DNA of 64,000 nucleotides from Patescibacteria group bacterium. GTDB taxonomy: Bacteria; Patescibacteriota; UBA1384; XYA2-FULL-43-10. Positions 1 through 64,000 of this stretch are shown here, in pieces; position 1 is the first letter of the stretch, and every line of letters begins with the position of its first letter. The DNA is taken from positions 7,120 to 71,119 of the forward strand of contig JBAYVT010000005.1 of NCBI GenBank assembly GCA_041674405.1. Direction: 5' to 3'. The notes below the pieces were generated by a model that was not told the DNA's origin, made no database searches, and worked only from the letters and a program-made list of their open reading frames with translations. Made by a program: the position numbers and the translations under genes.

Positions 1-465
1 GAGATTAAGGACAAAGAAAGGTCAGGTTCAATCGTCGGGGGTGGAAGATATGACGGATTGGTTGAAATTCTGGGCGGATCGGCCACTCCAGCAGTTGGTT
101 ATTCCTTTGGCATGGACCGCGTAGTTGAAATGATGAAAGAGCAGGGAATTAAGCCGCCCAAAAAACGAGGTGTCGAGGTTTGTATTCTCCAGCTCGGGGA
201 GAAAGCAAAAGATGTCTCTAAAAAAATTTATGACATGTTGTCGGGTGGTGATGTAAATGTTTATTTTGTTCCATCAAACGACAGCCTCCGCGCACAAATG
301 CGGCAAGCTTCCAAGCTCGGTGCCACATATGCCGTTATTATAGGGCAAAAAGAGGCGTTCAAAGATGAAATTATTCTTCGTGATCTCAGAAATTCCTCCC
401 AAGAAACCTTGCAGTCAAAGGATATTGCCGAGGAAATCAAAAAACGACTAAATGCAGAAATATAA
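1..465 (+). CDS. hisS: Histidyl-tRNA synthetase, C-terminal anticodon-binding part (5' end outside window)
   Basis: Translation continues from the window edge. The motifs GGRYDGL and VGYSFGMDRV plus a class II anticodon-binding-like C-terminus are typical of HisS. Confidence 0.8.
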   Translation, partial: EIKDKERSGSIVGGGRYDGLVEILGGSATPAVGYSFGMDRVVEMMKEQGIKPPKKRGVEVCILQLGEKAKDVSKKIYDMLSGGDVNVYFVPSNDSLRAQMRQASKLGATYAVIIGQKEAFKDEIILRDLRNSSQETLQSKDIAEEIKKRLNAEI

Positions 466-967
466 AACTCCGGATATAATCAAGCAAAAAGGAGATTTGA
501 ATGCACTTCGAAGCCAAAAGAGGAACGAAGTGTATTTAATCTTGGACAATATTCGATCAATGTATAATGTCGGCGCAATCTTCCGGACCGCCGATGCCGC
601 GAGAGTTGAGAGGCTTTATCTTTGCGGAATTACCGCCACACCTCCGCGCAAAGAGATCGAAAAAACTGCACTTAAGACAATTAATGAAGTGCCATGGGAA
701 CATGTTGATAAGACAATCGATATTGTTCGGAAATTAAAAAACAATGGAGTTCAAATCGTGGCGCTCGAGCAAACGGACCAAAGTATAGATTATCGAAAAT
801 TCAAGTTCGAAAAACCAGTAGCAATAATTCTTGGACACGAAACAATTGGGGTTGATGACGATGTTCTCTCCAAATCTGACGCAGTAGTTGATATTCCAAT
901 GTATGGAATAGCAAATTCCCTCAACGTGTCGGTCGCAACCGGAATAATCCTATATCACTTAATATGA
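452..967 (+). CDS. SpoU/TrmH-family RNA 2'-O-methyltransferase
   Basis: 171 aa SPOUT fold: the N-terminal NVGAIFRTADAA motif and the C-terminal SLNVSVATGIILY knot motif. Overlaps hisS stop by 14 nt and the next gene by ATGA. Confidence 0.75.
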   Translation: MQKYKTPDIIKQKGDLNALRSQKRNEVYLILDNIRSMYNVGAIFRTADAARVERLYLCGITATPPRKEIEKTALKTINEVPWEHVDKTIDIVRKLKNNGVQIVALEQTDQSIDYRKFKFEKPVAIILGHETIGVDDDVLSKSDAVVDIPMYGIANSLNVSVATGIILYHLI

Positions 968-2301
968 AAATCAATATTGAAAAAATTGTTTTTGCCGGAT
1001 GCGGATTGGGTCACTTAAAATACGGCAAAAAACTTCAAGGCCATGAAAATAGCCCTGGAAAAGCTGTCTTCGTTAAGAAAGTGGTCCCTGGTGACATAGT
1101 CGAAATCAAACTGACCGATGAAAAAAAAGACCATGCTTTTGGCATTGTAAAAGAAGTGATAAAGCCGTCACCTATGCGTATCGACCCTCCATGTCCATAT
1201 TTCTACCAATGCGGGGGCTGCGAACACCAGAATCTGTCTTATCCGAATCAGCTAAAAATTAAAGATGAATTATTCAAAGAGTTGATCCAAAGAAGAGGAA
1301 TTCAAATTAATTCCGAACCGATGATTTCCGGATCGAACCATCCGTTTTTTTACCGTAACTCGATAAGATTCTTCTTCATTATTGATGAGAATAATAAAAT
1401 TTCTTTTGCGCGTCATCATTTCAAATACGATCAAGGCTACGTGAAAGTGGATTCCTGTCTCTTGCAATCCGAAACATGCAATACGATTATGTCGAGACTC
1501 AAAGAATATATTAATGAAAAAGTTGAACATAAATCAGCCTTTTGGCAGCTCAAAGTTCGTGAGGGTAAAATGATCGGAGATTTCATGGTCGAGATCATAA
1601 CTTCTTCGGATGAGCTTCCGGACAAAAGTGGAATTGTGAATACGCTTAAAAGCATCAAGGGGGTCAAGTCGGTTTACCATACCATTGCGCCAGGAAAATC
1701 GCTTAAAAAGTTACAACGACGGCTTTTATTCGGTAGTCCGGTAATTTACGAAAAAATTGGCACATACAACTTTCAAATTTCCCCGGAATCTTTTTTTCAA
1801 ACCAATTCTCTTGGAGTGAAAACACTTTATGATGTAATTAAAAATTATGCCAATATCGAGGTAGGGGATAATGTTTTTGATCTCTACTGCGGAACAGGAA
1901 CAATAGGAATTTATCTCTCAACTTTGGCAAAAAATGTAACCGGGGTTGAAATTGTTCCGGAAGCGGTTCGTGATGCTATCGATAACGCCAAAATTAACAA
2001 GCGCCACAATGTAGAATTTGTGCATAATGATGCCCTAAAATTTTTAGGTTCCTCTTCTTGTGAATTGGAAAACTCAATTATTATTCTCGACCCGCCGCGT
2101 GCCGGATTAGATAAGCGTTTGATTAAAATACTTTCCAAGGTGAATTTTAAGCGAATTGTTTATACCTCCTGCAATCCGGCGACGTTTGCTCGCGACATCA
2201 AGTACTTCAAAGAAGTCGGTCTTAAACTTACCCGGTTGCAGCCGATCGATATGTTTCCACAAACCCACCACATTGAATGCGTAGGTGTCATCGTTCGATG
2301 A
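964..2301 (+). CDS. rlmD: 23S rRNA (uracil-C5)-methyltransferase, RlmD/RumA family (TRAM, 4Fe-4S, SAM MTase)
   Basis: N-terminal TRAM-like region, a Cys cluster (CPYFYQCGGCEHQ), the SAM-binding DLYCGTGTIG motif and the catalytic ILDPPRAGL motif. Confidence 0.8.
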   Translation: MKINIEKIVFAGCGLGHLKYGKKLQGHENSPGKAVFVKKVVPGDIVEIKLTDEKKDHAFGIVKEVIKPSPMRIDPPCPYFYQCGGCEHQNLSYPNQLKIKDELFKELIQRRGIQINSEPMISGSNHPFFYRNSIRFFFIIDENNKISFARHHFKYDQGYVKVDSCLLQSETCNTIMSRLKEYINEKVEHKSAFWQLKVREGKMIGDFMVEIITSSDELPDKSGIVNTLKSIKGVKSVYHTIAPGKSLKKLQRRLLFGSPVIYEKIGTYNFQISPESFFQTNSLGVKTLYDVIKNYANIEVGDNVFDLYCGTGTIGIYLSTLAKNVTGVEIVPEAVRDAIDNAKINKRHNVEFVHNDALKFLGSSSCELENSIIILDPPRAGLDKRLIKILSKVNFKRIVYTSCNPATFARDIKYFKEVGLKLTRLQPIDMFPQTHHIECVGVIVR

Positions 2302-2446
2302 CTTAATGTCAAAAACCTAATTATAAATTTCAAATAAAAATTCTAAAAATCAAATTCAATAATTATGCTGGATGTAAATTTTATTTATCATTTGACATTT
2401 GAAATTTAATATTTGCCGAACTTATCCACAGGGCTCTATTGACAAT

Positions 2447-2497
2447 GTTCGGTGTTTGTTTGGTATCATTATATTATGAACCGAACAAAAACCGAAT
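2447..2497 (+). promoter_or_regulatory. Putative SOS/LexA operator: inverted pair of GTTCGG-N5-GTTTGG direct-repeat sites flanking an AT-rich -10-like stretch upstream of lexA
   Basis: 2447-2463 reads GTTCGGTGTTTGTTTGG. 2481-2497 is the reverse complement of ATTCGGTTTTTGTTCGG. Related sites occur upstream of rarA and rmuC. Confidence 0.45.
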
Positions 2498-2529
2498 ATA
2501 AATATTTTAATTTAAAAGGACCATTCAAT

Positions 2530-2566
2530 GACGGCTGGATTTAATCTCCTCTGAAATCCAGCCGTC
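2530..2566 (+). promoter_or_regulatory. Perfect 13-bp inverted repeat (GACGGCTGGATTT-N11-AAATCCAGCCGTC) immediately 5' of the lexA ribosome-binding site
   Basis: Read directly in the sequence. There is no downstream T-run, so it is not a classic terminator. It could be an operator or a 5'UTR structure. Confidence 0.4.
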
Positions 2567-2581
2567 AGATGGGGGATAATT

Positions 2582-3187
2582 ATGGAACCATTAACAAGAA
2601 GGCAAAAGGAAATATTAGATTTTATCCGTAATTTCATCGATGAAAACGGATATGCGCCTAGCTATCGTGAAATTGCCTATTACTTTGAGCTATCTTCCAC
2701 CGGCACCGTCGCCGAATACATCGCTATCCTCGAAGAAAAGGGCTACCTCTCAAAAGAAGCGATGGATGCTAGATCTATCCAATTGACCCCAGCATTTGCT
2801 TCAGGTATCGAATCATTTGAAATTCCGCTTTCAGGCATGATCGACGCCGGAAAGCCGATCGAGGCCATCCGCACCAATGAAACTATCGACATTCCTCGCG
2901 ACATGATGGGCAAGAAAACTTTCGCTCTCCGCGTAAGAGGGGAATCGATGATTGAAGATGGCATCCTTGACGGCGATTATGTAATCATCGAACAAACCAA
3001 TTCTCCCAAAAATGGAGATATTGTTGTTGCCCTTGTTGACAATGCTAATGCCACTCTGAAGCGCTTCTATGACGAAAAAAACCAGATCCGGCTTCAGCCG
3101 GCAAATAGTTCTATGAGACCGATGCGCTTTGCCAAAAAACGCGTCACGATACAGGGAAAGGTTAGGGGAGTAATCAGAAAATTTTAA
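2582..3187 (+). CDS. lexA: LexA repressor (winged-HTH plus S24 peptidase)
   Basis: N-terminal LTRRQKEILDFI wHTH. Catalytic Ser in GESMIEDGI and Lys in TLKRF. The length of 201 aa is typical. Confidence 0.85.
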   Translation: MEPLTRRQKEILDFIRNFIDENGYAPSYREIAYYFELSSTGTVAEYIAILEEKGYLSKEAMDARSIQLTPAFASGIESFEIPLSGMIDAGKPIEAIRTNETIDIPRDMMGKKTFALRVRGESMIEDGILDGDYVIIEQTNSPKNGDIVVALVDNANATLKRFYDEKNQIRLQPANSSMRPMRFAKKRVTIQGKVRGVIRKF

Positions 3188-3253
3188 GACCTGTGCAATA
3201 ATACATTTTTGTGCTAATATCCGCTTGTTGTTACACAACTGGAGGTGTTGGCA

Positions 3254-3439
3254 ATGTCAGCGTTTTCTCTCAGGAAAACCGCCGTGAAGAAACCCGGGGC
3301 TTGTCCGATCTGTCACGATACCGGAATGCATCGGTCTGGCGGTCGAACTCGCAACTGCAGCTGCCCGAAGGGCCGCGAACTCGCCAAGAAGGAGAAGGCC
3401 AACCGCGCGGAAGCGAAGAGAGCAGCCAAGAAGAAGTAG
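3254..3439 (+). CDS. Small basic zinc-ribbon-like protein (CPICH...CSCP) in GC-rich cassette A
   Basis: GGAGGTG SD at 3241-3247, 6 nt before the ATG. Local GC is far above the flanks. A C-terminal Lys/Arg/Ala tail. A terminator hairpin follows directly. Confidence 0.5.
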   Translation: MSAFSLRKTAVKKPGACPICHDTGMHRSGGRTRNCSCPKGRELAKKEKANRAEAKRAAKKK

Positions 3440-3466
3440 TAGTCAGGGCCAACGCCTCGACCCGGT

Positions 3467-3500
3467 AACCCGCCACTTAAGGCGGGTTTGCTGGTTTATT
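3467..3500 (+). terminator. Rho-independent terminator (CCCGCC-ACTTAA-GGCGGG then T-rich)
   Basis: Stem-loop at 3469-3486 followed by TTTGCTGGTTTATTTG. Confidence 0.6.
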
Positions 3501-3528
3501 TGACAGTATTTTTGTGTCAATATATACT
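3500..3528 (+). promoter_or_regulatory. Sigma70-like promoter (TTGACA, 17 bp, TATACT) giving a leaderless transcript of the AbrB-like gene
   Basis: -35 at 3500-3505 and -10 at 3523-3528. The ATG at 3537 lies 9 nt after the -10 box. Confidence 0.5.
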
Positions 3529-3536
3529 ATTTGTAA

Positions 3537-3752
3537 ATGCAAACAGAAAAAAGAAAATTGATAAAATTTTCGAATTACAGCCTTTGCGTTACTTTGCCCA
3601 AATGGGTCATCCGTGAACTCAAATGGAATAAGGGTGATCTTGTGAACATGGAGGTTGATTCTGATGGCGGAACAATTCACATATCAAAGGGCAAAAAACG
3701 GGCTATCAAAACAAACACTGAGGCCAAAAATAAGGCTGGTTTACGCTGGTAA
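3537..3752 (+). CDS. AbrB/SpoVT/MazE-type swapped-hairpin DNA-binding protein (solo)
   Basis: KLIKFSNYSLCVTLPKWVIRELKWNKGDLVNMEVDSDGGTIHI matches the AbrB-N/SpoVT fold pattern. No adjacent toxin ORF. Confidence 0.55.
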   Translation: MQTEKRKLIKFSNYSLCVTLPKWVIRELKWNKGDLVNMEVDSDGGTIHISKGKKRAIKTNTEAKNKAGLRW

Positions 3753-3921
3753 AAACTTGAAATTAATGTAAGGCGCGGCGTTTGTCGCTTTTTTAGTATC
3801 AATTTGTGATTTAATTATTTTAAAATAGAACTTCATGCGCATGTTACAGCTGCGAGGCCCCCACCTCGGGCGAAGAAGCCATTCAGGTTATGAATATCTG
3901 ATAAAGCATGAAACTAGGGTA

Positions 3922-4482
3922 ATGAAAAAGTTGAATCGAAAATTTTTTGAACGGGATGCTGAAATTGTAGCTCAAAACCTTTTGGGTAAATATTTTATGT
4001 ATAAAACAAAAACAGGAATTATCGAAGGAAAAATCGTGGAAACCGAAGCTTATGGTGGGCCAGATGACCTCGCATCCCATGCTAGATTTGTGAGTAGCAG
4101 CCGCAATCAATTGATGTATGAACAAGGCGGGACATTGTATGTTTATCTGGTTTACGGAATATATTATCTTACAAATATCATCGCCGGGAAAAAAGGAAAA
4201 CCCAGCGGAGTTCTAATTCGTTCGGCGGAAATTGATTCTGCTTCGTCCAATAAAGCAGCGACTGGGCCAGGCAAATTTTCACAATACTTCAAAATTAATC
4301 TTTCACACAAGGGATTGGACATTGTAAATTCAGATAAGATTTTTATTGAAGATAGGGGAAACGATATTTCCGATTCTGATATAATTAAGACGAAACGGGT
4401 CGGAGTTGATTATGCGGGCCATTCCAAAGACTGGGACTTAAGATTTTATATTAAAGACAATAAATTTATTAGCAAAAGATAA
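3922..4482 (+). CDS. DNA-3-methyladenine glycosylase (Mpg/AAG family)
   Basis: Motifs FFERDAEIVAQNLLGK, ETEAYGGPDDLASHA and TLYVYLVYG. The ORF is open from 3835; the ATG at 3922 (MKKLNRKFF) is the more likely start. Confidence 0.75.
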   Translation: MKKLNRKFFERDAEIVAQNLLGKYFMYKTKTGIIEGKIVETEAYGGPDDLASHARFVSSSRNQLMYEQGGTLYVYLVYGIYYLTNIIAGKKGKPSGVLIRSAEIDSASSNKAATGPGKFSQYFKINLSHKGLDIVNSDKIFIEDRGNDISDSDIIKTKRVGVDYAGHSKDWDLRFYIKDNKFISKR

Positions 4483-4488
4483 TTTTGT

Positions 4489-5403
4489 ATGGCAAAAGTT
4501 GCATTTATAAAATCAAACGATCGCAGGTATAATATCTCCAGATCTTTGTCACTTATAAAAAGCGAGATAATTTCTGGTCTTAAAAACGCTAAAAAAGTTG
4601 TAGTCAAACCGAATTGTATCGTGGATGATTTTCAGCTTGCAGCTACTCATGTTGACGCACTAGATGCGCTCCTGGACTTCATTGCTCCTTATTGCAAAAA
4701 TCAGATTACCGTAGCCGAAGGGACGGGAATCGGCGATACGATGAATGCCTTTCGCAACTATGAATATTTTTCTGTACAGGAAAAATATGGTTTTGCAGCC
4801 ATTGATTTAAATATTGACGAAACAGAGGAGGTAGAAGTTTTTGATCGCAACGGTCGCAAATTTCAAGTTTTGATGTCGAAAACAATTTTGGATTCAGATT
4901 ACTTGATATCGCTTTGTGTACCAAAGACACACGACTCGGTGGTATATACTGGTGCAATTAAAAACGTGGCTGTTGGATCGCTTCATCGGCCTGTTGATAC
5001 TTTTTCCGGTGGTATAGTTTCCATGTTTAGAACAAAACGAAACAACAAAGCATCAATCCATCAAGGATATAAATACATGAATGAAAACTTAAAAATCCTC
5101 GCATTAAAAAAAGTGCCCAATCTTGCAGTAATCGACGGCTTCGCAGCAATGCAAGGAGACGGGCCGGCACATGGCGGTGAAATGGTGCCATCTCACTGGG
5201 CTATTGCATCATCCGATGTATTATCAGCGGACATTTTGAGTATCACAATGATGGGAATCGATTTGAAGGATGTCGGATATCTAAGCTTGCTTAACGAAGA
5301 AAATCGGCCCAGTGAGCCCTTTGTTATTGGTGATGATTGGAGGTCGAATATCCTTAAGTTTAAACTCCATTCGAAATTTAATGAAATGAAAAAATGGCAA
5401 TGA
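4489..5403 (+). CDS. DUF362 domain protein
   Basis: VVVKPNCIV and the overall DUF362-like pattern. Function unknown. Confidence 0.5.
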   Translation: MAKVAFIKSNDRRYNISRSLSLIKSEIISGLKNAKKVVVKPNCIVDDFQLAATHVDALDALLDFIAPYCKNQITVAEGTGIGDTMNAFRNYEYFSVQEKYGFAAIDLNIDETEEVEVFDRNGRKFQVLMSKTILDSDYLISLCVPKTHDSVVYTGAIKNVAVGSLHRPVDTFSGGIVSMFRTKRNNKASIHQGYKYMNENLKILALKKVPNLAVIDGFAAMQGDGPAHGGEMVPSHWAIASSDVLSADILSITMMGIDLKDVGYLSLLNEENRPSEPFVIGDDWRSNILKFKLHSKFNEMKKWQ

Positions 5404-5430
5404 TTTGTTCAGATTCGAGATTATGCTAAA

Positions 5431-6294
5431 ATGTATATGTCATTAGGAGGGGTCCGCCAAGCGCGGGTTAGAAAAATGGGGATTGCCGACGATATTCGTC
5501 CTAAAAAGAATAAAAAAAAGATAGCAGAGGAATCAGAAGAGGTAAAAGAACCTGAAATCGGAGATGGTGAACTCGTATCAATTTCGCATGGCAAAGGCCA
5601 TGATTTTGTTGCGTCAGATATCGAAGAGCAACTGGAGCGCGAAAAAAATGAACGCAACGAATATGATGAAGATAGTGAATATGACGAAGACAATGAGCAC
5701 GAAAATATGTCGGATTATTTTTATCGCAACAGCCGAATAAAAGAGCCAAAAACAAAAAGAAAAGGTAGTTTTGGTAAATGGCTGATTTTAATATTAGTAT
5801 TGGCCTTAGTCGGAATTATCATTTGGCAAAATTTGGACTCGATAAAATCATATTTCGGCATTGCCAACAGCAAAGAGAATACAAATACCGATAACTCAAA
5901 CCTTTATTCTGATTTTTCCGTAAATAGTAGCAGCCAACCAACTTCTCAACCTACCGTACAAGAAAATACTACACCAAATGCCTCTTCCGACTCGACTGCC
6001 GCCGCAGAAACACCAGATAAATCAATATATACTATTTCAGTTTTGAATGGTAATGGCATCAAGGGCTCTGCGGCAGGCGTCACCAGTGCTCTAGCTAATG
6101 CGGGTTATACCGTTACCAATACCGGAAACGCACTCAAATTTTCGTATATTAATTCAATAGTTTATTACAAAACCGGAAAAGCAGATGTAGCTAACGCTAT
6201 AAAGACAGTTCTTTCAGACCGGACAATCGAGTTATCTGAAGATAATACAATAACGGGTAATTATGATATCGTGATAGTCGTTGGAAAAACATAA
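5431..6294 (+). CDS. LytR_C (LytR cell-envelope-associated C-terminal) domain protein with acidic N-terminal region and one TM helix
   Basis: A TM helix (WLILILVLALVGIIIW). The C-terminal block YTISVLNGNGIKGSAAGVTSALANAGY...IVIVVGK is a LytR_C pattern. Start codon uncertain. Confidence 0.55.
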   Translation: MYMSLGGVRQARVRKMGIADDIRPKKNKKKIAEESEEVKEPEIGDGELVSISHGKGHDFVASDIEEQLEREKNERNEYDEDSEYDEDNEHENMSDYFYRNSRIKEPKTKRKGSFGKWLILILVLALVGIIIWQNLDSIKSYFGIANSKENTNTDNSNLYSDFSVNSSSQPTSQPTVQENTTPNASSDSTAAAETPDKSIYTISVLNGNGIKGSAAGVTSALANAGYTVTNTGNALKFSYINSIVYYKTGKADVANAIKTVLSDRTIELSEDNTITGNYDIVIVVGKT

Positions 6295-6295
6295 A

Positions 6296-6418
6296 ATGGC
6301 ACGTAATAATAAAAACTTGCCTGGTATAATTATTGGAATTATAATTCTTGTGATATCCACATTGATAGCAATTATTTCTTACGTATCGACTAATGTTCAA
6401 GGAAAACCATTAATTTAA
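6296..6418 (+). CDS. Possible 40-aa single-TM micro-protein (MARNNKNLPGIIIGIIILVISTLIAIISYVSTNVQGKPLI)
   Basis: ATG 1 nt after the upstream stop. Strongly hydrophobic core. Below the ORF-track length cutoff. Confidence 0.3.
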   Translation: MARNNKNLPGIIIGIIILVISTLIAIISYVSTNVQGKPLI

Positions 6419-6431
6419 GAAAGGGATAAAA

Positions 6432-6698
6432 ATGGAACCTGTTAACTCACTTGATCAGCTTTTCGGATATTACGACAAATTTCTCGCAAATGTTCCTGTA
6501 CAATATCAGGCATTAATTTCGATTGCCCTAATAGCTTTTCTTATTTGGAATATTTACGCAATTATTAAAAACGGGCACTGGCTTCTCATTGCTTTGCTTG
6601 TTGTTGCCCTTCCCGGAACTTGGCCCGCCCTTCGGATGATTGGCAACTTTCTTTGGGCAATTATCAAGGGACTACTTATGCGAGCCTCCCTAATCTGA
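6432..6698 (+). CDS. Small membrane protein (2 predicted TM helices)
   Basis: Hydrophobic segments LISIALIAFLIWNIYAI and LLIALLVVALPGTW. GGA RBS upstream. Confidence 0.45.
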   Translation: MEPVNSLDQLFGYYDKFLANVPVQYQALISIALIAFLIWNIYAIIKNGHWLLIALLVVALPGTWPALRMIGNFLWAIIKGLLMRASLI

Positions 6699-6743
6699 TA
6701 TATTGATCGTAAGATAAATAATTAATATTAAATTATTATTTTA

Positions 6744-7181
6744 ATGTTGGAAAATATGAATACTTTAGAACTAATTCCTTCAAAAAAATACCTCATTCGG
6801 CTCCACAAAGGCGAAGAAATCCTTGAATCCTTAAAGTCTTTTTGTAAAGAAAACAATATCGAAAGCGGATTCGCCATGATGATTGGAGCAATCTCATCTG
6901 TAAATCTTGCTCTTTATGAACTTAACAAGAAAGAATACTTTAGAAAATCTTTTGACGGGGCCTTTGAAATTGCCTCTATGAGTGGAAATATTACTAAAAT
7001 GAATGGTGAACTCATCACACACATTCATGGGATATATTCTGATAAAAATTTTGAAACAATCGCCGGGCATGTGGATAGAGCAGTTGTTTCTGCAACTTGC
7101 GAAATATTGCTTACAACATTCGAAAATAAAATATCGCGCCAAAAATCTGAAGAAATAGGCTTAAATTTATTGGATTTATAA
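6744..7181 (+). CDS. PPC/DUF296 (PCC) domain protein
   Basis: GEEILESLKSFCKENNI, AISSVNLALYE, ELITHIHGIYSD and GHVDRAVVSATCEILL match the DUF296/PPC pattern. Confidence 0.6.
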   Translation: MLENMNTLELIPSKKYLIRLHKGEEILESLKSFCKENNIESGFAMMIGAISSVNLALYELNKKEYFRKSFDGAFEIASMSGNITKMNGELITHIHGIYSDKNFETIAGHVDRAVVSATCEILLTTFENKISRQKSEEIGLNLLDL

Positions 7182-7202
7182 GTTTTTTCAAAAGGAATAA
7201 AA

Positions 7203-8096
7203 ATGTATGACATTATTATAATAGGTGGCAGTGCAGCTGGGCTCACCGCAGCAATTTACGCAACAAGAAGAGCGTTAAAAACATTGGTTTTGACAGCTGA
7301 AATAGGTGGTCTCATGGCTAAGAATTCGGAGATAGAAAATTGGCCCGGAGAGTTAAAAATCAACGGGGTAGAATTAGCAAACAGGATGAAAACGCAAGTA
7401 GAAAATTTTGGTGCAGATCTAAAACTGGAGCTTGTACAAAAAATATCCAGCGATAAAAGCGGTTTTTCAGTTGTGACAAGCAAAGGAATATATCAAGGAA
7501 AAACAATTTTACTGGCTTTTGGAAAGAGCCCTCGTGTCTTAAAGGTCCCTGGCGAGGAAAAATATCTTGGGCGAGGAGTATCATATTGCGCCACTTGTGA
7601 CGCACCTTTATACCGAGAAAAAAACGTTGCGGTTATTGGTGGTGGAAATTCAGCGCTCGATGCCGCAGTTCTTCTGTCCAAAATCGCGGCGAAAGTCTAT
7701 ATCATTCATCGCAAATCAGAGTTTCGTGGTGATGAGTATCTAATTAAAAAAGTGACAAATAGTGATAAAATCGAAGCCATTATGGACTCCGAGCTAAAAG
7801 AAATTAGAGGCAATGAAATTGTTGGGGGTGTTGTGTTGAAAGACGGCAAAGAGATCAAAGTCGACGGAGTATTTATTGAAATCGGTTATATTGTAAACGA
7901 CTCTTTGATTGAGGGAATTGTAGACATAGATCAACTCGGCCAAGTCATCGTAAATCACAACCAAGAAACATCCGTTCCGGGTATTTACGCTGCTGGCGAT
8001 TTAACAAATATGCCCTTTCAACAATTGGTAATTGCTGCCGGCGAGGGAGCAACGGCCGCACTATCGGCTTATGACTACATTCAAAAGAACTTCTAA
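7203..8096 (+). CDS. trxB: Thioredoxin reductase (FAD/NAD(P)-binding, CATC redox-active disulfide)
   Basis: IIIGGSAAGLTAA FAD motif, the SYCATCDAPLY active site and the VIGGGNSALDAA NADPH motif. Confidence 0.85.
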   Translation: MYDIIIIGGSAAGLTAAIYATRRALKTLVLTAEIGGLMAKNSEIENWPGELKINGVELANRMKTQVENFGADLKLELVQKISSDKSGFSVVTSKGIYQGKTILLAFGKSPRVLKVPGEEKYLGRGVSYCATCDAPLYREKNVAVIGGGNSALDAAVLLSKIAAKVYIIHRKSEFRGDEYLIKKVTNSDKIEAIMDSELKEIRGNEIVGGVVLKDGKEIKVDGVFIEIGYIVNDSLIEGIVDIDQLGQVIVNHNQETSVPGIYAAGDLTNMPFQQLVIAAGEGATAALSAYDYIQKNF

Positions 8097-8946
8097 AACC
8101 AATCAGGATGATAAATTTAAAAGAGGATTAATATTCTATCTTTGCGCTTTTATCTTTATCGTTATTGCAGCTATTTTGGTTTTAACAGTTTCCCCATCCC
8201 GCACAAAACACCAAGAGCCATCTATAACGCCGCCAAATACAATTTCTGGGCTAGACTCCGAATCAAAACCAATAGATAATTCAAGCCTGGAAATTCCGGT
8301 TTTAATGTACCACTACATCCGCCAAGTCACTGATCCAAATGATTCGCTCGGAAAAAATCTCTCGGTCACCCCAGAAACATTCGATAAACAACTTGCATGG
8401 CTAAAAGATCATGGCTATGAGGCAATTACTTTCGACAAAGCCCTTGATATTTTTGCAAACAAAGAAGCAATCTCAAATAAACCCGTAATTATTACATTTG
8501 ATGACGGCTACAAAGACGCATATACTGCCGCGATGCCATCCCTTCTCAAGCACAACCTGACTGGAATTTTTTACGTCATTTCCGCCTTTATAATGCGTGA
8601 TCAGCATGTTTCATTCGATGATATTTCGATGATGATCGAGAATAAAATGACGATCGGTTGCCACACGCTTGATCACGTCGACCTAACAGCTGTCAACCCC
8701 GACCGCCTTCAAAGCGAGCTTGTTGATTGCAAAGAATCTCTTGCCAACGTTTACAGCATTCCAGTTTCTGATTTTTCGTATCCTTCGGGAAAATATAATG
8801 ATGAAGTAGAGAATGCGGTAAAAGCCGCCGGATTCAAGACTGCAACCACGACACATTCTGGCGTCTGGAAGCAATCAGATGATCCTTATCAAATTCCTCG
8901 CATTCGCATGTCCGAATCCACCAACCTCTCAAATATTTTGAAATAA
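8071..8946 (+). CDS. Polysaccharide deacetylase (NodB homology domain), N-terminal TM anchor
   Basis: VIITFDDGYKD, a His in IGCHTLDHVDL and a TM helix near the N-terminus. The ORF is open from 8032 and overlaps the trxB end; the ATG at 8071 is preferred. Confidence 0.7.
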   Translation: MTTFKRTSKTNQDDKFKRGLIFYLCAFIFIVIAAILVLTVSPSRTKHQEPSITPPNTISGLDSESKPIDNSSLEIPVLMYHYIRQVTDPNDSLGKNLSVTPETFDKQLAWLKDHGYEAITFDKALDIFANKEAISNKPVIITFDDGYKDAYTAAMPSLLKHNLTGIFYVISAFIMRDQHVSFDDISMMIENKMTIGCHTLDHVDLTAVNPDRLQSELVDCKESLANVYSIPVSDFSYPSGKYNDEVENAVKAAGFKTATTTHSGVWKQSDDPYQIPRIRMSESTNLSNILK

Positions 8947-8986
8947 TGACTTTTTCTAAGGACTACAGACTAATATATAAATATTT

Positions 8987-9020
8987 GTTCGCTTTTTGTT
9001 TGGTCTAATTATGCTATAAT
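8987..9020 (+). promoter_or_regulatory. SOS-box-like GTTCGC-N5-GTTTGG site overlapping a promoter (TATAAT 9015-9020) for a leaderless rarA transcript
   Basis: 8987-9003 reads GTTCGCTTTTTGTTTGG. TATAAT ends 7 nt before the ATG at 9028. Confidence 0.4.
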
Positions 9021-9027
9021 GTTTGCT

Positions 9028-10275
9028 ATGGAAAACAAAACAACGCTATTCCGGGGCGACAGATCGCCGTTGGCTGATAAGCTGCGCCCAATTGATTTTA
9101 GTGAATATGTCGGGCAGGAACACATCTTAGCTAAAGGTAAACTTTTAAGGCGAGCGATAGATGCTGATCGCCTTCCATCACTAATTCTTTGGGGACCTCC
9201 GGGAAGCGGAAAAACAACTTTAGCAAAGATTATCGCACGCAAAACTAATTCCAATTTTTTTACATTGTCCGCCGTTTCCAGCGGAGTTGCCGATGCAAAA
9301 TTAGTGATTAAAAAGGCCGAAGAGGACCTAACGGGTTTCGGCAAAAAAACCATTCTTTTTGTTGATGAAATCCATCGCTTCAACAAAGCCCAGCAGGATA
9401 TATTTCTGCCCTATATTGAAAACGGGACCATTATTTTTATTGGTGCAACCACTGAAAATCCTTCTTTTGAGGTTAACTCGCCACTTTTATCAAGAACTCG
9501 CGTCTTTCACCTTCGTGAACTCACATCAGACAACATAAAAACACTGCTCAAAAATGCAACAAATAAAATCAATAAAAAAGAATTAAATTTAGAAAATATC
9601 AAATCAAAAATTTCTATTACCAACGAAGCTCTCAAACATATAGCGGAATTATGCGAGGGAGATGCTAGAGATGCGTACAATGCCCTTGAGTTGGCAATTT
9701 TAACAACTCCCGCAAAAAGAGGTGAGATTATCATCGATGAAAAAATTGCCGACGATGCGATTCAAGAAAAATTCATCCGTTATGACAAGGGGTCAGATGG
9801 CCACTATGACGCTATTTCTGCTCTTCATAAGTCGCTTCGTGCTTCCGATATTGACTCTTCATTGCATTACACTGCTCGAATGCTGGAAGCGGGCGAGGAT
9901 CCTTTGTATATAGTCCGGCGCCTGGTCCGATTTGCTTCCGAAGATATCGGGGTAGCTGATCCGATAGCATTGATCTTGGCCACATCATGCGAGCGAGCCG
10001 TATCATTCGTAGGAATGCCTGAAGCTTCACTTGCAATCGCAGAAGCGGTCATTTATCTAGCAAACGCCCCCAAATCTCGTGCTGTTGATAGCGCTTATGC
10101 ATCTGCGCTTGACGATGTCAAGAACAAGCGCCTTGACCCGATTCCACTTGACATTCGTAACGCTCCGACCAAGATGATGAAGGATTTTGGCTTTGGGAAA
10201 GGTTATGAAATGTATTCAAAAAAATCTCATCTTCCCAAAAATCTGAAGGACAAAAAATATTGGCACGAAGACTAA
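9028..10275 (+). CDS. rarA: Replication-associated recombination protein A (AAA+ ATPase RarA/MgsA)
   Basis: Walker A GPPGSGKTTLA, Walker B FVDEIHRF, sensor ATTENPSFEV and a MgsA-type C-terminal domain. The ORF is open from 9019. Confidence 0.85.
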   Translation: MENKTTLFRGDRSPLADKLRPIDFSEYVGQEHILAKGKLLRRAIDADRLPSLILWGPPGSGKTTLAKIIARKTNSNFFTLSAVSSGVADAKLVIKKAEEDLTGFGKKTILFVDEIHRFNKAQQDIFLPYIENGTIIFIGATTENPSFEVNSPLLSRTRVFHLRELTSDNIKTLLKNATNKINKKELNLENIKSKISITNEALKHIAELCEGDARDAYNALELAILTTPAKRGEIIIDEKIADDAIQEKFIRYDKGSDGHYDAISALHKSLRASDIDSSLHYTARMLEAGEDPLYIVRRLVRFASEDIGVADPIALILATSCERAVSFVGMPEASLAIAEAVIYLANAPKSRAVDSAYASALDDVKNKRLDPIPLDIRNAPTKMMKDFGFGKGYEMYSKKSHLPKNLKDKKYWHED

Positions 10276-10290
10276 TTTATCGTAGAATAT

Positions 10291-10370
10291 AACTAATAAC
10301 TTAAAACTAAAAGCTAATAACCAAAGGTATTCTATTTCGTTTTTAGTTGTTACATATTAGTTATTAGCAT
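10291..10370. repeat. Cluster of AT-rich CTAATAAC / AACTAAAA repeats (two direct and one inverted copy) in the rarA-DUF3048 intergenic region
   Basis: AACTAATAACTTAAAACTAAAAGCTAATAACC followed by TTTTAGTTGTTACATATTAGTTATTAGC. Related copies lie at 14721, 20146 and 38885 (reverse complement). Confidence 0.5.
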
Positions 10371-10375
10371 ATTTT

Positions 10376-11560
10376 GTGAGGGGTTTTGTTATGGATGATA
10401 TCTATCTTGATTCGAGAAATGTTGGCGATGTTGAACCGCCAAAAAAGAAAAAGGGGATACTGACTCGAATTCGAGTTTTTTTCAAAAATCCTAAAAAAAG
10501 GTTAATTTTTATCATAGTTACCGGAATTGTTCTCATCGCTGCCGCAGTTACTGGCTATTATTTTTACATGAAAAATACCAGCAAGGGAACGGATGGAACA
10601 AACCCAATAAATAAAGATTTCCAGGTTGAAAACCCAACATACCAAGCTGTTCTTGATGGAATCATGGTTGCAAACCAAGAGGCCGCAAGCTTGCATCCTC
10701 TGGGCATAATCATTGAAAATCATACGGATGCGCGACCGCAAGCTGGATTGACTTCGGCGAGCATTGTTTATGAGGCCATTGCCGAAGGAGGCATTACCAG
10801 ATTTCTTGCCCTGTTTGGTGAAAATGAAGTTGATAAAGCCGGGCCGGTAAGATCTGCCAGAACATATTTCGTTGATTGGGCACATGGATACAATGCCTTT
10901 CTCGCCCATGTCGGCGGCAACATGGATGCACTCGACAAAATTAAGGCTGAGCATATTCTTGATCTTGACCAGTTTGCTTATTCAAAACCTTACTGGCGCG
11001 AAAAAGGATTAAGAGTTTCTTCGGAACACACAATGTTTACATCAACGGAAGGGCTAAGGGCACAAGCAAACTCGAATAAATACACGACAGATAATAATTT
11101 TAAGGTGTTTAACTTTAAAGATGATCCCAAACCTGATTCTGCGGAATTCACTGCTTTGCCAGCATCACAAACAATTTCGATAAATTATGGCAATGCAAAT
11201 TATAATGCCGCCTTCTCGTATGACAAAGCAACTAATTCATATTTGCGCTCTCAGGCAGGAAAGCCTCACACAGATCGGGTTACCGGCAAGCAAATAAACC
11301 CAAAAAATGTAATTATTATGACCGTAAACAGAAAATCAACGGTTACCCGGATCAACGAACAAGGATACATCATGGATGTCATAGGGGAAGGAAAAGCGCA
11401 AATTTTTCTCGATGGCAAAGAAATCGATGGAAAATGGAAAAAAACCTCTGCCTCTGAGCGCGAAATTTTTTATGATTCAGAAGGAAAAGAAGTAACTTTT
11501 AACCGCGGTCAATTTTGGATCAGTATCATTTCCCCGGAACTAAGCGTTAGTGTACAATAA
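10376..11560 (+). CDS. DUF3048 domain lipoprotein/membrane-anchored protein (YerB-like)
   Basis: N-terminal TM. IIIENHTDARPQAGLTSASIVYEAIAEGGITRFLALF and GPVRSARTYFVDWAHGYNAFLAHVGG match the DUF3048 pattern. Confidence 0.65.
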   Translation: MRGFVMDDIYLDSRNVGDVEPPKKKKGILTRIRVFFKNPKKRLIFIIVTGIVLIAAAVTGYYFYMKNTSKGTDGTNPINKDFQVENPTYQAVLDGIMVANQEAASLHPLGIIIENHTDARPQAGLTSASIVYEAIAEGGITRFLALFGENEVDKAGPVRSARTYFVDWAHGYNAFLAHVGGNMDALDKIKAEHILDLDQFAYSKPYWREKGLRVSSEHTMFTSTEGLRAQANSNKYTTDNNFKVFNFKDDPKPDSAEFTALPASQTISINYGNANYNAAFSYDKATNSYLRSQAGKPHTDRVTGKQINPKNVIIMTVNRKSTVTRINEQGYIMDVIGEGKAQIFLDGKEIDGKWKKTSASEREIFYDSEGKEVTFNRGQFWISIISPELSVSVQ

Positions 11561-11662
11561 TAAATAGCGAAAGAATGTGATTTGAGAAATGCGATATGAG
11601 GTTAACTAACCAGTAAGCTCATCTCTCAAAACTCATCTCAAAACAATCTTAAGGAGGGTTTT

Positions 11663-12976
11663 ATGGCAAAGATACAAGATATAGTTGGCAGAGAAATCCT
11701 GGATTCACGAGGTAACCCAACAGTTGCATGCAAGGTCACCCTGGACGATGGAAGCTTCGCAACCGGGTATGTAGCCTCCGGAGCCTCCACGGGGCAGTTT
11801 GAAGCTTTGGAACTTCGTGATGGTGATGAGAGCCGCTATCTGGGTAAGGGTGTACTAAAAGCAGTTTCAAACGTAAATGAGCTCATAAAACCAGCACTTG
11901 TTGGCCTTGAATCGGCCAGCCTTTCTGTTATTGATAAAAAAATGATTGAACTCGATGGCACAAAAAATAAGTCGAAATTAGGAGCAAATGCCATGCTCTC
12001 TGTATCGCTTGCCTCCGCCAAAGCAATTGCAAAAAGCGAGAAGAAAGAGCTCTTCGAATATTTAGCACCCCTGATGAATGAAAAGGTTGATGATCTTACA
12101 ATACCAATTCCATTTTTAAATATCTTGAACGGCGGAAAACATGCAATCGGCTCCACAGATTTTCAAGAATTTATGATAGTGCCAATTAAATTTGAAAAAT
12201 TCAGACGTGCAATCCAGGCCGGCACTGAAATTTATCATGCCCTTGGTAAAATTCTGGATGAGCGAAGCTACCAACCGCTTGTCGGAGATGAAGGTGGATT
12301 TGCGCCCTCACTTTTTTCCAATGAGCAGGCGATGGAACTTTTGATGATGGCAATAAAAGACGCTGGATACCACGCCGGAGAAGACGTCTTTATTGCACTG
12401 GATCCGGCTGCTTCAAGATTTTATTCAGGAGATATATATCAGCTTCATCGCGAAAATCGCTCCCTGATCAGCTCGGAGATGATTGAATTTTACGAAACTT
12501 GGATTGAAAAATTTCCAATCATTTCCATTGAAGATGCGCTGGATGAAAATGACTGGGATAATTGGGGAGAATTGACCAAGAGAATAGGGGATAAGATCGA
12601 GCTCATTGGGGATGACCTTTATGCTACAAACAAAGACCTGCTTAAAAAAGGAATTGAACATAATGCTTCAACGGGCATATTGATTAAGCCAAATCAGATC
12701 GGCACGTTGTCTGAAACCATTGAAACTATCGAAATGGCAAAGCAAGCTGGATTTAAAATAATTATTTCTCATCGTTCAGGCGAAACAGAAGATGCTTTTA
12801 TTGCAGATTTGTCGGTCGCCGCAAACTGCGGTGCAATAAAATCCGGGGCACCTGCACGCAGCGAGCGCACAGCTAAATACAATAGATTGATGGAAATTGA
12901 ATCTATTTTAGGTGACAAAGCAAAGTATGCTGAGTGGGACTTACTGGAATCAGCAAAGCAAGAAGTTGCGTTCTAA
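11663..12976 (+). CDS. eno: Enolase (phosphopyruvate hydratase)
   Basis: MAKIQDIVGREILDSRGNPTV start, the catalytic-loop motifs, 437 aa and an AAGGAGGG RBS. Confidence 0.9.
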   Translation: MAKIQDIVGREILDSRGNPTVACKVTLDDGSFATGYVASGASTGQFEALELRDGDESRYLGKGVLKAVSNVNELIKPALVGLESASLSVIDKKMIELDGTKNKSKLGANAMLSVSLASAKAIAKSEKKELFEYLAPLMNEKVDDLTIPIPFLNILNGGKHAIGSTDFQEFMIVPIKFEKFRRAIQAGTEIYHALGKILDERSYQPLVGDEGGFAPSLFSNEQAMELLMMAIKDAGYHAGEDVFIALDPAASRFYSGDIYQLHRENRSLISSEMIEFYETWIEKFPIISIEDALDENDWDNWGELTKRIGDKIELIGDDLYATNKDLLKKGIEHNASTGILIKPNQIGTLSETIETIEMAKQAGFKIIISHRSGETEDAFIADLSVAANCGAIKSGAPARSERTAKYNRLMEIESILGDKAKYAEWDLLESAKQEVAF

Positions 12977-12987
12977 ATAACTACAAA

Positions 12988-13024
12988 GAAAAAACCCCGA
13001 GTAATCGGGGTTTTTTCTTTTTTT
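12988..13024. terminator. Bidirectional rho-independent terminator between eno (+) and slt (-)
   Basis: AAAAAACCCCGAGTAATCGGGGTTTTTTCTTTTTTT: a perfect 6-bp GC stem with A-run and T-run flanks. Confidence 0.75.
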
Positions 13025-13030
13025 GTTTAT

Positions 13031-13729
13031 TTACAGGCTATTCACAATTGACATAACCTTGTTGTAATAAGACGTTGAAGGATTATATCCCCACAAAGCC
13101 TTTTTCACATTAGGGTAACCACAAGCCTTAAGGTAAGCAGCAGCAGAGTAAATTGCGTCTTCCACATTGTGGATATCAGCTATTCCATCGCCGTTACCAT
13201 CTACGCCATGTCTACGAAAAGTAGAAGGCAAGAACTGCATCGGGCCGGTAGCACCTGAAGGGTTACTCTTAAAAGTCGATCCAGAGCATCCGGTTTCGAC
13301 ATAGTGGATGGCATTTAAAAGCCTCCAGTCTACGCCGTAAATAGCCTCAGCTCTTTTGTATATGGACACGAAGTCCGAAGGGTCAACATAGGTGATTCTG
13401 GTACCGCGGGAGACAGTCTGTCTCGCTTTGGCAGTGGCTTCAGCCTTAGCCTTAGCTTCGGCTTCAGCAGTCTCACGAGCCTGTCTTTGTACCATAGATT
13501 CACCAGGAGTAATTTCCGGTTTGTTTTCATTGATAGCCAAAATTTTGTGTGATGAGGTATCGAGTTTGATCCCGATTTCCTGTTTGTTGATAGTTCCGTT
13601 GTCAGCCTTTGCAACTCCGAAGGAGGCGACGGCGACAAGCAGAACAGCTATGAACATAGTGGCATTTATAGACGCCGATATGCTCATATGATCATTAGTA
13701 TTCTTCTTACGAAGAAGCATTAGTTTCAC
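13031..13729 (-). CDS. Lytic transglycosylase (SLT/GH23 domain) with N-terminal signal/TM and Ala/Lys/Glu-rich linker
   Basis: C-terminal SLT-like motifs VETGCSG and GATGPMQFLPSTF. The AEAEAKAKAEATAKA low-complexity linker. Start may be internal (Met at 13687). Confidence 0.7.
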   Translation of the reverse strand: MKLMLLRKKNTNDHMSISASINATMFIAVLLVAVASFGVAKADNGTINKQEIGIKLDTSSHKILAINENKPEITPGESMVQRQARETAEAEAKAKAEATAKARQTVSRGTRITYVDPSDFVSIYKRAEAIYGVDWRLLNAIHYVETGCSGSTFKSNPSGATGPMQFLPSTFRRHGVDGNGDGIADIHNVEDAIYSAAAYLKACGYPNVKKALWGYNPSTSYYNKVMSIVNSL

Positions 13730-13896
13730 TGGAAGTTCGGCTTGGCGAGGGTCGTGGAAATAAGCCTTGGTCCAGATACCATTTTAATTAAAAAATCTCA
13801 CGAATTCGCGAGACGATATATATCTTAGCATATACTACTAATCTTGTCAAGGGGTAAAATCGGCCAAAATGAAGCTAAAATCAGGAGAAAATTCCT

Positions 13897-13932
13897 CACA
13901 AAAGAGAAAACCGGTCGCGTAATACGACCGGT
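13897..13932 (-). terminator. Rho-independent terminator of GC-rich cassette B
   Basis: ACCGGTCG-CGTAATA-CGACCGGT hairpin. On the minus strand it is followed by TTTTCTCTTTTG. Confidence 0.55.
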
Positions 13933-13972
13933 CCCGGTTTTCCCTTCATTTTTCGGATAAGAATGCTGCCAG

Positions 13973-14206
13973 CTAGCGACATGCTGGGCACTTCACTGAC
14001 GACTCCAGCACCTCGACAATCGTGTCCAGAAACATCGACTGAAGCTGGCGCAACCCCTCCTGTGTTTCAAGGAGATCTCGTACCGACCTCGTTACTCGGT
14101 GGCCACACCTCGTGTAGAGCACCGTCGTCTCCTCGCCGAAGCGATCAAGAATCTCTCGCCTCGTAACAGACTCCCGTTCTCTCGCTTTCGTTTCTTCTCT
14201 CTGCAT
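13973..14206 (-). CDS. Small Cys-containing protein (77 aa; CGH...CPAC) in GC-rich cassette B
   Basis: AGGGGGG SD 7 nt upstream of ATG 14206. Own promoter and terminator. GC-rich codon usage unlike the neighbours. The ORF is open to 14245 but the RBS supports 14206. Confidence 0.45.
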   Translation of the reverse strand: MQREETKARERESVTRREILDRFGEETTVLYTRCGHRVTRSVRDLLETQEGLRQLQSMFLDTIVEVLESSVKCPACR

Positions 14207-14244
14207 AATATTCCCCCCTTTCAGGCAACCACACATTAGCACCA

Positions 14245-14272
14245 TTATGTAAGCACATCAACACCAATTCAA
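14245..14272 (-). promoter_or_regulatory. Sigma70-like promoter for cassette B (TTGAAT, 16 bp, CATAAT on minus strand)
   Basis: Reverse complement of 14267-14272 is TTGAAT and of 14245-14250 is CATAAT. Confidence 0.4.
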
Positions 14273-14298
14273 CTGGTTAGGTATGCTATAATGCGCAT

Positions 14299-14733
14299 AT
14301 GAGAGACAATGACTGGCTTGAGGCTAAATTGGATTACATGATCAAAAAACATTTTCCGGATGTTAATTTCAAAAACCCTGTGTTTATTCATTTTGGAAGA
14401 TGTGCAAGAACACGGCTCGGCAGCATAAAAAAGGTCTATCCAAAATCGCTTGTAGCCAAACTGAAGGGCAATTTCTCGAGCGTAATTACTATGAATGGGC
14501 ATTTTCGAGATGAAAATATTCCGGAATACAATATAGACGCGGTTATTGCTCATGAGCTTTGCCATTATGCACACGGGTTTTCCTCTCCGCTGCCACAGAT
14601 GACTACCCATCCACATCGTGGCGGTATAGTTGATAAAGAAATGGTCAAACGTGGATTTGGAGATACCCTCAAAAAACAGAAGAAGTGGTTTAAAGAAAAT
14701 TGGATCAGTTATCTAAAAACTAATAACCCCTAA
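14299..14733 (+). CDS. SprT-like/DUF45-family zinc metallohydrolase domain protein (HELCH motif)
   Basis: A RTRLGSIK...AVIAHELCHYAHG pattern resembling SprT/YgjP (WLM-like) HExxH proteins. TATAAT (14287-14292) sits 6 nt upstream of the ATG, so the transcript is leaderless. Confidence 0.5.
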   Translation: MRDNDWLEAKLDYMIKKHFPDVNFKNPVFIHFGRCARTRLGSIKKVYPKSLVAKLKGNFSSVITMNGHFRDENIPEYNIDAVIAHELCHYAHGFSSPLPQMTTHPHRGGIVDKEMVKRGFGDTLKKQKKWFKENWISYLKTNNP

Positions 14734-14770
14734 GGGGCCTCTTTGAGGCTAATAACCTAAGGAAAAATTT

Positions 14771-15115
14771 ATGCCCGAAGATTGTATTTTTTGTAAAATT
14801 GCGAAAAAAGAGATTCCAACCGAGATTGTATTTGAAGATGAAGACTTTATTGCTTTTAAAGATGTCAAGCCGAAAGCCCCAATTCATGTCATCTTAATTC
14901 CCAAAATGCACATTGGGCCGCATTTTTCGGTCTCTGAGGAGCATGGTGAACTTTTGGGTAAGATGATGATTGCGGCTGCCGAGATTGCCAGAATAGTCGG
15001 GGTTGATAGATCCGGCTATAGGCTAGTCATGAATTCTGGGCCAGATTCAGGAATGGAAATTGATCATCTGCACATGCACATTTTGGGCGGTGGGCAACTT
15101 GGCCCGATCGCCTAG
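14771..15115 (+). CDS. HIT-family (histidine triad) nucleotide hydrolase
   Basis: MPEDCIFCKI N-terminus and the HxHxH-type triad IDHLHMHILGG. Confidence 0.85.
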   Translation: MPEDCIFCKIAKKEIPTEIVFEDEDFIAFKDVKPKAPIHVILIPKMHIGPHFSVSEEHGELLGKMMIAAAEIARIVGVDRSGYRLVMNSGPDSGMEIDHLHMHILGGGQLGPIA

Positions 15116-15140
15116 GTTGTAAAACAACCTATTTTCTGTT
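15114..15140 (+). terminator. Rho-independent terminator after HIT gene (AGGTTGTAAAACAACCT then ATTTTCTGTT)
   Basis: A perfect 6-bp stem with a 5-nt loop and a T-rich tail. Confidence 0.6.
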
Positions 15141-15194
15141 ATAGTAATTTTGTTTTATTCTAGCTCATTCTCAAATAGTTAAATTCAATATTTT

Positions 15195-15222
15195 TGAGAT
15201 TTGAAATTTGAGATTTGAAATT
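15195..15222 (+). repeat. Tandem 14-mer (TGAGATTTGAAATT x2) in rpsU 5' region
   Basis: Direct tandem duplication read in the sequence. Confidence 0.6.
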
Positions 15223-15240
15223 TCTTGAGAGGTGGTGATA

Positions 15241-15438
15241 TTTTTGATCGAGGTTAAAAGAAAGAACGAAGAGCGATTTGATGTTATGCTTCGAAGATTC
15301 AACCGCGAAGTTCAGCAAAGTGGTATTCTTTCTGTTGCAAAAGAAAAAAGATACTTCAAGAAAGAAGATAATCGCGGAAAAATTCGAAAATCAGCAATTC
15401 GTAAACGATATATTCAATCCCTGAAGCGCGGATATTAA
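15241..15438 (+). CDS. rpsU: 30S ribosomal protein S21
   Basis: IEVKRKNE...MLRRFNREVQQSGIL...KIRKSAIRKR aligns to the S21 consensus. Probable TTG start 5 nt after the GAGAGGTGG RBS. The ORF is open from GTG 15232. Confidence 0.75.
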   Translation, partial: FLIEVKRKNEERFDVMLRRFNREVQQSGILSVAKEKRYFKKEDNRGKIRKSAIRKRYIQSLKRGY

Positions 15439-15454
15439 TTTTACAAGGACTAAT

Positions 15455-15883
15455 ATGGCCTTAAGCGAGCAAATAAATACCGATTTTATCGCTGCCTATA
15501 AAGATAAAGATGAAGCTAAATCATCCGTTTTAAGAATGCTTAAAAGCTCAATTAAAAACGAGGAAATAGCCCAAAAAACCAGCCTAAGCGATGATGATGT
15601 AATTAAGATTATCCAACGTGAAATCAAGCAGAGAAATGATTCAATAGCAGAATACGACAAGGGAGGAAGGCCTGATCTTTCAGAGAAAGAAAAGGCAGAA
15701 ATCGACATTTTGAACAAGTATTTACCAACCCAGCTTTCTGATGATGAGATCGAAGCGATAGTTAGAAAAGTTGCCGAAAACGAGAGCGACTTCGGTAAAA
15801 TTATGGGCGCCGTGATGCCTCAAGTAGCAGGCAAGGCTGACGGTAATCGTGTCTCTGCTGTTGTTCGCAAAGTTCTCAAGTAA
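15455..15883 (+). CDS. GatB/YqeY domain protein
   Basis: FIAAYKDKDEAKSSVLRMLKSSIKN and the C-terminal GKIMGAVM pattern of YqeY. Confidence 0.8.
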   Translation: MALSEQINTDFIAAYKDKDEAKSSVLRMLKSSIKNEEIAQKTSLSDDDVIKIIQREIKQRNDSIAEYDKGGRPDLSEKEKAEIDILNKYLPTQLSDDEIEAIVRKVAENESDFGKIMGAVMPQVAGKADGNRVSAVVRKVLK

Positions 15884-16804
15884 ATGAAAAAAATAAAAAT
15901 AGAAATTAAATATCTTGCTGTTTTTTCCATGCTTCTTGCGTGCGTGTTTTTTGTTTCTTTTTTAATTGTTAACTCGATTAATAATTATTTTGATTCCCTG
16001 GCCGTAAGAATACTTCTGATGGCGATTCTCGCAATTGTATTTTCTGTGATAATTTCATACGGCCTCTCAATACTTTCGACTACGGTTAAAGACGCAATGA
16101 TCACATTGCGCCGGATGCTAACCGTTCAAAACTTATCCAATCCTCTCCTTATGAAGCTTGCGGAAAAAGCACCTGGCACATACCACCATTCCATGAACGT
16201 CTCAAATATCGCACAAAATGCCGCTAGAAAAATCGGCGCTAATTCGCTTCTTGTACGCACAGCATCGTATTATCATGACATCGGCAAGCTCAAAGACCCA
16301 GGGACCTTTATTGAGAACCAATCTCACAATGAAATCCCTCAAGATGAAAATGCAGAGTATATTCGTAACATCGCAAAAAGAATTATCTCTCACGTCACAG
16401 AAGGCATTAAGGTTGCAAAAGACAATTCACTTCCTGAAGAAATCATCGATCTCATCGCCGAACACCATGGCACCACCCGGGTCTTGTACTGCTTTGAAAA
16501 AGCAAAAGAGCGGGGCCTTAAAATCAAGCGAACTGATTTTCGCTATCCCGGTCCGGTTCCTCAGTCGCCAGAATCGGTAATCTTAATGTTGGCTGATTGT
16601 GTCGAAGCCGCAGCCAGGGCTTCAGAAAATTTATCACATGCAACAATCAAAAAAATAGTTGAATCTACAATCGAAGAAAAACTTGCTGAGAAACAAATTG
16701 GTAGAGCAAACATCTCCGAAACAAACCTTGCAAAAATTAAAAATTCTTTAATTGAATCACTAGATGCAATATACCACCAAAGAATAAAACTGGAACAAGA
16801 ATGA
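15884..16804 (+). CDS. Membrane-associated HD/HDIG phosphohydrolase (YqfF/PgpH-like)
   Basis: N-terminal TM helices. The HHSMNVSNIA...YHDIGKLKDP HDIG motif. Position between yqeY and ybeY as in the phoH-yqfF-ybeY-dgkA cluster. Confidence 0.7.
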   Translation: MKKIKIEIKYLAVFSMLLACVFFVSFLIVNSINNYFDSLAVRILLMAILAIVFSVIISYGLSILSTTVKDAMITLRRMLTVQNLSNPLLMKLAEKAPGTYHHSMNVSNIAQNAARKIGANSLLVRTASYYHDIGKLKDPGTFIENQSHNEIPQDENAEYIRNIAKRIISHVTEGIKVAKDNSLPEEIIDLIAEHHGTTRVLYCFEKAKERGLKIKRTDFRYPGPVPQSPESVILMLADCVEAAARASENLSHATIKKIVESTIEEKLAEKQIGRANISETNLAKIKNSLIESLDAIYHQRIKLEQE

Positions 16805-17178
16805 AAGTCGAAATCATTGGCAAGGGAGGCCTAGAAAATAAAGAGATTGTTGAATTTATTGATGATATCTCTAAAAAAATTGGAATCGCCACAACCGACG
16901 CAATACTCGAAATTGTGTTCGTGTCAGAAGATGAAATACGGAAGTTAAATTCAACTTTTCGAAAAATTAATAAAGAAACTGATGTATTGTCTTTTCCGCA
17001 GATTTCAATCAATGGAAATATTCCGATATTTGGATCGATTGTTATTTGCGAAAAAATCGGTAAAGATAGGGGAGAGACCACAGAAGAACTACTTTCACAT
17101 GGTTTCCTTCATCTTACTGGATACGACCACGAAACAAATCAAAGTAAGTGGGATGAAATAGAGGCAAAAATTACATGA
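16801..17178 (+). CDS. ybeY: Endoribonuclease YbeY (rRNA maturation factor)
   Basis: HGFLHLTGYDHE zinc-binding motif. 125 aa. ATGA overlap with the upstream gene. Confidence 0.85.
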   Translation: MKVEIIGKGGLENKEIVEFIDDISKKIGIATTDAILEIVFVSEDEIRKLNSTFRKINKETDVLSFPQISINGNIPIFGSIVICEKIGKDRGETTEELLSHGFLHLTGYDHETNQSKWDEIEAKIT

Positions 17179-17549
17179 AAAGATTTGATTTTAAAAAATT
17201 TATTCGAAGTTTTCACTATGCGTTTCGGGGCGTAATCAGACTGCTTCTTACCGAACAAAATGCACGGATACACCTGACGCTCACCATTGTTGCTGGGATT
17301 CTCGCATATTTATTTGGCATCACCAGAGTAGAAGCGGCAATTTTATTTATCGCCGTAATTATGGTCTTTGCCATGGAAATCATCAACACATCGTTTGAAA
17401 AGCTGTGCGATTTAATAGACCAAAACCATAATCCTATTATTGCTAGAGTAAAAGACGGCATGGCCGGCGCAGTATTGATTGCTTCAGTTATTGCCGCAGT
17501 AGTTGCCTTTATTATTTTTGTACCGTACCTAAGAGATATTGTTCACTAA
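17175..17549 (+). CDS. dgkA: Diacylglycerol/undecaprenol kinase (DgkA family)
   Basis: Three TM helices and the FAMEIINTSFE motif. 124 aa. ATGA overlap with ybeY. Confidence 0.8.
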   Translation: MKRFDFKKFIRSFHYAFRGVIRLLLTEQNARIHLTLTIVAGILAYLFGITRVEAAILFIAVIMVFAMEIINTSFEKLCDLIDQNHNPIIARVKDGMAGAVLIASVIAAVVAFIIFVPYLRDIVH

Positions 17550-17647
17550 ATGCCTTGCACAGAATTTGGCTATGAGGTAGACTTTAACTGATAGCATTTC
17601 GCTGGTTTTGTATATTCAATTATAAAATTGATTTGGAGAGGGAGTTT

Positions 17648-18877
17648 ATGGCTAGAGAAAATATATCTGTCGGACTAGATATAGGCAGCACTAAAGTTAC
17701 AACATGTGTCGGAAAATTTGAAGATAATGGTGTCGATATTATCGGAATCGGAAAAGCGCCAAATCAGGGTATGAGAAAAGGGGCAATAGTCGATATCGAA
17801 GAGACAGTCTCAGCTATATCCGCATCACTCGAAGAAGCTGAGCGCATGGCTGGAATGCCAATTACTTCTGCGGTCATCGGTATAGACGGAGCCCATATCG
17901 AGTCTGAAGATAGCAAGGGAGTCATAGCTGTTTCGCGTGCTGATGGCGAAATAACCGAGACGGATATCGAGAGGGTGATCGAAGCTGCACGAGCTATTCC
18001 AAATAAACCAAATAGAGAAGTCCTGCATGTTATTCCAAAAACTTACATAATCGATGGCCGAGACGGGGTTAAAGATCCGATTGGGATGCAAGGCATCAGG
18101 CTTGAGCTCGACGCACACATTATCTCCACCTCAACAAATGCAATTAAGAGCACGATAAAGTGTGTGGAACAATCCGGTCTCACACCGGTTGAAGTGGTTT
18201 TTTCACCTCTTGCAACCTCCAAATTACTTCTTTCGAAGCGCCAAATGGAAATTGGCGTCGTTCTTATCGATATCGGTTCAGCCGGTACATCATATGCCGT
18301 TTTCGAAGAGGGTGATTTGATATCCTGTGGCGTAATTCCTATTGGCTCGTCTCATATTACAAATGACGTTGCTATCGGTCTTCGCACAAGTTTGGATGTA
18401 GCGGAACTTCTTAAAATCAAACACGGCTATGCTCTTCCTGACAAAGTTGCCGAAAAAGAAGAAGTCCGGCTGTCGACTTTTGACAAAAAAGACGAGGGAG
18501 TTGCTTCTGTTAGATATGTCTCCGAAATCATCGAGGCAAGGTTAAATGAAATATTGCAGATTGTTCAAGATAAGCTCAAGGTTATCGGCAGAGACGGCAC
18601 TCTTCCAGCTGGAGTAATACTAACAGGCGGCGGCGCGAAAATCGAAGGATTGGTTGAGCTTACGAAGGAAACATTGCGTCTGCCGGCACAGATCGGAACC
18701 CCACTTCCTGAGATCAAAGGACTTGTTGACAAGCTAGATGATCCAGTATATGCTACAAGCGTAGGTTTGATGCTGTGGGGGCAAGGAAGCGGACATACGC
18801 GCGTTTTTGCTGACACACATAACATGTCGGGAGCTCTTAAAAGAGCCCGAGATTTTCTGAAACAATTTCTTCCATAA
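17648..18877 (+). CDS. ftsA: Cell division protein FtsA (actin-like ATPase)
   Basis: GLDIGSTKV phosphate-1 motif and the SHSA/actin fold pattern. RBS GGAGAGGGAG. The ORF is open from TTG 17633. Confidence 0.85.
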   Translation: MARENISVGLDIGSTKVTTCVGKFEDNGVDIIGIGKAPNQGMRKGAIVDIEETVSAISASLEEAERMAGMPITSAVIGIDGAHIESEDSKGVIAVSRADGEITETDIERVIEAARAIPNKPNREVLHVIPKTYIIDGRDGVKDPIGMQGIRLELDAHIISTSTNAIKSTIKCVEQSGLTPVEVVFSPLATSKLLLSKRQMEIGVVLIDIGSAGTSYAVFEEGDLISCGVIPIGSSHITNDVAIGLRTSLDVAELLKIKHGYALPDKVAEKEEVRLSTFDKKDEGVASVRYVSEIIEARLNEILQIVQDKLKVIGRDGTLPAGVILTGGGAKIEGLVELTKETLRLPAQIGTPLPEIKGLVDKLDDPVYATSVGLMLWGQGSGHTRVFADTHNMSGALKRARDFLKQFLP

Positions 18878-18908
18878 TTAATAACGGATGGGGTAAGAAA
18901 GAGGCGCA

Positions 18909-20060
18909 ATGGTTGAAAAACCAAGTTCTGAACTAGAGAACTTTGCCGTAATAAAGGTTATTGGCGTAGGCGGATCTGGAGGATCGGTTCTTACACGTAT
19001 GATCAATTCCAAGCTTAGAGGCGTGGAATTTATTGCTATTAATACGGATGCGCAGGCCCTTGCCTTTAATGAATCCCCGGTTAAAATTCAAATTGGTAAA
19101 GACACTACAAGGGGTTTGGGTGCAGGCGCAGATCCCGAGGTTGGGCGAAAGGCGATTGAGGAAAACAAAGAAGAGGTGTACGAGGCCCTTAAGGGCGCCG
19201 ATATGGTATTTGTTACTTGCGGAATGGGTGGTGGTACTGGCACTGGCGCAGCCCCATTCGTCGCCGATATTGCAAAAGAACTCGGAGCGCTCACTGTCGG
19301 TGTCGTTACAAAACCTTTTTCGTTTGAAGGGCAGAGACGCAAAAAAATTGCTGAAACTGGCATTTCCGAAATGAAAGATAAAGTCGACACGATTATTACC
19401 ATTCCCAACGACAGGCTTCTTCAAGTCATCGACAAAAAAACATCATTATTTGACGCATTTGGAGTAGTAGATGATGTTTTGCGTCAAGGTGTTCAGGGTA
19501 TTGCTGACCTCATTACTTTACACGGCATTATCAATGTTGACTTCGCTGATGTAAAGGCAATTATGTCCGATGCGGGTTCAGCTCTTATGGGTATTGGTCA
19601 TGGATCAGGCGATAATAGGGCAATTGAAGCAGCACGTGCAGCAATCGATTCTCCTCTTCTAGAGCTTTCAATCGACGGGGCAAAAGGAATTCTCTTTAAT
19701 ATTACCGGTGGCCCTGATCTCGGCATGTACGAAATCGACGAAGCCGCCAAAGCGATTACCGAAGCAGCAGATGCAGATGCAAATATTATTTTCGGCGCCA
19801 TCATAGACGAAGCTATGCAAGGAGAAGTTAAGATCACCGTTATTGCCACAGGTTTTGAATCTGATCACACCAAAATTCAACGCACGCCAATCTTACAAGA
19901 AAGCAGGCCAACAGAAATTCCTTCTTCTCAAATAATCCGACGCGAGGAACGAGAACCGCAGATCGCCATGGAGCCTGAAACTAAAGTTGATCGCGGAATG
20001 GACGAAGACGATGAAGACGAACTAGAAGTCCCGGCATTTATAAGGCGAAAACTCAAATAA
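18909..20060 (+). CDS. ftsZ: Cell division GTPase FtsZ
   Basis: GVGGSGGS and [10 protein letters not shown] tubulin signatures. Acidic C-terminal tail. Confidence 0.9.
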
Positions 20061-20075
20061 TTACAATATACAAAA

Positions 20076-20102
20076 AGTAGCCTGAAACACGGCTATTTTT
20101 TG
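20076..20102 (+). terminator. Rho-independent terminator after ftsZ (TAGCC-TGAAACAC-GGCTA then TTTTTT)
   Basis: Hairpin plus T6 read in the sequence. Confidence 0.6.
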
Positions 20103-20113
20103 TATTGACATAC

Positions 20114-20140
20114 TAGATATAGTTTTTTAAACTATATCTA
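20114..20140 (+). promoter_or_regulatory. 9-bp inverted repeat TAGATATAG-N9-CTATATCTA overlapping the nrdR promoter region (NrdR-box-like core ATATA)
   Basis: Downstream of the TTGACA at 20105-20110. It resembles an NrdR-box AT-rich palindrome but is not a consensus match. Confidence 0.3.
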
Positions 20141-20251
20141 CAACTAATAACTGAAAACTAAAAATCCCTAAGGGGGCCCTTTGGGGCCTAAAAACGAACG
20201 GTAAAATTTCATTCGGCTATTGGTTATAAGCTATTAACTTTAAGCTAAACT

Positions 20252-20701
20252 ATGTTGTGCCCTTATTGTAAAAAATCAGATACATCCGTTCTTGACTCTC
20301 GAGATGAGATCTCATTTGTGAGGAGGAGGCGAGAGTGCCTTTCATGCTCAGCAAGATTTACCACTTATGAACGCATCGAGCTTCCAAAACTCAAAGTTGT
20401 AAAACGCAACGGAATGCGTGAAGAATACTGCCGAACAAAACTTGCAAAAGGCATAACTATTGCACTCGAAAAACGCCCGTTCTCTGAGCCACAAATCGAT
20501 GAAATTGTTTCTGAAATTGAACTTGAATTAATGAAGGCTGGGAAACGTGAAATTGGCTCAAAAGATATCGGAAATATTGTAATCAAAAAGTTAAAATCAA
20601 TTGATGGCGTGGCGTATTTGAGATTTTTGTCGGTATACAAAAAATTTGCCAGTGCTAATAAATTTCAAGTTGAAGCTGAAAAATTAAATTTAGATAAATA
20701 A
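20252..20701 (+). CDS. nrdR: Transcriptional repressor NrdR (zinc ribbon plus ATP-cone)
   Basis: MLCPYCKKSDTSVLDSR start and CLSCSARFTTYE zinc ribbon. 149 aa. Confidence 0.9.
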   Translation: MLCPYCKKSDTSVLDSRDEISFVRRRRECLSCSARFTTYERIELPKLKVVKRNGMREEYCRTKLAKGITIALEKRPFSEPQIDEIVSEIELELMKAGKREIGSKDIGNIVIKKLKSIDGVAYLRFLSVYKKFASANKFQVEAEKLNLDK

Positions 20702-20710
20702 AGGAGCCAA

Positions 20711-21046
20711 ATGGATGAAAAAAAGGGCAATGAATTGATTCATCTCGGGAAAGACAATTTTGAGGAGATTATAAATGGCGGCAAGCCAGCCCTGGTTGAC
20801 TTCTCCGCAACTTGGTGTGGACCATGCCAAATGATGGCTCCGATTCTTGACGAGATTGCAAAAGAGGAAGATTCGTTTGTAACAGCCAAGCTTGATATCG
20901 ATGATGCTCCGGAGATCGCCGCCAAGTATCACGTGATGTCGGTGCCTAGCTTTCTAGTGTTTGTGGGCGGGGAAGAAAAAGGCAGGATGATGGGCGCAAT
21001 GGCCAAAGAAGGTTTGGTTGAAAAAGTCAAAGATTTGTTAAAATAG
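20711..21046 (+). CDS. trxA: Thioredoxin
   Basis: WCGPCQ active site. 111 aa. Confidence 0.9.
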   Translation: MDEKKGNELIHLGKDNFEEIINGGKPALVDFSATWCGPCQMMAPILDEIAKEEDSFVTAKLDIDDAPEIAAKYHVMSVPSFLVFVGGEEKGRMMGAMAKEGLVEKVKDLLK

Positions 21047-21092
21047 CCCAGCTATCGCAGGCTTAAACCATGCCTGTTGTAAAATAATACTA

Positions 21093-21121
21093 TTGACAAA
21101 GTCTCACAATTGTGTTATCTT
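21093..21121 (+). promoter_or_regulatory. Sigma70-like promoter (TTGACA, 17 bp, TATCTT) at the left edge of GC-rich island C
   Basis: Read directly in the sequence. A second TTGACA lies at 21131. Confidence 0.4.
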
Positions 21122-21319
21122 GGAAGAGTTGACAATTTCCGGTATAAAAAATAACCGGTGAGCGTCAAGGTTCTTTATATCTGAAGGCCCCAAAACCTGC
21201 AAAGGTGGCGGGGCTTTCGATTTTTCAAAGCTGCGTTTCCCATCGTGAATGGAAATATTCCAAATACGATGGGCAGCACAGCCTGAAGTCGCAGCAAACA
21301 ACACAGCAAAGGAAGATGC

Positions 21320-21844
21320 ATGATGCGTTATGTGAAGATCATACTGGCTGCATGGTTGGTGGGATTCATGGTAGCCTACGGGCTTTCCTTCATCCCACCT
21401 CGAGGAGAGATCCTCGACAACATCCTTCCGCCCCATGATATGGGCGGGAAGTGGGAGTTGACCGTCAACTCCACTCCTTGGCACGGTATCAACGCGTGCA
21501 AGTGGGAGTGGTGGGTCGACGATGAAACCCCCACAAACATCGAAAGGTCATTCCTCGTTCGCGGCAGCACCGCTGCCAAGGTCGAAGGAAGGGCGAGCTA
21601 CTACGGCCTCGTGCTTGGTGGCTTCCGCCCGTGGATTAGTGCAGTTGGTTGGGGAGCGTTCTTTCTCTGGCTCATCACTTTTGGCCTGCTACGGCAGAAC
21701 AGAGTCAAGCCAGGAAGGGAATTGTCTTCTTCCCAACGTCGCGCCCAGTCGCCTTGGCGCGACAGCCGTCGGCAATCAGTAGCACGAATCCGGCAAAAAC
21801 GCGCTGTTGTCAAGGCCGTTAACCAGATTCCGATTGACGACTAA
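21320..21844 (+). CDS. Hypothetical membrane protein (174 aa, 2 TM, Arg-rich C-terminus) in GC-rich island C
   Basis: AGGAAG RBS. High GC3 compared with the flanking genes. No recognisable domain. Confidence 0.4.
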   Translation: MMRYVKIILAAWLVGFMVAYGLSFIPPRGEILDNILPPHDMGGKWELTVNSTPWHGINACKWEWWVDDETPTNIERSFLVRGSTAAKVEGRASYYGLVLGGFRPWISAVGWGAFFLWLITFGLLRQNRVKPGRELSSSQRRAQSPWRDSRRQSVARIRQKRAVVKAVNQIPIDD

Positions 21845-22027
21845 GTCGCTCACAGCAGAATGTCTGAGTAGACAGGCGTATCGCGCGACCGTTCATATAC
21901 GGCATGCGTACCGCTCATCGAAAAGCCAACTGCCGGAGTACATGTCAGTGATCGCAATCGTACACCATTCGTACGCAGCGGACACTGATGTCACAAAGCC
22001 TCTCCCGGGCTTAACAGGGATTTCCAA

Positions 22028-22060
22028 CGAGACCGCCCTCCATAGCGGTCTCGTTTTGCG
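22028..22060 (+). terminator. Rho-independent terminator (CGAGACCGC-CCTCCATA-GCGGTCTCG then TTTT) ending island C
   Basis: A perfect 9-bp stem followed by a T4 run. Confidence 0.6.
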
Positions 22061-22329
22061 TCTATTTTGATAAGATTCAATATCGAACTGATTTACCTGC
22101 ACCCTAATACCCCAATCAAACATATACCTCAATAATGTTTAATTTCTTCAACATCAACACTAAACCTTGAAAACGTAGCAATTCTTCCGCGGTCGCGACA
22201 AAAGTGTTACGTTCTGTATCCAAAGATCTTGAAGGAAATTTCATCAGCATATTCACAAATATTGCTATTCCACCAACGAGAGACTCCACGACAAGGGTAA
22301 AAAAATTACTTTCTTGCTATAATTATTCT

Positions 22330-25272
22330 ATGCAGCAAAAAATCGATTTCAATTCATCCTGTGGTCCATCGAATATACTAGACGGGCTTAATACCGAGCA
22401 GAAAAAAGCAGTCACCCATAAATCTGGCCCGCTTTTGATTATTGCCGGAGCAGGAACAGGTAAAACGAGTGTAATCACGCGCAGAATCGCTTATCTGATC
22501 GAACAGAAACTTGCCAAGCCTTCGGAAATTTTAGCCCTTACATTTACTGAAAAAGCCGCGTCCGAGATGGAAGAGAGGGTGGACCAGCTTGTTCCTTATG
22601 GATATACCGATATGTGGATATCTACCTTCCACGCCTTTGGCGACAGGCTTTTGCGCGATTTTGCCATCGATCTCGGCCTTCCTGCCAACTTCAAAGTACT
22701 TTCAGGTACGGAACAGGCGATATTTATGAGGCAGAATATTTATGCATTTGACCTCAATTATTTCCGACCGGTTGCGAACCCGATATCACACATTTCAGCG
22801 ATGCTTTCACATTTCTCACGATTAAAAGACGAATTGATCACACCTGAAACTTATGTTTCTTGGGCACAGAAAATAGAATCAAAAATCAAAACCCCAAAGG
22901 GGTCCCTTCGGGATCACAAGTTTGATGATCCGACAGGTGCAGAAAAAACGCTCGAACTTGCCCATGCCTACCAGAGATATTGTGATCTCATGATTCAGGC
23001 GGGAAATCTTGATTATGGGGATCAGATTTTCTTAAGCTACAAATTACTCTCGGAAAATAAAAAAGTTCTCGCCGAATGCCAAACAAGATTTAGACATATT
23101 CTCGTTGATGAATATCAAGACACAAATCATGCTCAAAATGAGATTATAAAGCTGCTGGCATCCAAGGATAAAAATATTACGGTCGTTGGTGATGACGATC
23201 AATCAATTTATCGTTTTCGCGGAGCCTCAATCTCAAACATTTTGGACTTTGCCGAAACTTACAAAAACACCACCCAAGTAGTTCTAAATACAAATTATCG
23301 TTCAACTCAAGAAATTTTGGATTCATCATACAAACTCATACAAAACAACAATCCAGATCGCCTGGAAGTTAAGAATAAAATTAACAAACGTTTAATTTCT
23401 AAAACACACGGGGTAAGTCCAGAACTTTTGTTTTGTGATACACTTTCGTGTGAAGCTGATACCTTGGTCAAAAAAATTACTAATCTTAAAGCCCAAGAAG
23501 GTTATAAATATAATGATTTTGCTATTTTAGTTCGCGCCAATAATCAAGCAGAGCCATTTATTCAATCTCTGAACATGTCGGGGATTCCCTACATGTTTTC
23601 CGGTGCATCCGGGCTGTTTGAGCAGCCAGAGATCAAAATGCTCGTCTCATTTCTGAAATGTCTAGTTTACACTGATGACAATCTTGCATTTTATCAGCTT
23701 GCCACCAGTGAATTATATGGAATCTCACATGACTCAATTGCCGATTTTTACACTTTGGCAAAGAGGGGAAACAGATATTTAAAATCACTCATTAAATCAT
23801 ATATAAGTAAGCCAGCTGAGCTCAATTTTGGCGAATCCGAGAGAGATAAATTAGTAGAATTGATTTACGATATTGACAATTTTGCCAATCGTAAAAATGA
23901 TCCTGTGGGCGAAGTTTTATATGAATATTTAACAGAAAAAAAATATCTAAAGAAGCTGAGTAAAAATCCAAGCGTTGAGGACGAGCTTAAAATACATAAT
24001 ATTGCCAAATTTTTTGATCGAATCTCCGAATTCAATCATTCATCAAACGAGAGGGGAGTGCTGAAATTTTTGGAAAACCTCGAATTGATTCTTGAGGTTG
24101 GAGACGAGGTCATTTCTTCTGACATTGATCCCGATATTGATGCGGTTAATATTTTAACCGCACATGCCGCTAAAGGATTGGAGTGGCCAGTGGTTTTCAT
24201 TGTAAATTGCGTTGCCGACCGATTTCCATCTCGCAACAAGCGCGATCCACTACCGATACCCGAGGATCTTATTCACGAACATCTACCGGAAGGCGATTTT
24301 CACCTCGAAGAAGAACGAAGGCTGTTTTATGTTGCTGCAACAAGAGCTAAAGAATATCTCTACCTCACAGCCGGCGAGGATTATGGCGGCAAAAGAGCAA
24401 AAAAATTATCCCAATTTGCACTCGAACTTCTTGATGAACCAAATTCGGGAAAATTAAAAAACAAACTTAAACCGTTGGAAAAAATTGAACGATTCAAAAA
24501 GTTGGAGTTAAATCACGCTAAATTACCCAATAAATTTAAATCTGAAATTATTAAACTTTCTCGTCAGCAAATTGACGACTATTACTCTTGTCCAAAGAAA
24601 TTTTATTATGCCCACATTATTAAAATACCACTTTTGGAAAATCACTATTTAATGTACGGCACAGCGGTTCATGCCGCACTCGACCATTATTTCAGCCGCA
24701 AAATTTCAGGAGAAAACCCGACGCTCTCACAGCTTCTCGAAGATTATAATCAGGCATTCCGCAATGTCGGCTTCATAACTCGCGAACAGGAAGAACTGCG
24801 TAAGAAGCAGGGGATAGAGACGCTTTCCAAATTCTACGATGAAGATCGAGCGGAGAATTTGATCCCGACCGAGGTTGAAAAGATTTTTGAGTTTTGCGAA
24901 AACAATGTCAAAATAAATGGACGCTATGACCTTGTTTATAGAACAGGTGATAATGCCGAAATCCGCGATTTCAAGACCTCGAGTGTCCTTACACAGAAAG
25001 ACGCCGATCGCAGAATCAAAGATTCTACCCAGATGATGATTTATGCCTTGGCTTGGTATGAAAAATATAAAACCATCCCAAAAACAACTCTTCACTTCAT
25101 CGAATCAGGGCTGAAAGGAGAAATATTCTTCAAAGAAGCGGATCTTACAAAAACCAAGGACATGATTTTTGATGTTGCCGACGGAATCCGCAAGAATATC
25201 ATGAACGCCAAGCCTGATTATAACAACTGCAAAAACTGCCCCTATAAGGATATCTGTCCGGATGCGATTTGA
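22330..25272 (+). CDS. UvrD/PcrA-family SF1 helicase fused to C-terminal PD-(D/E)xK (RecB/Cas4-like) nuclease with Cys cluster (AddA-like helicase-nuclease)
   Basis: Walker A AGAGTGKTS, DEYQDTN and VGDDDQSIYRFRGA helicase motifs. C-terminal RYDLV...IRDFKTS nuclease motif and the CKNCPYKDICPD Cys cluster. TATAAT 22318-22323 abuts the ATG, so the transcript is leaderless. The ORF is open from 22204. Confidence 0.8.
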   Translation: MQQKIDFNSSCGPSNILDGLNTEQKKAVTHKSGPLLIIAGAGTGKTSVITRRIAYLIEQKLAKPSEILALTFTEKAASEMEERVDQLVPYGYTDMWISTFHAFGDRLLRDFAIDLGLPANFKVLSGTEQAIFMRQNIYAFDLNYFRPVANPISHISAMLSHFSRLKDELITPETYVSWAQKIESKIKTPKGSLRDHKFDDPTGAEKTLELAHAYQRYCDLMIQAGNLDYGDQIFLSYKLLSENKKVLAECQTRFRHILVDEYQDTNHAQNEIIKLLASKDKNITVVGDDDQSIYRFRGASISNILDFAETYKNTTQVVLNTNYRSTQEILDSSYKLIQNNNPDRLEVKNKINKRLISKTHGVSPELLFCDTLSCEADTLVKKITNLKAQEGYKYNDFAILVRANNQAEPFIQSLNMSGIPYMFSGASGLFEQPEIKMLVSFLKCLVYTDDNLAFYQLATSELYGISHDSIADFYTLAKRGNRYLKSLIKSYISKPAELNFGESERDKLVELIYDIDNFANRKNDPVGEVLYEYLTEKKYLKKLSKNPSVEDELKIHNIAKFFDRISEFNHSSNERGVLKFLENLELILEVGDEVISSDIDPDIDAVNILTAHAAKGLEWPVVFIVNCVADRFPSRNKRDPLPIPEDLIHEHLPEGDFHLEEERRLFYVAATRAKEYLYLTAGEDYGGKRAKKLSQFALELLDEPNSGKLKNKLKPLEKIERFKKLELNHAKLPNKFKSEIIKLSRQQIDDYYSCPKKFYYAHIIKIPLLENHYLMYGTAVHAALDHYFSRKISGENPTLSQLLEDYNQAFRNVGFITREQEELRKKQGIETLSKFYDEDRAENLIPTEVEKIFEFCENNVKINGRYDLVYRTGDNAEIRDFKTSSVLTQKDADRRIKDSTQMMIYALAWYEKYKTIPKTTLHFIESGLKGEIFFKEADLTKTKDMIFDVADGIRKNIMNAKPDYNNCKNCPYKDICPDAI

Positions 25273-25324
25273 CTTTAAATACTTTATGGACTTGACGAAC
25301 TTCATAGACTTTTGACTATTATGT

Positions 25325-25341
25325 GTTTGGTATTTGTTCGG
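25325..25341 (+). promoter_or_regulatory. SOS-box-like GTTTGG-N5-GTTCGG site upstream of rmuC
   Basis: GTTTGGTATTTGTTCGG, 53 nt upstream of the rmuC ATG. Confidence 0.35.
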
Positions 25342-25393
25342 GATTATTTATCTGATATAATTACTTTGTTTGTAATTAAATTCCGAAGGAAAT

Positions 25394-26539
25394 ATGACCA
25401 ACACAATCTTAATAATCATAGCCGTATTTCTTGCCGCAATAATTGGTACCGTTATTGCTAATGTTTTGATTAGAAAACGCAATTCTATACACGATTCAAG
25501 CCTTGACGATAGAATATCCAGGCTGGCAAATGAAGCACTCGACATGAATTCCAAAAGGCTTATCGAATTATCAAAAGAAATGCTCAATGCTGAAAAAAAT
25601 GAGATCAAAACCGACCTTGAGGGCAAAAAATCGGCCATTTCAAGCCTAATCGATGAAATTCGCAAAGATATCCGCAAGAACGAAGAACGGATTACAAAAA
25701 GCGATGATGAACGTTTAAGATCATTTTCCGCACTGCAGAACGAGCTTAAGTCTTATAAAGAAATTACTGGAGACCTGAAGCTTTCAACCGACAAACTAAA
25801 GGAGCTCCTATCCAACAACCAGATGAGGGGAGCTTTCGGCGAACAAGTTGCCGAAGATCTCTTAAAGATGGCTGGGTTTGTGATTGGGCAAAGCTATACT
25901 CGCAATGAAACACAAAAAACGGAATCTACCCGGCCGGATTTTACGATATTATTGCCTGATAAAACAAAAATTAATATCGATGCCAAGTTTCCGTATAATT
26001 CACTTGTTAAATACGTTGAGGCGCAGTCCAAAACCGAGAAAGAACGCTTTATGCGGGATTTCAAACAGGATGTCAAAAATAAAATTAAACAAGTATGCAC
26101 GCGTGACTACATCAACCCCGCAGAAAAAACAGTTGATTTTGTCATTCTTTTTATTCCCAACGAAATGATATTTTCATTAATATATGACAAGATGAACGAT
26201 GTTTGGGAAGAGGCAATGAGGAAAAAGGTCGTGCTAGCCGGGCCATTCAGCTTTACGGCAATTTTGCGTATGGTGAAGCAAGCATATCAAAATTTTCAAT
26301 ATCAAGAGAATCTGCAACATATTATCGGTTTAATTCAACAATTCGACAGCGAATATCAAAAATATTCGGCTGCCGTGGATACACTGGGCGATCGCATATC
26401 TTCGACCTCAAGGCAATTTGATTTAGTAGCAAATACACGGGATAAAAAATTATCAAGCGTAGTCGATAAAATTAAAAGCCATAATATCATCGAGGCAGGG
26501 GATACAGATATTAAGAAAATAGCTTCCGATGAAGAATAA
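25394..26539 (+). CDS. rmuC: DNA recombination protein RmuC
   Basis: N-terminal TM plus coiled coil. The C-terminal RmuC nuclease-like block RPDFTILLPDKTKINIDAKFP...FVILFIPNE. Confidence 0.8.
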   Translation: MTNTILIIIAVFLAAIIGTVIANVLIRKRNSIHDSSLDDRISRLANEALDMNSKRLIELSKEMLNAEKNEIKTDLEGKKSAISSLIDEIRKDIRKNEERITKSDDERLRSFSALQNELKSYKEITGDLKLSTDKLKELLSNNQMRGAFGEQVAEDLLKMAGFVIGQSYTRNETQKTESTRPDFTILLPDKTKINIDAKFPYNSLVKYVEAQSKTEKERFMRDFKQDVKNKIKQVCTRDYINPAEKTVDFVILFIPNEMIFSLIYDKMNDVWEEAMRKKVVLAGPFSFTAILRMVKQAYQNFQYQENLQHIIGLIQQFDSEYQKYSAAVDTLGDRISSTSRQFDLVANTRDKKLSSVVDKIKSHNIIEAGDTDIKKIASDEE

Positions 26540-27491
26540 AGTTTTTATCAATTTTGATAATTCTCATAGCAAAAGGGCTGATGCTTTTCTTGCTGACAAG
26601 TACCCGGAATACTCACGGGCTTATTTTCAGAATCTTATTACATCGGGAAAAGTATTTGTCAATGGTGAACAAATTAAACCAAGCCACAAACTGATTTCTA
26701 GCGATCTAATAGAAATCGATTTTATTGAATCCAGTGCTGAATATGACCTAAAACCGGCTGATATTAAGCTCGACATTTTATTTGAGAATGATGACGTGAT
26801 CGTGATAAATAAACAGCCCGGCCTCGTGGTCCATCCTGCCGCCGGAAATAAAGAAGGAACTCTGGTTAATGCGCTTATTTATCATTTTCCTATGATCAAA
26901 AAGGCTGTATATGACAAGAATTCTGAAGTTTCGAAGATACGCCCAGGGCTCGTTCATCGGCTAGACAAGGACACTTCGGGAGTTTTGATTGTTGCAAAAA
27001 ATACGAAAGCAATGCATTCGCTTTCACGGCAAATCCAAAACAGAAATGTTGTAAAGAAGTACTGGGCACTATGTTTTGGTTGGCCGAAAAACGAAAAAGG
27101 AGTGCTCATAAATTATCTCGGGCGACACCCCAAAAACAGAAAGCTCATTGCTGATGTAGGGGAGACCAAAGGCAAACAAGCCATATCTAATTTTTGTCTG
27201 ATACATTCTTATAGGCACCTAAAGGAACAAATCTCTCTGATTGAATTTGATATCAAAACTGGCCGAACCCACCAAATCCGGGTGCAAGCGAAGGAAATGG
27301 GTAACCCCGTGATGGGAGACGCAGTCTATGGAAACAAAAGTAGTATTACTTTATCACACGAATTAAATATTCAACGCCAAATGCTCCATGCAAAAGAGCT
27401 TTCAATTACATTGCCCGGTGATGCTAAGGCCAGGACCTTCTCCGCTCCAATTCCAGACGACTTCCAGTCTGTAATTGATAAATTGAGCTAA
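26529..27491 (+). CDS. RluA-family 23S rRNA pseudouridine synthase (S4 domain plus catalytic domain, RluD/RluC-like)
   Basis: RADAFLADKYPEYSRAYFQNLI S4-like N-terminus and the catalytic HRLDKDTSGVLIVAKN motif. Confidence 0.8.
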   Translation: MKNKVFINFDNSHSKRADAFLADKYPEYSRAYFQNLITSGKVFVNGEQIKPSHKLISSDLIEIDFIESSAEYDLKPADIKLDILFENDDVIVINKQPGLVVHPAAGNKEGTLVNALIYHFPMIKKAVYDKNSEVSKIRPGLVHRLDKDTSGVLIVAKNTKAMHSLSRQIQNRNVVKKYWALCFGWPKNEKGVLINYLGRHPKNRKLIADVGETKGKQAISNFCLIHSYRHLKEQISLIEFDIKTGRTHQIRVQAKEMGNPVMGDAVYGNKSSITLSHELNIQRQMLHAKELSITLPGDAKARTFSAPIPDDFQSVIDKLS

Positions 27492-27572
27492 TATCATATT
27501 TTTTCATACTCTATTTGACCGCCAAAAAGGTATATGCTATCCTTTTGTTATCTAATCAAGAAAGGATTTTTT

Positions 27573-28205
27573 ATGAATCGAGAAAGAATTACGATCTCAA
27601 TAAAAGAAGATATTCTTAAAGCGATTGATAAGAGAATTGATGGCGTCAGGCTTCGAAACCGATCTCATGCAATCGAATCCCTAATCTCAGATATTTTGGG
27701 CCTTGATACAATATCGGATGCAATTATTTTGGCCGGTGGAGATAAACCGGAAAAATCACTGCCTGCAATAAAAGATTCATTACTGCGATTGAAAAAAATT
27801 GGGCTCAAAGATGTAATTATTGCAATTGGGTATCAAGGAGAAAAAGTAAAAGCCGAACTAAAAGATGGCAAGGATTTCGGTCTGAAATTAACATATCTTG
27901 ATAAAGGTGAAGGTACCGGTGGAGCTATTTTGCCCCTAAAGCCTGCTATAAAAAAGAATTTTATTGTTATTAACCTAAAAAATAAAATGGAGCTAGATTA
28001 CAAGATGTTCCTTGATTTCCACAAAGCCGGAAATTCATCGGTAACCATCGCCACAAATGACATCAAATCTTTTGAGGGGGTTTATCTTCTCGAACCCGAA
28101 ATATTTTCATATATTCCAAAGGGATTTTCCATGCTCGAAGAAGATATTTTCCCTAAGATTTTAAGGGAAGGTAAACTTTCTATTTATCCAGTGATAGGAA
28201 ACTAG
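27573..28205 (+). CDS. Ribbon-helix-helix (CopG-like) domain fused to a sugar-phosphate nucleotidyltransferase-like domain
   Basis: RITISIKEDILKAIDKRI...RNRSHAIESLI matches the RHH pattern. AIILAGGDKPEKSL and KIGLKDVIIAIGYQGEKV match the NTP_transferase G-x-G-x-R/K loop pattern. The ORF is open from 27534. Confidence 0.5.
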   Translation: MNRERITISIKEDILKAIDKRIDGVRLRNRSHAIESLISDILGLDTISDAIILAGGDKPEKSLPAIKDSLLRLKKIGLKDVIIAIGYQGEKVKAELKDGKDFGLKLTYLDKGEGTGGAILPLKPAIKKNFIVINLKNKMELDYKMFLDFHKAGNSSVTIATNDIKSFEGVYLLEPEIFSYIPKGFSMLEEDIFPKILREGKLSIYPVIGN

Positions 28206-28254
28206 TACTTCAAACTAGTTATTGATTCAATTTTAGCAATAAGGTAAAATATTT

Positions 28255-29553
28255 TTGATGAGAAAAAATCTTTGGATTATCTTCGGGTTTATTATCGCAT
28301 TAACTGCTCTGGCAGTTTTTATTGATATTCCAAAAAGCGCACTTTCGGGTGAAAAAGTTAAAGCTCTCCTTGGCTTGGATTTGCAAGGCGGCACGGAGCT
28401 AATTTATCAGGCTGACCTATCACAATCTACAAACAAGACTACCGACCTTACGAATTTAAAAAATGTCTTTCGCAATCGAATTGACCGCCTCGGAGTAGGA
28501 GAGCCCACAATTCAGACCACCGGAACCGACCGGATTCTTATTGAACTTCCAGGAATAAGAAATATTGACGAAGCCGTCCAAAAAATCGGCGAGACTTACG
28601 AATTGGTGTTTATGACCCAGTCAACTGCTGAAGAAGGAGGCCTTCAACTCCAAGCTTATTCCGAAGACTATACTTATCCCGGATATTGGAAAGCTACCGA
28701 TTTAACCGGCCGTAATCTTATTGCCTCTAAGACGGATGCTACTTTTCAAAATTCTCAAAGCTCTGTTCAGTCCGAGCCGGTTGTGTCATTAACATTTGAT
28801 AGTGCGGGCAAAGAAAAATTTGCCAAACTAACAAAAGAGAATTTAAATAAGCAAATTGCTATAGTCCTAGACAATCGTATAATTTCTGCCCCAAATGTCC
28901 AAGTAGAAATTACCGACGGACAGGCAATAATTACCGGCCAAAAAGACATCAAGGAAGCACAGGAGCTTGCTAGCCGATTAAAAGAAGGTTCACTCCCAAT
29001 CTCTGCTCAACTCGTCGCCCAGAAAAACATTGGTGCATCCCTAGGGGAAGGCAGCTTGAAAAAAAGCATTGTTGCCGCAATAATCGGTTTTTTGGTTCTG
29101 ACACTCTTTATGTTAATTTATTACAAATTTCCCGGACTTTTGGCAATTGTCGCCTTGGCAATTTATGCCACCCTGTCGATGGCCTTGTTTAAAATTATTC
29201 CGGTAACATTGAGCCTTGCGGGTATTGCCGGTTTTATTCTTTCAGTCGGTATGGCTGTTGATGCCAACATTTTGATTTTTGAAAGGATGAAGGAGGAACT
29301 AAAATCAGGTAAAGACAACAATCTGGCGATTCGCGACGGCTTTGTCCGCGCCTGGTCTTCGATCAGAGACTCAAACTTTTCTTCAATCATCACTTGTATT
29401 ATCCTTTATGTATTTGGTTCCGGCTCGGTTCGCGGCTTTGCGCTCACTCTTTTAATTGGCGTTATTGTCAGCATGTTTACCGCTGTTACCGTCACTAGAA
29501 CATTTATGCTTTTAATTTCACAAACGAACGCAAGAAGGTGGCTAAATGTTTAA
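28255..29553 (+). CDS. secD: Protein translocase subunit SecD
   Basis: Periplasmic-loop topology plus the 6-TM C-terminal block MFTAVTVTR. 432 aa. Confidence 0.85.
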   Translation: MMRKNLWIIFGFIIALTALAVFIDIPKSALSGEKVKALLGLDLQGGTELIYQADLSQSTNKTTDLTNLKNVFRNRIDRLGVGEPTIQTTGTDRILIELPGIRNIDEAVQKIGETYELVFMTQSTAEEGGLQLQAYSEDYTYPGYWKATDLTGRNLIASKTDATFQNSQSSVQSEPVVSLTFDSAGKEKFAKLTKENLNKQIAIVLDNRIISAPNVQVEITDGQAIITGQKDIKEAQELASRLKEGSLPISAQLVAQKNIGASLGEGSLKKSIVAAIIGFLVLTLFMLIYYKFPGLLAIVALAIYATLSMALFKIIPVTLSLAGIAGFILSVGMAVDANILIFERMKEELKSGKDNNLAIRDGFVRAWSSIRDSNFSSIITCIILYVFGSGSVRGFALTLLIGVIVSMFTAVTVTRTFMLLISQTNARRWLNV

Positions 29554-30439
29554 AATTATTAGAGATAGAAAACTTTGGTATATAATTTCCGGGCTGATGA
29601 TTGTTTTAGCCATCATTTTTTTGTTTGTTTTTAAACTGCGTGTCGGCATTGATTTTACCGGTGGTTCGATTGCAGTATTCAAAACAAACGACCCGTCAGC
29701 GGAAAATTTGATCGCCGAGGAATACAAAGCTGCTGGAATTGATTCCCCACAAATTGCAAAAAGCGGAGATAATGAAATTACTGTCAAGGCGCCAGCAATG
29801 GAGCAGGGGACAGAATCAAACATTTTGTCTAAATTACAAACGAAAATTTCTGACATTCAAGAGACTAGCTTCGATACTATTGGACCAACAATTGGCCGAG
29901 ATCTAACAAACAAGGCGGTCCTGGCAGTTATTTTTGCCTCTTTGGGTATCATTTTCTACATCGCTTACGCCTTCAGAAGATTGCCAAAGCCACTAAGCCC
30001 CTGGAAGTTCGGCGTTCTCGCTGTTTTGGCAATTATTCATGACCTTTTAATTACCGTCGGAATTTTTGCTTTGATAGGACACTTTTTTACATGGATGCAG
30101 GTCGACTCGTTGTTTATTACTGCCCTCCTTACAGTGATGGGCTTTTCTGTTCATGACACTATTGTTATCTATGACAGATTGCGAGAGAATTTTATTAAAA
30201 ATCCACACGAATCTTTTGGTTTAATTGCCGAGAAATCTGTTAATCAAACTCTGGCGCGGTCGATCAATACTTCACTCACAGCAATCCTGGTCCTTCTGGC
30301 ACTATTTTTGCTTGGGGCCGAATCAGTCCGCCATTTGGTGCTTACGCTCTTGATCGGAATGTTCATTGGAACATATTCCTCGATTTTCGTTGCCGCCCCA
30401 CTTGCAGTTTCGTGGCACAAAGTTAACCAAGAAAGTTAA
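29546..30439 (+). CDS. secF: Protein translocase subunit SecF
   Basis: DFTGGS, HDTIVIYDRLREN and IDFTGGS-family motifs. Overlaps the secD stop. Confidence 0.85.
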   Translation: MFKIIRDRKLWYIISGLMIVLAIIFLFVFKLRVGIDFTGGSIAVFKTNDPSAENLIAEEYKAAGIDSPQIAKSGDNEITVKAPAMEQGTESNILSKLQTKISDIQETSFDTIGPTIGRDLTNKAVLAVIFASLGIIFYIAYAFRRLPKPLSPWKFGVLAVLAIIHDLLITVGIFALIGHFFTWMQVDSLFITALLTVMGFSVHDTIVIYDRLRENFIKNPHESFGLIAEKSVNQTLARSINTSLTAILVLLALFLLGAESVRHLVLTLLIGMFIGTYSSIFVAAPLAVSWHKVNQES

Positions 30440-30584
30440 TCTCAGTATCCCAAAATAGGGGAGTGGTGAAGAAAATCGAGCAAAATATATTATTATTTAT
30501 TTTTCGTAAGTTTTTGCACCTGCCGATGAAATATATTAGGAAATATATTAGGAAAAATATTTTGTAAAATATTTGCGGAGAAAA

Positions 30585-30944
30585 ATGTACTTAATAATTC
30601 TTGGTTTAATTCTTGGTCTCGTATTCGGAGCATTCCTCAAAATTGATATTCCGACCGAATATGCCAGATATACTGCTGTAGCAATTCTCGGAATGCTTGA
30701 TTCTGTTTTCGGTGCTATTCGCGCTCAGGTGGAAGGAAAATACGATACAATTATTTTTATTACTGGCCTTGCTTTCAATATGGCTATGGCTGTCCTTATT
30801 ACATACTTCGGTGACAAGCTCAATCTTGATCTCTACCTGGCAATACTTATTGCCTTTACGATTCGCATTTTCCTAAACCTTGGCATTATTAGAACTACCA
30901 CAATAGACCATTGGCGCGCAAGCAAGCGAAACAAGAGCGAATAA
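30585..30944 (+). CDS. Small basic membrane protein, DUF1290/Sbp-like
   Basis: IPTEYARYTAVAILGMLDSVFGAIRAQVEGKYD and FTIRIFLNLGIIR resemble the Bacillus Sbp (DUF1290) pattern. A tandem 12-mer AAATATATTAGG x2 lies upstream at about 30527-30550. Confidence 0.55.
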   Translation: MYLIILGLILGLVFGAFLKIDIPTEYARYTAVAILGMLDSVFGAIRAQVEGKYDTIIFITGLAFNMAMAVLITYFGDKLNLDLYLAILIAFTIRIFLNLGIIRTTTIDHWRASKRNKSE

Positions 30945-31382
30945 GGTATAATTTACCATCATTAATCTATTAATTCATCCTGGGGCATTCTAGGGGTTTT
31001 TGATCGTATTTTGTGCTTTTTTTGAGGCATGAATAGGGTAGATTTGAAGCTAAAAAGTATATTACGACGCATTATGTATGTTATGCGTCGTTTATTGAAA
31101 TTTAATCCAATCCGTTTAAGTGCACCGCGAATTTCAATAATTAAAAATATTTCATAAAAACTACAAAAAAAACTTGAAAAAATTCAGCAATCTATTTTCC
31201 CTTTTATATTTCAATTTTCTTTTTCCGGAAGGAAAACATTTCGGTCAAGAATAAATAAAAAAATATCCGTCGATTTTGAGCACTCCCCCGCCATTACCTA
31301 AAAAATTAAAAAACGCCATTTTTCAGGCGCTACCACTTTGGGCTATTCAAAGAACTAAGGACTACAAACTACAAACTGAGAA

Positions 31383-34300
31383 TTAGAGTTGTACAGCTTT
31401 GCCCTCTTCTAGATCATCTGCGCTACTATTGTCTTTGCTTGCGGTTAAGCTCCCGTCATCTTTTTCGTCGACGACAGAGGTCCTAGTCGGTACTGGTTTT
31501 ATTTCCGGAGCAATTTCAAGGCTGGTACTCTCCCCGACCGGTACCACAGAATTCTCTTCTTTCAAAATGCCAACATTATTTACAACGGAGACATCCTTTT
31601 TTGTAGAATTTCCACCCTTGTTATTTTGGGGCTTATTTTTTTCTTTTTTCTTTTTTCCAGTCCCCTCTTTTTTATCTTCTTTTTTCAAGGAATCTTTTAT
31701 CTTCTCATTCAATTCAATCATTTTGAGGCCGGCGGGTGTAATTTCCACCCCTGTTTCTGCCATTTTTTCTTCATCAATATCTTCACCCATGTACCATTTC
31801 ACTCCGCCCCTGGCGGTTTGCTCTTTATAGATTTTATCTCCGATAATGTTTTGATATCTAAAAATGCGAGGTTTGCTTTCCTTCGCCTCAGCTGAATCAG
31901 CCTCCTCCTCTTTGGGTTCGGATTGCTCAACAACTTTCTCCGGTAATTCTTTTTCAATAACAGGCTCTGCTGAGACGGGTTTTGGTGCTACTTTTGTTTC
32001 CGTCGGTTTTTCCTCGGCCTTTTCTGCGGGTTTATATTCTTCAATACCTGGGGCAGTGATCGGTTTTTCTTCTGGTTTTTTCATTGTCAAAAGAGCTTCA
32101 AGGCCGCCTTCTTTAAACGCTTCGGCCTCTTTCTTTGCCTCCTCCTGTTCCTTTTTTCCGCGGTCTTCTATCGCCTGCTCCACCTCCCCTCGTGTTGCAG
32201 AATATTTTTTATGGGACAGATCAATAATTTTCTCGGCATTGCCAGTAAGTTCCATCCGTGGAGGCAAAGTTCTGGCAGAAAACGCTGGAGCAGAAACACC
32301 ATCTATTAAAAGCTTGATGTATATGTTGAACTTATCCAAATTCACCAAATCATTAGCATCAAAAACCGGTTCGAATTCTTTTACTAGATAATCGGCGTCT
32401 GTCCCGCCAACCCTAAAGGAAATAATCGTACCAGCATTGCCGAAAACCGCGTCTCTCACCTCTTCCGGCATTTGGGTAATGTATTGGTTGGCGATATTTA
32501 GGTTAAGATGATATTTTCGAGCTTCAGACAAGATCACAGCGAAAGACTCAGTCGCAAAATTCTGAAACTCATCAACATAAAGATAGCAATCAGGTCTTTT
32601 GTCAACAGTGACATCGGCGCGGCTCATTGCAGCAAGCTGAATTTTTGTAATAAGCATTGCCCCCAGTAGCGCAGAGTTATCCTCACCTATTTTACCTCGA
32701 GACAAATTGACCACCATTATTTTTTCTTCATCCATAATTTGTCGGATATCTAGCGTAGATTTAGGCTGGCCAACGATATTTCTAATTGTAGCTGTTGACA
32801 AAAACTGGCCGACTTTATTCAAAATCGGCGAAACCGCCTCGGTCCTGAACTTGCTGTCGTATTGTGCAAATTCCATAGTCCAGAACTCGCGAATAACGGG
32901 GTCCTTCACCGCCTCAACAACTCTTTCGCGAAATCTTGTTTCAGTAAGCATTTTTGGAATATCAAGCATTGTTGAGTTCGGATAATCAAGAAGAGCAAGG
33001 ACAGTATTGCGAAGTATATGTTCAAGCCTCGGTCCCCAGGAATTTCCAAAGATCTTTTTGAAAATACCGACGAATCCGGATGCGACCATTCCCTTAAAAT
33101 CATCTTCCACATGTTCCAGAAGGTTAAATGCAATCGGGTAAGCTCTATCAGCCGGATCAAACACAACCACATCTTCAACTCGATTATCGGGGACGCAAGC
33201 TAATACTTTTTCTGCAAACTCACCATGTGGATCGACGATTATTACTCCCCTATTTTCAAGAACATCATCAACCGCCATATTCTCTAAAAATACTGATTTA
33301 CCCGTACCAGACTTACCAATTACATATATGTGTCGCCTGCGATCATCCCGTTTGATACCAAAACGCCGATGGATATTTCGAAAAGTTGTCTCCCCTATTA
33401 CTGTCAAATCTTCAGGAGGGGTATTTTCCGAAAGTGGCAAATTCGCTGGCGGCTCCCCTTTCTTTGATCCGGACCAGACAATATTGGGCGTCTCTACCGA
33501 TTTGTGGGGAAAGTGATAAAGAGATGCGAGTTCTCCGATATTGAAAACATATCCCTCATCCTCAAACACTCTGCCACAATAATCTTGCCAAAATTCATGG
33601 TGATCGATTTCGATATCGCCGCTCTTGAACCCATTTAGATTTGTGGTGTTAAACTGCTTGAAAGCCGCAGCAATGCTCTGGGTTTTAACCTTCGCCGATA
33701 CTTCATCTTGCGAAATCGACATAATTCTAATCTTGGTAGCAAATCCGAGTTTCATGATTTTCATTTCGATGGACTTAAGGGCATCTTCGACAGTTCCTGG
33801 GAGCTCTACCTTATTTTCACCGGGAGCCGCGATTTCCGCTCCAGGGGTAACGGCCTGAACAAAAATCATTTTCAAAACGTTGCCGAACATACCAAAGATC
33901 TTAGAGATTACACCACCTGCTCCCTGTTTCTTGCCGGAGCGCACAGCTGAAATTAACTTATTTCCCCTATCCTGCCACTCATCCCCCACCGGACGAATCA
34001 AAATTTGCATCCAGACTTGTTCGCCAGGGTTCAATTTTGACATTACCGAGGTAATACCAGATATCGGGTCAACTTCAAAATCAGAGAAAAGCTTAATCGG
34101 ATAAACATCTGGCTTGGTCACTTTTAGCTCCGTTCCGGCAAAATGCACCTTGCCATCTCCAATTTCGGAAATATAATCAGAAACTTCATGAATTTCAACC
34201 GTCGGATATTGAGCATAAACTTGTCCCTCCACAAATTCCTTTAAGTGTTTCGGGACAAATACATAAAACTGAATATATTTATCCTTTGCAACAATCTCAA

Positions 34301-34544
34301 AAGACATATGGTTTTGAAAGAGAGCATTCTCCGAATAAATGCCATGAATCGAAGCAAACATTTGCTCAGCAGCAAGCGGTGCTTTTTCATTGTTTCTAGG
34401 AACATCAATTCTGATTATTGTGTATTCCTGGGACGAAAGCCACGAAAGGCGCCGTTCATTTTGGCGAATCTTAAAAAACTGCAAGAGTGTATATACTCCC
34501 CCCAGAATTAGCACTAAATATAAGAAATATAAAAATATTGCCAT
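31383..34544 (-). CDS. VirB4/TrbE/CagE-family (DUF87/AAA_10-like) T4SS ATPase, N-terminal TM anchor, about 300-aa disordered Lys/Glu-rich C-terminal tail
   Basis: N-terminal TM (IFLYFLYLVLILGG). Walker A HIYVIGKSGTGKSV, then VIIVDPHGEF. Walker B-like YLYVDEFQNF. The tail is KKEQEEAKKEAEAF and so on. Confidence 0.7.
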   Translation of the reverse strand: MAIFLYFLYLVLILGGVYTLLQFFKIRQNERRLSWLSSQEYTIIRIDVPRNNEKAPLAAEQMFASIHGIYSENALFQNHMSFEIVAKDKYIQFYVFVPKHLKEFVEGQVYAQYPTVEIHEVSDYISEIGDGKVHFAGTELKVTKPDVYPIKLFSDFEVDPISGITSVMSKLNPGEQVWMQILIRPVGDEWQDRGNKLISAVRSGKKQGAGGVISKIFGMFGNVLKMIFVQAVTPGAEIAAPGENKVELPGTVEDALKSIEMKIMKLGFATKIRIMSISQDEVSAKVKTQSIAAAFKQFNTTNLNGFKSGDIEIDHHEFWQDYCGRVFEDEGYVFNIGELASLYHFPHKSVETPNIVWSGSKKGEPPANLPLSENTPPEDLTVIGETTFRNIHRRFGIKRDDRRRHIYVIGKSGTGKSVFLENMAVDDVLENRGVIIVDPHGEFAEKVLACVPDNRVEDVVVFDPADRAYPIAFNLLEHVEDDFKGMVASGFVGIFKKIFGNSWGPRLEHILRNTVLALLDYPNSTMLDIPKMLTETRFRERVVEAVKDPVIREFWTMEFAQYDSKFRTEAVSPILNKVGQFLSTATIRNIVGQPKSTLDIRQIMDEEKIMVVNLSRGKIGEDNSALLGAMLITKIQLAAMSRADVTVDKRPDCYLYVDEFQNFATESFAVILSEARKYHLNLNIANQYITQMPEEVRDAVFGNAGTIISFRVGGTDADYLVKEFEPVFDANDLVNLDKFNIYIKLLIDGVSAPAFSARTLPPRMELTGNAEKIIDLSHKKYSATRGEVEQAIEDRGKKEQEEAKKEAEAFKEGGLEALLTMKKPEEKPITAPGIEEYKPAEKAEEKPTETKVAPKPVSAEPVIEKELPEKVVEQSEPKEEEADSAEAKESKPRIFRYQNIIGDKIYKEQTARGGVKWYMGEDIDEEKMAETGVEITPAGLKMIELNEKIKDSLKKEDKKEGTGKKKKEKNKPQNNKGGNSTKKDVSVVNNVGILKEENSVVPVGESTSLEIAPEIKPVPTRTSVVDEKDDGSLTASKDNSSADDLEEGKAVQL

Positions 34545-34589
34545 CCTGATACCAATTTTATCATGAATTGCACTTTAATTAAAAGTGAA

Positions 34590-35612
34590 TTATGCCAGGA
34601 TATATTTACTTGATCCAATTTTCTTAAATTCGCTTTGGTTTTGCAGATTGATAAGAACTGTATTTTTTCTTACTTGGCGTTGTTTCAAAACTTCCTTGTA
34701 AATATCTGAGAAATCCATAGCGCCGTCTTCCTGCTTCAAAACGGCAATTATGATATCTTTAACCGTTCCCGGGGCGTATCCCCACTCTTTTAGTGCGTAT
34801 ATGCCGCGGCCAATCAACACAAAACGAGCGTCGGCAATGAGTTCGTTGTGAACAGTTGCGGGAACTACTTTTTTCTTATCAAATTGTTCTTCTGAGATTA
34901 CCTTTGCAATATCGGTAAAATGCATCGGTTTTTTATTTTTGCGAAGAACGTAGTAAATTTTATCCCTGACCGTTCTTGGGTTGACTTCCGGCCATTCGGA
35001 AAGACCAAGAGATCCTTCGTAGTCCTCAACAATTTTTTTTGAAATTCTCGGCAAATATGACAAAAATGAAATTTTATGAACTTTGTGATTCGGGTGTGCA
35101 TCAATTAATATATCTAACTTTTGGGGGCTTTTCTGTTTCTTTAAATAATTTGCCCAATCGCGAAGAATTTTAATTACTTCATCTTTGGATAAATCATTCA
35201 AAATCCAGCTTTCATGTAATTCGTCATGTTTTTCGATTGCTTGAACTTCGGGAACAACTTTAATAATCAAGTTCAACGAGTTTATTTCCTCGTCTTTTGC
35301 AAGAGCCTGGCTTTCTAGTACTTTCGCCGCTATATCCTCTTTGTGAATAATACCTTGTGTTTTGATTTCTCCCAAAATGTCACCGGCAAGAGCAGAGTTC
35401 TCTTCGGCAATATACTTAGCAACTTTTTTAAGCCCTTCTTTTTCAATTTGCCTGATTCTTTCTCGCGATAGGTGCAAATCTCTGCCAATAGATGATAGAG
35501 TTCTCCCCCTGCCATCAATTCCGAAACGACCACGAATGACCAGGGCTTCTTTTTCTTTAAGCCCTGATGTCGCCTTGTCAATAATAGTTTTTGCCGACCT
35601 GATTTTTTCCAT
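34590..35612 (-). CDS. Sigma-70 region-4-like HTH protein with two C-terminal HARE-HTH-like modules (putative transcription factor)
   Basis: LVIRGRFGIDGRGRTLSSIGRDLHLSRERIRQIEKEGLKK matches sigma region 4. MHFTDIAKVISEE...VHNELIADARFVLIGRGIYALKEWGY matches the HARE-HTH pattern of RpoE-delta-like proteins. Confidence 0.5.
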   Translation of the reverse strand: MEKIRSAKTIIDKATSGLKEKEALVIRGRFGIDGRGRTLSSIGRDLHLSRERIRQIEKEGLKKVAKYIAEENSALAGDILGEIKTQGIIHKEDIAAKVLESQALAKDEEINSLNLIIKVVPEVQAIEKHDELHESWILNDLSKDEVIKILRDWANYLKKQKSPQKLDILIDAHPNHKVHKISFLSYLPRISKKIVEDYEGSLGLSEWPEVNPRTVRDKIYYVLRKNKKPMHFTDIAKVISEEQFDKKKVVPATVHNELIADARFVLIGRGIYALKEWGYAPGTVKDIIIAVLKQEDGAMDFSDIYKEVLKQRQVRKNTVLINLQNQSEFKKIGSSKYILA

Positions 35613-35623
35613 CTTGTTTCTTT

Positions 35624-36193
35624 CTAGATTAGATTATCAACCGCAGCCCAGACTGATTCCTGGTCTTTTGGAACAATTATTCCAAGGCTGTCCCCTGTTT
35701 TGGCTTTAAAATATGTTACGGAAGCTAAAAGAACTTTGTACTTTTTTCCTTCAACATCGACTTGATATTCGCCGTCACCAGTTTCTTCCAATGTGCCAAT
35801 CAAGTTCTTTCTGGGAACGGGACCGATTTGCTTGTAAACAAACTTGCCATCCTCAGAAATGGTTAGCTTGAGAATATCTCCCTCAATGAGCTTTGATTTT
35901 GACGCATAATTTGGCGGAACTTGATAGGTTTTTTTATCAGAAGAAATCATTTTTTCACCATCAAAAACTCCCTGAATTACCTCCCCATCATCTTCTGTTT
36001 CAAGTAGTGTCGCTTTTTTGTTTATTTCTGATGCGAAAAGTTTCGATTTGATAGCCCTGATCTGGTTCTCACAGGAATCAAGCAATTTCCTTATTTCTTC
36101 AAGATCGTTTTTGGCGACCATATTGGCCTTTCGTTTTATTTCAGTTTTGCTATTCTCAGCTATCACATTACCACAATAATGAACTTGAGTCAA
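35624..36193 (-). CDS. Hypothetical protein (189 aa)
   Basis: The ORF is open with no recognisable motif. It lies between the two VirB4-like genes. Confidence 0.35.
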   Translation of the reverse strand: MTQVHYCGNVIAENSKTEIKRKANMVAKNDLEEIRKLLDSCENQIRAIKSKLFASEINKKATLLETEDDGEVIQGVFDGEKMISSDKKTYQVPPNYASKSKLIEGDILKLTISEDGKFVYKQIGPVPRKNLIGTLEETGDGEYQVDVEGKKYKVLLASVTYFKAKTGDSLGIIVPKDQESVWAAVDNLI

Positions 36194-36208
36194 CGTTTTT
36201 GCCGCTAG

Positions 36209-36275
36209 TTGTTAGTTTCTAGTTTCAGGAAAAACTCAATAATAAAATCAAGCCTTCTACAAACTAGAAACTGGC
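36209..36275. repeat. Long inverted repeat (AGTTTCTAGTTTC ... CAAACTAGAAACT) 3' of VirB4-2; shares the motif CTACAAACTA[C/G]AAACTG with the region 3' of VirB4-1 (31358-31378)
   Basis: 36209-36222 is complementary to 36259-36272. A 16 of 17 identical word follows each VirB4 stop. Confidence 0.45.
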
Positions 36276-36291
36276 TACTAGAAGCTATCTG

Positions 36292-38835
36292 CTATCCCAA
36301 TACTCCCTTAATGTTTCCCTCACCAATACCAGGAAGATCAATTACATCTACTTTTGACCTATCGCGAATTTCTTGGTCAACTATTTCGCGGGGTTTGCCA
36401 TACTTTAATCGGGACAATTCAACCATAGCACTTCCCAATTTCTTGTTTTCGTTTTGATCAGGAGCAACGCTTGCCGCGTTAAACGGCCTCGTTGGCGCTC
36501 CGTCAATAAGCATTTTGATATAAAAATTGTATTTATCAATTGTCGTCATGTCGTCGATTTTTAATGGATCAAACTCTTTGATAAGAAATTCAGCATCGAC
36601 GGCCCCGATCCGGAAAGCCACCAACGTGCCGGCGTTTCCCATAACAGCATCTCTGATTTTTTCATCCAATTGCGCCACATACTGGTTTGTAATATTGAGC
36701 GAAAGTTTATATTTTCTAGATTCAGAAAGGATAGTTGCAAACACATCCGTGATAAAGTTTTGAAACTCGTCCACATAAAGATAAAACGGGGTTCTGTCTT
36801 TTTCATTTGTGTCCTGCCGCGAAAATGCTCCCATTGCAATTTTGGATACAATTATCATTCCAAGAAGAAAAGCATTTATCTCCCCTATCAATCCCTTTGA
36901 TAGATTGCAAATCAATATCTTTTTTCCATCCATAACTTCTCGAAAGTCGAAGGCTGATTTATTTTGGCCAATAATATTTCTCATCATGTCATTGGTCATA
37001 AATCGTCCAAATTTCGAAGTAAAATAGTTCAACATTTCTGACTTGTGAAAATCTGAAGTTTTTGCCATTTGTTTTTGCCAAAACGCCTTAACGACAGGAT
37101 CTGTAACATTTTTCACGCACTCTTTTTCAAAATCCGGATCAGTAAACAGCCTAGGAATGTCAACGATTGTGCCCCCTTCTGGCTGAACCATTAAGGTAAG
37201 GGCGGCATTCCTCATCCAATGTTCGAATTGCGGGCCCACAATGCCGGTTTGGCCCGGATCAAACAATTTATAAAACATCTGAATTGTTTCCTGAACCAAG
37301 AAATCTCTCTGCTCCGGTGTCTTCCACTCAAGCATATTAAGCCCCATCGGCCGTTCAATATCCGCCGGGTTAAAATAGATGACGTCTTCCGCCCGTTCTT
37401 TGGGGATGCGGTTTAATATGTATTCAGCAGCGTCGCCATTCGGGTCAAGATATGCCACTCCCCGGCCTTCGCGGATGTCTTGCATAATCATGTTTTCAAA
37501 AAGAACGGTTTTACCAACGCCGGTTTTACCAATCATATATATATGGCGTAGCCGATCTTCTTCTTTTATTCTGACCGGCTTTGTTTCTCCACGATAAATG
37601 CTGTTGCCAATAATCGTTCCTTCGTCTGGCAGATTTGAAGGCGGAGCCTGTCTTTTTGCCAAAAGCCAAGCGACATTTGGCGTTTCGACAAATCTATTTG
37701 GCATGTGAATTATCGAGGCCAACTCTTCTGTGTTTAAAATCATTTTCAAACCAGCGCCGAAAATCCTAAAAATATAATTTCCCACTTCCCTACCCTTGTT
37801 TTTAGCTTTTTTGGGAAGAATGTTATTTGAGTCCGGTGCATTAAATTGGGAAAACGCACTAGCAATATTCTTTGCATTTAGCTTCGCTTCTTCGGCCGTT
37901 TTTGCAACCGCCACAATCCTAACTTGAACATCAAACCCTATCTTTGCCGCTTTTTCTCCTAAAAGTTTTACCTGCGCTTCTTGCATCGGCGTCTGCTTAT
38001 ACGGGTTCTGTGGGTTATACATTGGATCATGCTGGCCATCTTTGTCACCAGGTTTTACCGCATTGTTGCCAACTTTTCCAATAAAATTAAAGAAGGTTTC
38101 TGTCGCCCTTACGGTTTTATTATTAGAATACGAAAGCCTGGTTTTGCCTTGTTGGATATTGTAGGCCGCTTTCTCTGAACCCACTCGCCAAACCTGATTG
38201 TTTGGACGGATCATGACTTGTATTCCCGCTGACTCATCTTCGGACAATTTGGAAAGCGAATTGGTGATTGCATTCAGGGGGTCTTCCTCCAGATTTTTAT
38301 ATGTCCGAATTGGAAAAATATATCTGCGAGCAAGGATCAGTGTTAGAATTTCGATAGGCAGGGGCTTATCTGGAAAAATCGAGTAATCAAGATCGCGATC
38401 GATATTTGCTTCAGGATATTGCGCATGCAGGTTTTTCTCCACAATCTCAGCAATTGTCGTAGGGCAACCGATATAGAAAAATATTTTGCCGTTTTTTGCA
38501 ATTATCTCCATAGAAATGTGGTCTTGGCCCGTAATGGATTTTTTTAAATCTTTGTCAAACAAAGAGTTTATGCTGGCATAGAAAGGTTCAATCACAGAAA
38601 GCATCTCCTGAAAATTTTTGCGCTGGTCATCTTCACTGGCGTGTGGCTCCTTCGGCACGGAAACTCTAAGCATAGTCCAATCTTCAACCAATTCAAGCTG
38701 TTTTCTGTGCAAAAATGCATTACGAATTTTTTTATACAGAAAACTGATTACAATGATGATTGCTATTATTGCGAGAGGCCAAATCCACCAAGGCGCCCCT
38801 CCTCCGGTATCGTAATAATTGGGATCTGAATACAT
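36292..38835 (-). CDS. VirB4/TrbE-family T4SS ATPase paralog, N-terminal TM anchor
   Basis: TM (WWIWPLAIIAIIIVISFLY). Walker A HIYMIGKTGVGKTV, then VAYLDPNGDA, and Walker B FYLYVDEFQNF. Co-linear with VirB4-1 but divergent. Confidence 0.7.
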   Translation of the reverse strand: MYSDPNYYDTGGGAPWWIWPLAIIAIIIVISFLYKKIRNAFLHRKQLELVEDWTMLRVSVPKEPHASEDDQRKNFQEMLSVIEPFYASINSLFDKDLKKSITGQDHISMEIIAKNGKIFFYIGCPTTIAEIVEKNLHAQYPEANIDRDLDYSIFPDKPLPIEILTLILARRYIFPIRTYKNLEEDPLNAITNSLSKLSEDESAGIQVMIRPNNQVWRVGSEKAAYNIQQGKTRLSYSNNKTVRATETFFNFIGKVGNNAVKPGDKDGQHDPMYNPQNPYKQTPMQEAQVKLLGEKAAKIGFDVQVRIVAVAKTAEEAKLNAKNIASAFSQFNAPDSNNILPKKAKNKGREVGNYIFRIFGAGLKMILNTEELASIIHMPNRFVETPNVAWLLAKRQAPPSNLPDEGTIIGNSIYRGETKPVRIKEEDRLRHIYMIGKTGVGKTVLFENMIMQDIREGRGVAYLDPNGDAAEYILNRIPKERAEDVIYFNPADIERPMGLNMLEWKTPEQRDFLVQETIQMFYKLFDPGQTGIVGPQFEHWMRNAALTLMVQPEGGTIVDIPRLFTDPDFEKECVKNVTDPVVKAFWQKQMAKTSDFHKSEMLNYFTSKFGRFMTNDMMRNIIGQNKSAFDFREVMDGKKILICNLSKGLIGEINAFLLGMIIVSKIAMGAFSRQDTNEKDRTPFYLYVDEFQNFITDVFATILSESRKYKLSLNITNQYVAQLDEKIRDAVMGNAGTLVAFRIGAVDAEFLIKEFDPLKIDDMTTIDKYNFYIKMLIDGAPTRPFNAASVAPDQNENKKLGSAMVELSRLKYGKPREIVDQEIRDRSKVDVIDLPGIGEGNIKGVLG

Positions 38836-38920
38836 TCGGAAATTTCTAATTTCTAATGACCAATTTTTTAATCCCTAAATTTTTTAGTTATTAGATTTTA
38901 GTTATTAATTATTAACTAAA

Positions 38921-40516
38921 TTATGCCGCTTTTCTCAGTTGCTCTTCTTCCGATGCTTCGCGTCTTGCATCCGCCGCCATTTCTTCAATATCATGAACCT
39001 GTTTTGATGACACTTCGGAAGAACGAGCTAGGCCAGCCGCCCAATTTCTGAACCGGGCAGATAACGGCAATTTCGGCCCGCTAGCTTGTTTCTGTGTGCC
39101 TATGGGAATTTCACGGCTAGACTGAGAAGAAATATCCACCGGCTGAATCTCCCCTATGACACCTTCTTTCTTTTTATCTTCTGTCGGCTCAATAATTTTA
39201 GCATGCGGTTCTTTTTCAAGGGTAGGCAGGGGCCCCGGTTCCGCTTCAACGCTGGCCACAATATGATCTTGCGGTACCTCTACCAATTTTACTTCATCCT
39301 TTTTAGCCTGAATGTCTCCACTTTCCACTTGTTCATGTCCTTCTGCTTCTGTCTGATTTGGCAATACGGGCTGTGTTTCAATAACAGGGGCTTCTGTTCT
39401 TGGCAGAGGTTCTTCTTCTACATTATCAATTGTAATATTACCACCGGTATTATTTGCCTCATTTATTAACTTAAGGGCCTTTTCTCTTGCCGGATTTACA
39501 AATTCTGGAGCGCTGGCCTTTATGCGACCGCTAGCTGCCGGTTTTTCTCCGCGCAATATTCTAATTTCTTTGCCCCCATCAAGTGTTTCCGCGTCTAACT
39601 CTTTTTTTGGTTTTAAGGTCGGATCCAAAGGTTTGGCCGCTGGAGCTTCTGCTAACGGCTGATCCATAAGGCCATCAAGTTCTTCCACGACCACTGCCGC
39701 AGAATCATCAGCCCCACTGGCTGCATCCTTTGCTTGTTGTTCTGGATCAAGATTTCTGGCCCCTGAAACAGGCTCGTCTTCATCACGAAGTTCAATTGCT
39801 GAAACTTTGGGAGCTTGGGGCAACGAGTTTTTTATTGCTTTAACGGCGATCTCCAAATTTTTACTATGGTCCAATCCCCTTTTGTTAAGATCGCGCCTAG
39901 CAAGATCCTTGTTTACAACATCGCTTTTCGGAGGCAAGTCTTGGTCAAATTTCTCTATTCCTCCGGAAACGTTTCTGCCCTGCTCACTTAGCACTCCCCC
40001 ATCTGGACCAATTGAAACAATTTCCTCCACTTTGGCTGGGCCTTTGGGTAATTCTTCACGAGCGACCTCAGGCTCAACCGCAGGCTTTGCAACCTCTGGT
40101 TCCAATTCATCTGGACCGAGATATTCCAATTTGGGCCGCGAAATCTCTTCGGCTGGCTTAGCTTCTTCAGGTTCTATTCTCGTCGAAGCAACTGGCTCCG
40201 GATCAATTTTTTTTCTTCCCGCCATCCTTTCAAGCCGCAATCTAACCCTCTCCGGAACGGATATCGGAGTTTTCGCCTCAGCGTGCACGTCTGTTTCAGC
40301 CATAGAAATCGTGACATCTGTACCTTCAGTTGTATCGTCTGGGCCAATCATATATTCATTCAGTAAGGCTCTTTTTTCCTCAGGTGAAGCACTTGCCAAT
40401 CTCTCTTTGAGATGCAAAAACAAACCAACATCAGGCTCTTGATGTTCGGAATTTGAAAATGCCTGGGCAATGCCGATTAAACTTCCATCCTTCTTCTCGG
40501 GGTCACTACTTGCCAT
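38921..40516 (-). CDS. Acidic Pro/Glu/Ala-rich low-complexity protein (531 aa)
   Basis: Biased composition (PE, PEV, AKPA repeats). No TM helix and no recognisable domain. Confidence 0.4.
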   Translation of the reverse strand: MASSDPEKKDGSLIGIAQAFSNSEHQEPDVGLFLHLKERLASASPEEKRALLNEYMIGPDDTTEGTDVTISMAETDVHAEAKTPISVPERVRLRLERMAGRKKIDPEPVASTRIEPEEAKPAEEISRPKLEYLGPDELEPEVAKPAVEPEVAREELPKGPAKVEEIVSIGPDGGVLSEQGRNVSGGIEKFDQDLPPKSDVVNKDLARRDLNKRGLDHSKNLEIAVKAIKNSLPQAPKVSAIELRDEDEPVSGARNLDPEQQAKDAASGADDSAAVVVEELDGLMDQPLAEAPAAKPLDPTLKPKKELDAETLDGGKEIRILRGEKPAASGRIKASAPEFVNPAREKALKLINEANNTGGNITIDNVEEEPLPRTEAPVIETQPVLPNQTEAEGHEQVESGDIQAKKDEVKLVEVPQDHIVASVEAEPGPLPTLEKEPHAKIIEPTEDKKKEGVIGEIQPVDISSQSSREIPIGTQKQASGPKLPLSARFRNWAAGLARSSEVSSKQVHDIEEMAADARREASEEEQLRKAA

Positions 40517-40910
40517 CTTTGACAGGTGCCTTTCTTAAAAGCTCGTCCTTAATATCCATGAGCTCTTTTAGGATTTTATCTTCATATCCCGGAATATTTG
40601 CTTTCACAAAATCGTTAATCTCAGCCGCATCCGCTTTTTGGGCAATTTCCGAAAATTCCGCAACTTTGCCCTCCGGCAGATAAAGCATAATTACATTGAG
40701 AATTCTCGCGTTAACGAGCTCCTCCATCTTCTTTTCTACCTGTTCTCTTTCAACATCTGAGATACCGGAGTTCTTGCCAAATCCAAGATCCTCCATTAAT
40801 CTCTCTTTGTACATTTGAATGGTGGCAGCAACATCGGCCTTATCGCCGCTAGATTGGTCCGAATTTGCATCGTTCATATTTGTTTGTAGATTGTCATCCA
40901 AATCGGCCAT
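40506..40910 (-). CDS. Hypothetical acidic protein (134 aa)
   Basis: The ORF overlaps the downstream gene start by 11 nt, suggesting translational coupling. No recognisable domain. Confidence 0.35.
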   Translation of the reverse strand: MADLDDNLQTNMNDANSDQSSGDKADVAATIQMYKERLMEDLGFGKNSGISDVEREQVEKKMEELVNARILNVIMLYLPEGKVAEFSEIAQKADAAEINDFVKANIPGYEDKILKELMDIKDELLRKAPVKDGK

Positions 40911-40928
40911 ATTCCCTCCAATATATAA

Positions 40929-43415
40929 TTATAATGTGACTTTGCTAAAATATGAAAATTCCATCGCCTTAAGGGAAGACTCGTCAAGACTGACAGGGGT
41001 TCCAAAAGTTCCGGTAGCCGGGTCAAACGGCTTGAATTCGAAATTTGGGGCAGTAAAACTATCAAGTTGCAAGAATCTTCCAAATGAGCTTGCATACAAC
41101 ACACAATTACTCGCATAACCAGCGCCAGCTAAAGATTTTAAACTATCGACGAACTTATCCTTCTTTTTGTCTGTAATTCCGAATTTACCCTCAAGATTGT
41201 AATCATCCCCGCTCACATTTATATATGCATCAACTTCCCAGATTAGATCTTTGCCATCTTTATCGACATCTAGAATAACTACATCAATATCTGCACCCGA
41301 AGGCAACATTGCAAGTTCGGCGATCCTTGGTGATTTGACAATCATCTTTTTGCTCGGAGCACCTTTGCTTACGCCAGTAAGGATATAATCACCGCCGAGC
41401 CTCTTTAGCTTTCCGGTAAACTTCTTGCCCAGATATTTTTCATAAGCTTCTTTATCAAATTCTTCTTCTGGCTCTATTTCTGGTGACGAACCTCTCCCTC
41501 TTGAAACAACATTGACTAAATTCCTATCAATAGTTCCTTCGGCAGTAAGTATGTCATCAAGTGAAAATTCCGGATGCGGATTTACAGGCGTTGGCCCAGA
41601 TAATTTTTTCCTATCCGCTTCCGTCATCTTAAATACAAGCCTGCCACTTGCATCAATATCGGTAATTTCAAATCTTCGGTCTCTTGTACCGATAACATAT
41701 CCGGCAGGCAATGTGGTAAACATGACTGTCGCCCCGATCAGTTCTTGCTTTACATTTTCTTTATTTTCTTTAGTCTTGTCTCGCTTTTCTGCCTGCTTTT
41801 CCGACCGGTTCTCGGCATTTTCTTTGCGCCGGACATCTTTTGCTTCATCTGTAAGCCTTCTTTGCGCCTTTTCATTGCCCCTTTGGGCTTTATCAATACC
41901 CAAATATCCGGCAACAGCAGCCACTCCTACGCCTCCGGCAATTTTCGCCATAAGAGAAGCAGAAGCTGCATCAGCTGAAGAATTGTGTGCTAAATCCAAG
42001 AAATCGGTGGCAAGCGAAGGATGGGAAAGAATAAAATGTTGAATATCAGGCGGGAAGGAAAGAAAGGTTTCCTTGTTGTCCACAAGAAACTGGCCAAATT
42101 GTCCGCCATCCGGCATCGCCACTGACAAGTCTAAATTCGAATGGTCGGCAAGATTAAACATTTCGTGCAGATTGCCGGATTGAAGATATTGATTGAATGT
42201 GGCCTCATAGGTCGGGCCTAGTCCGGTGGCCTGATCAAACCCAAACAGAGCTCGATCCCCGCCAAATTCTTTAATTGCATTTATGTGTCCAACCATATCG
42301 ATATGCTCAGGCGGAACCATGCCTTGTCCCATATCTTGGTTGTAAACATCAAAATTATTTTGCATCGTTTGGAAGTGTTGTAAATCTTCTTGGTATGCGG
42401 CATCAGTTAGTGATGCTCTCTTCGCATCCAATGCGTCATGGAGCACTTGCTCGTGAGACTGGGTGTGCAAAATATGCTCCGAAATCCAATCGTTCACCCC
42501 ATGCATGCCGCCATGGTGTTGAGCATAGTCAACGACTGTTCCAATTACGCCTCCAAACGCCGCGCCAACCATTGCGCCCTTGACCGCAGTCATAATTTCC
42601 GCTTTGCGCTTTAATGCAAATATTTGATCATAGGTTTCTCTCGTCTCTTCTGAAGCCATTCTGGCTATCTCTTTAGATTCATCTCCCGCATCAGCTAAAG
42701 CTTGGTCTATGCGCGACATAACCGGATTTAGCTCTTTATTCTCGGCCAATCTTTCGTTTCTACGATCTCTTAGAACTTCCTTCATCAATCGATATTTTGA
42801 AATATATTCGAGTTTGGCTTGTGCATTTCCACGCACATTTCTCGCATCCATCGCATTTTTCATAATACCAAGAGCAGTGTATAAATCAGCTTCAGTCATC
42901 TTGGACATATCTGTTTTGCTCTTCGAAAGTATATCAAGGTTTGCCATCCAGGTAGCTGCAGATTCCTGCTGATTTCGGCCTCGCATCCAACCCCAAAATC
43001 CGCCGGCAGCACCACCACCAACTGCACTTGCAGCAGGGCCTGCGAGATGTAGTCCGGCACGCACACCTGTCCGTATTGCCATACCCACGCCAACAGAGCC
43101 GACCATTCTGCCTGCCCAGTTGTTCCATACACCATTCCAAGCACCACGAATACCGCGCCGGGATGCGATTACTTGCAAAAGAATATTTGCATCAGAGTCC
43201 ATTTCGGTCAAAATCGCCCTTACTGCCTCAGGATTGCGCAGCATCTCTGCGTGTTCTTTGGCAGCATCTTGCTCCACTAGGGTTCTTGGCTTCGCAAAAC
43301 CATAGCTCGATCCCCAATCGTCTCGGTCGATAATACTACCGACTCGCTCGGCAATATCTTCGTTTACATCGGTGCGCCTTTCACCTCGTGTAGCCAATTT
43401 CCCTCCCTTATTCAC
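40929..43415 (-). CDS. Large hypothetical membrane protein (828 aa) with several glycine-zipper-like hydrophobic segments
   Basis: Segments GSVGVGMAIRTGVRAGLHLAGPAASAVGGGAAGGFWGW, AVKGAMVGAAFGGVIGTVV and IAGGVGVAAVAGYLGI. No recognisable domain. Heads the VirB4-2 transcription unit. Confidence 0.4.
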   Translation of the reverse strand: MNKGGKLATRGERRTDVNEDIAERVGSIIDRDDWGSSYGFAKPRTLVEQDAAKEHAEMLRNPEAVRAILTEMDSDANILLQVIASRRGIRGAWNGVWNNWAGRMVGSVGVGMAIRTGVRAGLHLAGPAASAVGGGAAGGFWGWMRGRNQQESAATWMANLDILSKSKTDMSKMTEADLYTALGIMKNAMDARNVRGNAQAKLEYISKYRLMKEVLRDRRNERLAENKELNPVMSRIDQALADAGDESKEIARMASEETRETYDQIFALKRKAEIMTAVKGAMVGAAFGGVIGTVVDYAQHHGGMHGVNDWISEHILHTQSHEQVLHDALDAKRASLTDAAYQEDLQHFQTMQNNFDVYNQDMGQGMVPPEHIDMVGHINAIKEFGGDRALFGFDQATGLGPTYEATFNQYLQSGNLHEMFNLADHSNLDLSVAMPDGGQFGQFLVDNKETFLSFPPDIQHFILSHPSLATDFLDLAHNSSADAASASLMAKIAGGVGVAAVAGYLGIDKAQRGNEKAQRRLTDEAKDVRRKENAENRSEKQAEKRDKTKENKENVKQELIGATVMFTTLPAGYVIGTRDRRFEITDIDASGRLVFKMTEADRKKLSGPTPVNPHPEFSLDDILTAEGTIDRNLVNVVSRGRGSSPEIEPEEEFDKEAYEKYLGKKFTGKLKRLGGDYILTGVSKGAPSKKMIVKSPRIAELAMLPSGADIDVVILDVDKDGKDLIWEVDAYINVSGDDYNLEGKFGITDKKKDKFVDSLKSLAGAGYASNCVLYASSFGRFLQLDSFTAPNFEFKPFDPATGTFGTPVSLDESSLKAMEFSYFSKVTL

Positions 43416-43593
43416 GCATAGAATAATTATAGCAAAAACAATTGGGAATGAAACCCGATTCTTTGTACAAAATTATTGTAGCAAACATATTTGCAAAACA
43501 AAAGCAAAAAACGGCCGCCCGGAGGGCAACCGCTTTTGCGTGCGATCATTTTGTACTTCTTCCCAGTATGATCAAACTGGGGAATGTAGCACG

Positions 43594-44436
43594 TTACGGT
43601 CTCGTACCAGTGCTTCGGAAGCGAATGCCCCCGATGCGAACGCGGAACTCGTAGTTAGTCCCGGCAGGAGCCTGCTGTTCCCACTCTTCCCACAGGTTAC
43701 CAGCCATGCGAACGATATTCGGCCAGAACAACCATACCAGCAGGCCGATAACACCTCCGATGACCAGGACCAGGACCGCCCAGCGCCAGACCTCCCCTCT
43801 GACCTGAGCGCCCGTCATAGGCGGCGCAGCCGGGGCCTGGACGGCCGGCATGATCGTAGCAGGAGCGACAGGTACCGGCACGGACGGAAGCGGCGCGATC
43901 TGCGGCTGGGCCGCAGGGGGCGCCAAGGGGGCGGCGGCCGGGGCCTGCGGAGTCTGGACCGGCGCAGGTGTCGTGGCAGTGGGCGGGGCGGTGGGAGCAG
44001 AAGCAGGATCGGTCTTGGTCGGCGCATCCGTCGTCTTGAGGACATAGCGCTTGTCCAGCTGGCCCTGCGTCTTGTAGCCCCAATCCTGCAACCAGGCGTT
44101 GGAAGCGGTCTGTCCCGCAGGGGGCAGCCCGTTAATCCCATGCTGCTCCAGGTTATCTACCCGGCCACCCAGGGCGTTGAGCTGCCCCTGGAGGTGGCTG
44201 ATGTTCCCAGACGCCCGGCGGGCACGGGGAACATCGCGGTGGATCGTGGCCTGAGCTAGCTCCTGCCTTGCGGTGGCAAGCTGGCCCTGCAGGCTGGCGA
44301 TCTCGGCGTCCTTCGCCGCGATCTGCGCGGCGTTGTTGGTCGGAGCCGGAATCGGCCCCTGTGCCAAGACGGCGCAAGCAGACAAAACGACCAGGAACAA
44401 AACGGCTATCAGGTTGTGGGTGGTGAAGTTTTTCAC
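43594..44436 (-). CDS. Secreted/anchored Pro-Ala-rich protein (signal peptide, coiled coil, PAPA repeats, C-terminal TM) in GC-rich island E
   Basis: AGAGAGG RBS. Signal peptide MKNFTTHNLIAVLFLVVLSACAVLAQG. PTAPPTATTPAPVQTPQAPAAAP repeats. C-terminal TM VLVLVIGGVIGLLVWLFW. GC-rich codon usage. Confidence 0.5.
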   Translation of the reverse strand: MKNFTTHNLIAVLFLVVLSACAVLAQGPIPAPTNNAAQIAAKDAEIASLQGQLATARQELAQATIHRDVPRARRASGNISHLQGQLNALGGRVDNLEQHGINGLPPAGQTASNAWLQDWGYKTQGQLDKRYVLKTTDAPTKTDPASAPTAPPTATTPAPVQTPQAPAAAPLAPPAAQPQIAPLPSVPVPVAPATIMPAVQAPAAPPMTGAQVRGEVWRWAVLVLVIGGVIGLLVWLFWPNIVRMAGNLWEEWEQQAPAGTNYEFRVRIGGIRFRSTGTRP

Positions 44437-44722
44437 TTCAACCTCTCTTTCTGCCCTTCTCGAGGGCTATCGCAATAGCGCTCGAGGTCGGACAGGTATT
44501 TGTCTTCCTCGGAGCAATGTATCTGCCAGCATTCGCGCCAGAATAATGATCACGCCAGAATTACGCTGATCTTGCATTCACATTGCTTCGAAGAAGTATA
44601 TATTGTTAAGGTGCCATCGCTCTCAGTATCCCACTTCGCTACGCTCCGCGGGATTATTAGGCTAAAGCCTAATAAAAAGTGCGATAAGGTGCTGTACAAC
44701 AACACGGGTGGAGGGGGAACCC

Positions 44723-44809
44723 ATGGCTCAAACGACGAATCGTTTGAATGTCATACAGCACGCTACCGCACTAATATTTCAGGAAAGTGTGCGACATTGT
44801 GCCGGATAG
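44723..44809 (+). CDS. Possible 28-aa micro-ORF with super-SD (GGAGGGGGAA) in island E
   Basis: MAQTTNRLNVIQHATALIFQESVRHCAG. A paralogous micro-ORF lies 110 nt downstream. Confidence 0.25.
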   Translation: MAQTTNRLNVIQHATALIFQESVRHCAG

Positions 44810-44833
44810 CAGTCACAGGCGGAGGGGGAACCT

Positions 44834-44956
44834 GTGTCTCGATATGTTTCCGAAGAAACAATCAAGAAAGCTATCCAGCACGATGTCGCACAATGTTGTA
44901 ATTTCCCTTCCAAGAGCTTAAGATCCCTCTCTCACCCTCGGAACACGCTATTGTAG
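44834..44956 (+). CDS. Possible 40-aa micro-ORF (GTG start) with identical GGAGGGGGAACC leader
   Basis: VSRYVSEETIKKAIQHDVAQCCNFPSKSLRSLSHPRNTLL. Shares the IQH..A motif with the upstream micro-ORF. Confidence 0.2.
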   Translation: MSRYVSEETIKKAIQHDVAQCCNFPSKSLRSLSHPRNTLL

Positions 44957-45077
44957 CATATACTATAAATTTTGTCAAGACCTTTAATTTATTACTTTCT
45001 AAAATAAATTGTAGTGTGATAAAATATTGATGTAATTATAAAAAGCTCTATTTTGAAAGAATAAAAGAAAGGAAGAT

Positions 45078-46541
45078 ATGGGAATATTTGACCGATTCCG
45101 CGGCGGCGGAAAACCAAGTGATCCAACGATAAATATTGAAAAAGAAGATTTGCAGCCGACAGACAAAGAAATTAAAGAAGCCAATAAGACCAAAATGGAT
45201 GAGGCTCTCAATGACCCCAAATTTACGGCGTTTCTTGAAAAATTTGGCGATACTGAAACAGTTGATGTAGGTGAAGATAGTTCGGAAATTCTTGAACGTT
45301 ATGAAATGTATCAGACAATCGGTTCTGCTTCAAAAGAAATTAAGTCAGTATTGCGCGAAGAAATATTTGCCGACACCCAAATAAATCTCACTGACAAGGA
45401 GTTGGAATGTGTTAATGAGTTCATGGAAAGCTTGGCAGTCGAAGGCGGCAAAGGCACAATAGAGACTATCACCAAGACTATGGCCGAATTTAGAGAACTC
45501 AAGCGGCAAATTGAAACAGAAGAACAAGGTCTATCTCAACGATCCGAGGCATTTGAAAAGAGAAAAGCCGCATTTGACGCAGCCAAAGATATCAAGCCCT
45601 ATAAACGTGTATTGGAAAGATTTTTAAGCAAAGACGAAGCTGGGGCAATTCAGGAAGCGAGAAAAGCCGGCGTTGAGGTAGCCGGTTTCGGCAATCGTAA
45701 TTTGGCGGCTAAGGAAGAAGAATTTAAAACCGAAGGATCCACCATAGACAATCTCAAATCTGCACAGGAAGCGAGGCGCAAACAATGTGCCGAAGCAAGA
45801 GAAGTGCTTCTTGGGCAGTTTGCCGAAGATTCCGGAGCAATGAACGCAATACGGCAAAAGATTGCTGACCGCCTCACCGGCATGGTGACCGAAGAAAGCA
45901 AGGCGGGCAAACTCGATGACGCACAATCACAGCTCGAACAATTCAAGTCAGTAGATAGCCGCTATGTCGACGAGGAAAGATTGGGCGAAGATTTTCAGAA
46001 AGAATTGGATAAATACTTAAAAGAACGCCTCGGTGAAATGATCAAAACCACCCTAGGAAAACTAAAATCTGAGCGCGGTCAGCTAGATACGGCAAGAAGA
46101 AATTTAGACCAATTCTTCAAACGCGAGGTGATGGGTTCTGCTTCCGGTGAAGAAGTAAAGGAATTTGTCGGCCAAACCATCACAGAGGCTTATAAAGATT
46201 TGAGCTATCCACAAAAGCTTCTGGTACGAAAAGTTTGTGCAGAAAATGGGATCGATTTAGCAAATTATGTTACAAAGACAGAACCTAAGCCTGAAGATGA
46301 TGAAGAAACCAAAGGTGGTTCGAAGGATTCCGAATCCTCTGTAACAGGGTCTGTGGAAGCCGAAAAACAGGAATCACCTGCTGGATGGCATGTTGAAGAT
46401 GGAGTTTGGGTTCGCGATACAGCTCCTGCTTCAGCAGAAAATCCAGGCGCGGATGGTCCAAAAATTATTAACCCGACAAAAGCTTCTACTCCTGAAACAT
46501 CAGCAGAAAATCCTGATGCCGGCCATGATCAAGCTATTTAA
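45078..46541 (+). CDS. Hypothetical coiled-coil protein (487 aa), Glu/Lys-rich
   Basis: AAAGGAAG RBS. Predicted long alpha-helical regions. No recognisable catalytic motif. Confidence 0.45.
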   Translation: MGIFDRFRGGGKPSDPTINIEKEDLQPTDKEIKEANKTKMDEALNDPKFTAFLEKFGDTETVDVGEDSSEILERYEMYQTIGSASKEIKSVLREEIFADTQINLTDKELECVNEFMESLAVEGGKGTIETITKTMAEFRELKRQIETEEQGLSQRSEAFEKRKAAFDAAKDIKPYKRVLERFLSKDEAGAIQEARKAGVEVAGFGNRNLAAKEEEFKTEGSTIDNLKSAQEARRKQCAEAREVLLGQFAEDSGAMNAIRQKIADRLTGMVTEESKAGKLDDAQSQLEQFKSVDSRYVDEERLGEDFQKELDKYLKERLGEMIKTTLGKLKSERGQLDTARRNLDQFFKREVMGSASGEEVKEFVGQTITEAYKDLSYPQKLLVRKVCAENGIDLANYVTKTEPKPEDDEETKGGSKDSESSVTGSVEAEKQESPAGWHVEDGVWVRDTAPASAENPGADGPKIINPTKASTPETSAENPDAGHDQAI

Positions 46542-46561
46542 TTAATTTTTGAAGGAAAATT

Positions 46562-46852
46562 ATGGCAAATAACATTGAAGAAATTGAAAAATTGCTAAAA
46601 GAAGGCAAGAAAGACGAAGCTAAAAAATTGATCACCGATCTCGTCTCTCAAGACATGAGCGACAAAGAAAGAGGCTCAGTATATACCGATCTAGCCCTTG
46701 CTTACATGGAGATCAGCAATGAAATTAATCGAAAATATCTGGAAGAATTGCGAGAAATTTCTGCCGGTTTAAAAGAAATTGACCAAATCGATACAGCTAA
46801 CAACTCCGAGTTCGAAAAAGCTCAGGCACGCAAGAATATTTTAGACTCGTAA
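46562..46852 (+). CDS. Hypothetical small helical protein (96 aa)
   Basis: The ORF starts 20 nt after the upstream stop. No recognisable motif. Confidence 0.35.
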   Translation: MANNIEEIEKLLKEGKKDEAKKLITDLVSQDMSDKERGSVYTDLALAYMEISNEINRKYLEELREISAGLKEIDQIDTANNSEFEKAQARKNILDS

Positions 46853-46854
46853 AT

Positions 46855-48075
46855 TTATTTTTCTTTCAAAGATCGCATTAGTTCTAAATATGCCCAAAGG
46901 TTGTGGAGTGTTGCAAGCCGCAGCCCCAGTATTTCGTTTTCACGCAAAAGATGTGAAATATATGCTCTCGAAAATCCGCCAATACATGCCAAACAGCCGC
47001 AATTTTTGTCAATCGGCATAGGATCGGTACGGAACTTCGAATTCATCAGATTTACCAATGAATAGCTTCCGGAGTCATTATTTTTTTGTTTTTCGTTATT
47101 AGCTTTGATGTAGACGCTTCCGTGGCGGGCTAATCTTGTTGGTAAGACACAGTCGAACATATCCATGCCCAGCTTTGTTGCTTTTATAATATCATCCGGC
47201 GTTCCCACACCCATGAGATATCTGGGCTTATTTACCGGCAATATCTCCCCCATTAGTTTTACAGTTTTCCACATGTTGCGAGTTTCATGATCAACTGCTA
47301 ATCCACCCACAGAATAACCATCGAAACCAAGGGCAATCATTTCTTTGGCACATTGCCTGCGCAGGTCAAGGTCAAGCCCACCCTGGACAATGCCAAATAG
47401 CGCGGGCTTCGCCCGCTCATTGTTGTATTGTTGTATTGTTGTATTGTTTTCATCAGCAATTTGACAATTTGACAATTTAGCCATTTGACTATCGAAATAT
47501 TTTTTCGATCGTCTTGCCCATTCGATTGAAAGGAGCGAAGCCTTCTCGACTTCCTTTGCACTCGCCTTTCCGCTTGGACACCAGTCGAGCGGCATCATAA
47601 TATCCACCCCGAGATCAAGCTGAATCTGGACAACCTTCTCTGGAGTAAAAAAATGTTTCGAACCATCTAAAAAAGAGGTGAATTCGACGCCATCATCTTT
47701 TATTTTGACGAGTGAATTTCTTCCTTCTCCGCGCTCTCCCAGAGAAAAAACCTGATATCCGCCGGAATCAGTAAGGATCGGCTTATTCCAACCCATGAAC
47801 TTGTGAATTCCGCCGAGCTTCTTAATCAGTTTCTCGCCCGGACGCAAATAAAGATGGTAAGTATTGGCAAGTACAATCTGTGCACCAAGACTTTTAAGCT
47901 CTTCCGGTGAAACTCCTTTTACACTGGCTTTCGTGCCAACAGGCATAAAAAAAGGAGTCGAGATCTCGCCATGCGCCGTCTCAATTTCGCCGACTCTCAC
48001 ACCGCTCTTTAGTTTTTCTTTTAACTTAAATTTCATGCTTTTAGAATCAAATTCAACGATACGATATATTATCAA
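46855..48075 (-). CDS. tgt: Queuine tRNA-ribosyltransferase (tRNA-guanine transglycosylase) with low-complexity insertion
   Basis: FFMPVGTKASVKGV, LANTYHLYLRPG, the catalytic FGIVQGGLDLDLR motif and the C-terminal zinc site CGCLAC. An insertion SNCQIADENNTTIQQYNNERAK is encoded by tandem 8-mers. Confidence 0.85.
   Translation of the reverse strand: MIIYRIVEFDSKSMKFKLKEKLKSGVRVGEIETAHGEISTPFFMPVGTKASVKGVSPEELKSLGAQIVLANTYHLYLRPGEKLIKKLGGIHKFMGWNKPILTDSGGYQVFSLGERGEGRNSLVKIKDDGVEFTSFLDGSKHFFTPEKVVQIQLDLGVDIMMPLDWCPSGKASAKEVEKASLLSIEWARRSKKYFDSQMAKLSNCQIADENNTTIQQYNNERAKPALFGIVQGGLDLDLRRQCAKEMIALGFDGYSVGGLAVDHETRNMWKTVKLMGEILPVNKPRYLMGVGTPDDIIKATKLGMDMFDCVLPTRLARHGSVYIKANNEKQKNNDSGSYSLVNLMNSKFRTDPMPIDKNCGCLACIGGFSRAYISHLLRENEILGLRLATLHNLWAYLELMRSLKEK
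47419..47488. repeat. Two adjacent tandem 8-mer arrays (ATTGTTGT x about 4; CAATTTGA x about 4) inside the tgt coding region
   Basis: Read directly in the sequence. The unit length is not a multiple of 3. The insertion is in-frame overall. Confidence 0.7.
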
Positions 48076-48170
48076 AATTTATCTTGAAGATTGTATCAAA
48101 AACGACCCAAACTCTCAAGAGAGCGGGCCGTTTTTGTTTACAATACCTTAGCTATAACTAGATATCGTAA

Positions 48171-48713
48171 TTATTTCAATTCAACTGTTGCGCCGGCTTC
48201 TTCAAGCTTCTTCTTGGCGGCTTCAGCATCTTCTTTTTTCATGCCTTTAGCAAGCTCTTTTGGAGCGCCGTCAACTAAATCTTTGGCTTCTTTAAGACCA
48301 AGATCGGGCTTGATTTCACGCACAGCCTTAATAACTTGGATTTTCTTGTCTCCGGCTGAAGCAAGAATTACGTCGTATTCCGACTTCTCTTCCGCTGCTT
48401 CTGCTGCACCGGCACCACCAGCTGCTACTGCGCCGGCCATTGCGACTGGGGCAGCTGCAGAGACACCAAATCTCTCTTCAAGCTCTTTGACAAGTTCTGA
48501 AAGCTCAAGCACGGAAAGATTCTCAATCTCTTTAATAAGATCTTTAAATTTGCCGGATGGAGCTGGTTTTTCAGCTTTTTCTTCCGCTTTTGGCTCTTCT
48601 TCTTTGGCCTCTTCTTTAGCTTCCTCTTTGACTTCCTCGGCCGGGGCTTCGGTAGTCTCGGTTTCTTGCGTTGCCTCGACGGCAACTTCTTCTTTTTTCT
48701 CTTCGTCTGCCAT
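48171..48713 (-). CDS. rplL: 50S ribosomal protein L7/L12 with about 50-aa acidic N-terminal extension
   Basis: Core [24 protein letters not shown]...[11 protein letters not shown]...[16 protein letters not shown] matches L12. GGAG RBS. The extension is [49 protein letters not shown]. Confidence 0.85.
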
Positions 48714-48767
48714 GTTAACTCCTATAAAATTTAACTAAGAACTAATAATTAAAAACCGACAACCAAT

Positions 48768-49289
48768 TTAACTTATTTTTTCTCTGTATTGCGAAAGCAC
48801 ATTTACAAGCCCGCGGATATTGCCGAGAAGGACATTGACCATACCAGAAAGTGGAGCGGCGAGTGAGCCAACCACCTTGGCATACAACTCTTCTTTTGAA
48901 GGAAGCGATGCCAATTGCTTAATCGCTCTCTCGTCGATGTATTCGTTTTCCAAAATTCCACCCAAAACTTCAATTGCTTCATGCTCTTTGGCAAAAAGAT
49001 CAATTTCTTTAGCGGGAGCAACTTCGTCTTCTGTCGCAAATGCGATTGCTAAGGGCTTATCTAAAAGCTCGGGGGCAACTTTGATTCCAGTATTCGACAG
49101 CGCAATTTTAAAAAGCGTGTTTTTGGTCACATGAAAATGGACTTTTTTCTCTCGAAGCCTGTTTCGAAGCTCTTCGGTTTCAGTTACTTTAAGCCCTTTG
49201 TAGCCGACCAAAACCGCACTTTTCGACTGCTTTAAGTGCTCGGTCAAAGTCTCAATCAATTTTTCTTTGTATTCTCGTGTTTTTGGCAT
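48768..49289 (-). CDS. rplJ: 50S ribosomal protein L10
   Basis: MPKTREYKEKLIETLTEHLKQSKSAVLVGYKGL fits the L10 N-terminus. GGAG RBS. The ORF is open to 49334. Confidence 0.8.
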   Translation of the reverse strand: MPKTREYKEKLIETLTEHLKQSKSAVLVGYKGLKVTETEELRNRLREKKVHFHVTKNTLFKIALSNTGIKVAPELLDKPLAIAFATEDEVAPAKEIDLFAKEHEAIEVLGGILENEYIDERAIKQLASLPSKEELYAKVVGSLAAPLSGMVNVLLGNIRGLVNVLSQYREKIS

Positions 49290-49455
49290 TGTTGCTCCGA
49301 TGATATTAAAAATATCTGCGTAAACCGCAGACAAATATCAAACTTAAAAAGTTTGAGGTTATCCTACACAAGATATTTAATCTCGCCCCGACAGGACGGA
49401 ACTTGTGGTCTGCGGATTACCTGTTTAATTTAGCAAATTTCTCGAAATACGTCAA

Positions 49456-50247
49456 CTATTTTTTCGAAACGGCGAATCGGACGCTTGGACCCATTGTGGA
49501 GGCAAGATATGCCGAAACAATTTTGCCCTTAGGAAGCGCGGAAAGAATTGCGTCAATGTTTGCTTGAATATCTTCATCTTTGAATGAAACCCTGCCAACC
49601 AAAACATGGACAATATTCGTTTTATCAGCTTTGAATTCCAGTTTTCCACCCTTGAATTCAGCCGCAACTTTTGTGACATCATCAGTCACGGTTCCTGTTT
49701 TCGGGTTCGGCATCATACCCTTCGGCCCGAGAATTTTAGCTAGTTGCGCCAATTTTGGCATCATAGCCGGGCTTGTAACCACTAGATCAAAATCGATTTT
49801 TCCAGACTTTACTTTTTCAACAAATTCATCAATATTTTTTTCTGTTACTTCTGCAACATTTTTTTGCTTTGCAGCGCCGCCCGGCAAATTCACTGTGCCG
49901 CGAATGTTTTCTGTTTTTTTATCTATTCGAACATGTAGTTCGATTGAAGAATCAAATTTGGTAGTCGACGTTTCTTTAACCAATTTAATAGCATCGATTT
50001 CTTCGTATGTCTCACTTTTTTCAATCTTTGTTTCAACTTCACGATATTTTTTGCCGTGACGAGGAGCTTTTCGGATATTTTTAATAACCGCTTCGGCTTT
50101 TTTTTCTGCTTTAGCTTCTGCTTTGGCTTCTTCAATTTCCTTCTTGATTTCTCGCTCTCGCTCTTCTGCAGCCTTCAAAATCTTTTTTTCGTCAATGATT
50201 TCTTCTTCAGTGACTTCGCTTACTTTTTCTTCTTTTTCTTTCGCCAT
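49456..50247 (-). CDS. rplA: 50S ribosomal protein L1 with KE-rich N-terminal extension
   Basis: HGKKYREV...IELHVRIDKK... matches the L1 core. AAGGAG RBS 8 nt upstream of ATG 50247. The ORF-track start at 50340 is a TTG further upstream. The extension is MAKEKEEKVSEVTEEEIIDEKK... Confidence 0.8.
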   Translation of the reverse strand: MAKEKEEKVSEVTEEEIIDEKKILKAAEEREREIKKEIEEAKAEAKAEKKAEAVIKNIRKAPRHGKKYREVETKIEKSETYEEIDAIKLVKETSTTKFDSSIELHVRIDKKTENIRGTVNLPGGAAKQKNVAEVTEKNIDEFVEKVKSGKIDFDLVVTSPAMMPKLAQLAKILGPKGMMPNPKTGTVTDDVTKVAAEFKGGKLEFKADKTNIVHVLVGRVSFKDEDIQANIDAILSALPKGKIVSAYLASTMGPSVRFAVSKK

Positions 50248-50349
50248 TTTTCTCCTTATGTGGTCAAGCGACCGCCCGAGGCGGCCTCCCACTAAATTAA
50301 TTAACACAAAATTTATATCAAAAAAAACAAGAATGTTCAACCTTTTTCA

Positions 50350-50378
50350 TTGACTGTATTGAAAAAACATTGTATATT
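50350..50378 (+). promoter_or_regulatory. Sigma70-like promoter (TTGACT, 17 bp, TATATT) for GC-rich cassette D
   Basis: Read directly in the sequence. Confidence 0.45.
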
Positions 50379-50421
50379 CTTCCTACCCCTTGCGATACTC
50401 CCAAAGAGAGGAGGTGGCAAC

Positions 50422-50673
50422 ATGTTGGATCAGATGCCGGCAGAAACAAGCGCCGCTGCCAAGCAACTCGATGAGGCAATATTGGCAACACTCTCTGCTG
50501 AAGCTGGTCTCCCCTATCCAGTGCTGGCCATACTGGATTCTGTTCGACATCGTACCCAGTCAAGGATAGAAGAACATGCCTTGCTCAGACGACTAGGCCA
50601 CTTAGTGCAGATGGGCACAATCAAGCAAGACCGGGACCGCCGCTCCGGCTCACCAAGATGGCGAATCCGATAG
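50422..50673 (+). CDS. Small (83 aa) putative winged-helix regulator-like protein in GC-rich cassette D
   Basis: GGAGGTG SD 5 nt before the ATG. LDEAILATLSAEAGLPYPVLAILDSV...EEHALLRRLGHLVQMGTI matches a wHTH pattern. GC-rich. Followed by a GGGGGAGGTG plus GTG 9-codon mini-ORF and a terminator. Confidence 0.4.
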   Translation: MLDQMPAETSAAAKQLDEAILATLSAEAGLPYPVLAILDSVRHRTQSRIEEHALLRRLGHLVQMGTIKQDRDRRSGSPRWRIR

Positions 50674-50713
50674 GGGGAGGTGATCGTGTTGCCTCACACG
50701 ATCAATAGCCGAT

Positions 50714-50750
50714 GACGGCCCGCATCCCCGCGGGCCGTCAAAGCTTTTTA
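50714..50750 (+). terminator. Rho-independent terminator (GACGGCCCGC-ATCCCC-GCGGGCCGTC then AAAGCTTTTT)
   Basis: A perfect 10-bp GC stem. It also lies immediately 3' of pth on the opposite strand. Confidence 0.6.
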
Positions 50751-51371
50751 ATCAGACATTTTAGTACTCAAGGTCGTTGCCTTTATCGGCTCTTTTGATC
50801 CGATAAAATTTAGAATATATTCGTTCGCAATATCTATGGCTGAATCGATAATTTTTTTTTCGCGATCACTAAATTTTGATAGAACAAAATCCTTTGTATC
50901 GATTGGTCCGTCAACTTTTTCGACAACCTGTTCCCCGCCGTTAATTGGCAAAATTCCAATTCTAACACGAATAAAACCGTCAGACCCAAGCGTATCAATA
51001 ATGTTTTGAATCCCATTATGTCCGGCACTGCCGCCTTTTAATTTAATTTGGGCATGGCCAACAGGGATATCGATATCATCATGATAAACAATAAGCTGGC
51101 CTATCCCAGCCTTGTAAAACTGCAGTATTTTATTTACAGCCTCACCCGATAAATTCATAAATGTATTAGGCTTTACAAAGATTACTTTTTCGCCTTTTGT
51201 GCTGACTTGGCATATTTCAGCGTTAAACTTTTTATCAAAATGAAGTTCATTTTCATTCTCAACGCATAACTCCTTTTCTTTAAGCAGCGCATCTATGGCA
51301 AAAAAACCCGCATTGTGGCGAGTGCCTTCGTACTCTTTGCCATGGTTACCAAGGCCTACAATAATTTTCAT
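50748..51371 (-). CDS. pth: Peptidyl-tRNA hydrolase
   Basis: IIVGLGNHGKEYEGTRHNAGF N-terminal motif and the catalytic His. Confidence 0.85.
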   Translation of the reverse strand: MKIIVGLGNHGKEYEGTRHNAGFFAIDALLKEKELCVENENELHFDKKFNAEICQVSTKGEKVIFVKPNTFMNLSGEAVNKILQFYKAGIGQLIVYHDDIDIPVGHAQIKLKGGSAGHNGIQNIIDTLGSDGFIRVRIGILPINGGEQVVEKVDGPIDTKDFVLSKFSDREKKIIDSAIDIANEYILNFIGSKEPIKATTLSTKMSD

Positions 51372-51384
51372 ACTTCCTCATACT

Positions 51385-51705
51385 TTAAAGGCCAGGAATA
51401 TTCAAACTTCCCGCAATAGCCTTCATCTTTTCAGCAGCATGGGCCTGAGATCGTGAAACAGCCTGTGAAACTGCATTTTTTAAATCATTCTCCAATGCCC
51501 TCTTGTTTTCCGGCTTCAAGGATTCCTCGTCAATATCAATATCGGTTAAATGCTGTTCTCCATTGAACACAACTGTAACCCAACCATCATTGCTTTTGGC
51601 TTCAATCTCGGTATTTTTAAGTTCTTTCTGAATTGCTCTCGCTTTCTTCTGAAGTTCGTACAATTCTTTTGCTTTGGAAAAATCTACCATATAATCCTTT
51701 CTCAA
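51385..51705 (-). CDS. ybaB: Nucleoid-associated protein YbaB/EbfC
   Basis: 106 aa. The coiled-coil N-terminus and the GWVTVVFNGEQHLTDIDIDEE core match the YbaB family. Confidence 0.75.
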   Translation of the reverse strand: MRKDYMVDFSKAKELYELQKKARAIQKELKNTEIEAKSNDGWVTVVFNGEQHLTDIDIDEESLKPENKRALENDLKNAVSQAVSRSQAHAAEKMKAIAGSLNIPGL

Positions 51706-51736
51706 ATTAGAAGTTTGAATTTGATTTTTTAATGTT

Positions 51737-52411
51737 TTATGCAGAAAACATATTTTTTATTGCGAAGATAAATATACTCAAAATAAATGCAAGTATCAAT
51801 AGAGCAAGAACCGTAACCAAAATCGAGATAAGCTCAGGTGTCGCCAGAAACCCTAAAGAAGGCCTAAAATGTGTATAACGGAAAATAATAAAAACCACAA
51901 ATAGTATCACCAAAATTGAAACAAGAATATTTCTCATATCCACTACTGATGGTGTCATCGTGACAGCGATAGATAAAATTAAGTAAAAAGCCACAATTGT
52001 TGATATGCTGGTAAAATTGAGGGACTTCATCGAATCAATGAACCAATGAAAGATGCTTTGAGCATTAAATGTGACCTCGCTGACATTCAGCGTTTTGAAA
52101 CCAATAAATTTTGACAAAAAATAGATTGCCAAAGCGCCGATCACAAAAGGAGAAAGAGAAATCAATATTGGGCCAATTATTGGTATTTTGGAGTGGCCAT
52201 GTTTAACCTCGCCGCCATCAGATTTAAAAAAATTAATTGAGACAACTTTTGCACCAGTTAACAAGCAAAAGAAAGCATGAGAAAGTTCGTGAAGGATTAT
52301 TCCTGGAGCAACAAAAATTCGGTAAAAACCGCCAGTAGCGTATGACAACATCATATTAATCCCAAAAGATAGCACAAGAATCGATAATATTATGATTGTA
52401 AATTGCAGCAC
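51737..52411 (-). CDS. Polytopic membrane protein with HExxH motif in TM context (putative zinc metalloprotease, M50/DUF3267-like)
   Basis: ILHELSHAFFCLLTG within the second hydrophobic segment. About 6 TM helices. Confidence 0.4.
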   Translation of the reverse strand: MLQFTIIILSILVLSFGINMMLSYATGGFYRIFVAPGIILHELSHAFFCLLTGAKVVSINFFKSDGGEVKHGHSKIPIIGPILISLSPFVIGALAIYFLSKFIGFKTLNVSEVTFNAQSIFHWFIDSMKSLNFTSISTIVAFYLILSIAVTMTPSVVDMRNILVSILVILFVVFIIFRYTHFRPSLGFLATPELISILVTVLALLILAFILSIFIFAIKNMFSA

Positions 52412-52427
52412 TTCACCCCTCTTAAAA

Positions 52428-53465
52428 TTAATTATCTACAATACTTTTATCTTTATTGAAATATTTTAATTCAGCTTCGATAAATCCATCTAAATTCCCA
52501 CCTAGGACGGAATCAGGATCTTTTGATTCGTATTCAGTCCGATGATCTTTTACCATTTTGTAGGGATGGAGTATATATGATCTAATTTGGCTCCCCCATT
52601 CAGGTTCCATGCTTTCACCACGCAGCTCCTCGATTTTTTCTTTGTGTTGAGACTCGAGCATCTTTGCCAGGCGCGCTTTTAGCACGCTCATTGCATTTTC
52701 TTTGTTTTGCAGTTGCGATCTTTCATTTTGGCAAGTAGCCACAATTCCAGTTGAAATATGAGTTATTCGGACAGCCGAATCAGTAGTATTTACTCCTTGA
52801 CCACCCTTACCACTGGAACGAAAAGTGTCAATTTTCAGATCGCTTTCTTTTATCTCAAGTTCTTTATTGTTTTCAACTTTGGGCATCACCTCAACGAGAG
52901 AAAAAGAAGTTTGTCGCAGAGCTTTGGCATTAAATGGCGATTGCCTGACAAGCCGATGCACACCGCCTTCACCTTTTAGCTTTCCGTATACATAAGAGCC
53001 ATCAATTTCCAATGTTGCGCTTTTTATTCCAGCAATACCACCTCTGGATTCATCGATGATCTTTACATCATACCCATTAGACTCCGCCCACCTAATATAC
53101 ATCCGCATGAGCATTTCCGTCCAATCTTGGGCATCGTCTCCTCCAGCTCCGGCATAGAAATTTAGTATAGCTGAGTGGTCATCATATTTGCCCGAAAAGA
53201 GTGCAAGGAGCTCCAATTTTTCAATTTCAGGAATCAGGGAATTCAGTTCGTTTTCGTCCGCTATTTCAGCCAATTCAGATAATTCATCAAATTTTTCGGC
53301 CAGCTCTTTAAGATCTTTAAGCTCTCTTGCTTTCTCGTTTGACAAATTCTCGTCTGCCCAAAAAGAAGGAGAGCTCATTTCTTCTTCGATTTGTTTAATT
53401 CTATCCTTTTTTTCTCCGATATGAAGCAAGGTCTCCAAATCGAATAATCGTTTTTTTGCACCCAT
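52428..53465 (-). CDS. prfB: Peptide chain release factor 2 (no programmed frameshift)
   Basis: SPF tripeptide (RQSPFNAKA) and GGQ (SGKGGQGVN). The ORF is contiguous from its ATG. Confidence 0.85.
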
Positions 53466-53543
53466 AAGTTCATATTACCAGATTCTTGTTTTTCCGAGAA
53501 TAAGAAAACCAGCCCATTGTATCGGGCTGGTTTTCTTATTTAT

Positions 53544-55565
53544 TTAATTCACACTTTTTCTGGAGGCCTTAGTGAGTAATTTTTTTTGCTTGAGATAAGT
53601 CAAGTTTACTCCCGCAAACAAAGATCCAAGAAGGCTCAAAACCCCACCGGCTGCAGCGCCGGTCTTGGGAAGAGGGGTGCTTGCTGGCACAACTTTGGTC
53701 AAAATCACGGTTTGGGCAGTCGAAGAAATAGTATTTCCGCCCATAGACAAATATCCCGTATTTATCAGTTGTTCCCCAGCGGCAATATTTGCAGAAGTGA
53801 TCACCCTGAATCTTACATAGCCTGATTGTCCAGGAGCTAAGGTGTTGATGATAAATCCCTTGGTGACATCTTCAGAAATTACATGTTCAGTGCCATCCAA
53901 GTTAATTATCGCAGGAACCGAAGTATCCAGGGCAACATTGGCTGGAAGGACATCGGAAATCTTCACCTGGTCAGCTGGCCCATCTCCAGTGTTTGCAAAA
54001 TCAATTTTGTATTCCAGCATGTCTCCAGGAAAGGCTGTATTTGATTTGGAAAATTCCAATTCATTGCTGGTGATATTTCTAACAACTTTATTGATCGACA
54101 AGACAGGCTCTCTGTGTGGTCTTAGAATTATAATCGTGATTGTATTTCCATACTCGTTAAATAATTTATCATCGAAATGAAAACCATTTTGCGGGTTATC
54201 AGGCAATGGGTCCATCACCTTAACCGTAAATTTCCTAACCACATTTTGCCCCGGATCAATTCGAACTTCCGGCCAAATTACTTCTTTGGAATTATTACCT
54301 TCCTCTGGATTATCTTTGACAATACCCCCATTACTTATACTGACAATGTTTGATTCCTCTAACACATCGCCGATACCATCCGAAACCACAAAGTTAGTAG
54401 CAATGGTTCCGGTGTTTTTGGTGTTCAAGGTATAAATAATAACATCGCCAGGCCTGGCAGGAGTAGATGTCGCATCAACTTTCAAAGTATCATTATAAGC
54501 AGACTTTGAACGATGAATATTAACAACTCCGGCTTTCAAGTCAACAATGGCTTCATCGTTAACGTTAATATTACCTGAAATTGCATAGGCAACATTCGTT
54601 ACAGATTTTGCAACCAATATGTAAGAAGGCGCTTTTGCACGAAATTTAATCACCGCGCCATTTTCCGCGCCAACCTTAAGGCTGCCAATACTTACTCCAC
54701 TAGCAAAAAATCCGGCTGCGTCAAGATTGGTTGTGCTGTCCTCTTTGGTCATCGTAAGGGAATTATCCACATAGGTTAAATCCGAAGGCAGGCCATCAGA
54801 AGCTGTAACTTCCTCAAGCGTTGATTCTCCAGGATTGGTAATATTTATTTTGTATTCCACTGACTCGTTTTGATCTACAGATGTGCGCTCGACAAAACTA
54901 GTCTCATTCTTCGAAATGTTCCTTACCGCTTTCTCAATATGCAGATTACCCGGATTCACTTTTGCAGTTGTTTTAAACTGGAACATTACAAAACCGGCAA
55001 ATTCCCAACAACCATTGATATCTCCGATATTCAAGCCAGACGAAGATAGAAGTTCTGATCCGTCTTGCCCAAAAGGAAGCGGAGTTGGATTGTTTATATC
55101 AGGATTGCTTGCCTGATTTGGAAACCACTTAACAGAACCAGGAACCAGTTTAAGCGTTGCATTTTGATCAAGATTAACAGTCAACGTATCAGAAACTGCA
55201 GCTACGCTATCAGCTGAAATTGTGGCGGACAAAACAGCTGTTTTGTTGGTGGTCTGTGCAGGCATGGATACCTTAATGGTTGTATTTTCAGCGGTAGTAT
55301 TGACCTGGCCATTGTGATAATAAATTAAACCATCTATCACATCACCAGCCTGCCCGTCTACAGGATCACGCCAATCATCATCCTGTGTATCACGAGTTGA
55401 ATTAAAACCCCTAAAAAGCTCCTGATCACCCGGCAGGAAATTAAACCTCGGGCCATCGGCATTGATTCCGATTGCAGGTGAAATAACTTGAGAAATCAAA
55501 AGCGCTGCGGCGGCTACGCCTAAAACATACTTTAATTTCTTTTTAATTTGTGAAAACCATTTCAT
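53544..55565 (-). CDS. Cell-wall-anchored surface protein with DUF11-type repeat domains and C-terminal LPXTG sorting signal
   Basis: N-terminal signal peptide. C-terminal LPKTG, then a hydrophobic stretch and a KQKK tail. An N-terminal PRFNFLPGDQE...GCWEFAGFV domain is shared with the downstream paralog. Confidence 0.7.
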   Translation of the reverse strand: MKWFSQIKKKLKYVLGVAAAALLISQVISPAIGINADGPRFNFLPGDQELFRGFNSTRDTQDDDWRDPVDGQAGDVIDGLIYYHNGQVNTTAENTTIKVSMPAQTTNKTAVLSATISADSVAAVSDTLTVNLDQNATLKLVPGSVKWFPNQASNPDINNPTPLPFGQDGSELLSSSGLNIGDINGCWEFAGFVMFQFKTTAKVNPGNLHIEKAVRNISKNETSFVERTSVDQNESVEYKINITNPGESTLEEVTASDGLPSDLTYVDNSLTMTKEDSTTNLDAAGFFASGVSIGSLKVGAENGAVIKFRAKAPSYILVAKSVTNVAYAISGNINVNDEAIVDLKAGVVNIHRSKSAYNDTLKVDATSTPARPGDVIIYTLNTKNTGTIATNFVVSDGIGDVLEESNIVSISNGGIVKDNPEEGNNSKEVIWPEVRIDPGQNVVRKFTVKVMDPLPDNPQNGFHFDDKLFNEYGNTITIIILRPHREPVLSINKVVRNITSNELEFSKSNTAFPGDMLEYKIDFANTGDGPADQVKISDVLPANVALDTSVPAIINLDGTEHVISEDVTKGFIINTLAPGQSGYVRFRVITSANIAAGEQLINTGYLSMGGNTISSTAQTVILTKVVPASTPLPKTGAAAGGVLSLLGSLFAGVNLTYLKQKKLLTKASRKSVN

Positions 55566-55619
55566 TTTTTATCCTTTTTTAGCCCTCCGCGAACACATTA
55601 TTTTATTTCTAATAAATAC

Positions 55620-57173
55620 TTAAAAAGTTGGTGCAGGAATCGGCATAAGCCTTAGAATCGAACGCGCAATGTCGGAAATTTCCGCTACATTATCCCCCTT
55701 TACAAAAGCAGTATTGGTAAGGGTGTAATCTCCGATCGGCGGGCAACCAACAATAATCCCTGATAACTTGATGATCTTACTCTGGCCCGGATTCATATTA
55801 CCCAAGCTAATTCCGCCGGCGAAAGTGATTCCATCTGGAACTGAAATACCATTAACCGTCGTGGAACCGGGGACATAATTTACATAAAGCGGAAAGATGT
55901 CTCTAGCTTTAACGTTAGTTACAGCCGCATTTCCGGTCGCAGTAACAACGATTTTATAAGTGATCTTTTCTCCCAATTTCACATTATTTTGTTCAACCCA
56001 GGTTGATCCGCTTAATACGGTTTTCTGAATTGTTAATCCAGATGTTGTCGAAACAATCACTCTTGCTGTGCTCTGGCCCTTAAACACTCCGGCCATAAAA
56101 AGCTTCGCTAAGTTGTCGAGGGTTAGCGTCCCTGCGGGAACTGTCGAATCAACTTTCACTTTGTATATAACCCTGATTGACCCAGCGTCGAGAGGCGCGA
56201 TATTCGGCAGATTAACCCCGGTAGAAAAAATCGTATCTGGCAGCTTTACTCCGGCTGGATGTGAAGCATCGAAATAAAAGGTTGTGCCTGTTTCATACTT
56301 CATATGAAGAGGTAATACATCTTTAACTGAAACATTGTTCGCAGTTACATTTCCACTATTTTCAACTTCCAACTTATATTCAACTACTTCTCCTGGATTC
56401 GCGGTAATCTCTTTGTGCCAGACATTTTCATTCAAGTGCTTAACATTCTTATCAATTGAAAGAGCTGTGTTGCCTTTGATTTTTCCGACAAATGTTACAA
56501 ACCCCGCAAACTCCCAGCATCCATTTATATTTCCTATATTTACGCCATTTGCGCTGGTAATTCCATCAGGCAATGATTGTCCGGGTTGGCCAACATGAGT
56601 GGCTTGTTCGGGAAACAATTTAGTTGAACCGGGCACATATTCGATTATTCCACTTGACGGAAGATTAATTGTCTGTCCCGATATGCCTTTGACTGCGCCA
56701 TTGATTATAGTGTCATAGATTGGGGCAGTTTCATCTGACCACAGAGCGCTTGTCTCTTTTAGCGCATTTGACTCGCCTGTCGGCAGTGAAACGCGAATAC
56801 GTACATTGTGGGCTGTCGAATTTAACATTCCATTGTGGTAATAGACCAAAAATGCAACTTCATCACCGATATTGGCATCGATCGGGTCAGCCCAATCATT
56901 GCCCGAAGAAACAACAGATGCACGAAGCATCTCCTGGTCGCCAGGTAAGAAATTAAATCTTGGTGTTTGGCTTGTGTTATTTGATTCGGCAACTTTGGCA
57001 TTTGAAGAAACCAAAGACAGCGAAATCAAACTTACAACAGCCAAAATAACGCCAATTGTTCTTTTGGTTTTTGAAATTCTTGTTTTTGATTTGTCCTTAA
57101 CTCCGTGAAACAATTTCTCTCTCATTTTTTGAAAGAATGACATGTTTCTCCTTACTAGGCTTAAGAATTTCAA
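55620..57173 (-). CDS. Secreted DUF11-repeat surface protein paralog (no LPXTG)
   Basis: Signal/TM segment, then the same PRFNFLPGDQEM...NGCWEFAGFVTF N-terminal module and DUF11-like repeats (VSVKDVLP, VTNVKARDIFP). Confidence 0.6.
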   Translation of the reverse strand: MKFLSLVRRNMSFFQKMREKLFHGVKDKSKTRISKTKRTIGVILAVVSLISLSLVSSNAKVAESNNTSQTPRFNFLPGDQEMLRASVVSSGNDWADPIDANIGDEVAFLVYYHNGMLNSTAHNVRIRVSLPTGESNALKETSALWSDETAPIYDTIINGAVKGISGQTINLPSSGIIEYVPGSTKLFPEQATHVGQPGQSLPDGITSANGVNIGNINGCWEFAGFVTFVGKIKGNTALSIDKNVKHLNENVWHKEITANPGEVVEYKLEVENSGNVTANNVSVKDVLPLHMKYETGTTFYFDASHPAGVKLPDTIFSTGVNLPNIAPLDAGSIRVIYKVKVDSTVPAGTLTLDNLAKLFMAGVFKGQSTARVIVSTTSGLTIQKTVLSGSTWVEQNNVKLGEKITYKIVVTATGNAAVTNVKARDIFPLYVNYVPGSTTVNGISVPDGITFAGGISLGNMNPGQSKIIKLSGIIVGCPPIGDYTLTNTAFVKGDNVAEISDIARSILRLMPIPAPTF

Positions 57174-57328
57174 TTTATTACTCGCACAAAACCATACTAA
57201 ATTCTTGAGCTAATGTCAATGTGTTTTTTCACTTTTTTCACCTTACCAAACATTCAAAATTTAAATGCTTGGTCGGTGGCCCTGGCGCATAGCGCCAGGG
57301 CACCGGTTTAGTTGTACCACACCGCCCG

Positions 57329-58003
57329 CTAGGGCGGTGTGGGCGTGGGCACGGGGATCGGATCCCCGCAGGTCCCCGGCACCTTCTCCTCCTTGTTCGC
57401 CATCCCGGCGAATAGGGTGAGAAGCGTCTCGGTACAGCCTTCGATCACCCGAGCCATGCCCACCGGGCAATCCGGGAGAGGCTGGCTGGGGCTGATCCCC
57501 GCAGGAGCGACCCACTCCCGAGCCGGCGCGTACACGACGTACGGTACCGGGTAGGGCTTGGGGATCTCTACGACCACCGGGTAGGGTACCTTGACCTCAA
57601 CCCGCTCAGGACACGCCAGTTTGCACGCTGGCGGTACCGGAGTGCATGGGATGAAGAAGCGGCCCCTAGCTAGGTTACCGCACCGCACCATACGGGTAAT
57701 CGTGTACCAGCGCCCCTGTACCCCGTCCTTGCAGCCCATCTCTGCAGGTACTGCGTAGACAGTTTCTGTGGGGATCAGGTACCCGGGAACGAAGCGACCT
57801 TCGGACTCAAACCAGACCTCGGCGTCGACATACTGATTGAGCCGGTAGGCCTCCTGGCCGTTGATCGCCGGGCAGTGCCGCCCGATCGGGTACGTGTTCG
57901 TGATCTTCTCCGAGAGGTTGATGCCCGAGGCAAACGCTGCCCCGACCATGACCATCAAGAGAAGGGTGAGGATCAGCGTCAGCTTACCCCTCATGGATCT
58001 CAC
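57329..58003 (-). CDS. GC-rich secreted Cys/Pro-rich protein (224 aa) in island F
   Basis: Signal peptide MRSMRGKLTLILTLLLMVMVGAAFASG. A PVPYVVYAP Pro-rich segment. Very high GC3. Overlaps the upstream gene by 20 nt. Confidence 0.5.
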   Translation of the reverse strand: MRSMRGKLTLILTLLLMVMVGAAFASGINLSEKITNTYPIGRHCPAINGQEAYRLNQYVDAEVWFESEGRFVPGYLIPTETVYAVPAEMGCKDGVQGRWYTITRMVRCGNLARGRFFIPCTPVPPACKLACPERVEVKVPYPVVVEIPKPYPVPYVVYAPAREWVAPAGISPSQPLPDCPVGMARVIEGCTETLLTLFAGMANKEEKVPGTCGDPIPVPTPTPP

Positions 58004-59276
58004 CTCCTGTGAGAATCAGCACTTTGACTTTCCCGTCGAGCGGGTACGTCCAGGTGCGAGTGTCCGGAGATGTGGACAGCGCGAAATGCGTATAGCCACG
58101 CGCTGCCTCACACGTGAACCAGGACTCTCCCTTGTCTCTCGCCGCGACCGTAAACGGTGCGTTGGGAGCGATCCAGCGGCCATCTTGCTGAACCCACAGG
58201 AAGAGTGTCGCCGATGTCTCGCCGGACTGCTCGTCCAGCGCCACGACGAAGGTGGAGTCGGTATGCGCCTCGCGGAGGCGCTCGGCCTGAGACTTTACCG
58301 GCGGTGCCGAGGTAGTGACAGGCGTGGTCGTAGTGGAAGGCTGAACGGAAGCAGGGGGCGGATCCACAGGAGAAGCTTGCTGCTGCTCCTGCATCTTCCG
58401 TAGCACCGCTTCCGCCGCTTCCGCCCGCTCACGCTCTGCCTGAGCCTGGGCCTTAGCGGCTGCGGCCTCGGCTTGCGCCGCGGCAACTGCCGGATCAGGC
58501 CCGTTCTGCCGAGGCATGAACGGAGGTGCGAACCCCTGTGCAGCGCGCGCTGTAGCAGTCGAGATCTCCTGGTAGTCAGCTGGCTTGCAGGCCAGCATTA
58601 TACTAGAGGAGAACATACTGTAGACACGCGACCGGTAGACCGGCCACAGGGCCTTGGGAAGGTCCTTTTCGCACTGCACGCCGCACTGCCCGTTGAGGAA
58701 AGAGACGATGTCGGCGTTTACGTTCTGTACGTTGAACGCTATGGCCGACTGGTCGGTCCTCATGACATGGTCAGCGTGCCTGATGAAGAAGAACCTGTAG
58801 TCCCTTCGGGACTGATCGTGGCGAACCTCTGACACGAGGAAGTAGCGGCCAGGACCGAGCCGATTGAGATCAACCCAGAGCCGGTTATCCTCCGCAGAAA
58901 CACACAGCCCGTCCAGTCCCTCAACTTCGACCCGGGTTCCCTTCAGGTGGCAGTCCTCAATCCCGAATACCCTCAGGTCCACCGACATGCAGCAGGTCTC
59001 TTCGGTGATCTTGTATGGCCTAGGATACCCCTCCGAACAGTCCTCGGAGACCGGAGCCGTGAAGGTCTGGCCCAGAGCCCAGCCGTTCACCGTGCCACCT
59101 TCCTTGTTGCTGAAAGTGACAATTGCGGTGGGCGAACTGATGACCGTGGTTCCCTTGACCGTGATCAAAGGGATACCAAACCCACCGAAGATCGTGGTCT
59201 CGTCGGCCGAAGCCGGCGCGAGACAGACCGCCAGAATGGCAGCCAGAACCAGCAGTACGACGAATCTAGTGCGCAT
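57984..59276 (-). CDS. GC-rich secreted protein (430 aa) with Ala/Gln-rich linker in island F
   Basis: AAGGAGG RBS 8 nt upstream. Signal peptide MRTRFVVLLVLAAILAVCLAPASA. AAAQAEAAAAKAQAQAERERAEAAEA linker. No recognisable domain. Confidence 0.5.
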   Translation of the reverse strand: MRTRFVVLLVLAAILAVCLAPASADETTIFGGFGIPLITVKGTTVISSPTAIVTFSNKEGGTVNGWALGQTFTAPVSEDCSEGYPRPYKITEETCCMSVDLRVFGIEDCHLKGTRVEVEGLDGLCVSAEDNRLWVDLNRLGPGRYFLVSEVRHDQSRRDYRFFFIRHADHVMRTDQSAIAFNVQNVNADIVSFLNGQCGVQCEKDLPKALWPVYRSRVYSMFSSSIMLACKPADYQEISTATARAAQGFAPPFMPRQNGPDPAVAAAQAEAAAAKAQAQAERERAEAAEAVLRKMQEQQQASPVDPPPASVQPSTTTTPVTTSAPPVKSQAERLREAHTDSTFVVALDEQSGETSATLFLWVQQDGRWIAPNAPFTVAARDKGESWFTCEAARGYTHFALSTSPDTRTWTYPLDGKVKVLILTGGEIHEG

Positions 59277-59750
59277 GGTTATGCGCCTCCTTGTGAGTCC
59301 CCTTAGCGGGGTTAGTGTCCCCGCAGGGGGATTTTGTATTCATCTATATCAAAGTGCCACCTCGCTCGCTGCGCAGGTGGCACAGTGAACGAGGTCAATC
59401 TCCGCCAAAACCGTAGTCTTGGCAAGAGGCGAATGATTTAAAAGTCATCACGCCTTCTGCCAAAAAAGTTCTTCAATTATTTTTGACCTTTCCAACCTCG
59501 GCTCGACCATCGGACGAGACGGGTGATTTTCGAATTATCTTCACAGATCCAGCCAGGAATAAGGCGAGAAACGATCAAGGTATTAGCCAGACCAGGTTCG
59601 CATTTTTTAAGGAACCATCAATGTCAGCTATAGAGCTTGCCGCCCATAAGGCCCCTTATTCCCAGCCAGACCCGTAAAAACAATCTCTCAACTTCGGTCG
59701 AGATAAATCTCCGCTTCAGTCGATGTAAACAATTTCTCAATTCCCTTGGA

Positions 59751-59784
59751 ATAAAAAACGGAATGGAAATCTCTTTCCATCCCT
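59751..59784 (-). terminator. Rho-independent terminator 3' of the cupin PGI gene
   Basis: Minus-strand GGATGGAAAGAGATTTCCATTCC hairpin followed by GTTTTTTATT. Confidence 0.55.
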
Positions 59785-59851
59785 CACTTTCACGAGAATT
59801 ACTTTAGCACAATTATCGAATCTTGTCAATATCTGACTCTACTATTTCGCA

Positions 59852-60637
59852 TTATTCGAACAAATTAGCTACAGACAGATCGGATAAATATTTCTCTGGA
59901 TTTCTCAAAAAATCAACCCGAGACAGATCGGTAACATAATCATATGCCGGATTATCAAGATAAGGCCCAATAATTTTGGGGGCTGATTTCAGATTTTTAA
60001 CCGGCAGGAGTTCTCCGTATCTTGGATTTTTGACAATTTTCTTTTCACCAAATTTATCTAAAATATAATATGCAGCTCCCTGTTTATTTTCAAATTCAGA
60101 ATAATCAGAATCGAAACCATTACAAACCCAGTTTGCCATTACAAGAGTGCGATTTCCGGCGTTGATTGTGGCGTGTCCATATCCTGGGGGTATAACGATT
60201 GAGTTTCCCTCTTCAACTTGGCAGATAATCACATCGGTCACAATGCCGTTCTCTAAATTTTGCACAAGACATGTTGCGACGCCAGACGCTACATAATATA
60301 ATTCCGGATATTGAAAATTTGTACCCTGCTTGTTTGGGTGATAATGCCCTATGGTTTTTATATATTCATCTCCAATTTTGGCTGGCGGCACAACGGTAAG
60401 ATCAAATCTCAAATTGGAATTTGAAATTTTCTCGGCATCAGCCATTTTTTTTACGCCTCGGTACATTAAATATGAAGAATTGTCAGAGAGTGGAACGTCC
60501 TGATTGGCAGCAACTGGGCGAAGGTCGGAAAATTTTCTCTCACTGACTTTTTCCACGTCGACAGCGGCACCAAAAGACAGCCTGCCGTTTTCTTCAAGCA
60601 GAGCAGAAAAGCCGATTTTGTCCGTAAGATTAGTCAT
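59852..60637 (-). CDS. Cupin-type glucose-6-phosphate isomerase (archaeal-type cPGI) with about 70-aa N-terminal extension
   Basis: TIGHYHPNKQGTNFQYPELYY matches the cPGI signature T-x-GH-x-H-x(6-11)-E-x-Y. VIPPGYGHATINAGN matches PP-x3-H-x3-N. The C-terminal DYSEF...VKNPRYG aligns to the Pyrococcus PGI end. Confidence 0.6.
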   Translation of the reverse strand: MTNLTDKIGFSALLEENGRLSFGAAVDVEKVSERKFSDLRPVAANQDVPLSDNSSYLMYRGVKKMADAEKISNSNLRFDLTVVPPAKIGDEYIKTIGHYHPNKQGTNFQYPELYYVASGVATCLVQNLENGIVTDVIICQVEEGNSIVIPPGYGHATINAGNRTLVMANWVCNGFDSDYSEFENKQGAAYYILDKFGEKKIVKNPRYGELLPVKNLKSAPKIIGPYLDNPAYDYVTDLSRVDFLRNPEKYLSDLSVANLFE

Positions 60638-61637
60638 TTTTAATCATGTTAATTATTTTTTCAATATCTCGAATCGATTTGATCGAAGCTGCTTGCTTTC
60701 TCATCTCTTTTGCATTTTGGAATCCTCTAAGATAAGCCAAAAGATGTTTTCTAAATTCAATTATACCATGATCCCCTTTTGTTTCGTAAACAAGTTTTGC
60801 ATGTTTCAATATTAAAGCTGTGGGTTTCAAGCTGTTAACTGCAAGCTCTGCAGAAAAGATCCATGGCTTGCCAAAAGTGGCTCGACCTATCGCTACCCCA
60901 TCAAGCTTAATGCCCCCTGATTCACTCCTTTTGATGGCTTCATCGTAATTTGAAATATCACCATTGCCTATAATCGAAACTTCCTTATTTTTGATCTTTG
61001 ATATTTGATCTTTGATTTGATAAATATTTTCCCACCTGGCTATGTTCTTAAAGCCATCTTTATAGGTTCGGCCGTGAATTATGATTGCATCGGCTCCGGC
61101 TTCAGCTAATCTAGGAGCAAAATCCAATATTTCATTGTCATTTTCCCAGCCAAGACGAGTTTTTACCGAAAGAGGAATTGATATTTCCGCCCTAACTGCG
61201 CGGACGATTTCGCAAGCCAAATCAGGATTCTTAAGAAGCGCTGCGCCGTGATCCGATCCGATAACTTTGCGCGCCGGGCAGCCCATATTGATATCAATTC
61301 CGTCCGGCTTCAAATTTTCCACCACCCATTTGGCGGCATAAGCAAATTTTTCGGGATATTTTCCAAAAAGCTGAACTACTATCGGCCTCTCGTCGTCGTA
61401 GAACGAAAGTAATTCGGCTGTAGAATGATTCTTGCCTTCGACTTTATGGACTTTACCGACTTTATGGACTTTGAACTTGCCGTAGGCAATCGCATCTGCA
61501 GAAACCAATTCTGTCATCACGACATCGGCACCATATCCTTTGCACAGAATTCTAAATGCTGAGTCGGTATATCCGGCCATGGGAGACAATACCAAAAGCG
61601 GATTATGGGGATTTTTTCGAGTCCAAATATTATTCAT
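60630..61637 (-). CDS. tRNA-dihydrouridine synthase (Dus family, TIM barrel) with two repeat-encoded insertions
   Basis: LSPMAGYTDSAFR, the CGCP-type INMGCPARKV motif and HGRTY. Insertions KVHKVGKVHKVEGK and KDQISKIKNKE are encoded by tandem 9-mers and 7-mers. Confidence 0.8.
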   Translation of the reverse strand: MNNIWTRKNPHNPLLVLSPMAGYTDSAFRILCKGYGADVVMTELVSADAIAYGKFKVHKVGKVHKVEGKNHSTAELLSFYDDERPIVVQLFGKYPEKFAYAAKWVVENLKPDGIDINMGCPARKVIGSDHGAALLKNPDLACEIVRAVRAEISIPLSVKTRLGWENDNEILDFAPRLAEAGADAIIIHGRTYKDGFKNIARWENIYQIKDQISKIKNKEVSIIGNGDISNYDEAIKRSESGGIKLDGVAIGRATFGKPWIFSAELAVNSLKPTALILKHAKLVYETKGDHGIIEFRKHLLAYLRGFQNAKEMRKQAASIKSIRDIEKIINMIKND

Positions 61638-61638
61638 T

Positions 61639-63021
61639 TTATTTCTTAGTTACCTTACTACCGCCAGCCGTATCTTCAACTTTGTAACCAAGCTTGTCAA
61701 TTTCATCGCGCAAATCGTCGGATTTGGCCCAGTCCTTTTCCGCTCGTGCTTTTTCCCTCTCTCTGACTAGATTTTTGACCTCTTCGGGAATATCTATCTC
61801 GGCCTTTTCCCCTAGATTAAGACCAAGAATTTTGTCCATCTCAAGTAACGTTAAATATTTTTCACCGGCCTCAAGGCTTACATTGCGAATCATTTCCCAA
61901 ACTACTGCCAATGCCTCCGGCATATTCAAATCATTAGCAATTTTCTCTTTGAACCCGTTTAAATATTTAGAATTTTGGATTTGATTGGAAATTGGAAATT
62001 GGAAATTGGAAATTCCGCGGATGATATTAAGTAAACGCTCCCTAGAATTTTTAGCCGCGGCCAGCGCTTCCCATGTGAAATTTATCTTGCTTCGGTAATG
62101 CGCAGAGAGGCAAAGATAGCGAAAATCTAATGGGTCAAAACCGCGCTCTTCAATATCGGCAAGCTTGTAAAAATTGTTCAGGCTCTTGCTCATCTTTTTG
62201 CCATCAACTAAAAGATGCTCTCCGTGAACCCAGAAATTGGCAAACGGTTTTCCTGTTCTGGCTTCTGATTGAGCAATCTCATTTTCGTGATGGGGGAAGA
62301 TTAAATCGACGGCACCCGCATGGATATCGAGGGTATCCCCAAGTCTATCTTGCGACATAGCAGAACACTCAATATGCCAGCCCGGGCGCCCCTTGCCAAG
62401 TTCTGTTCCTGCCCCGAGCCATGTCGAAGGGTCCCAAAATATCTCTCCATCCGCTTTGTCCCAGGCTTTCCAAAGCACAAAATCAGCTGGGTTTTCTTTA
62501 TCGTACTCATCTTGTTTGACGCGGGCACCGGCCCTTAGGCCTTCCTTGTCAAGATGTGAAAGTTTTCCATAATCTGTAAATTTTGAAATTGAAAAATAGA
62601 TCGATCCATCATCGGCCTTGTAGGCAAACCCTTTTTCCAAAAGCTCCGAAATAAACTTAACCATTTGCGGGATATATTCGGTGGCACGAGTAACCGTGTC
62701 GGGCTTTTCAATATTTAGTTTAGAAAGATCGTAAAAAAATAATTCTTCATATTTGCGCCCGAGTTTTTTAAGCTCATCCTTCTTGCCACCGCTGTTTTTT
62801 ATAGTTTTATCGTCAACATCAGTGATATTCATTATATGATTTACTTCATAGTCGACAAAAGACAGAACTCTTTTTAAAACATCCTCAAAAATATAAGTAC
62901 GCAAATTTCCAATGTGTGCATAATCATAAACTGTCGGCCCGCAAGTATATAGCCCGACCTTTTTATCGTTAATTGGCTCAAACTCTTCAATTTTCCGTGA
63001 TAGAGTGTTAAATAATTTCAT
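61639..63021 (-). CDS. cysS: Cysteinyl-tRNA synthetase
   Basis: HIGNLRTY (HIGH), KMSKSLNNF (KMSKS) and the zinc-binding Cys/His pattern. One repeat-encoded insertion. Confidence 0.9.
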
Positions 63022-63075
63022 ATTTTTATCCTAATAAGACAATACAAGATCAGCTATCCTTTTTCAATTGACTAA

Positions 63076-63110
63076 ACTAAAAAATCCCTCGATTTCTCTC
63101 GGGATTTTAT
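63076..63110 (-). terminator. Rho-independent terminator 3' of the small zinc-ribbon gene
   Basis: AATCCC-TCGATTTCTCTC-GGGATT hairpin. The minus strand is followed by TTTTTTAG. Confidence 0.55.
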
Positions 63111-63117
63111 TTCCAGG

Positions 63118-63339
63118 CTAAAATTCATCGTCAGCTGCGCCTTGCATCCTTTCAAGCGGTATTTCTTCTTCTGCAAGATCCATCGGCTCAAATTCTTCAC
63201 CAGGATAATCATTCTCTTTTCGGGTATCATCATCAGTGTCGCCGATATTGACCATACTACCGCCACAGGGGCATTTCTCTTCACCCGGATCATCTAGTGT
63301 AGAGTGTCCGCATTCTTCGCAGACCCATTCATTTGGCAT
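63118..63339 (-). CDS. Small zinc-ribbon protein (CEEC...CPC) with acidic C-terminal tail
   Basis: 73 aa. The WVCEECGH and EKCPCGG Cys pairs. Own terminator. Upstream of cysS on the same strand. Confidence 0.5.
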   Translation of the reverse strand: MPNEWVCEECGHSTLDDPGEEKCPCGGSMVNIGDTDDDTRKENDYPGEEFEPMDLAEEEIPLERMQGAADDEF

Positions 63340-63450
63340 CTTCCCTCTTTGTTTTAATTTTATACTTTTCAGATTTTATATGTCAGAATTTCCAATGTCA
63401 ATGAACAACAATTATCCTCTCTGGCAGCAGAATTTATGAGTTATCAACAG

Positions 63451-64000
63451 CTACATGTAATCTTTTCTGCCTTCCAGTGAACGCTTCAGCGTAACTTCAT
63501 CGGCATACTCAAGATCACCGCCAACTGGCAAACCTCTAGCAATCCGGGTAATTTCTATACTGCTGTTTTTAGTTTTTACCTTGTCTTTAATATACGCAGC
63601 GGTGGCTTCTCCCTCCAGGTCCGGATTAGTTGCAAGAATTATTTCGTCAAATTTCTCATTGTCCAATCTTTTCAAAAGTTCAGAAATTCTTAGTTCTTCC
63701 GGGCCAATTCCATCAATCGGGGAGATGGATCCACCAAGAACATGATAGATGCCATTAAATCCACCGGACTTTTCGAGAGCAATTACATCAAGCGGTTCTT
63801 CTACGACAGCCAAGACCGATTTGTTTCTTTTATCATCAATGCATATTTTGCATATATTTTCTTCCGAAAAATTGAAACATTTTTCACACTTTTTCATACC
63901 ATCAGAAATGCCTAGCACAGCATCACCAAGTGATTTAATATCTGTTTCGGGCTTAGTCAAAAGATAAAAAGTAAGCCTTGCAGCCGTTTTTGGCCCAACA
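63451..64000 (-). CDS. recR: Recombination protein RecR (C4 zinc finger plus Toprim), N-terminus outside window
   Basis: CEKCFNFSEENICKIC zinc finger, VLAVVEEPLDVIALEKSGGFNGIYHVLGG Toprim and ILATNPDLEGEATAAYI. Confidence 0.8.
   Translation of the reverse strand, partial: VGPKTAARLTFYLLTKPETDIKSLGDAVLGISDGMKKCEKCFNFSEENICKICIDDKRNKSVLAVVEEPLDVIALEKSGGFNGIYHVLGGSISPIDGIGPEELRISELLKRLDNEKFDEIILATNPDLEGEATAAYIKDKVKTKNSSIEITRIARGLPVGGDLEYADEVTLKRSLEGRKDYM

Follow-up and report, generated by a model that had tools for sequence, protein, structure and literature searches.

Island F, a GC-rich block in a window of 64 kb (the whole stretch of Patescibacteria DNA that was analysed), is best explained as one vertically inherited transcription unit for surface proteins, specific to its lineage and confined to a small Patescibacteria clade, and not as imported DNA. 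We put the probability of this reading, in which the GC-richness is kept for RNA structure, at roughly 0.5. The unit would comprise a consensus promoter directly after GPI, a strongly folded leader of about 520 nt, two coupled genes, A and B, and GC hairpins; selection on RNA, not foreign ancestry, would keep it GC-rich. Its features are, in the direction of transcription:

59801-59829, minus strand: putative promoter of the sigma-70-type consensus, with TTGACA, 17 nt and an extended -10 (TGTGCTAAAGT), about 20 nt past the GPI stop codon
59750-59783, minus strand: hairpin of 10 bp with a U-run (terminator scan)
59686-59703, minus strand: second hairpin with a U-run (terminator scan)
59534-59684, minus strand: rod RNA, a 150-nt unbranched hairpin of 6 helices (RNAalifold)
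59417-59465, minus strand: leader hairpin 2, in which the purine-rich 5' strand UUGGCAGAAGGCG pairs with the CU-rich 3' strand CGCCUCUUGCCAA; its apical length varies
59338-59399, minus strand: leader hairpin 3, GUGCCACCU...AGGUGGCAC inside CCUCG...CGAGG, then the conserved block GGCACGUU-A-AUAG; inverted repeats I3 and I4
59286-59292, minus strand: AAGGAGG, the ribosome-binding site of A, with two short GC hairpins 5' of it (about 59297-59332)
57984-59276, minus strand: gene A, an ORF of 430 aa
57329-57994, minus strand: gene B, 221 aa from the ATG at 57994 or 224 aa from a GTG at 58003
57317-57342 and 57279-57301, minus strand: pair of GC hairpins (inverted repeats I13/I15) at the 3' end of the transcript

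Both ORFs were found on the minus strand where the sequence-only reading had placed them, with 430 aa and, counted from the GTG, 224 aa. The overlap of 20 nt that it gave for the two genes holds for the GTG start but is 11 nt for the ATG, which is the B start with a proper ribosome-binding site (GGAGGTG, 6 nt upstream) and whose 221 aa match the public annotation. The AAGGAGG motif of A was read at 59292-59286, 9 nt 5' of its ATG, as had been claimed; the terminator scan also gave terminator-like matches at 59317-59332 on the plus strand. Overlapping starts are kept in most relatives, in line with the proposal that A and B form one operon, and B is predicted to be translationally coupled to A. 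Typical Sec signal peptides were recovered in both products, with MRTRFVVLLVLAAILAVCLAPASA preceding DE in A and MRGKLTLILTLLLMVMVGAAFA preceding SG in B, and the basic, hydrophobic N-terminus with its A-x-A motif, as expected for Sec export and SPase I, was read in A, in B and throughout the family.

The composition of the two genes departs sharply from that of their surroundings. GC amounts to 0.61 in A and 0.63 in B, compared to about 0.40 for the host genome, and the very high GC3 that had been reported was measured at 0.715 and 0.791; GPI, Dus, CysS and both DUF11 genes have values of 0.34-0.40. A 200-nt profile steps from 0.37 to 0.67 at about 57,262 and falls back more gradually at the 5' side of the unit, between 59,400 and 59,750. 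The richness in cysteine and proline was borne out (Cys 2.9% in A and B together versus 0.6% in the flanks, with 10 residues in A and 9 in B; Pro 8.6% versus 3.2%), as was the Ala/Gln-rich segment of A, at about residues 258-300. Lysine falls to 3% from 10%, and GC1, GC2 and amino-acid usage are shifted as well. The shifts in GC1, GC2 and amino acids look like general GC pressure on DNA.

We considered whether the stretch is in essence one large, structured non-coding RNA whose ORFs are by-products, or else an assembly chimera. GC-rich DNA gives long ORFs on both strands, so that the plus-strand ORFs of 180, 174 and 119 aa within the island are an expected by-product, and the transcript is very strongly folded. 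A and B themselves, however, show the coding-type pattern GC1>GC2<GC3, full-length protein homology, conserved signal peptides and ribosome-binding sites at both starts. Their dN/dS is about 0.18 each, with synonymous sites saturated; this constraint and the full-length alignment of the homologues of A (E 1e-41) exceed what chance provides. A mis-join at 57.2 or 59.5 kb, put forward earlier as a reason for doubt, is contradicted by three further assemblies, from different samples, which reproduce the region across the junctions with 99.98-100% identity. All three span the 57.2-kb junction, while the 59.5-kb edge is spanned by L001 only, whose run may be the source of the window genome; continuity from GPI into A was found at every relative's locus. 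Taken together, a non-coding RNA or a chimera has a next to negligible probability.

Being far GC-richer than the AT-rich Patescibacteria genome around them, A and B look foreign, and the sequence-only reading had taken them for a foreign, acquired pair. Their best matches, however, lie in the same lineage at similar GC, an outcome that this reading had itself named as refuting it. The gene order Dus-GPI-[leader]-A-B-DUF11/CLIPPER-RF1 is shared by 10 of 10 loci examined, all in related Patescibacteria; GPI precedes and/or DUF11-RF1 follows the pair in the window and in L004/L010, L006, L007, L008, L009, L011, L045, L046 and L047. Context is known for these 10 loci, four further A-family members being outside the count. 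Relatives' loci in genome contigs were located with a GPI alignment, the A-family alignment being too divergent for pattern back-translation. At every locus A and B have a GC of 0.53-0.65 and a GC3 of 0.55-0.79 between flanks of GC 0.36-0.49. Such constant occupation of one slot, seen when presence and absence were compared, does not resemble a patchy import.

The divergence of the genes also argues against acquisition. A of the window is 19-33% identical to A of nine other species, and A and GPI pairwise identities are correlated (Spearman 0.75, 15 pairs). Between L008 and L011, A and B are each 67% identical, compared to 66% for GPI and 67% for CysS, with dN 0.25 and dS 1.4. Codon usage was compared too: GC3 is high in A and B, and ribosomal protein, FtsZ and enolase genes have values of 0.34-0.41. 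These values rejected translational selection for GC-ending codons as a source of the high GC3. Mobility hallmarks were sought and not found: the unit is accompanied by no integrase or transposase, the window holds no tRNA and only short, chance-level repeats, flanking direct repeats are absent, and no target duplication was found at A/B. Searches of phage sequences (50,697 records), plasmid sequences (72,556 records) and IMG/VR gave no match to the proteins or the rod.

Like a horizontally acquired genomic island, the locus combines a sharp GC and codon deviation with ORFan-like secreted-protein genes beside surface-protein genes. Unlike one, it occupies the same site in every examined relative having the family, co-diverges with its neighbours, bears no mobility genes, tRNA or repeats and shows a deviation that outlasts synonymous saturation. 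Recent horizontal acquisition of the pair by the window genome would account for the contrast of 0.2-0.4 in GC and GC3 with the flanks and for the lack of named homologues, but syntenic, equally GC-rich orthologues with saturated synonymous sites in nine other species and the missing mobility features make it highly improbable. Recurrent replacement is another alternative, in which a leader-A-B cassette resident on a GC-rich mobile element or in a GC-rich donor lineage repeatedly enters the same position, the conserved leader and the 3' hairpins serving as recombination sites. Strong contrast with sharp edges, sequence conservation on the 5' side, hairpins on the 3' side, modular B genes and other small GC-rich islets in the same genome and in relatives would all fit. 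Against it stand the single chromosomal slot in AT-richer Patescibacteria at all loci with context, the empty phage, plasmid and virus searches, the absence of integrase, transposase, tRNA or target duplication, and the tracking of GPI divergence by A; we regard such replacement as quite unlikely.

Vertical inheritance does not mean that the unit is free of recombination. A evolves faster than the neighbouring genes, and A of the window is closest to that of L006, yet the B genes of the two differ. The N-terminal domain of B is 36-41% identical to that of B in L004, L008, L011 and L045; a second, different one is common to B of L006, L009 and L046, and B of L007 and B of L047 each have yet another. 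Judged on these sequences, lineages have recombined to some extent, as is shown by the swaps of B head domains and by the A-B discordance between the window and L006.

Profile and structure searches were then used to characterise the proteins. A consists of a signal peptide, a conserved N-terminal beta-sandwich (about 38-185), a helical subdomain (187-246), a QGFAPP motif, a helix or coiled coil of 40 residues (262-301), a Pro/Thr linker and a C-terminal beta-sandwich (342-429). An exhaustive HMMER search of 1.84 billion representative proteins found 13 true relatives (best E 1e-41); those with known context are syntenic copies in related Patescibacteria. AlphaFold2 reached a pLDDT of 74.8 with the alignment and 42 from the single sequence. 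The BLASTP-type and structure checks that had been proposed thus yielded homologues of A but no known fold or domain: A had no match in Pfam, PHROG, NCBIfam, PADLOC, PDB or Foldseek, the last returning generic Ig-like sandwiches only, at E > 1e-3, and no fold support for a function of A or B. B is built of a signal peptide, a small Cys-containing domain (R-x-VRCGN-x-ARG), a Val/Glu/Pro-rich PEVK-like stretch and a Pro-rich tail; its sole database entry is B itself, and neither B nor the variants of A and B matched Pfam, PHROGs, NCBIfam, PADLOC or PDB sequences. A appears to found a small new family, and the pair would represent two new exported-protein families, for whose putative function the homology and fold searches gave no support. 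A retron, an integron cassette or a defence system was rejected on the lack of Pfam, PADLOC, PHROG and NCBIfam matches for A or B; the ends of the rod are also unlike the R'/R'' sites of attC.

A check for anchoring, also called for earlier, revealed no LPXTG-like motif and no C-terminal transmembrane segment in A or B. A has an LAVC sequence that is not conserved in homologues and the B signal peptide lacks cysteine, which does not fit the lipobox L-[AS]-[GA]-C of lipoproteins; no SLH or related Pfam match was found in the two Cys-rich proteins, which do not resemble S-layer proteins either, these being in general large, acidic and free of Cys. We therefore describe A and B as predicted Sec-exported, Cys-containing proteins without a covalent anchor signal. 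Both neighbours on the B side are DUF11/CLIPPER proteins, so the reported position beside surface-protein genes was confirmed, and the adjacency is kept in relatives; a sortase signal exists in the 673-aa protein (LPKTG, transmembrane segment and basic tail KQKK) and not in the 517-aa one, to which the LPXTG label had been extended. Sortase-dependent fibrillar adhesin and pilin loci carry CLIPPER (DUF11) isopeptide domains (PMC12617251). The A/B locus resembles them in that A and B always stand immediately 5' of one or two CLIPPER/DUF11 proteins, of which one or more bear LPXTG, transmembrane segment and basic tail. It differs in that CLIPPER, CnaA and CnaB domains and a sorting signal are missing from A and B and that no relationship of the two to pilins could be detected. 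The locus contains no sortase gene. Export together with constant CLIPPER/DUF11 adjacency makes a cell-surface role plausible.

The region between GPI and A contains a series of conserved elements. The putative promoter matches 10 of 12 consensus positions and carries the TG (promoter scan); TTGACA and TG-n-TA..(A/T)T are kept in place in L004, L008, L011, L045, L046 and L047, and the -10 only in L007. The hairpin at 59750-59783 is probably the GPI terminator and, lying downstream of the promoter, would also form a 5' stem-loop of the A/B transcript. The terminator-like hairpin and U-run 3' of the promoter may indicate a true start site at another position. The order promoter, hairpin, T-run, rod recurs in L004, L008, L011, L045 and L047. 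A sigma-54 promoter at a conserved GGCAC block was rejected because the -12 GC is absent.

The rod has a basal stem of 24 pairs with an invariant self-pairing CUGGCUGG/CUGGCUGG and conserved G.U wobbles, which tie the structure to the strand of the genes. Compensatory changes were detected at 31 of 51 pairs (RNAalifold), and 90.4% of the alignment cells are paired compared to 34-55% in slid controls, with 0 of 500 shuffles doing as well. A covariance model of the rod, R1, scored 144 bits in the window and matched A/B loci only: all 10 of them, none of 33 GPI loci without A and B, and no other site in the window. Its metagenome matches all lie between GPI and GC-rich DNA. Rfam gave no match at the gathering threshold in the 64 kb and no Rfam 15 family for the rod even at E <= 1; at that limit, positions 57000-60000 returned two chance-level matches only, on the 3' hairpins. 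Structure and constant position mark the rod as a new candidate cis-acting leader motif, absent from Rfam. A tRNA or known non-coding RNA behind the GC peak was ruled out by tRNA and Rfam searches, and a MITE or repeat element by CTGGCTGG and R1, which match this locus only within the window. Searching GC-rich intergenic regions of AT-rich genomes is an established approach to structured RNA motifs (PMC8723152, PMC11109978); the rod resembles such motifs in lying in a long, GC-richer intergenic region, covarying, upstream of one gene family, but is unbranched, unlike the typical multi-stem aptamers among Rfam families.

Leader hairpin 2 is predicted in the window and in L004, L006, L008, L011, L045, L046 and L047, with changes on both strands that were judged by eye and not scored; its block TCTCTTGCC is conserved. 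The outer stem of leader hairpin 3 covaries (CCUCG/CGAGG, UCUCG/CGAGA, CUUCG/CGAAG). Throughout the leader, stems are GC-rich and loops AU-rich, and the fold of the whole has a z-score of -7.18. At the other end of the transcript, the tandem GC hairpins placed earlier at 57262-57325 are real, but these coordinates were slightly offset: a perfect hairpin of 11 bp at 57317-57342 spans the B stop codon and is followed by one of 10 bp, also perfect, at 57279-57301. They have no proper U-run and the terminator scan gives no terminator there, likewise in relatives, each of which has one to three perfect GC hairpins directly 3' of B.

Folding of the coding region was compared with that of synonymous shuffles. 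In ten species the excess stability (MFED) was 10-26% for A (z -3.4 to -8.4) and 8-18% for B (z -1.9 to -7.7), compared to -7 to +4% for housekeeping controls; the excess was weaker in B of the window (z -1.6 to -2.7). For the first 1000 nt of A the folding energy was -452.5 kcal/mol versus -408.8 ± 10.5 for shuffled sequences (z -4.15), while CysS had a z-score of -0.38. Folding is stronger for the sense than for the antisense strand (z -5.6 versus -3.1). High GC3 alone was rejected as the cause, since GC-rich archaeal control genes (GC3 0.58-0.75) reached only -3 to +7%. One DUF11 gene in a relative has an 11% excess, and the signal is thus not entirely confined to A and B. Judging from the folding energies, the structure of the A/B message probably serves mRNA stability or control. 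Selection for structure need not demand a GC3 as high as 0.79.

These data also bear on GC-biased gene conversion. In this view, a fast-evolving surface-protein locus that lies at a hot spot of recombination and is often exchanged between strains would gain GC through biased heteroduplex repair, the excess of RNA structure being secondary. The shift of all three codon positions and of amino-acid usage towards GC, the rapid evolution of A, the swapped B head domains and the disagreement between A and B histories in the window and L006 are all in its favour. It does not predict, however, the 8-26% excess folding over synonymous shuffles or the sense-strand bias; the change in GC is very abrupt and falls at the transcript ends, leader loops are AU-rich and stems GC-rich, the adjacent DUF11 adhesin genes, equal candidates for diversifying selection, are not GC-rich, and between L008 and L011 the pair has simply diverged in step with GPI and CysS. 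We consider this explanation unlikely. By analogy with transferred genes bearing the expression signals of their recipient, the composition might instead be tuned to another cell, the unit keeping codon usage and RNA robustness at the level of a GC-rich bacterial host in or on which its RNA or DNA acts. The evidence for this is indirect: Patescibacteria live as cell-surface symbionts, cultured Saccharibacteria grow on GC-rich Actinobacteria, two of the relatives are labelled Saccharibacteria, and a GC3 of 0.7-0.8 would be kept by selection, not ancestry. But no transfer machinery is linked to the locus, and the ordinary Sec signal peptides, ordinary operon and ribosome-binding sites matching those of the genome's own genes make tuning to a host very improbable.

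Vertical inheritance with selection for RNA structure has partial precedents. The ompA 5' UTR and the leaders of S-layer genes are long structured 5' leaders that stabilise abundant envelope-protein mRNAs. The A/B unit is similar in its strong promoter, 5' stem-loop, long folded leader before exported-protein genes and 3' hairpins, and differs in a much longer leader of about 520 nt with a strongly covarying rod; the many cysteines of A and B also set them apart from typical S-layer proteins. We know of no GC-enriched, over-folded whole coding region described for ompA or S-layer genes. RNase III processing stems occur in the rnc and pnp leaders, in phage early mRNAs and in rRNA precursors. 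The near-perfect rod stem of more than 20 pairs, formed from distant leader segments, is of this type, but the invariant, G.U-rich CUGGCUGG duplex and conserved internal loops are not, and they suggest a specific ligand instead of a generic dsRNA site. Genome-scale ordered RNA structure is found in some positive-strand RNA viruses, with a folding-energy excess of about 10-25% over sequence-order-shuffled controls across whole coding regions, as here, although A/B is an operon of a bacterial chromosome and has neither a replicase nor any other trait of RNA viruses.

We propose that the A/B message is densely base-paired and protected at its 5' and 3' ends, and that, being nuclease-resistant, it would be long-lived. 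The rod and the other leader hairpins would form the module for control or processing: stems like the basal one, with its 24 pairs, are cleaved by RNase III or recognised by dsRNA-binding proteins, and the CU-rich strand of hairpin 2 could mask the ribosome-binding site. The products would be fast-evolving envelope or surface proteins. A may combine a conserved N-terminal part for attachment or assembly with a coiled-coil stalk and a variable outer domain, B may display interchangeable head domains on a proline-rich, wall-spanning tail, and both may act with the adjacent sortase-anchored CLIPPER adhesins in host-cell contact.

Several other small GC-rich islets exist in the window genome and in relatives; a homologue search with the islet D protein found none. 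More tentatively, since we hold it to be possible but less probable than not, the clade of ultra-small symbionts may keep a distinct class of 'armoured' transcription units, each with a consensus promoter, a rod leader and exported-protein genes, the whole message being held GC-high and in virus-like ordered structure by long-term selection. Island F would then be the conserved archetype, with islets C and D in the window as further examples, and such units would represent a new post-transcriptional design principle with a new class of leader RNA as control element.

The locus is a clean counter-example to inferring horizontal acquisition from a sharp GC and codon island with ORFan secreted proteins: its compositional anomaly is inherited and, in the best reading, actively maintained. 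Host attachment in Patescibacteria, which are hard to culture, is largely unknown, and this surface-protein locus adds a new strongly covarying RNA motif and two exported-protein families. If GC-richness reflects selection for a folded, long-lived message, it would show how cells with very few ribosomes and polymerases secure the output of key envelope proteins, and GC-rich, over-folded units in AT-rich genomes would offer a simple signature for finding such genes elsewhere.

The GC content rose to 0.56-0.68 over ~57,262 to ~59,400 (island F), with a very sharp lower edge at ~57,262, whereas the rest of the window is AT-rich (~0.40). Two genes together fill the GC-rich stretch, each beginning with a classic signal peptide:

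57984-59276, minus strand: gene A, an ORF of 430 aa
57329-58003, minus strand: gene B, an ORF of 224 aa from a GTG, or of 221 aa from an ATG at 57994

The ATG of B has a better ribosome-binding site than the GTG, and the public annotation also starts B there. The sequence-only reading had described a GC-rich pair of ORFs with signal peptides, followed by hairpins and lying next to DUF11/LPXTG genes. This description is correct after small fixes: the overlap of the two ORFs and the hairpins do exist, but the exact overlap (given as 20 nt) and the hairpin positions had to be slightly corrected. GC3 is 0.715 in A and 0.791 in B, compared to 0.34-0.40 in GPI, Dus, CysS and both DUF11 genes, and relative to the flanks cysteine is five-fold more and lysine three-fold less frequent. 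The GC-richness also yields, as by-products, long ORFs antisense to A/B on the plus strand (57,861-59,388; 180, 174 and 119 aa). No tRNA was found anywhere in the window, no Rfam family reached its gathering score there, and between 57 and 60 kb even E <= 1 brought up nothing meaningful. The same DNA recurs at 99.98-100% identity in three other assemblies, which stem from different runs or samples: a 28.7-kb Logan contig, a second Logan contig and one from JGI. This population is present in samples SRR6484325, JGI 3300037067 and SRR18595300. The 57.2-kb junction lies within each of the three contigs, and the longest runs across the 59.5-kb side as well. A mis-join had been envisaged at these two places; an assembly artefact is thus ruled out.

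Searches of Pfam, PHROGs, NCBIfam, PADLOC and the PDB gave no match for A or B, and the sole database entry for B is B itself ('hypothetical protein, Patescibacteria group bacterium'). HMMER, run exhaustively with A against 1.84 billion representatives, returned 15 hits: 12 real relatives, two repeat proteins considered as noise, and P0002, a truncated 204-aa copy of A (residues 227-430) that serves as its 50%-identity representative in the protein library. Because this representative is truncated and the linker of A is of low complexity, a word-index search had not even recovered A itself. The family alignment comprised 14 relatives, including two cluster members. They are 337-442 aa long, are 19-31% identical to A and all share its signal peptide and domain order; all are singletons from metagenome assemblies. 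The nine relatives whose surroundings were looked up all share their chromosomal slot with the window copy, (RecR-CysS-)Dus-GPI-[long spacer]-A-B-DUF11/CLIPPER-RF1. A related cupin-type GPI occurs in 35 GTDB species genomes, and just the two closest of these (L010 and L011) carry A/B. At every locus A/B has a GC of 0.53-0.65 and a GC3 of 0.55-0.79, against a GC of 0.36-0.49 for flanking genes. The proposal of a foreign, acquired island therefore falls, its relatives being syntenic, of the same lineage and equally GC-rich, and recent horizontal transfer is highly improbable. Repeated re-insertion out of an unseen GC-rich reservoir is somewhat less improbable, though still clearly unlikely; neither the A/B proteins nor the leader RNA were found in phage, plasmid and IMG/VR collections.

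In the closest pair of loci (L008 and L011), identity is 67% for A, 67% for B, 66% for GPI and 67% for CysS, with dN = 0.25, dS = 1.4 and dN/dS of ~0.18. Pairwise identities of A and GPI are correlated over six loci (Spearman 0.75). These results indicate that A/B is protein-coding, evolves under purifying selection and has co-diverged with its neighbours; that the stretch might be a non-coding RNA or an artefact is scarcely tenable. Synonymous sites of A/B are saturated between most species pairs and GC3 is nonetheless high in all of them. Ancestry from a GC-rich donor is thus no explanation, and some force upholds GC3. The compositional anomaly is inherited. Translational selection of the kind acting on the rest of the genome was rejected, as GC3 is only 0.34-0.41 in ribosomal protein, FtsZ and enolase genes.

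The spacer between GPI and A is 575 nt long and its nucleotide conservation is far above that of A. It contains, in order of transcription:

59829-59801, minus strand: consensus promoter (TTGACA, 17 nt, TGTGCTAAAGT), the first element of the spacer
59783-59750, minus strand: hairpin with U-run, 3' of the promoter, resembling the GPI terminator
59684-59534, minus strand: rod, an unbranched hairpin of 150 nt (RNAalifold)
59465-59417, minus strand: leader hairpin 2, conserved, with changes on both strands
59399-59338, minus strand: leader hairpin 3, conserved, with changes on both strands

The promoter is kept in loci L004, L008, L011, L045, L046 and L047, while L007 has the -10 alone. It lies upstream of the terminator-like hairpin and U-run in the window (59,750-59,829), L004, L008, L011, L045 and L047; this U-run also supplies part of the rod basal stem, on its 5' strand. 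A transcript from this promoter would start with a terminator-like stem-loop, which could stabilise the 5' end, act as an attenuator or be coincidental in so compact a genome layout. RNAalifold of the eight full-length rod copies gave 51 pairs, and compensatory changes occur at 31 of these. Paired cells amounted to 90.4%, against 34-55% when partners were slid by 1-3 columns, and none of 500 column shuffles reached the observed pairing values. The basal stem joins an invariant CUGGCUGG to a second CUGGCUGG by alternating G-C and G.U pairs; since this self-pairing relies on G.U, it is possible in RNA of the gene strand alone. A covariance model derived from these aligned copies matched at all 10 A/B loci (two matches being cut by contig ends), with no other match in the window and none at 33 GPI loci devoid of A/B. 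An exact-pattern scan of JGI metagenomes revealed the rod on three or four more contigs, each time as GPI-rod-GC-rich DNA. Hairpins 2 and 3 lie closer to A than the rod, and the leader as a whole has a folding z of -7.2.

Dense structure continues into the coding sequence. In 150-nt windows the A message reaches ~ -57 kcal/mol, compared to ~ -30 for housekeeping genes. Across ten species, A was 10-26% more stable than synonymous-codon permutations (z -3.4 to -8.4) and B 8-18% (z -1.9 to -7.7), and local dinucleotide shuffles agreed with this excess. The first 1000 nt of A fold at -452.5 kcal/mol versus -408.8 ± 10.5 for shuffles (z -4.15), whereas the CysS control gave z -0.38 and adjacent housekeeping genes an excess of -7 to +4%. 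High GC by itself is not the source of over-folding, since GC-rich genes from unrelated archaeal contigs (GC3 0.58-0.75) showed an excess of only -3 to +7%. Over-folding was also greater on the sense than on the antisense strand. The 3' end of every locus carries one to three perfect GC hairpins, most without a U-run; the window has two of them after B. AT-rich palindromes follow these hairpins in the window (57,236-57,262, CCAAGCATTTAAATTTTGAATGTTTGG, just upstream of the DUF11 promoter with its TTGACA at 57219), L009, L011, L045 and L047 (TAATCAAAC..GTTGATTA in the last two). These palindromes could serve as operators or be the actual terminators.

A/B is thus one conserved, vertically inherited transcription unit, as an operon of the two genes had been anticipated, made of a promoter, a structured leader with the rod, the coupled exported-protein genes A and B, and 3' hairpins. 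Across species the unit has stayed GC-rich and densely structured as RNA. We infer, with a probability of about 0.5, that GC-richness is upheld because the RNA must be heavily paired. The shift extends beyond GC3 to GC1, GC2 and amino-acid usage, which is more than structure alone would seem to require. GC-biased gene conversion at a recombining surface-antigen locus is an unlikely source of the composition, yet the least unlikely of the alternatives, and a tuning of A/B to a GC-rich host cell is speculative and very improbable. If pairing is what is maintained, its most plausible purpose would be a message that resists nucleases, lives long and is tightly controlled. The rod and hairpin 2 would form the control module, the rod as an RNase III-type or protein-binding stem, and the CU-rich strand of hairpin 2 could act through its partial complementarity to the ribosome-binding region CAAGGAGGCG.

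With the family alignment, AF2 gave a usable model of A (pLDDT 74.8). After the signal peptide, residues 38-185 form a beta-sandwich with long hairpins and residues 187-246 a helical subdomain. A conserved QGFAPP comes next, then a helix of 40 residues whose counterpart in homologues is heptad-like, a Pro/Thr linker and, at the C-terminus, another beta-sandwich. Foldseek against the PDB and BFVD returned nothing beyond generic Ig-like sandwiches (E > 1e-3). The N-terminal two thirds are kept in the family, while several members have their C-terminal domain swapped for another. B begins with a signal peptide, followed by a small domain that contains Cys, a PEVK-like stretch rich in Val, Glu and Pro, and a tail rich in Pro; its head domain is of at least three unrelated types across loci. 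Sortase signal, lipobox and C-terminal anchor are missing from both proteins. Downstream of B lie two DUF11/CLIPPER genes (53,544-57,173, minus strand; for the CLIPPER domain of these adhesins see PMC12617251). The 673-aa product ends with LPKTG, a TM and a basic tail, and the 517-aa one, which has no sortase signal, with PIPAPTF. mRNA folding excess is weak in the 673-aa gene (z -1.8 to -3.4) and 11% (z -5) in the single DUF11 gene of L011 (9812-11884). The secreted, cell-surface-associated nature ascribed to A and B is supported, and they are inferred to be fast-evolving envelope or surface proteins acting with the adjacent CLIPPER adhesins.

Further GC-rich units were found in the window and at related loci:

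43,440-44,990, minus strand: islet D, architecture as in island F
21,093-22,058, plus strand: islet C, with promoter, leader, gene, 3' UTR and terminator
50,350-50,673, plus strand: ORF of 107 aa between Pth and L1
3,211-3,468, plus strand: intergenic ORF of 85 aa
13,973-14,245, minus strand: intergenic ORF of 90 aa
L004 1186-1539, minus strand: ORF of 117 aa, GC 0.52, in AT-rich surroundings
L046 1908-2165, minus strand: membrane protein of 85 aa, GC 0.585, GC3 0.71, in AT-rich surroundings
L007 12366-12554, plus strand: third GC-rich secreted ORF, directly 3' of B

Islet D opens with a consensus promoter (44978-44950), and its ~510-nt leader (folding z = -10.7) contains two tandem rod hairpins sharing the loop motif GGUUCCCCCUCC(G/A)CC(U/C)GUG. 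Its gene (43594-44436, GC 0.66), followed by a terminator, encodes a 280-aa protein with a signal peptide, a coiled coil, a Pro/Ala-rich region and a TM; no homologue was found for the first 150 residues. In islet C, the promoter (TTGACA 21093-21098, -10 at 21116-21121) and a ~200-nt leader precede a gene for a 174-aa membrane protein (21320-21844, GC 0.56), a ~200-nt 3' UTR and a terminator at ~22029-22058. Its coding region is over-folded (z -6.3 by dinucleotide and -4.3 by synonymous shuffle). The 107-, 85- and 90-aa ORFs (GC 0.52-0.57) sit in slots between housekeeping genes. The first, whose sequence reads like a winged-helix protein, is missing from the corresponding L004 slot and shows no folding excess. 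A 215-aa plus-strand ORF (48,091-48,738; GC2 0.64, GC1 0.36) seems, from these values, to be the non-coding shadow of a minus-strand gene. Separately, all relatives have kept, between RecR and CysS, a small acidic zinc-ribbon protein (72-96 aa) with no Pfam match on record:

window 63,118-63,339 (minus strand); L004 5955-6179; L008 4912-5130; L046 3066-3356: zinc-ribbon protein, motif MP(D/N/E)EW(V/L)C(D/E)(E/D/Q)CGH...

The small ORFs of L004, L046 and L007 suggest that GC-rich islets are a clade trait and, given the islets of like architecture in the window and the further ones in relatives, the phenomenon of GC-rich, structured units is probably wider than the A/B operon. What is new here is two protein families and a strongly covarying leader RNA motif in a surface-protein operon, together with a message of unusual, evolutionarily persistent GC-richness and over-folding. 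Such a durable message would find its setting in cells of very limited transcription and translation capacity.
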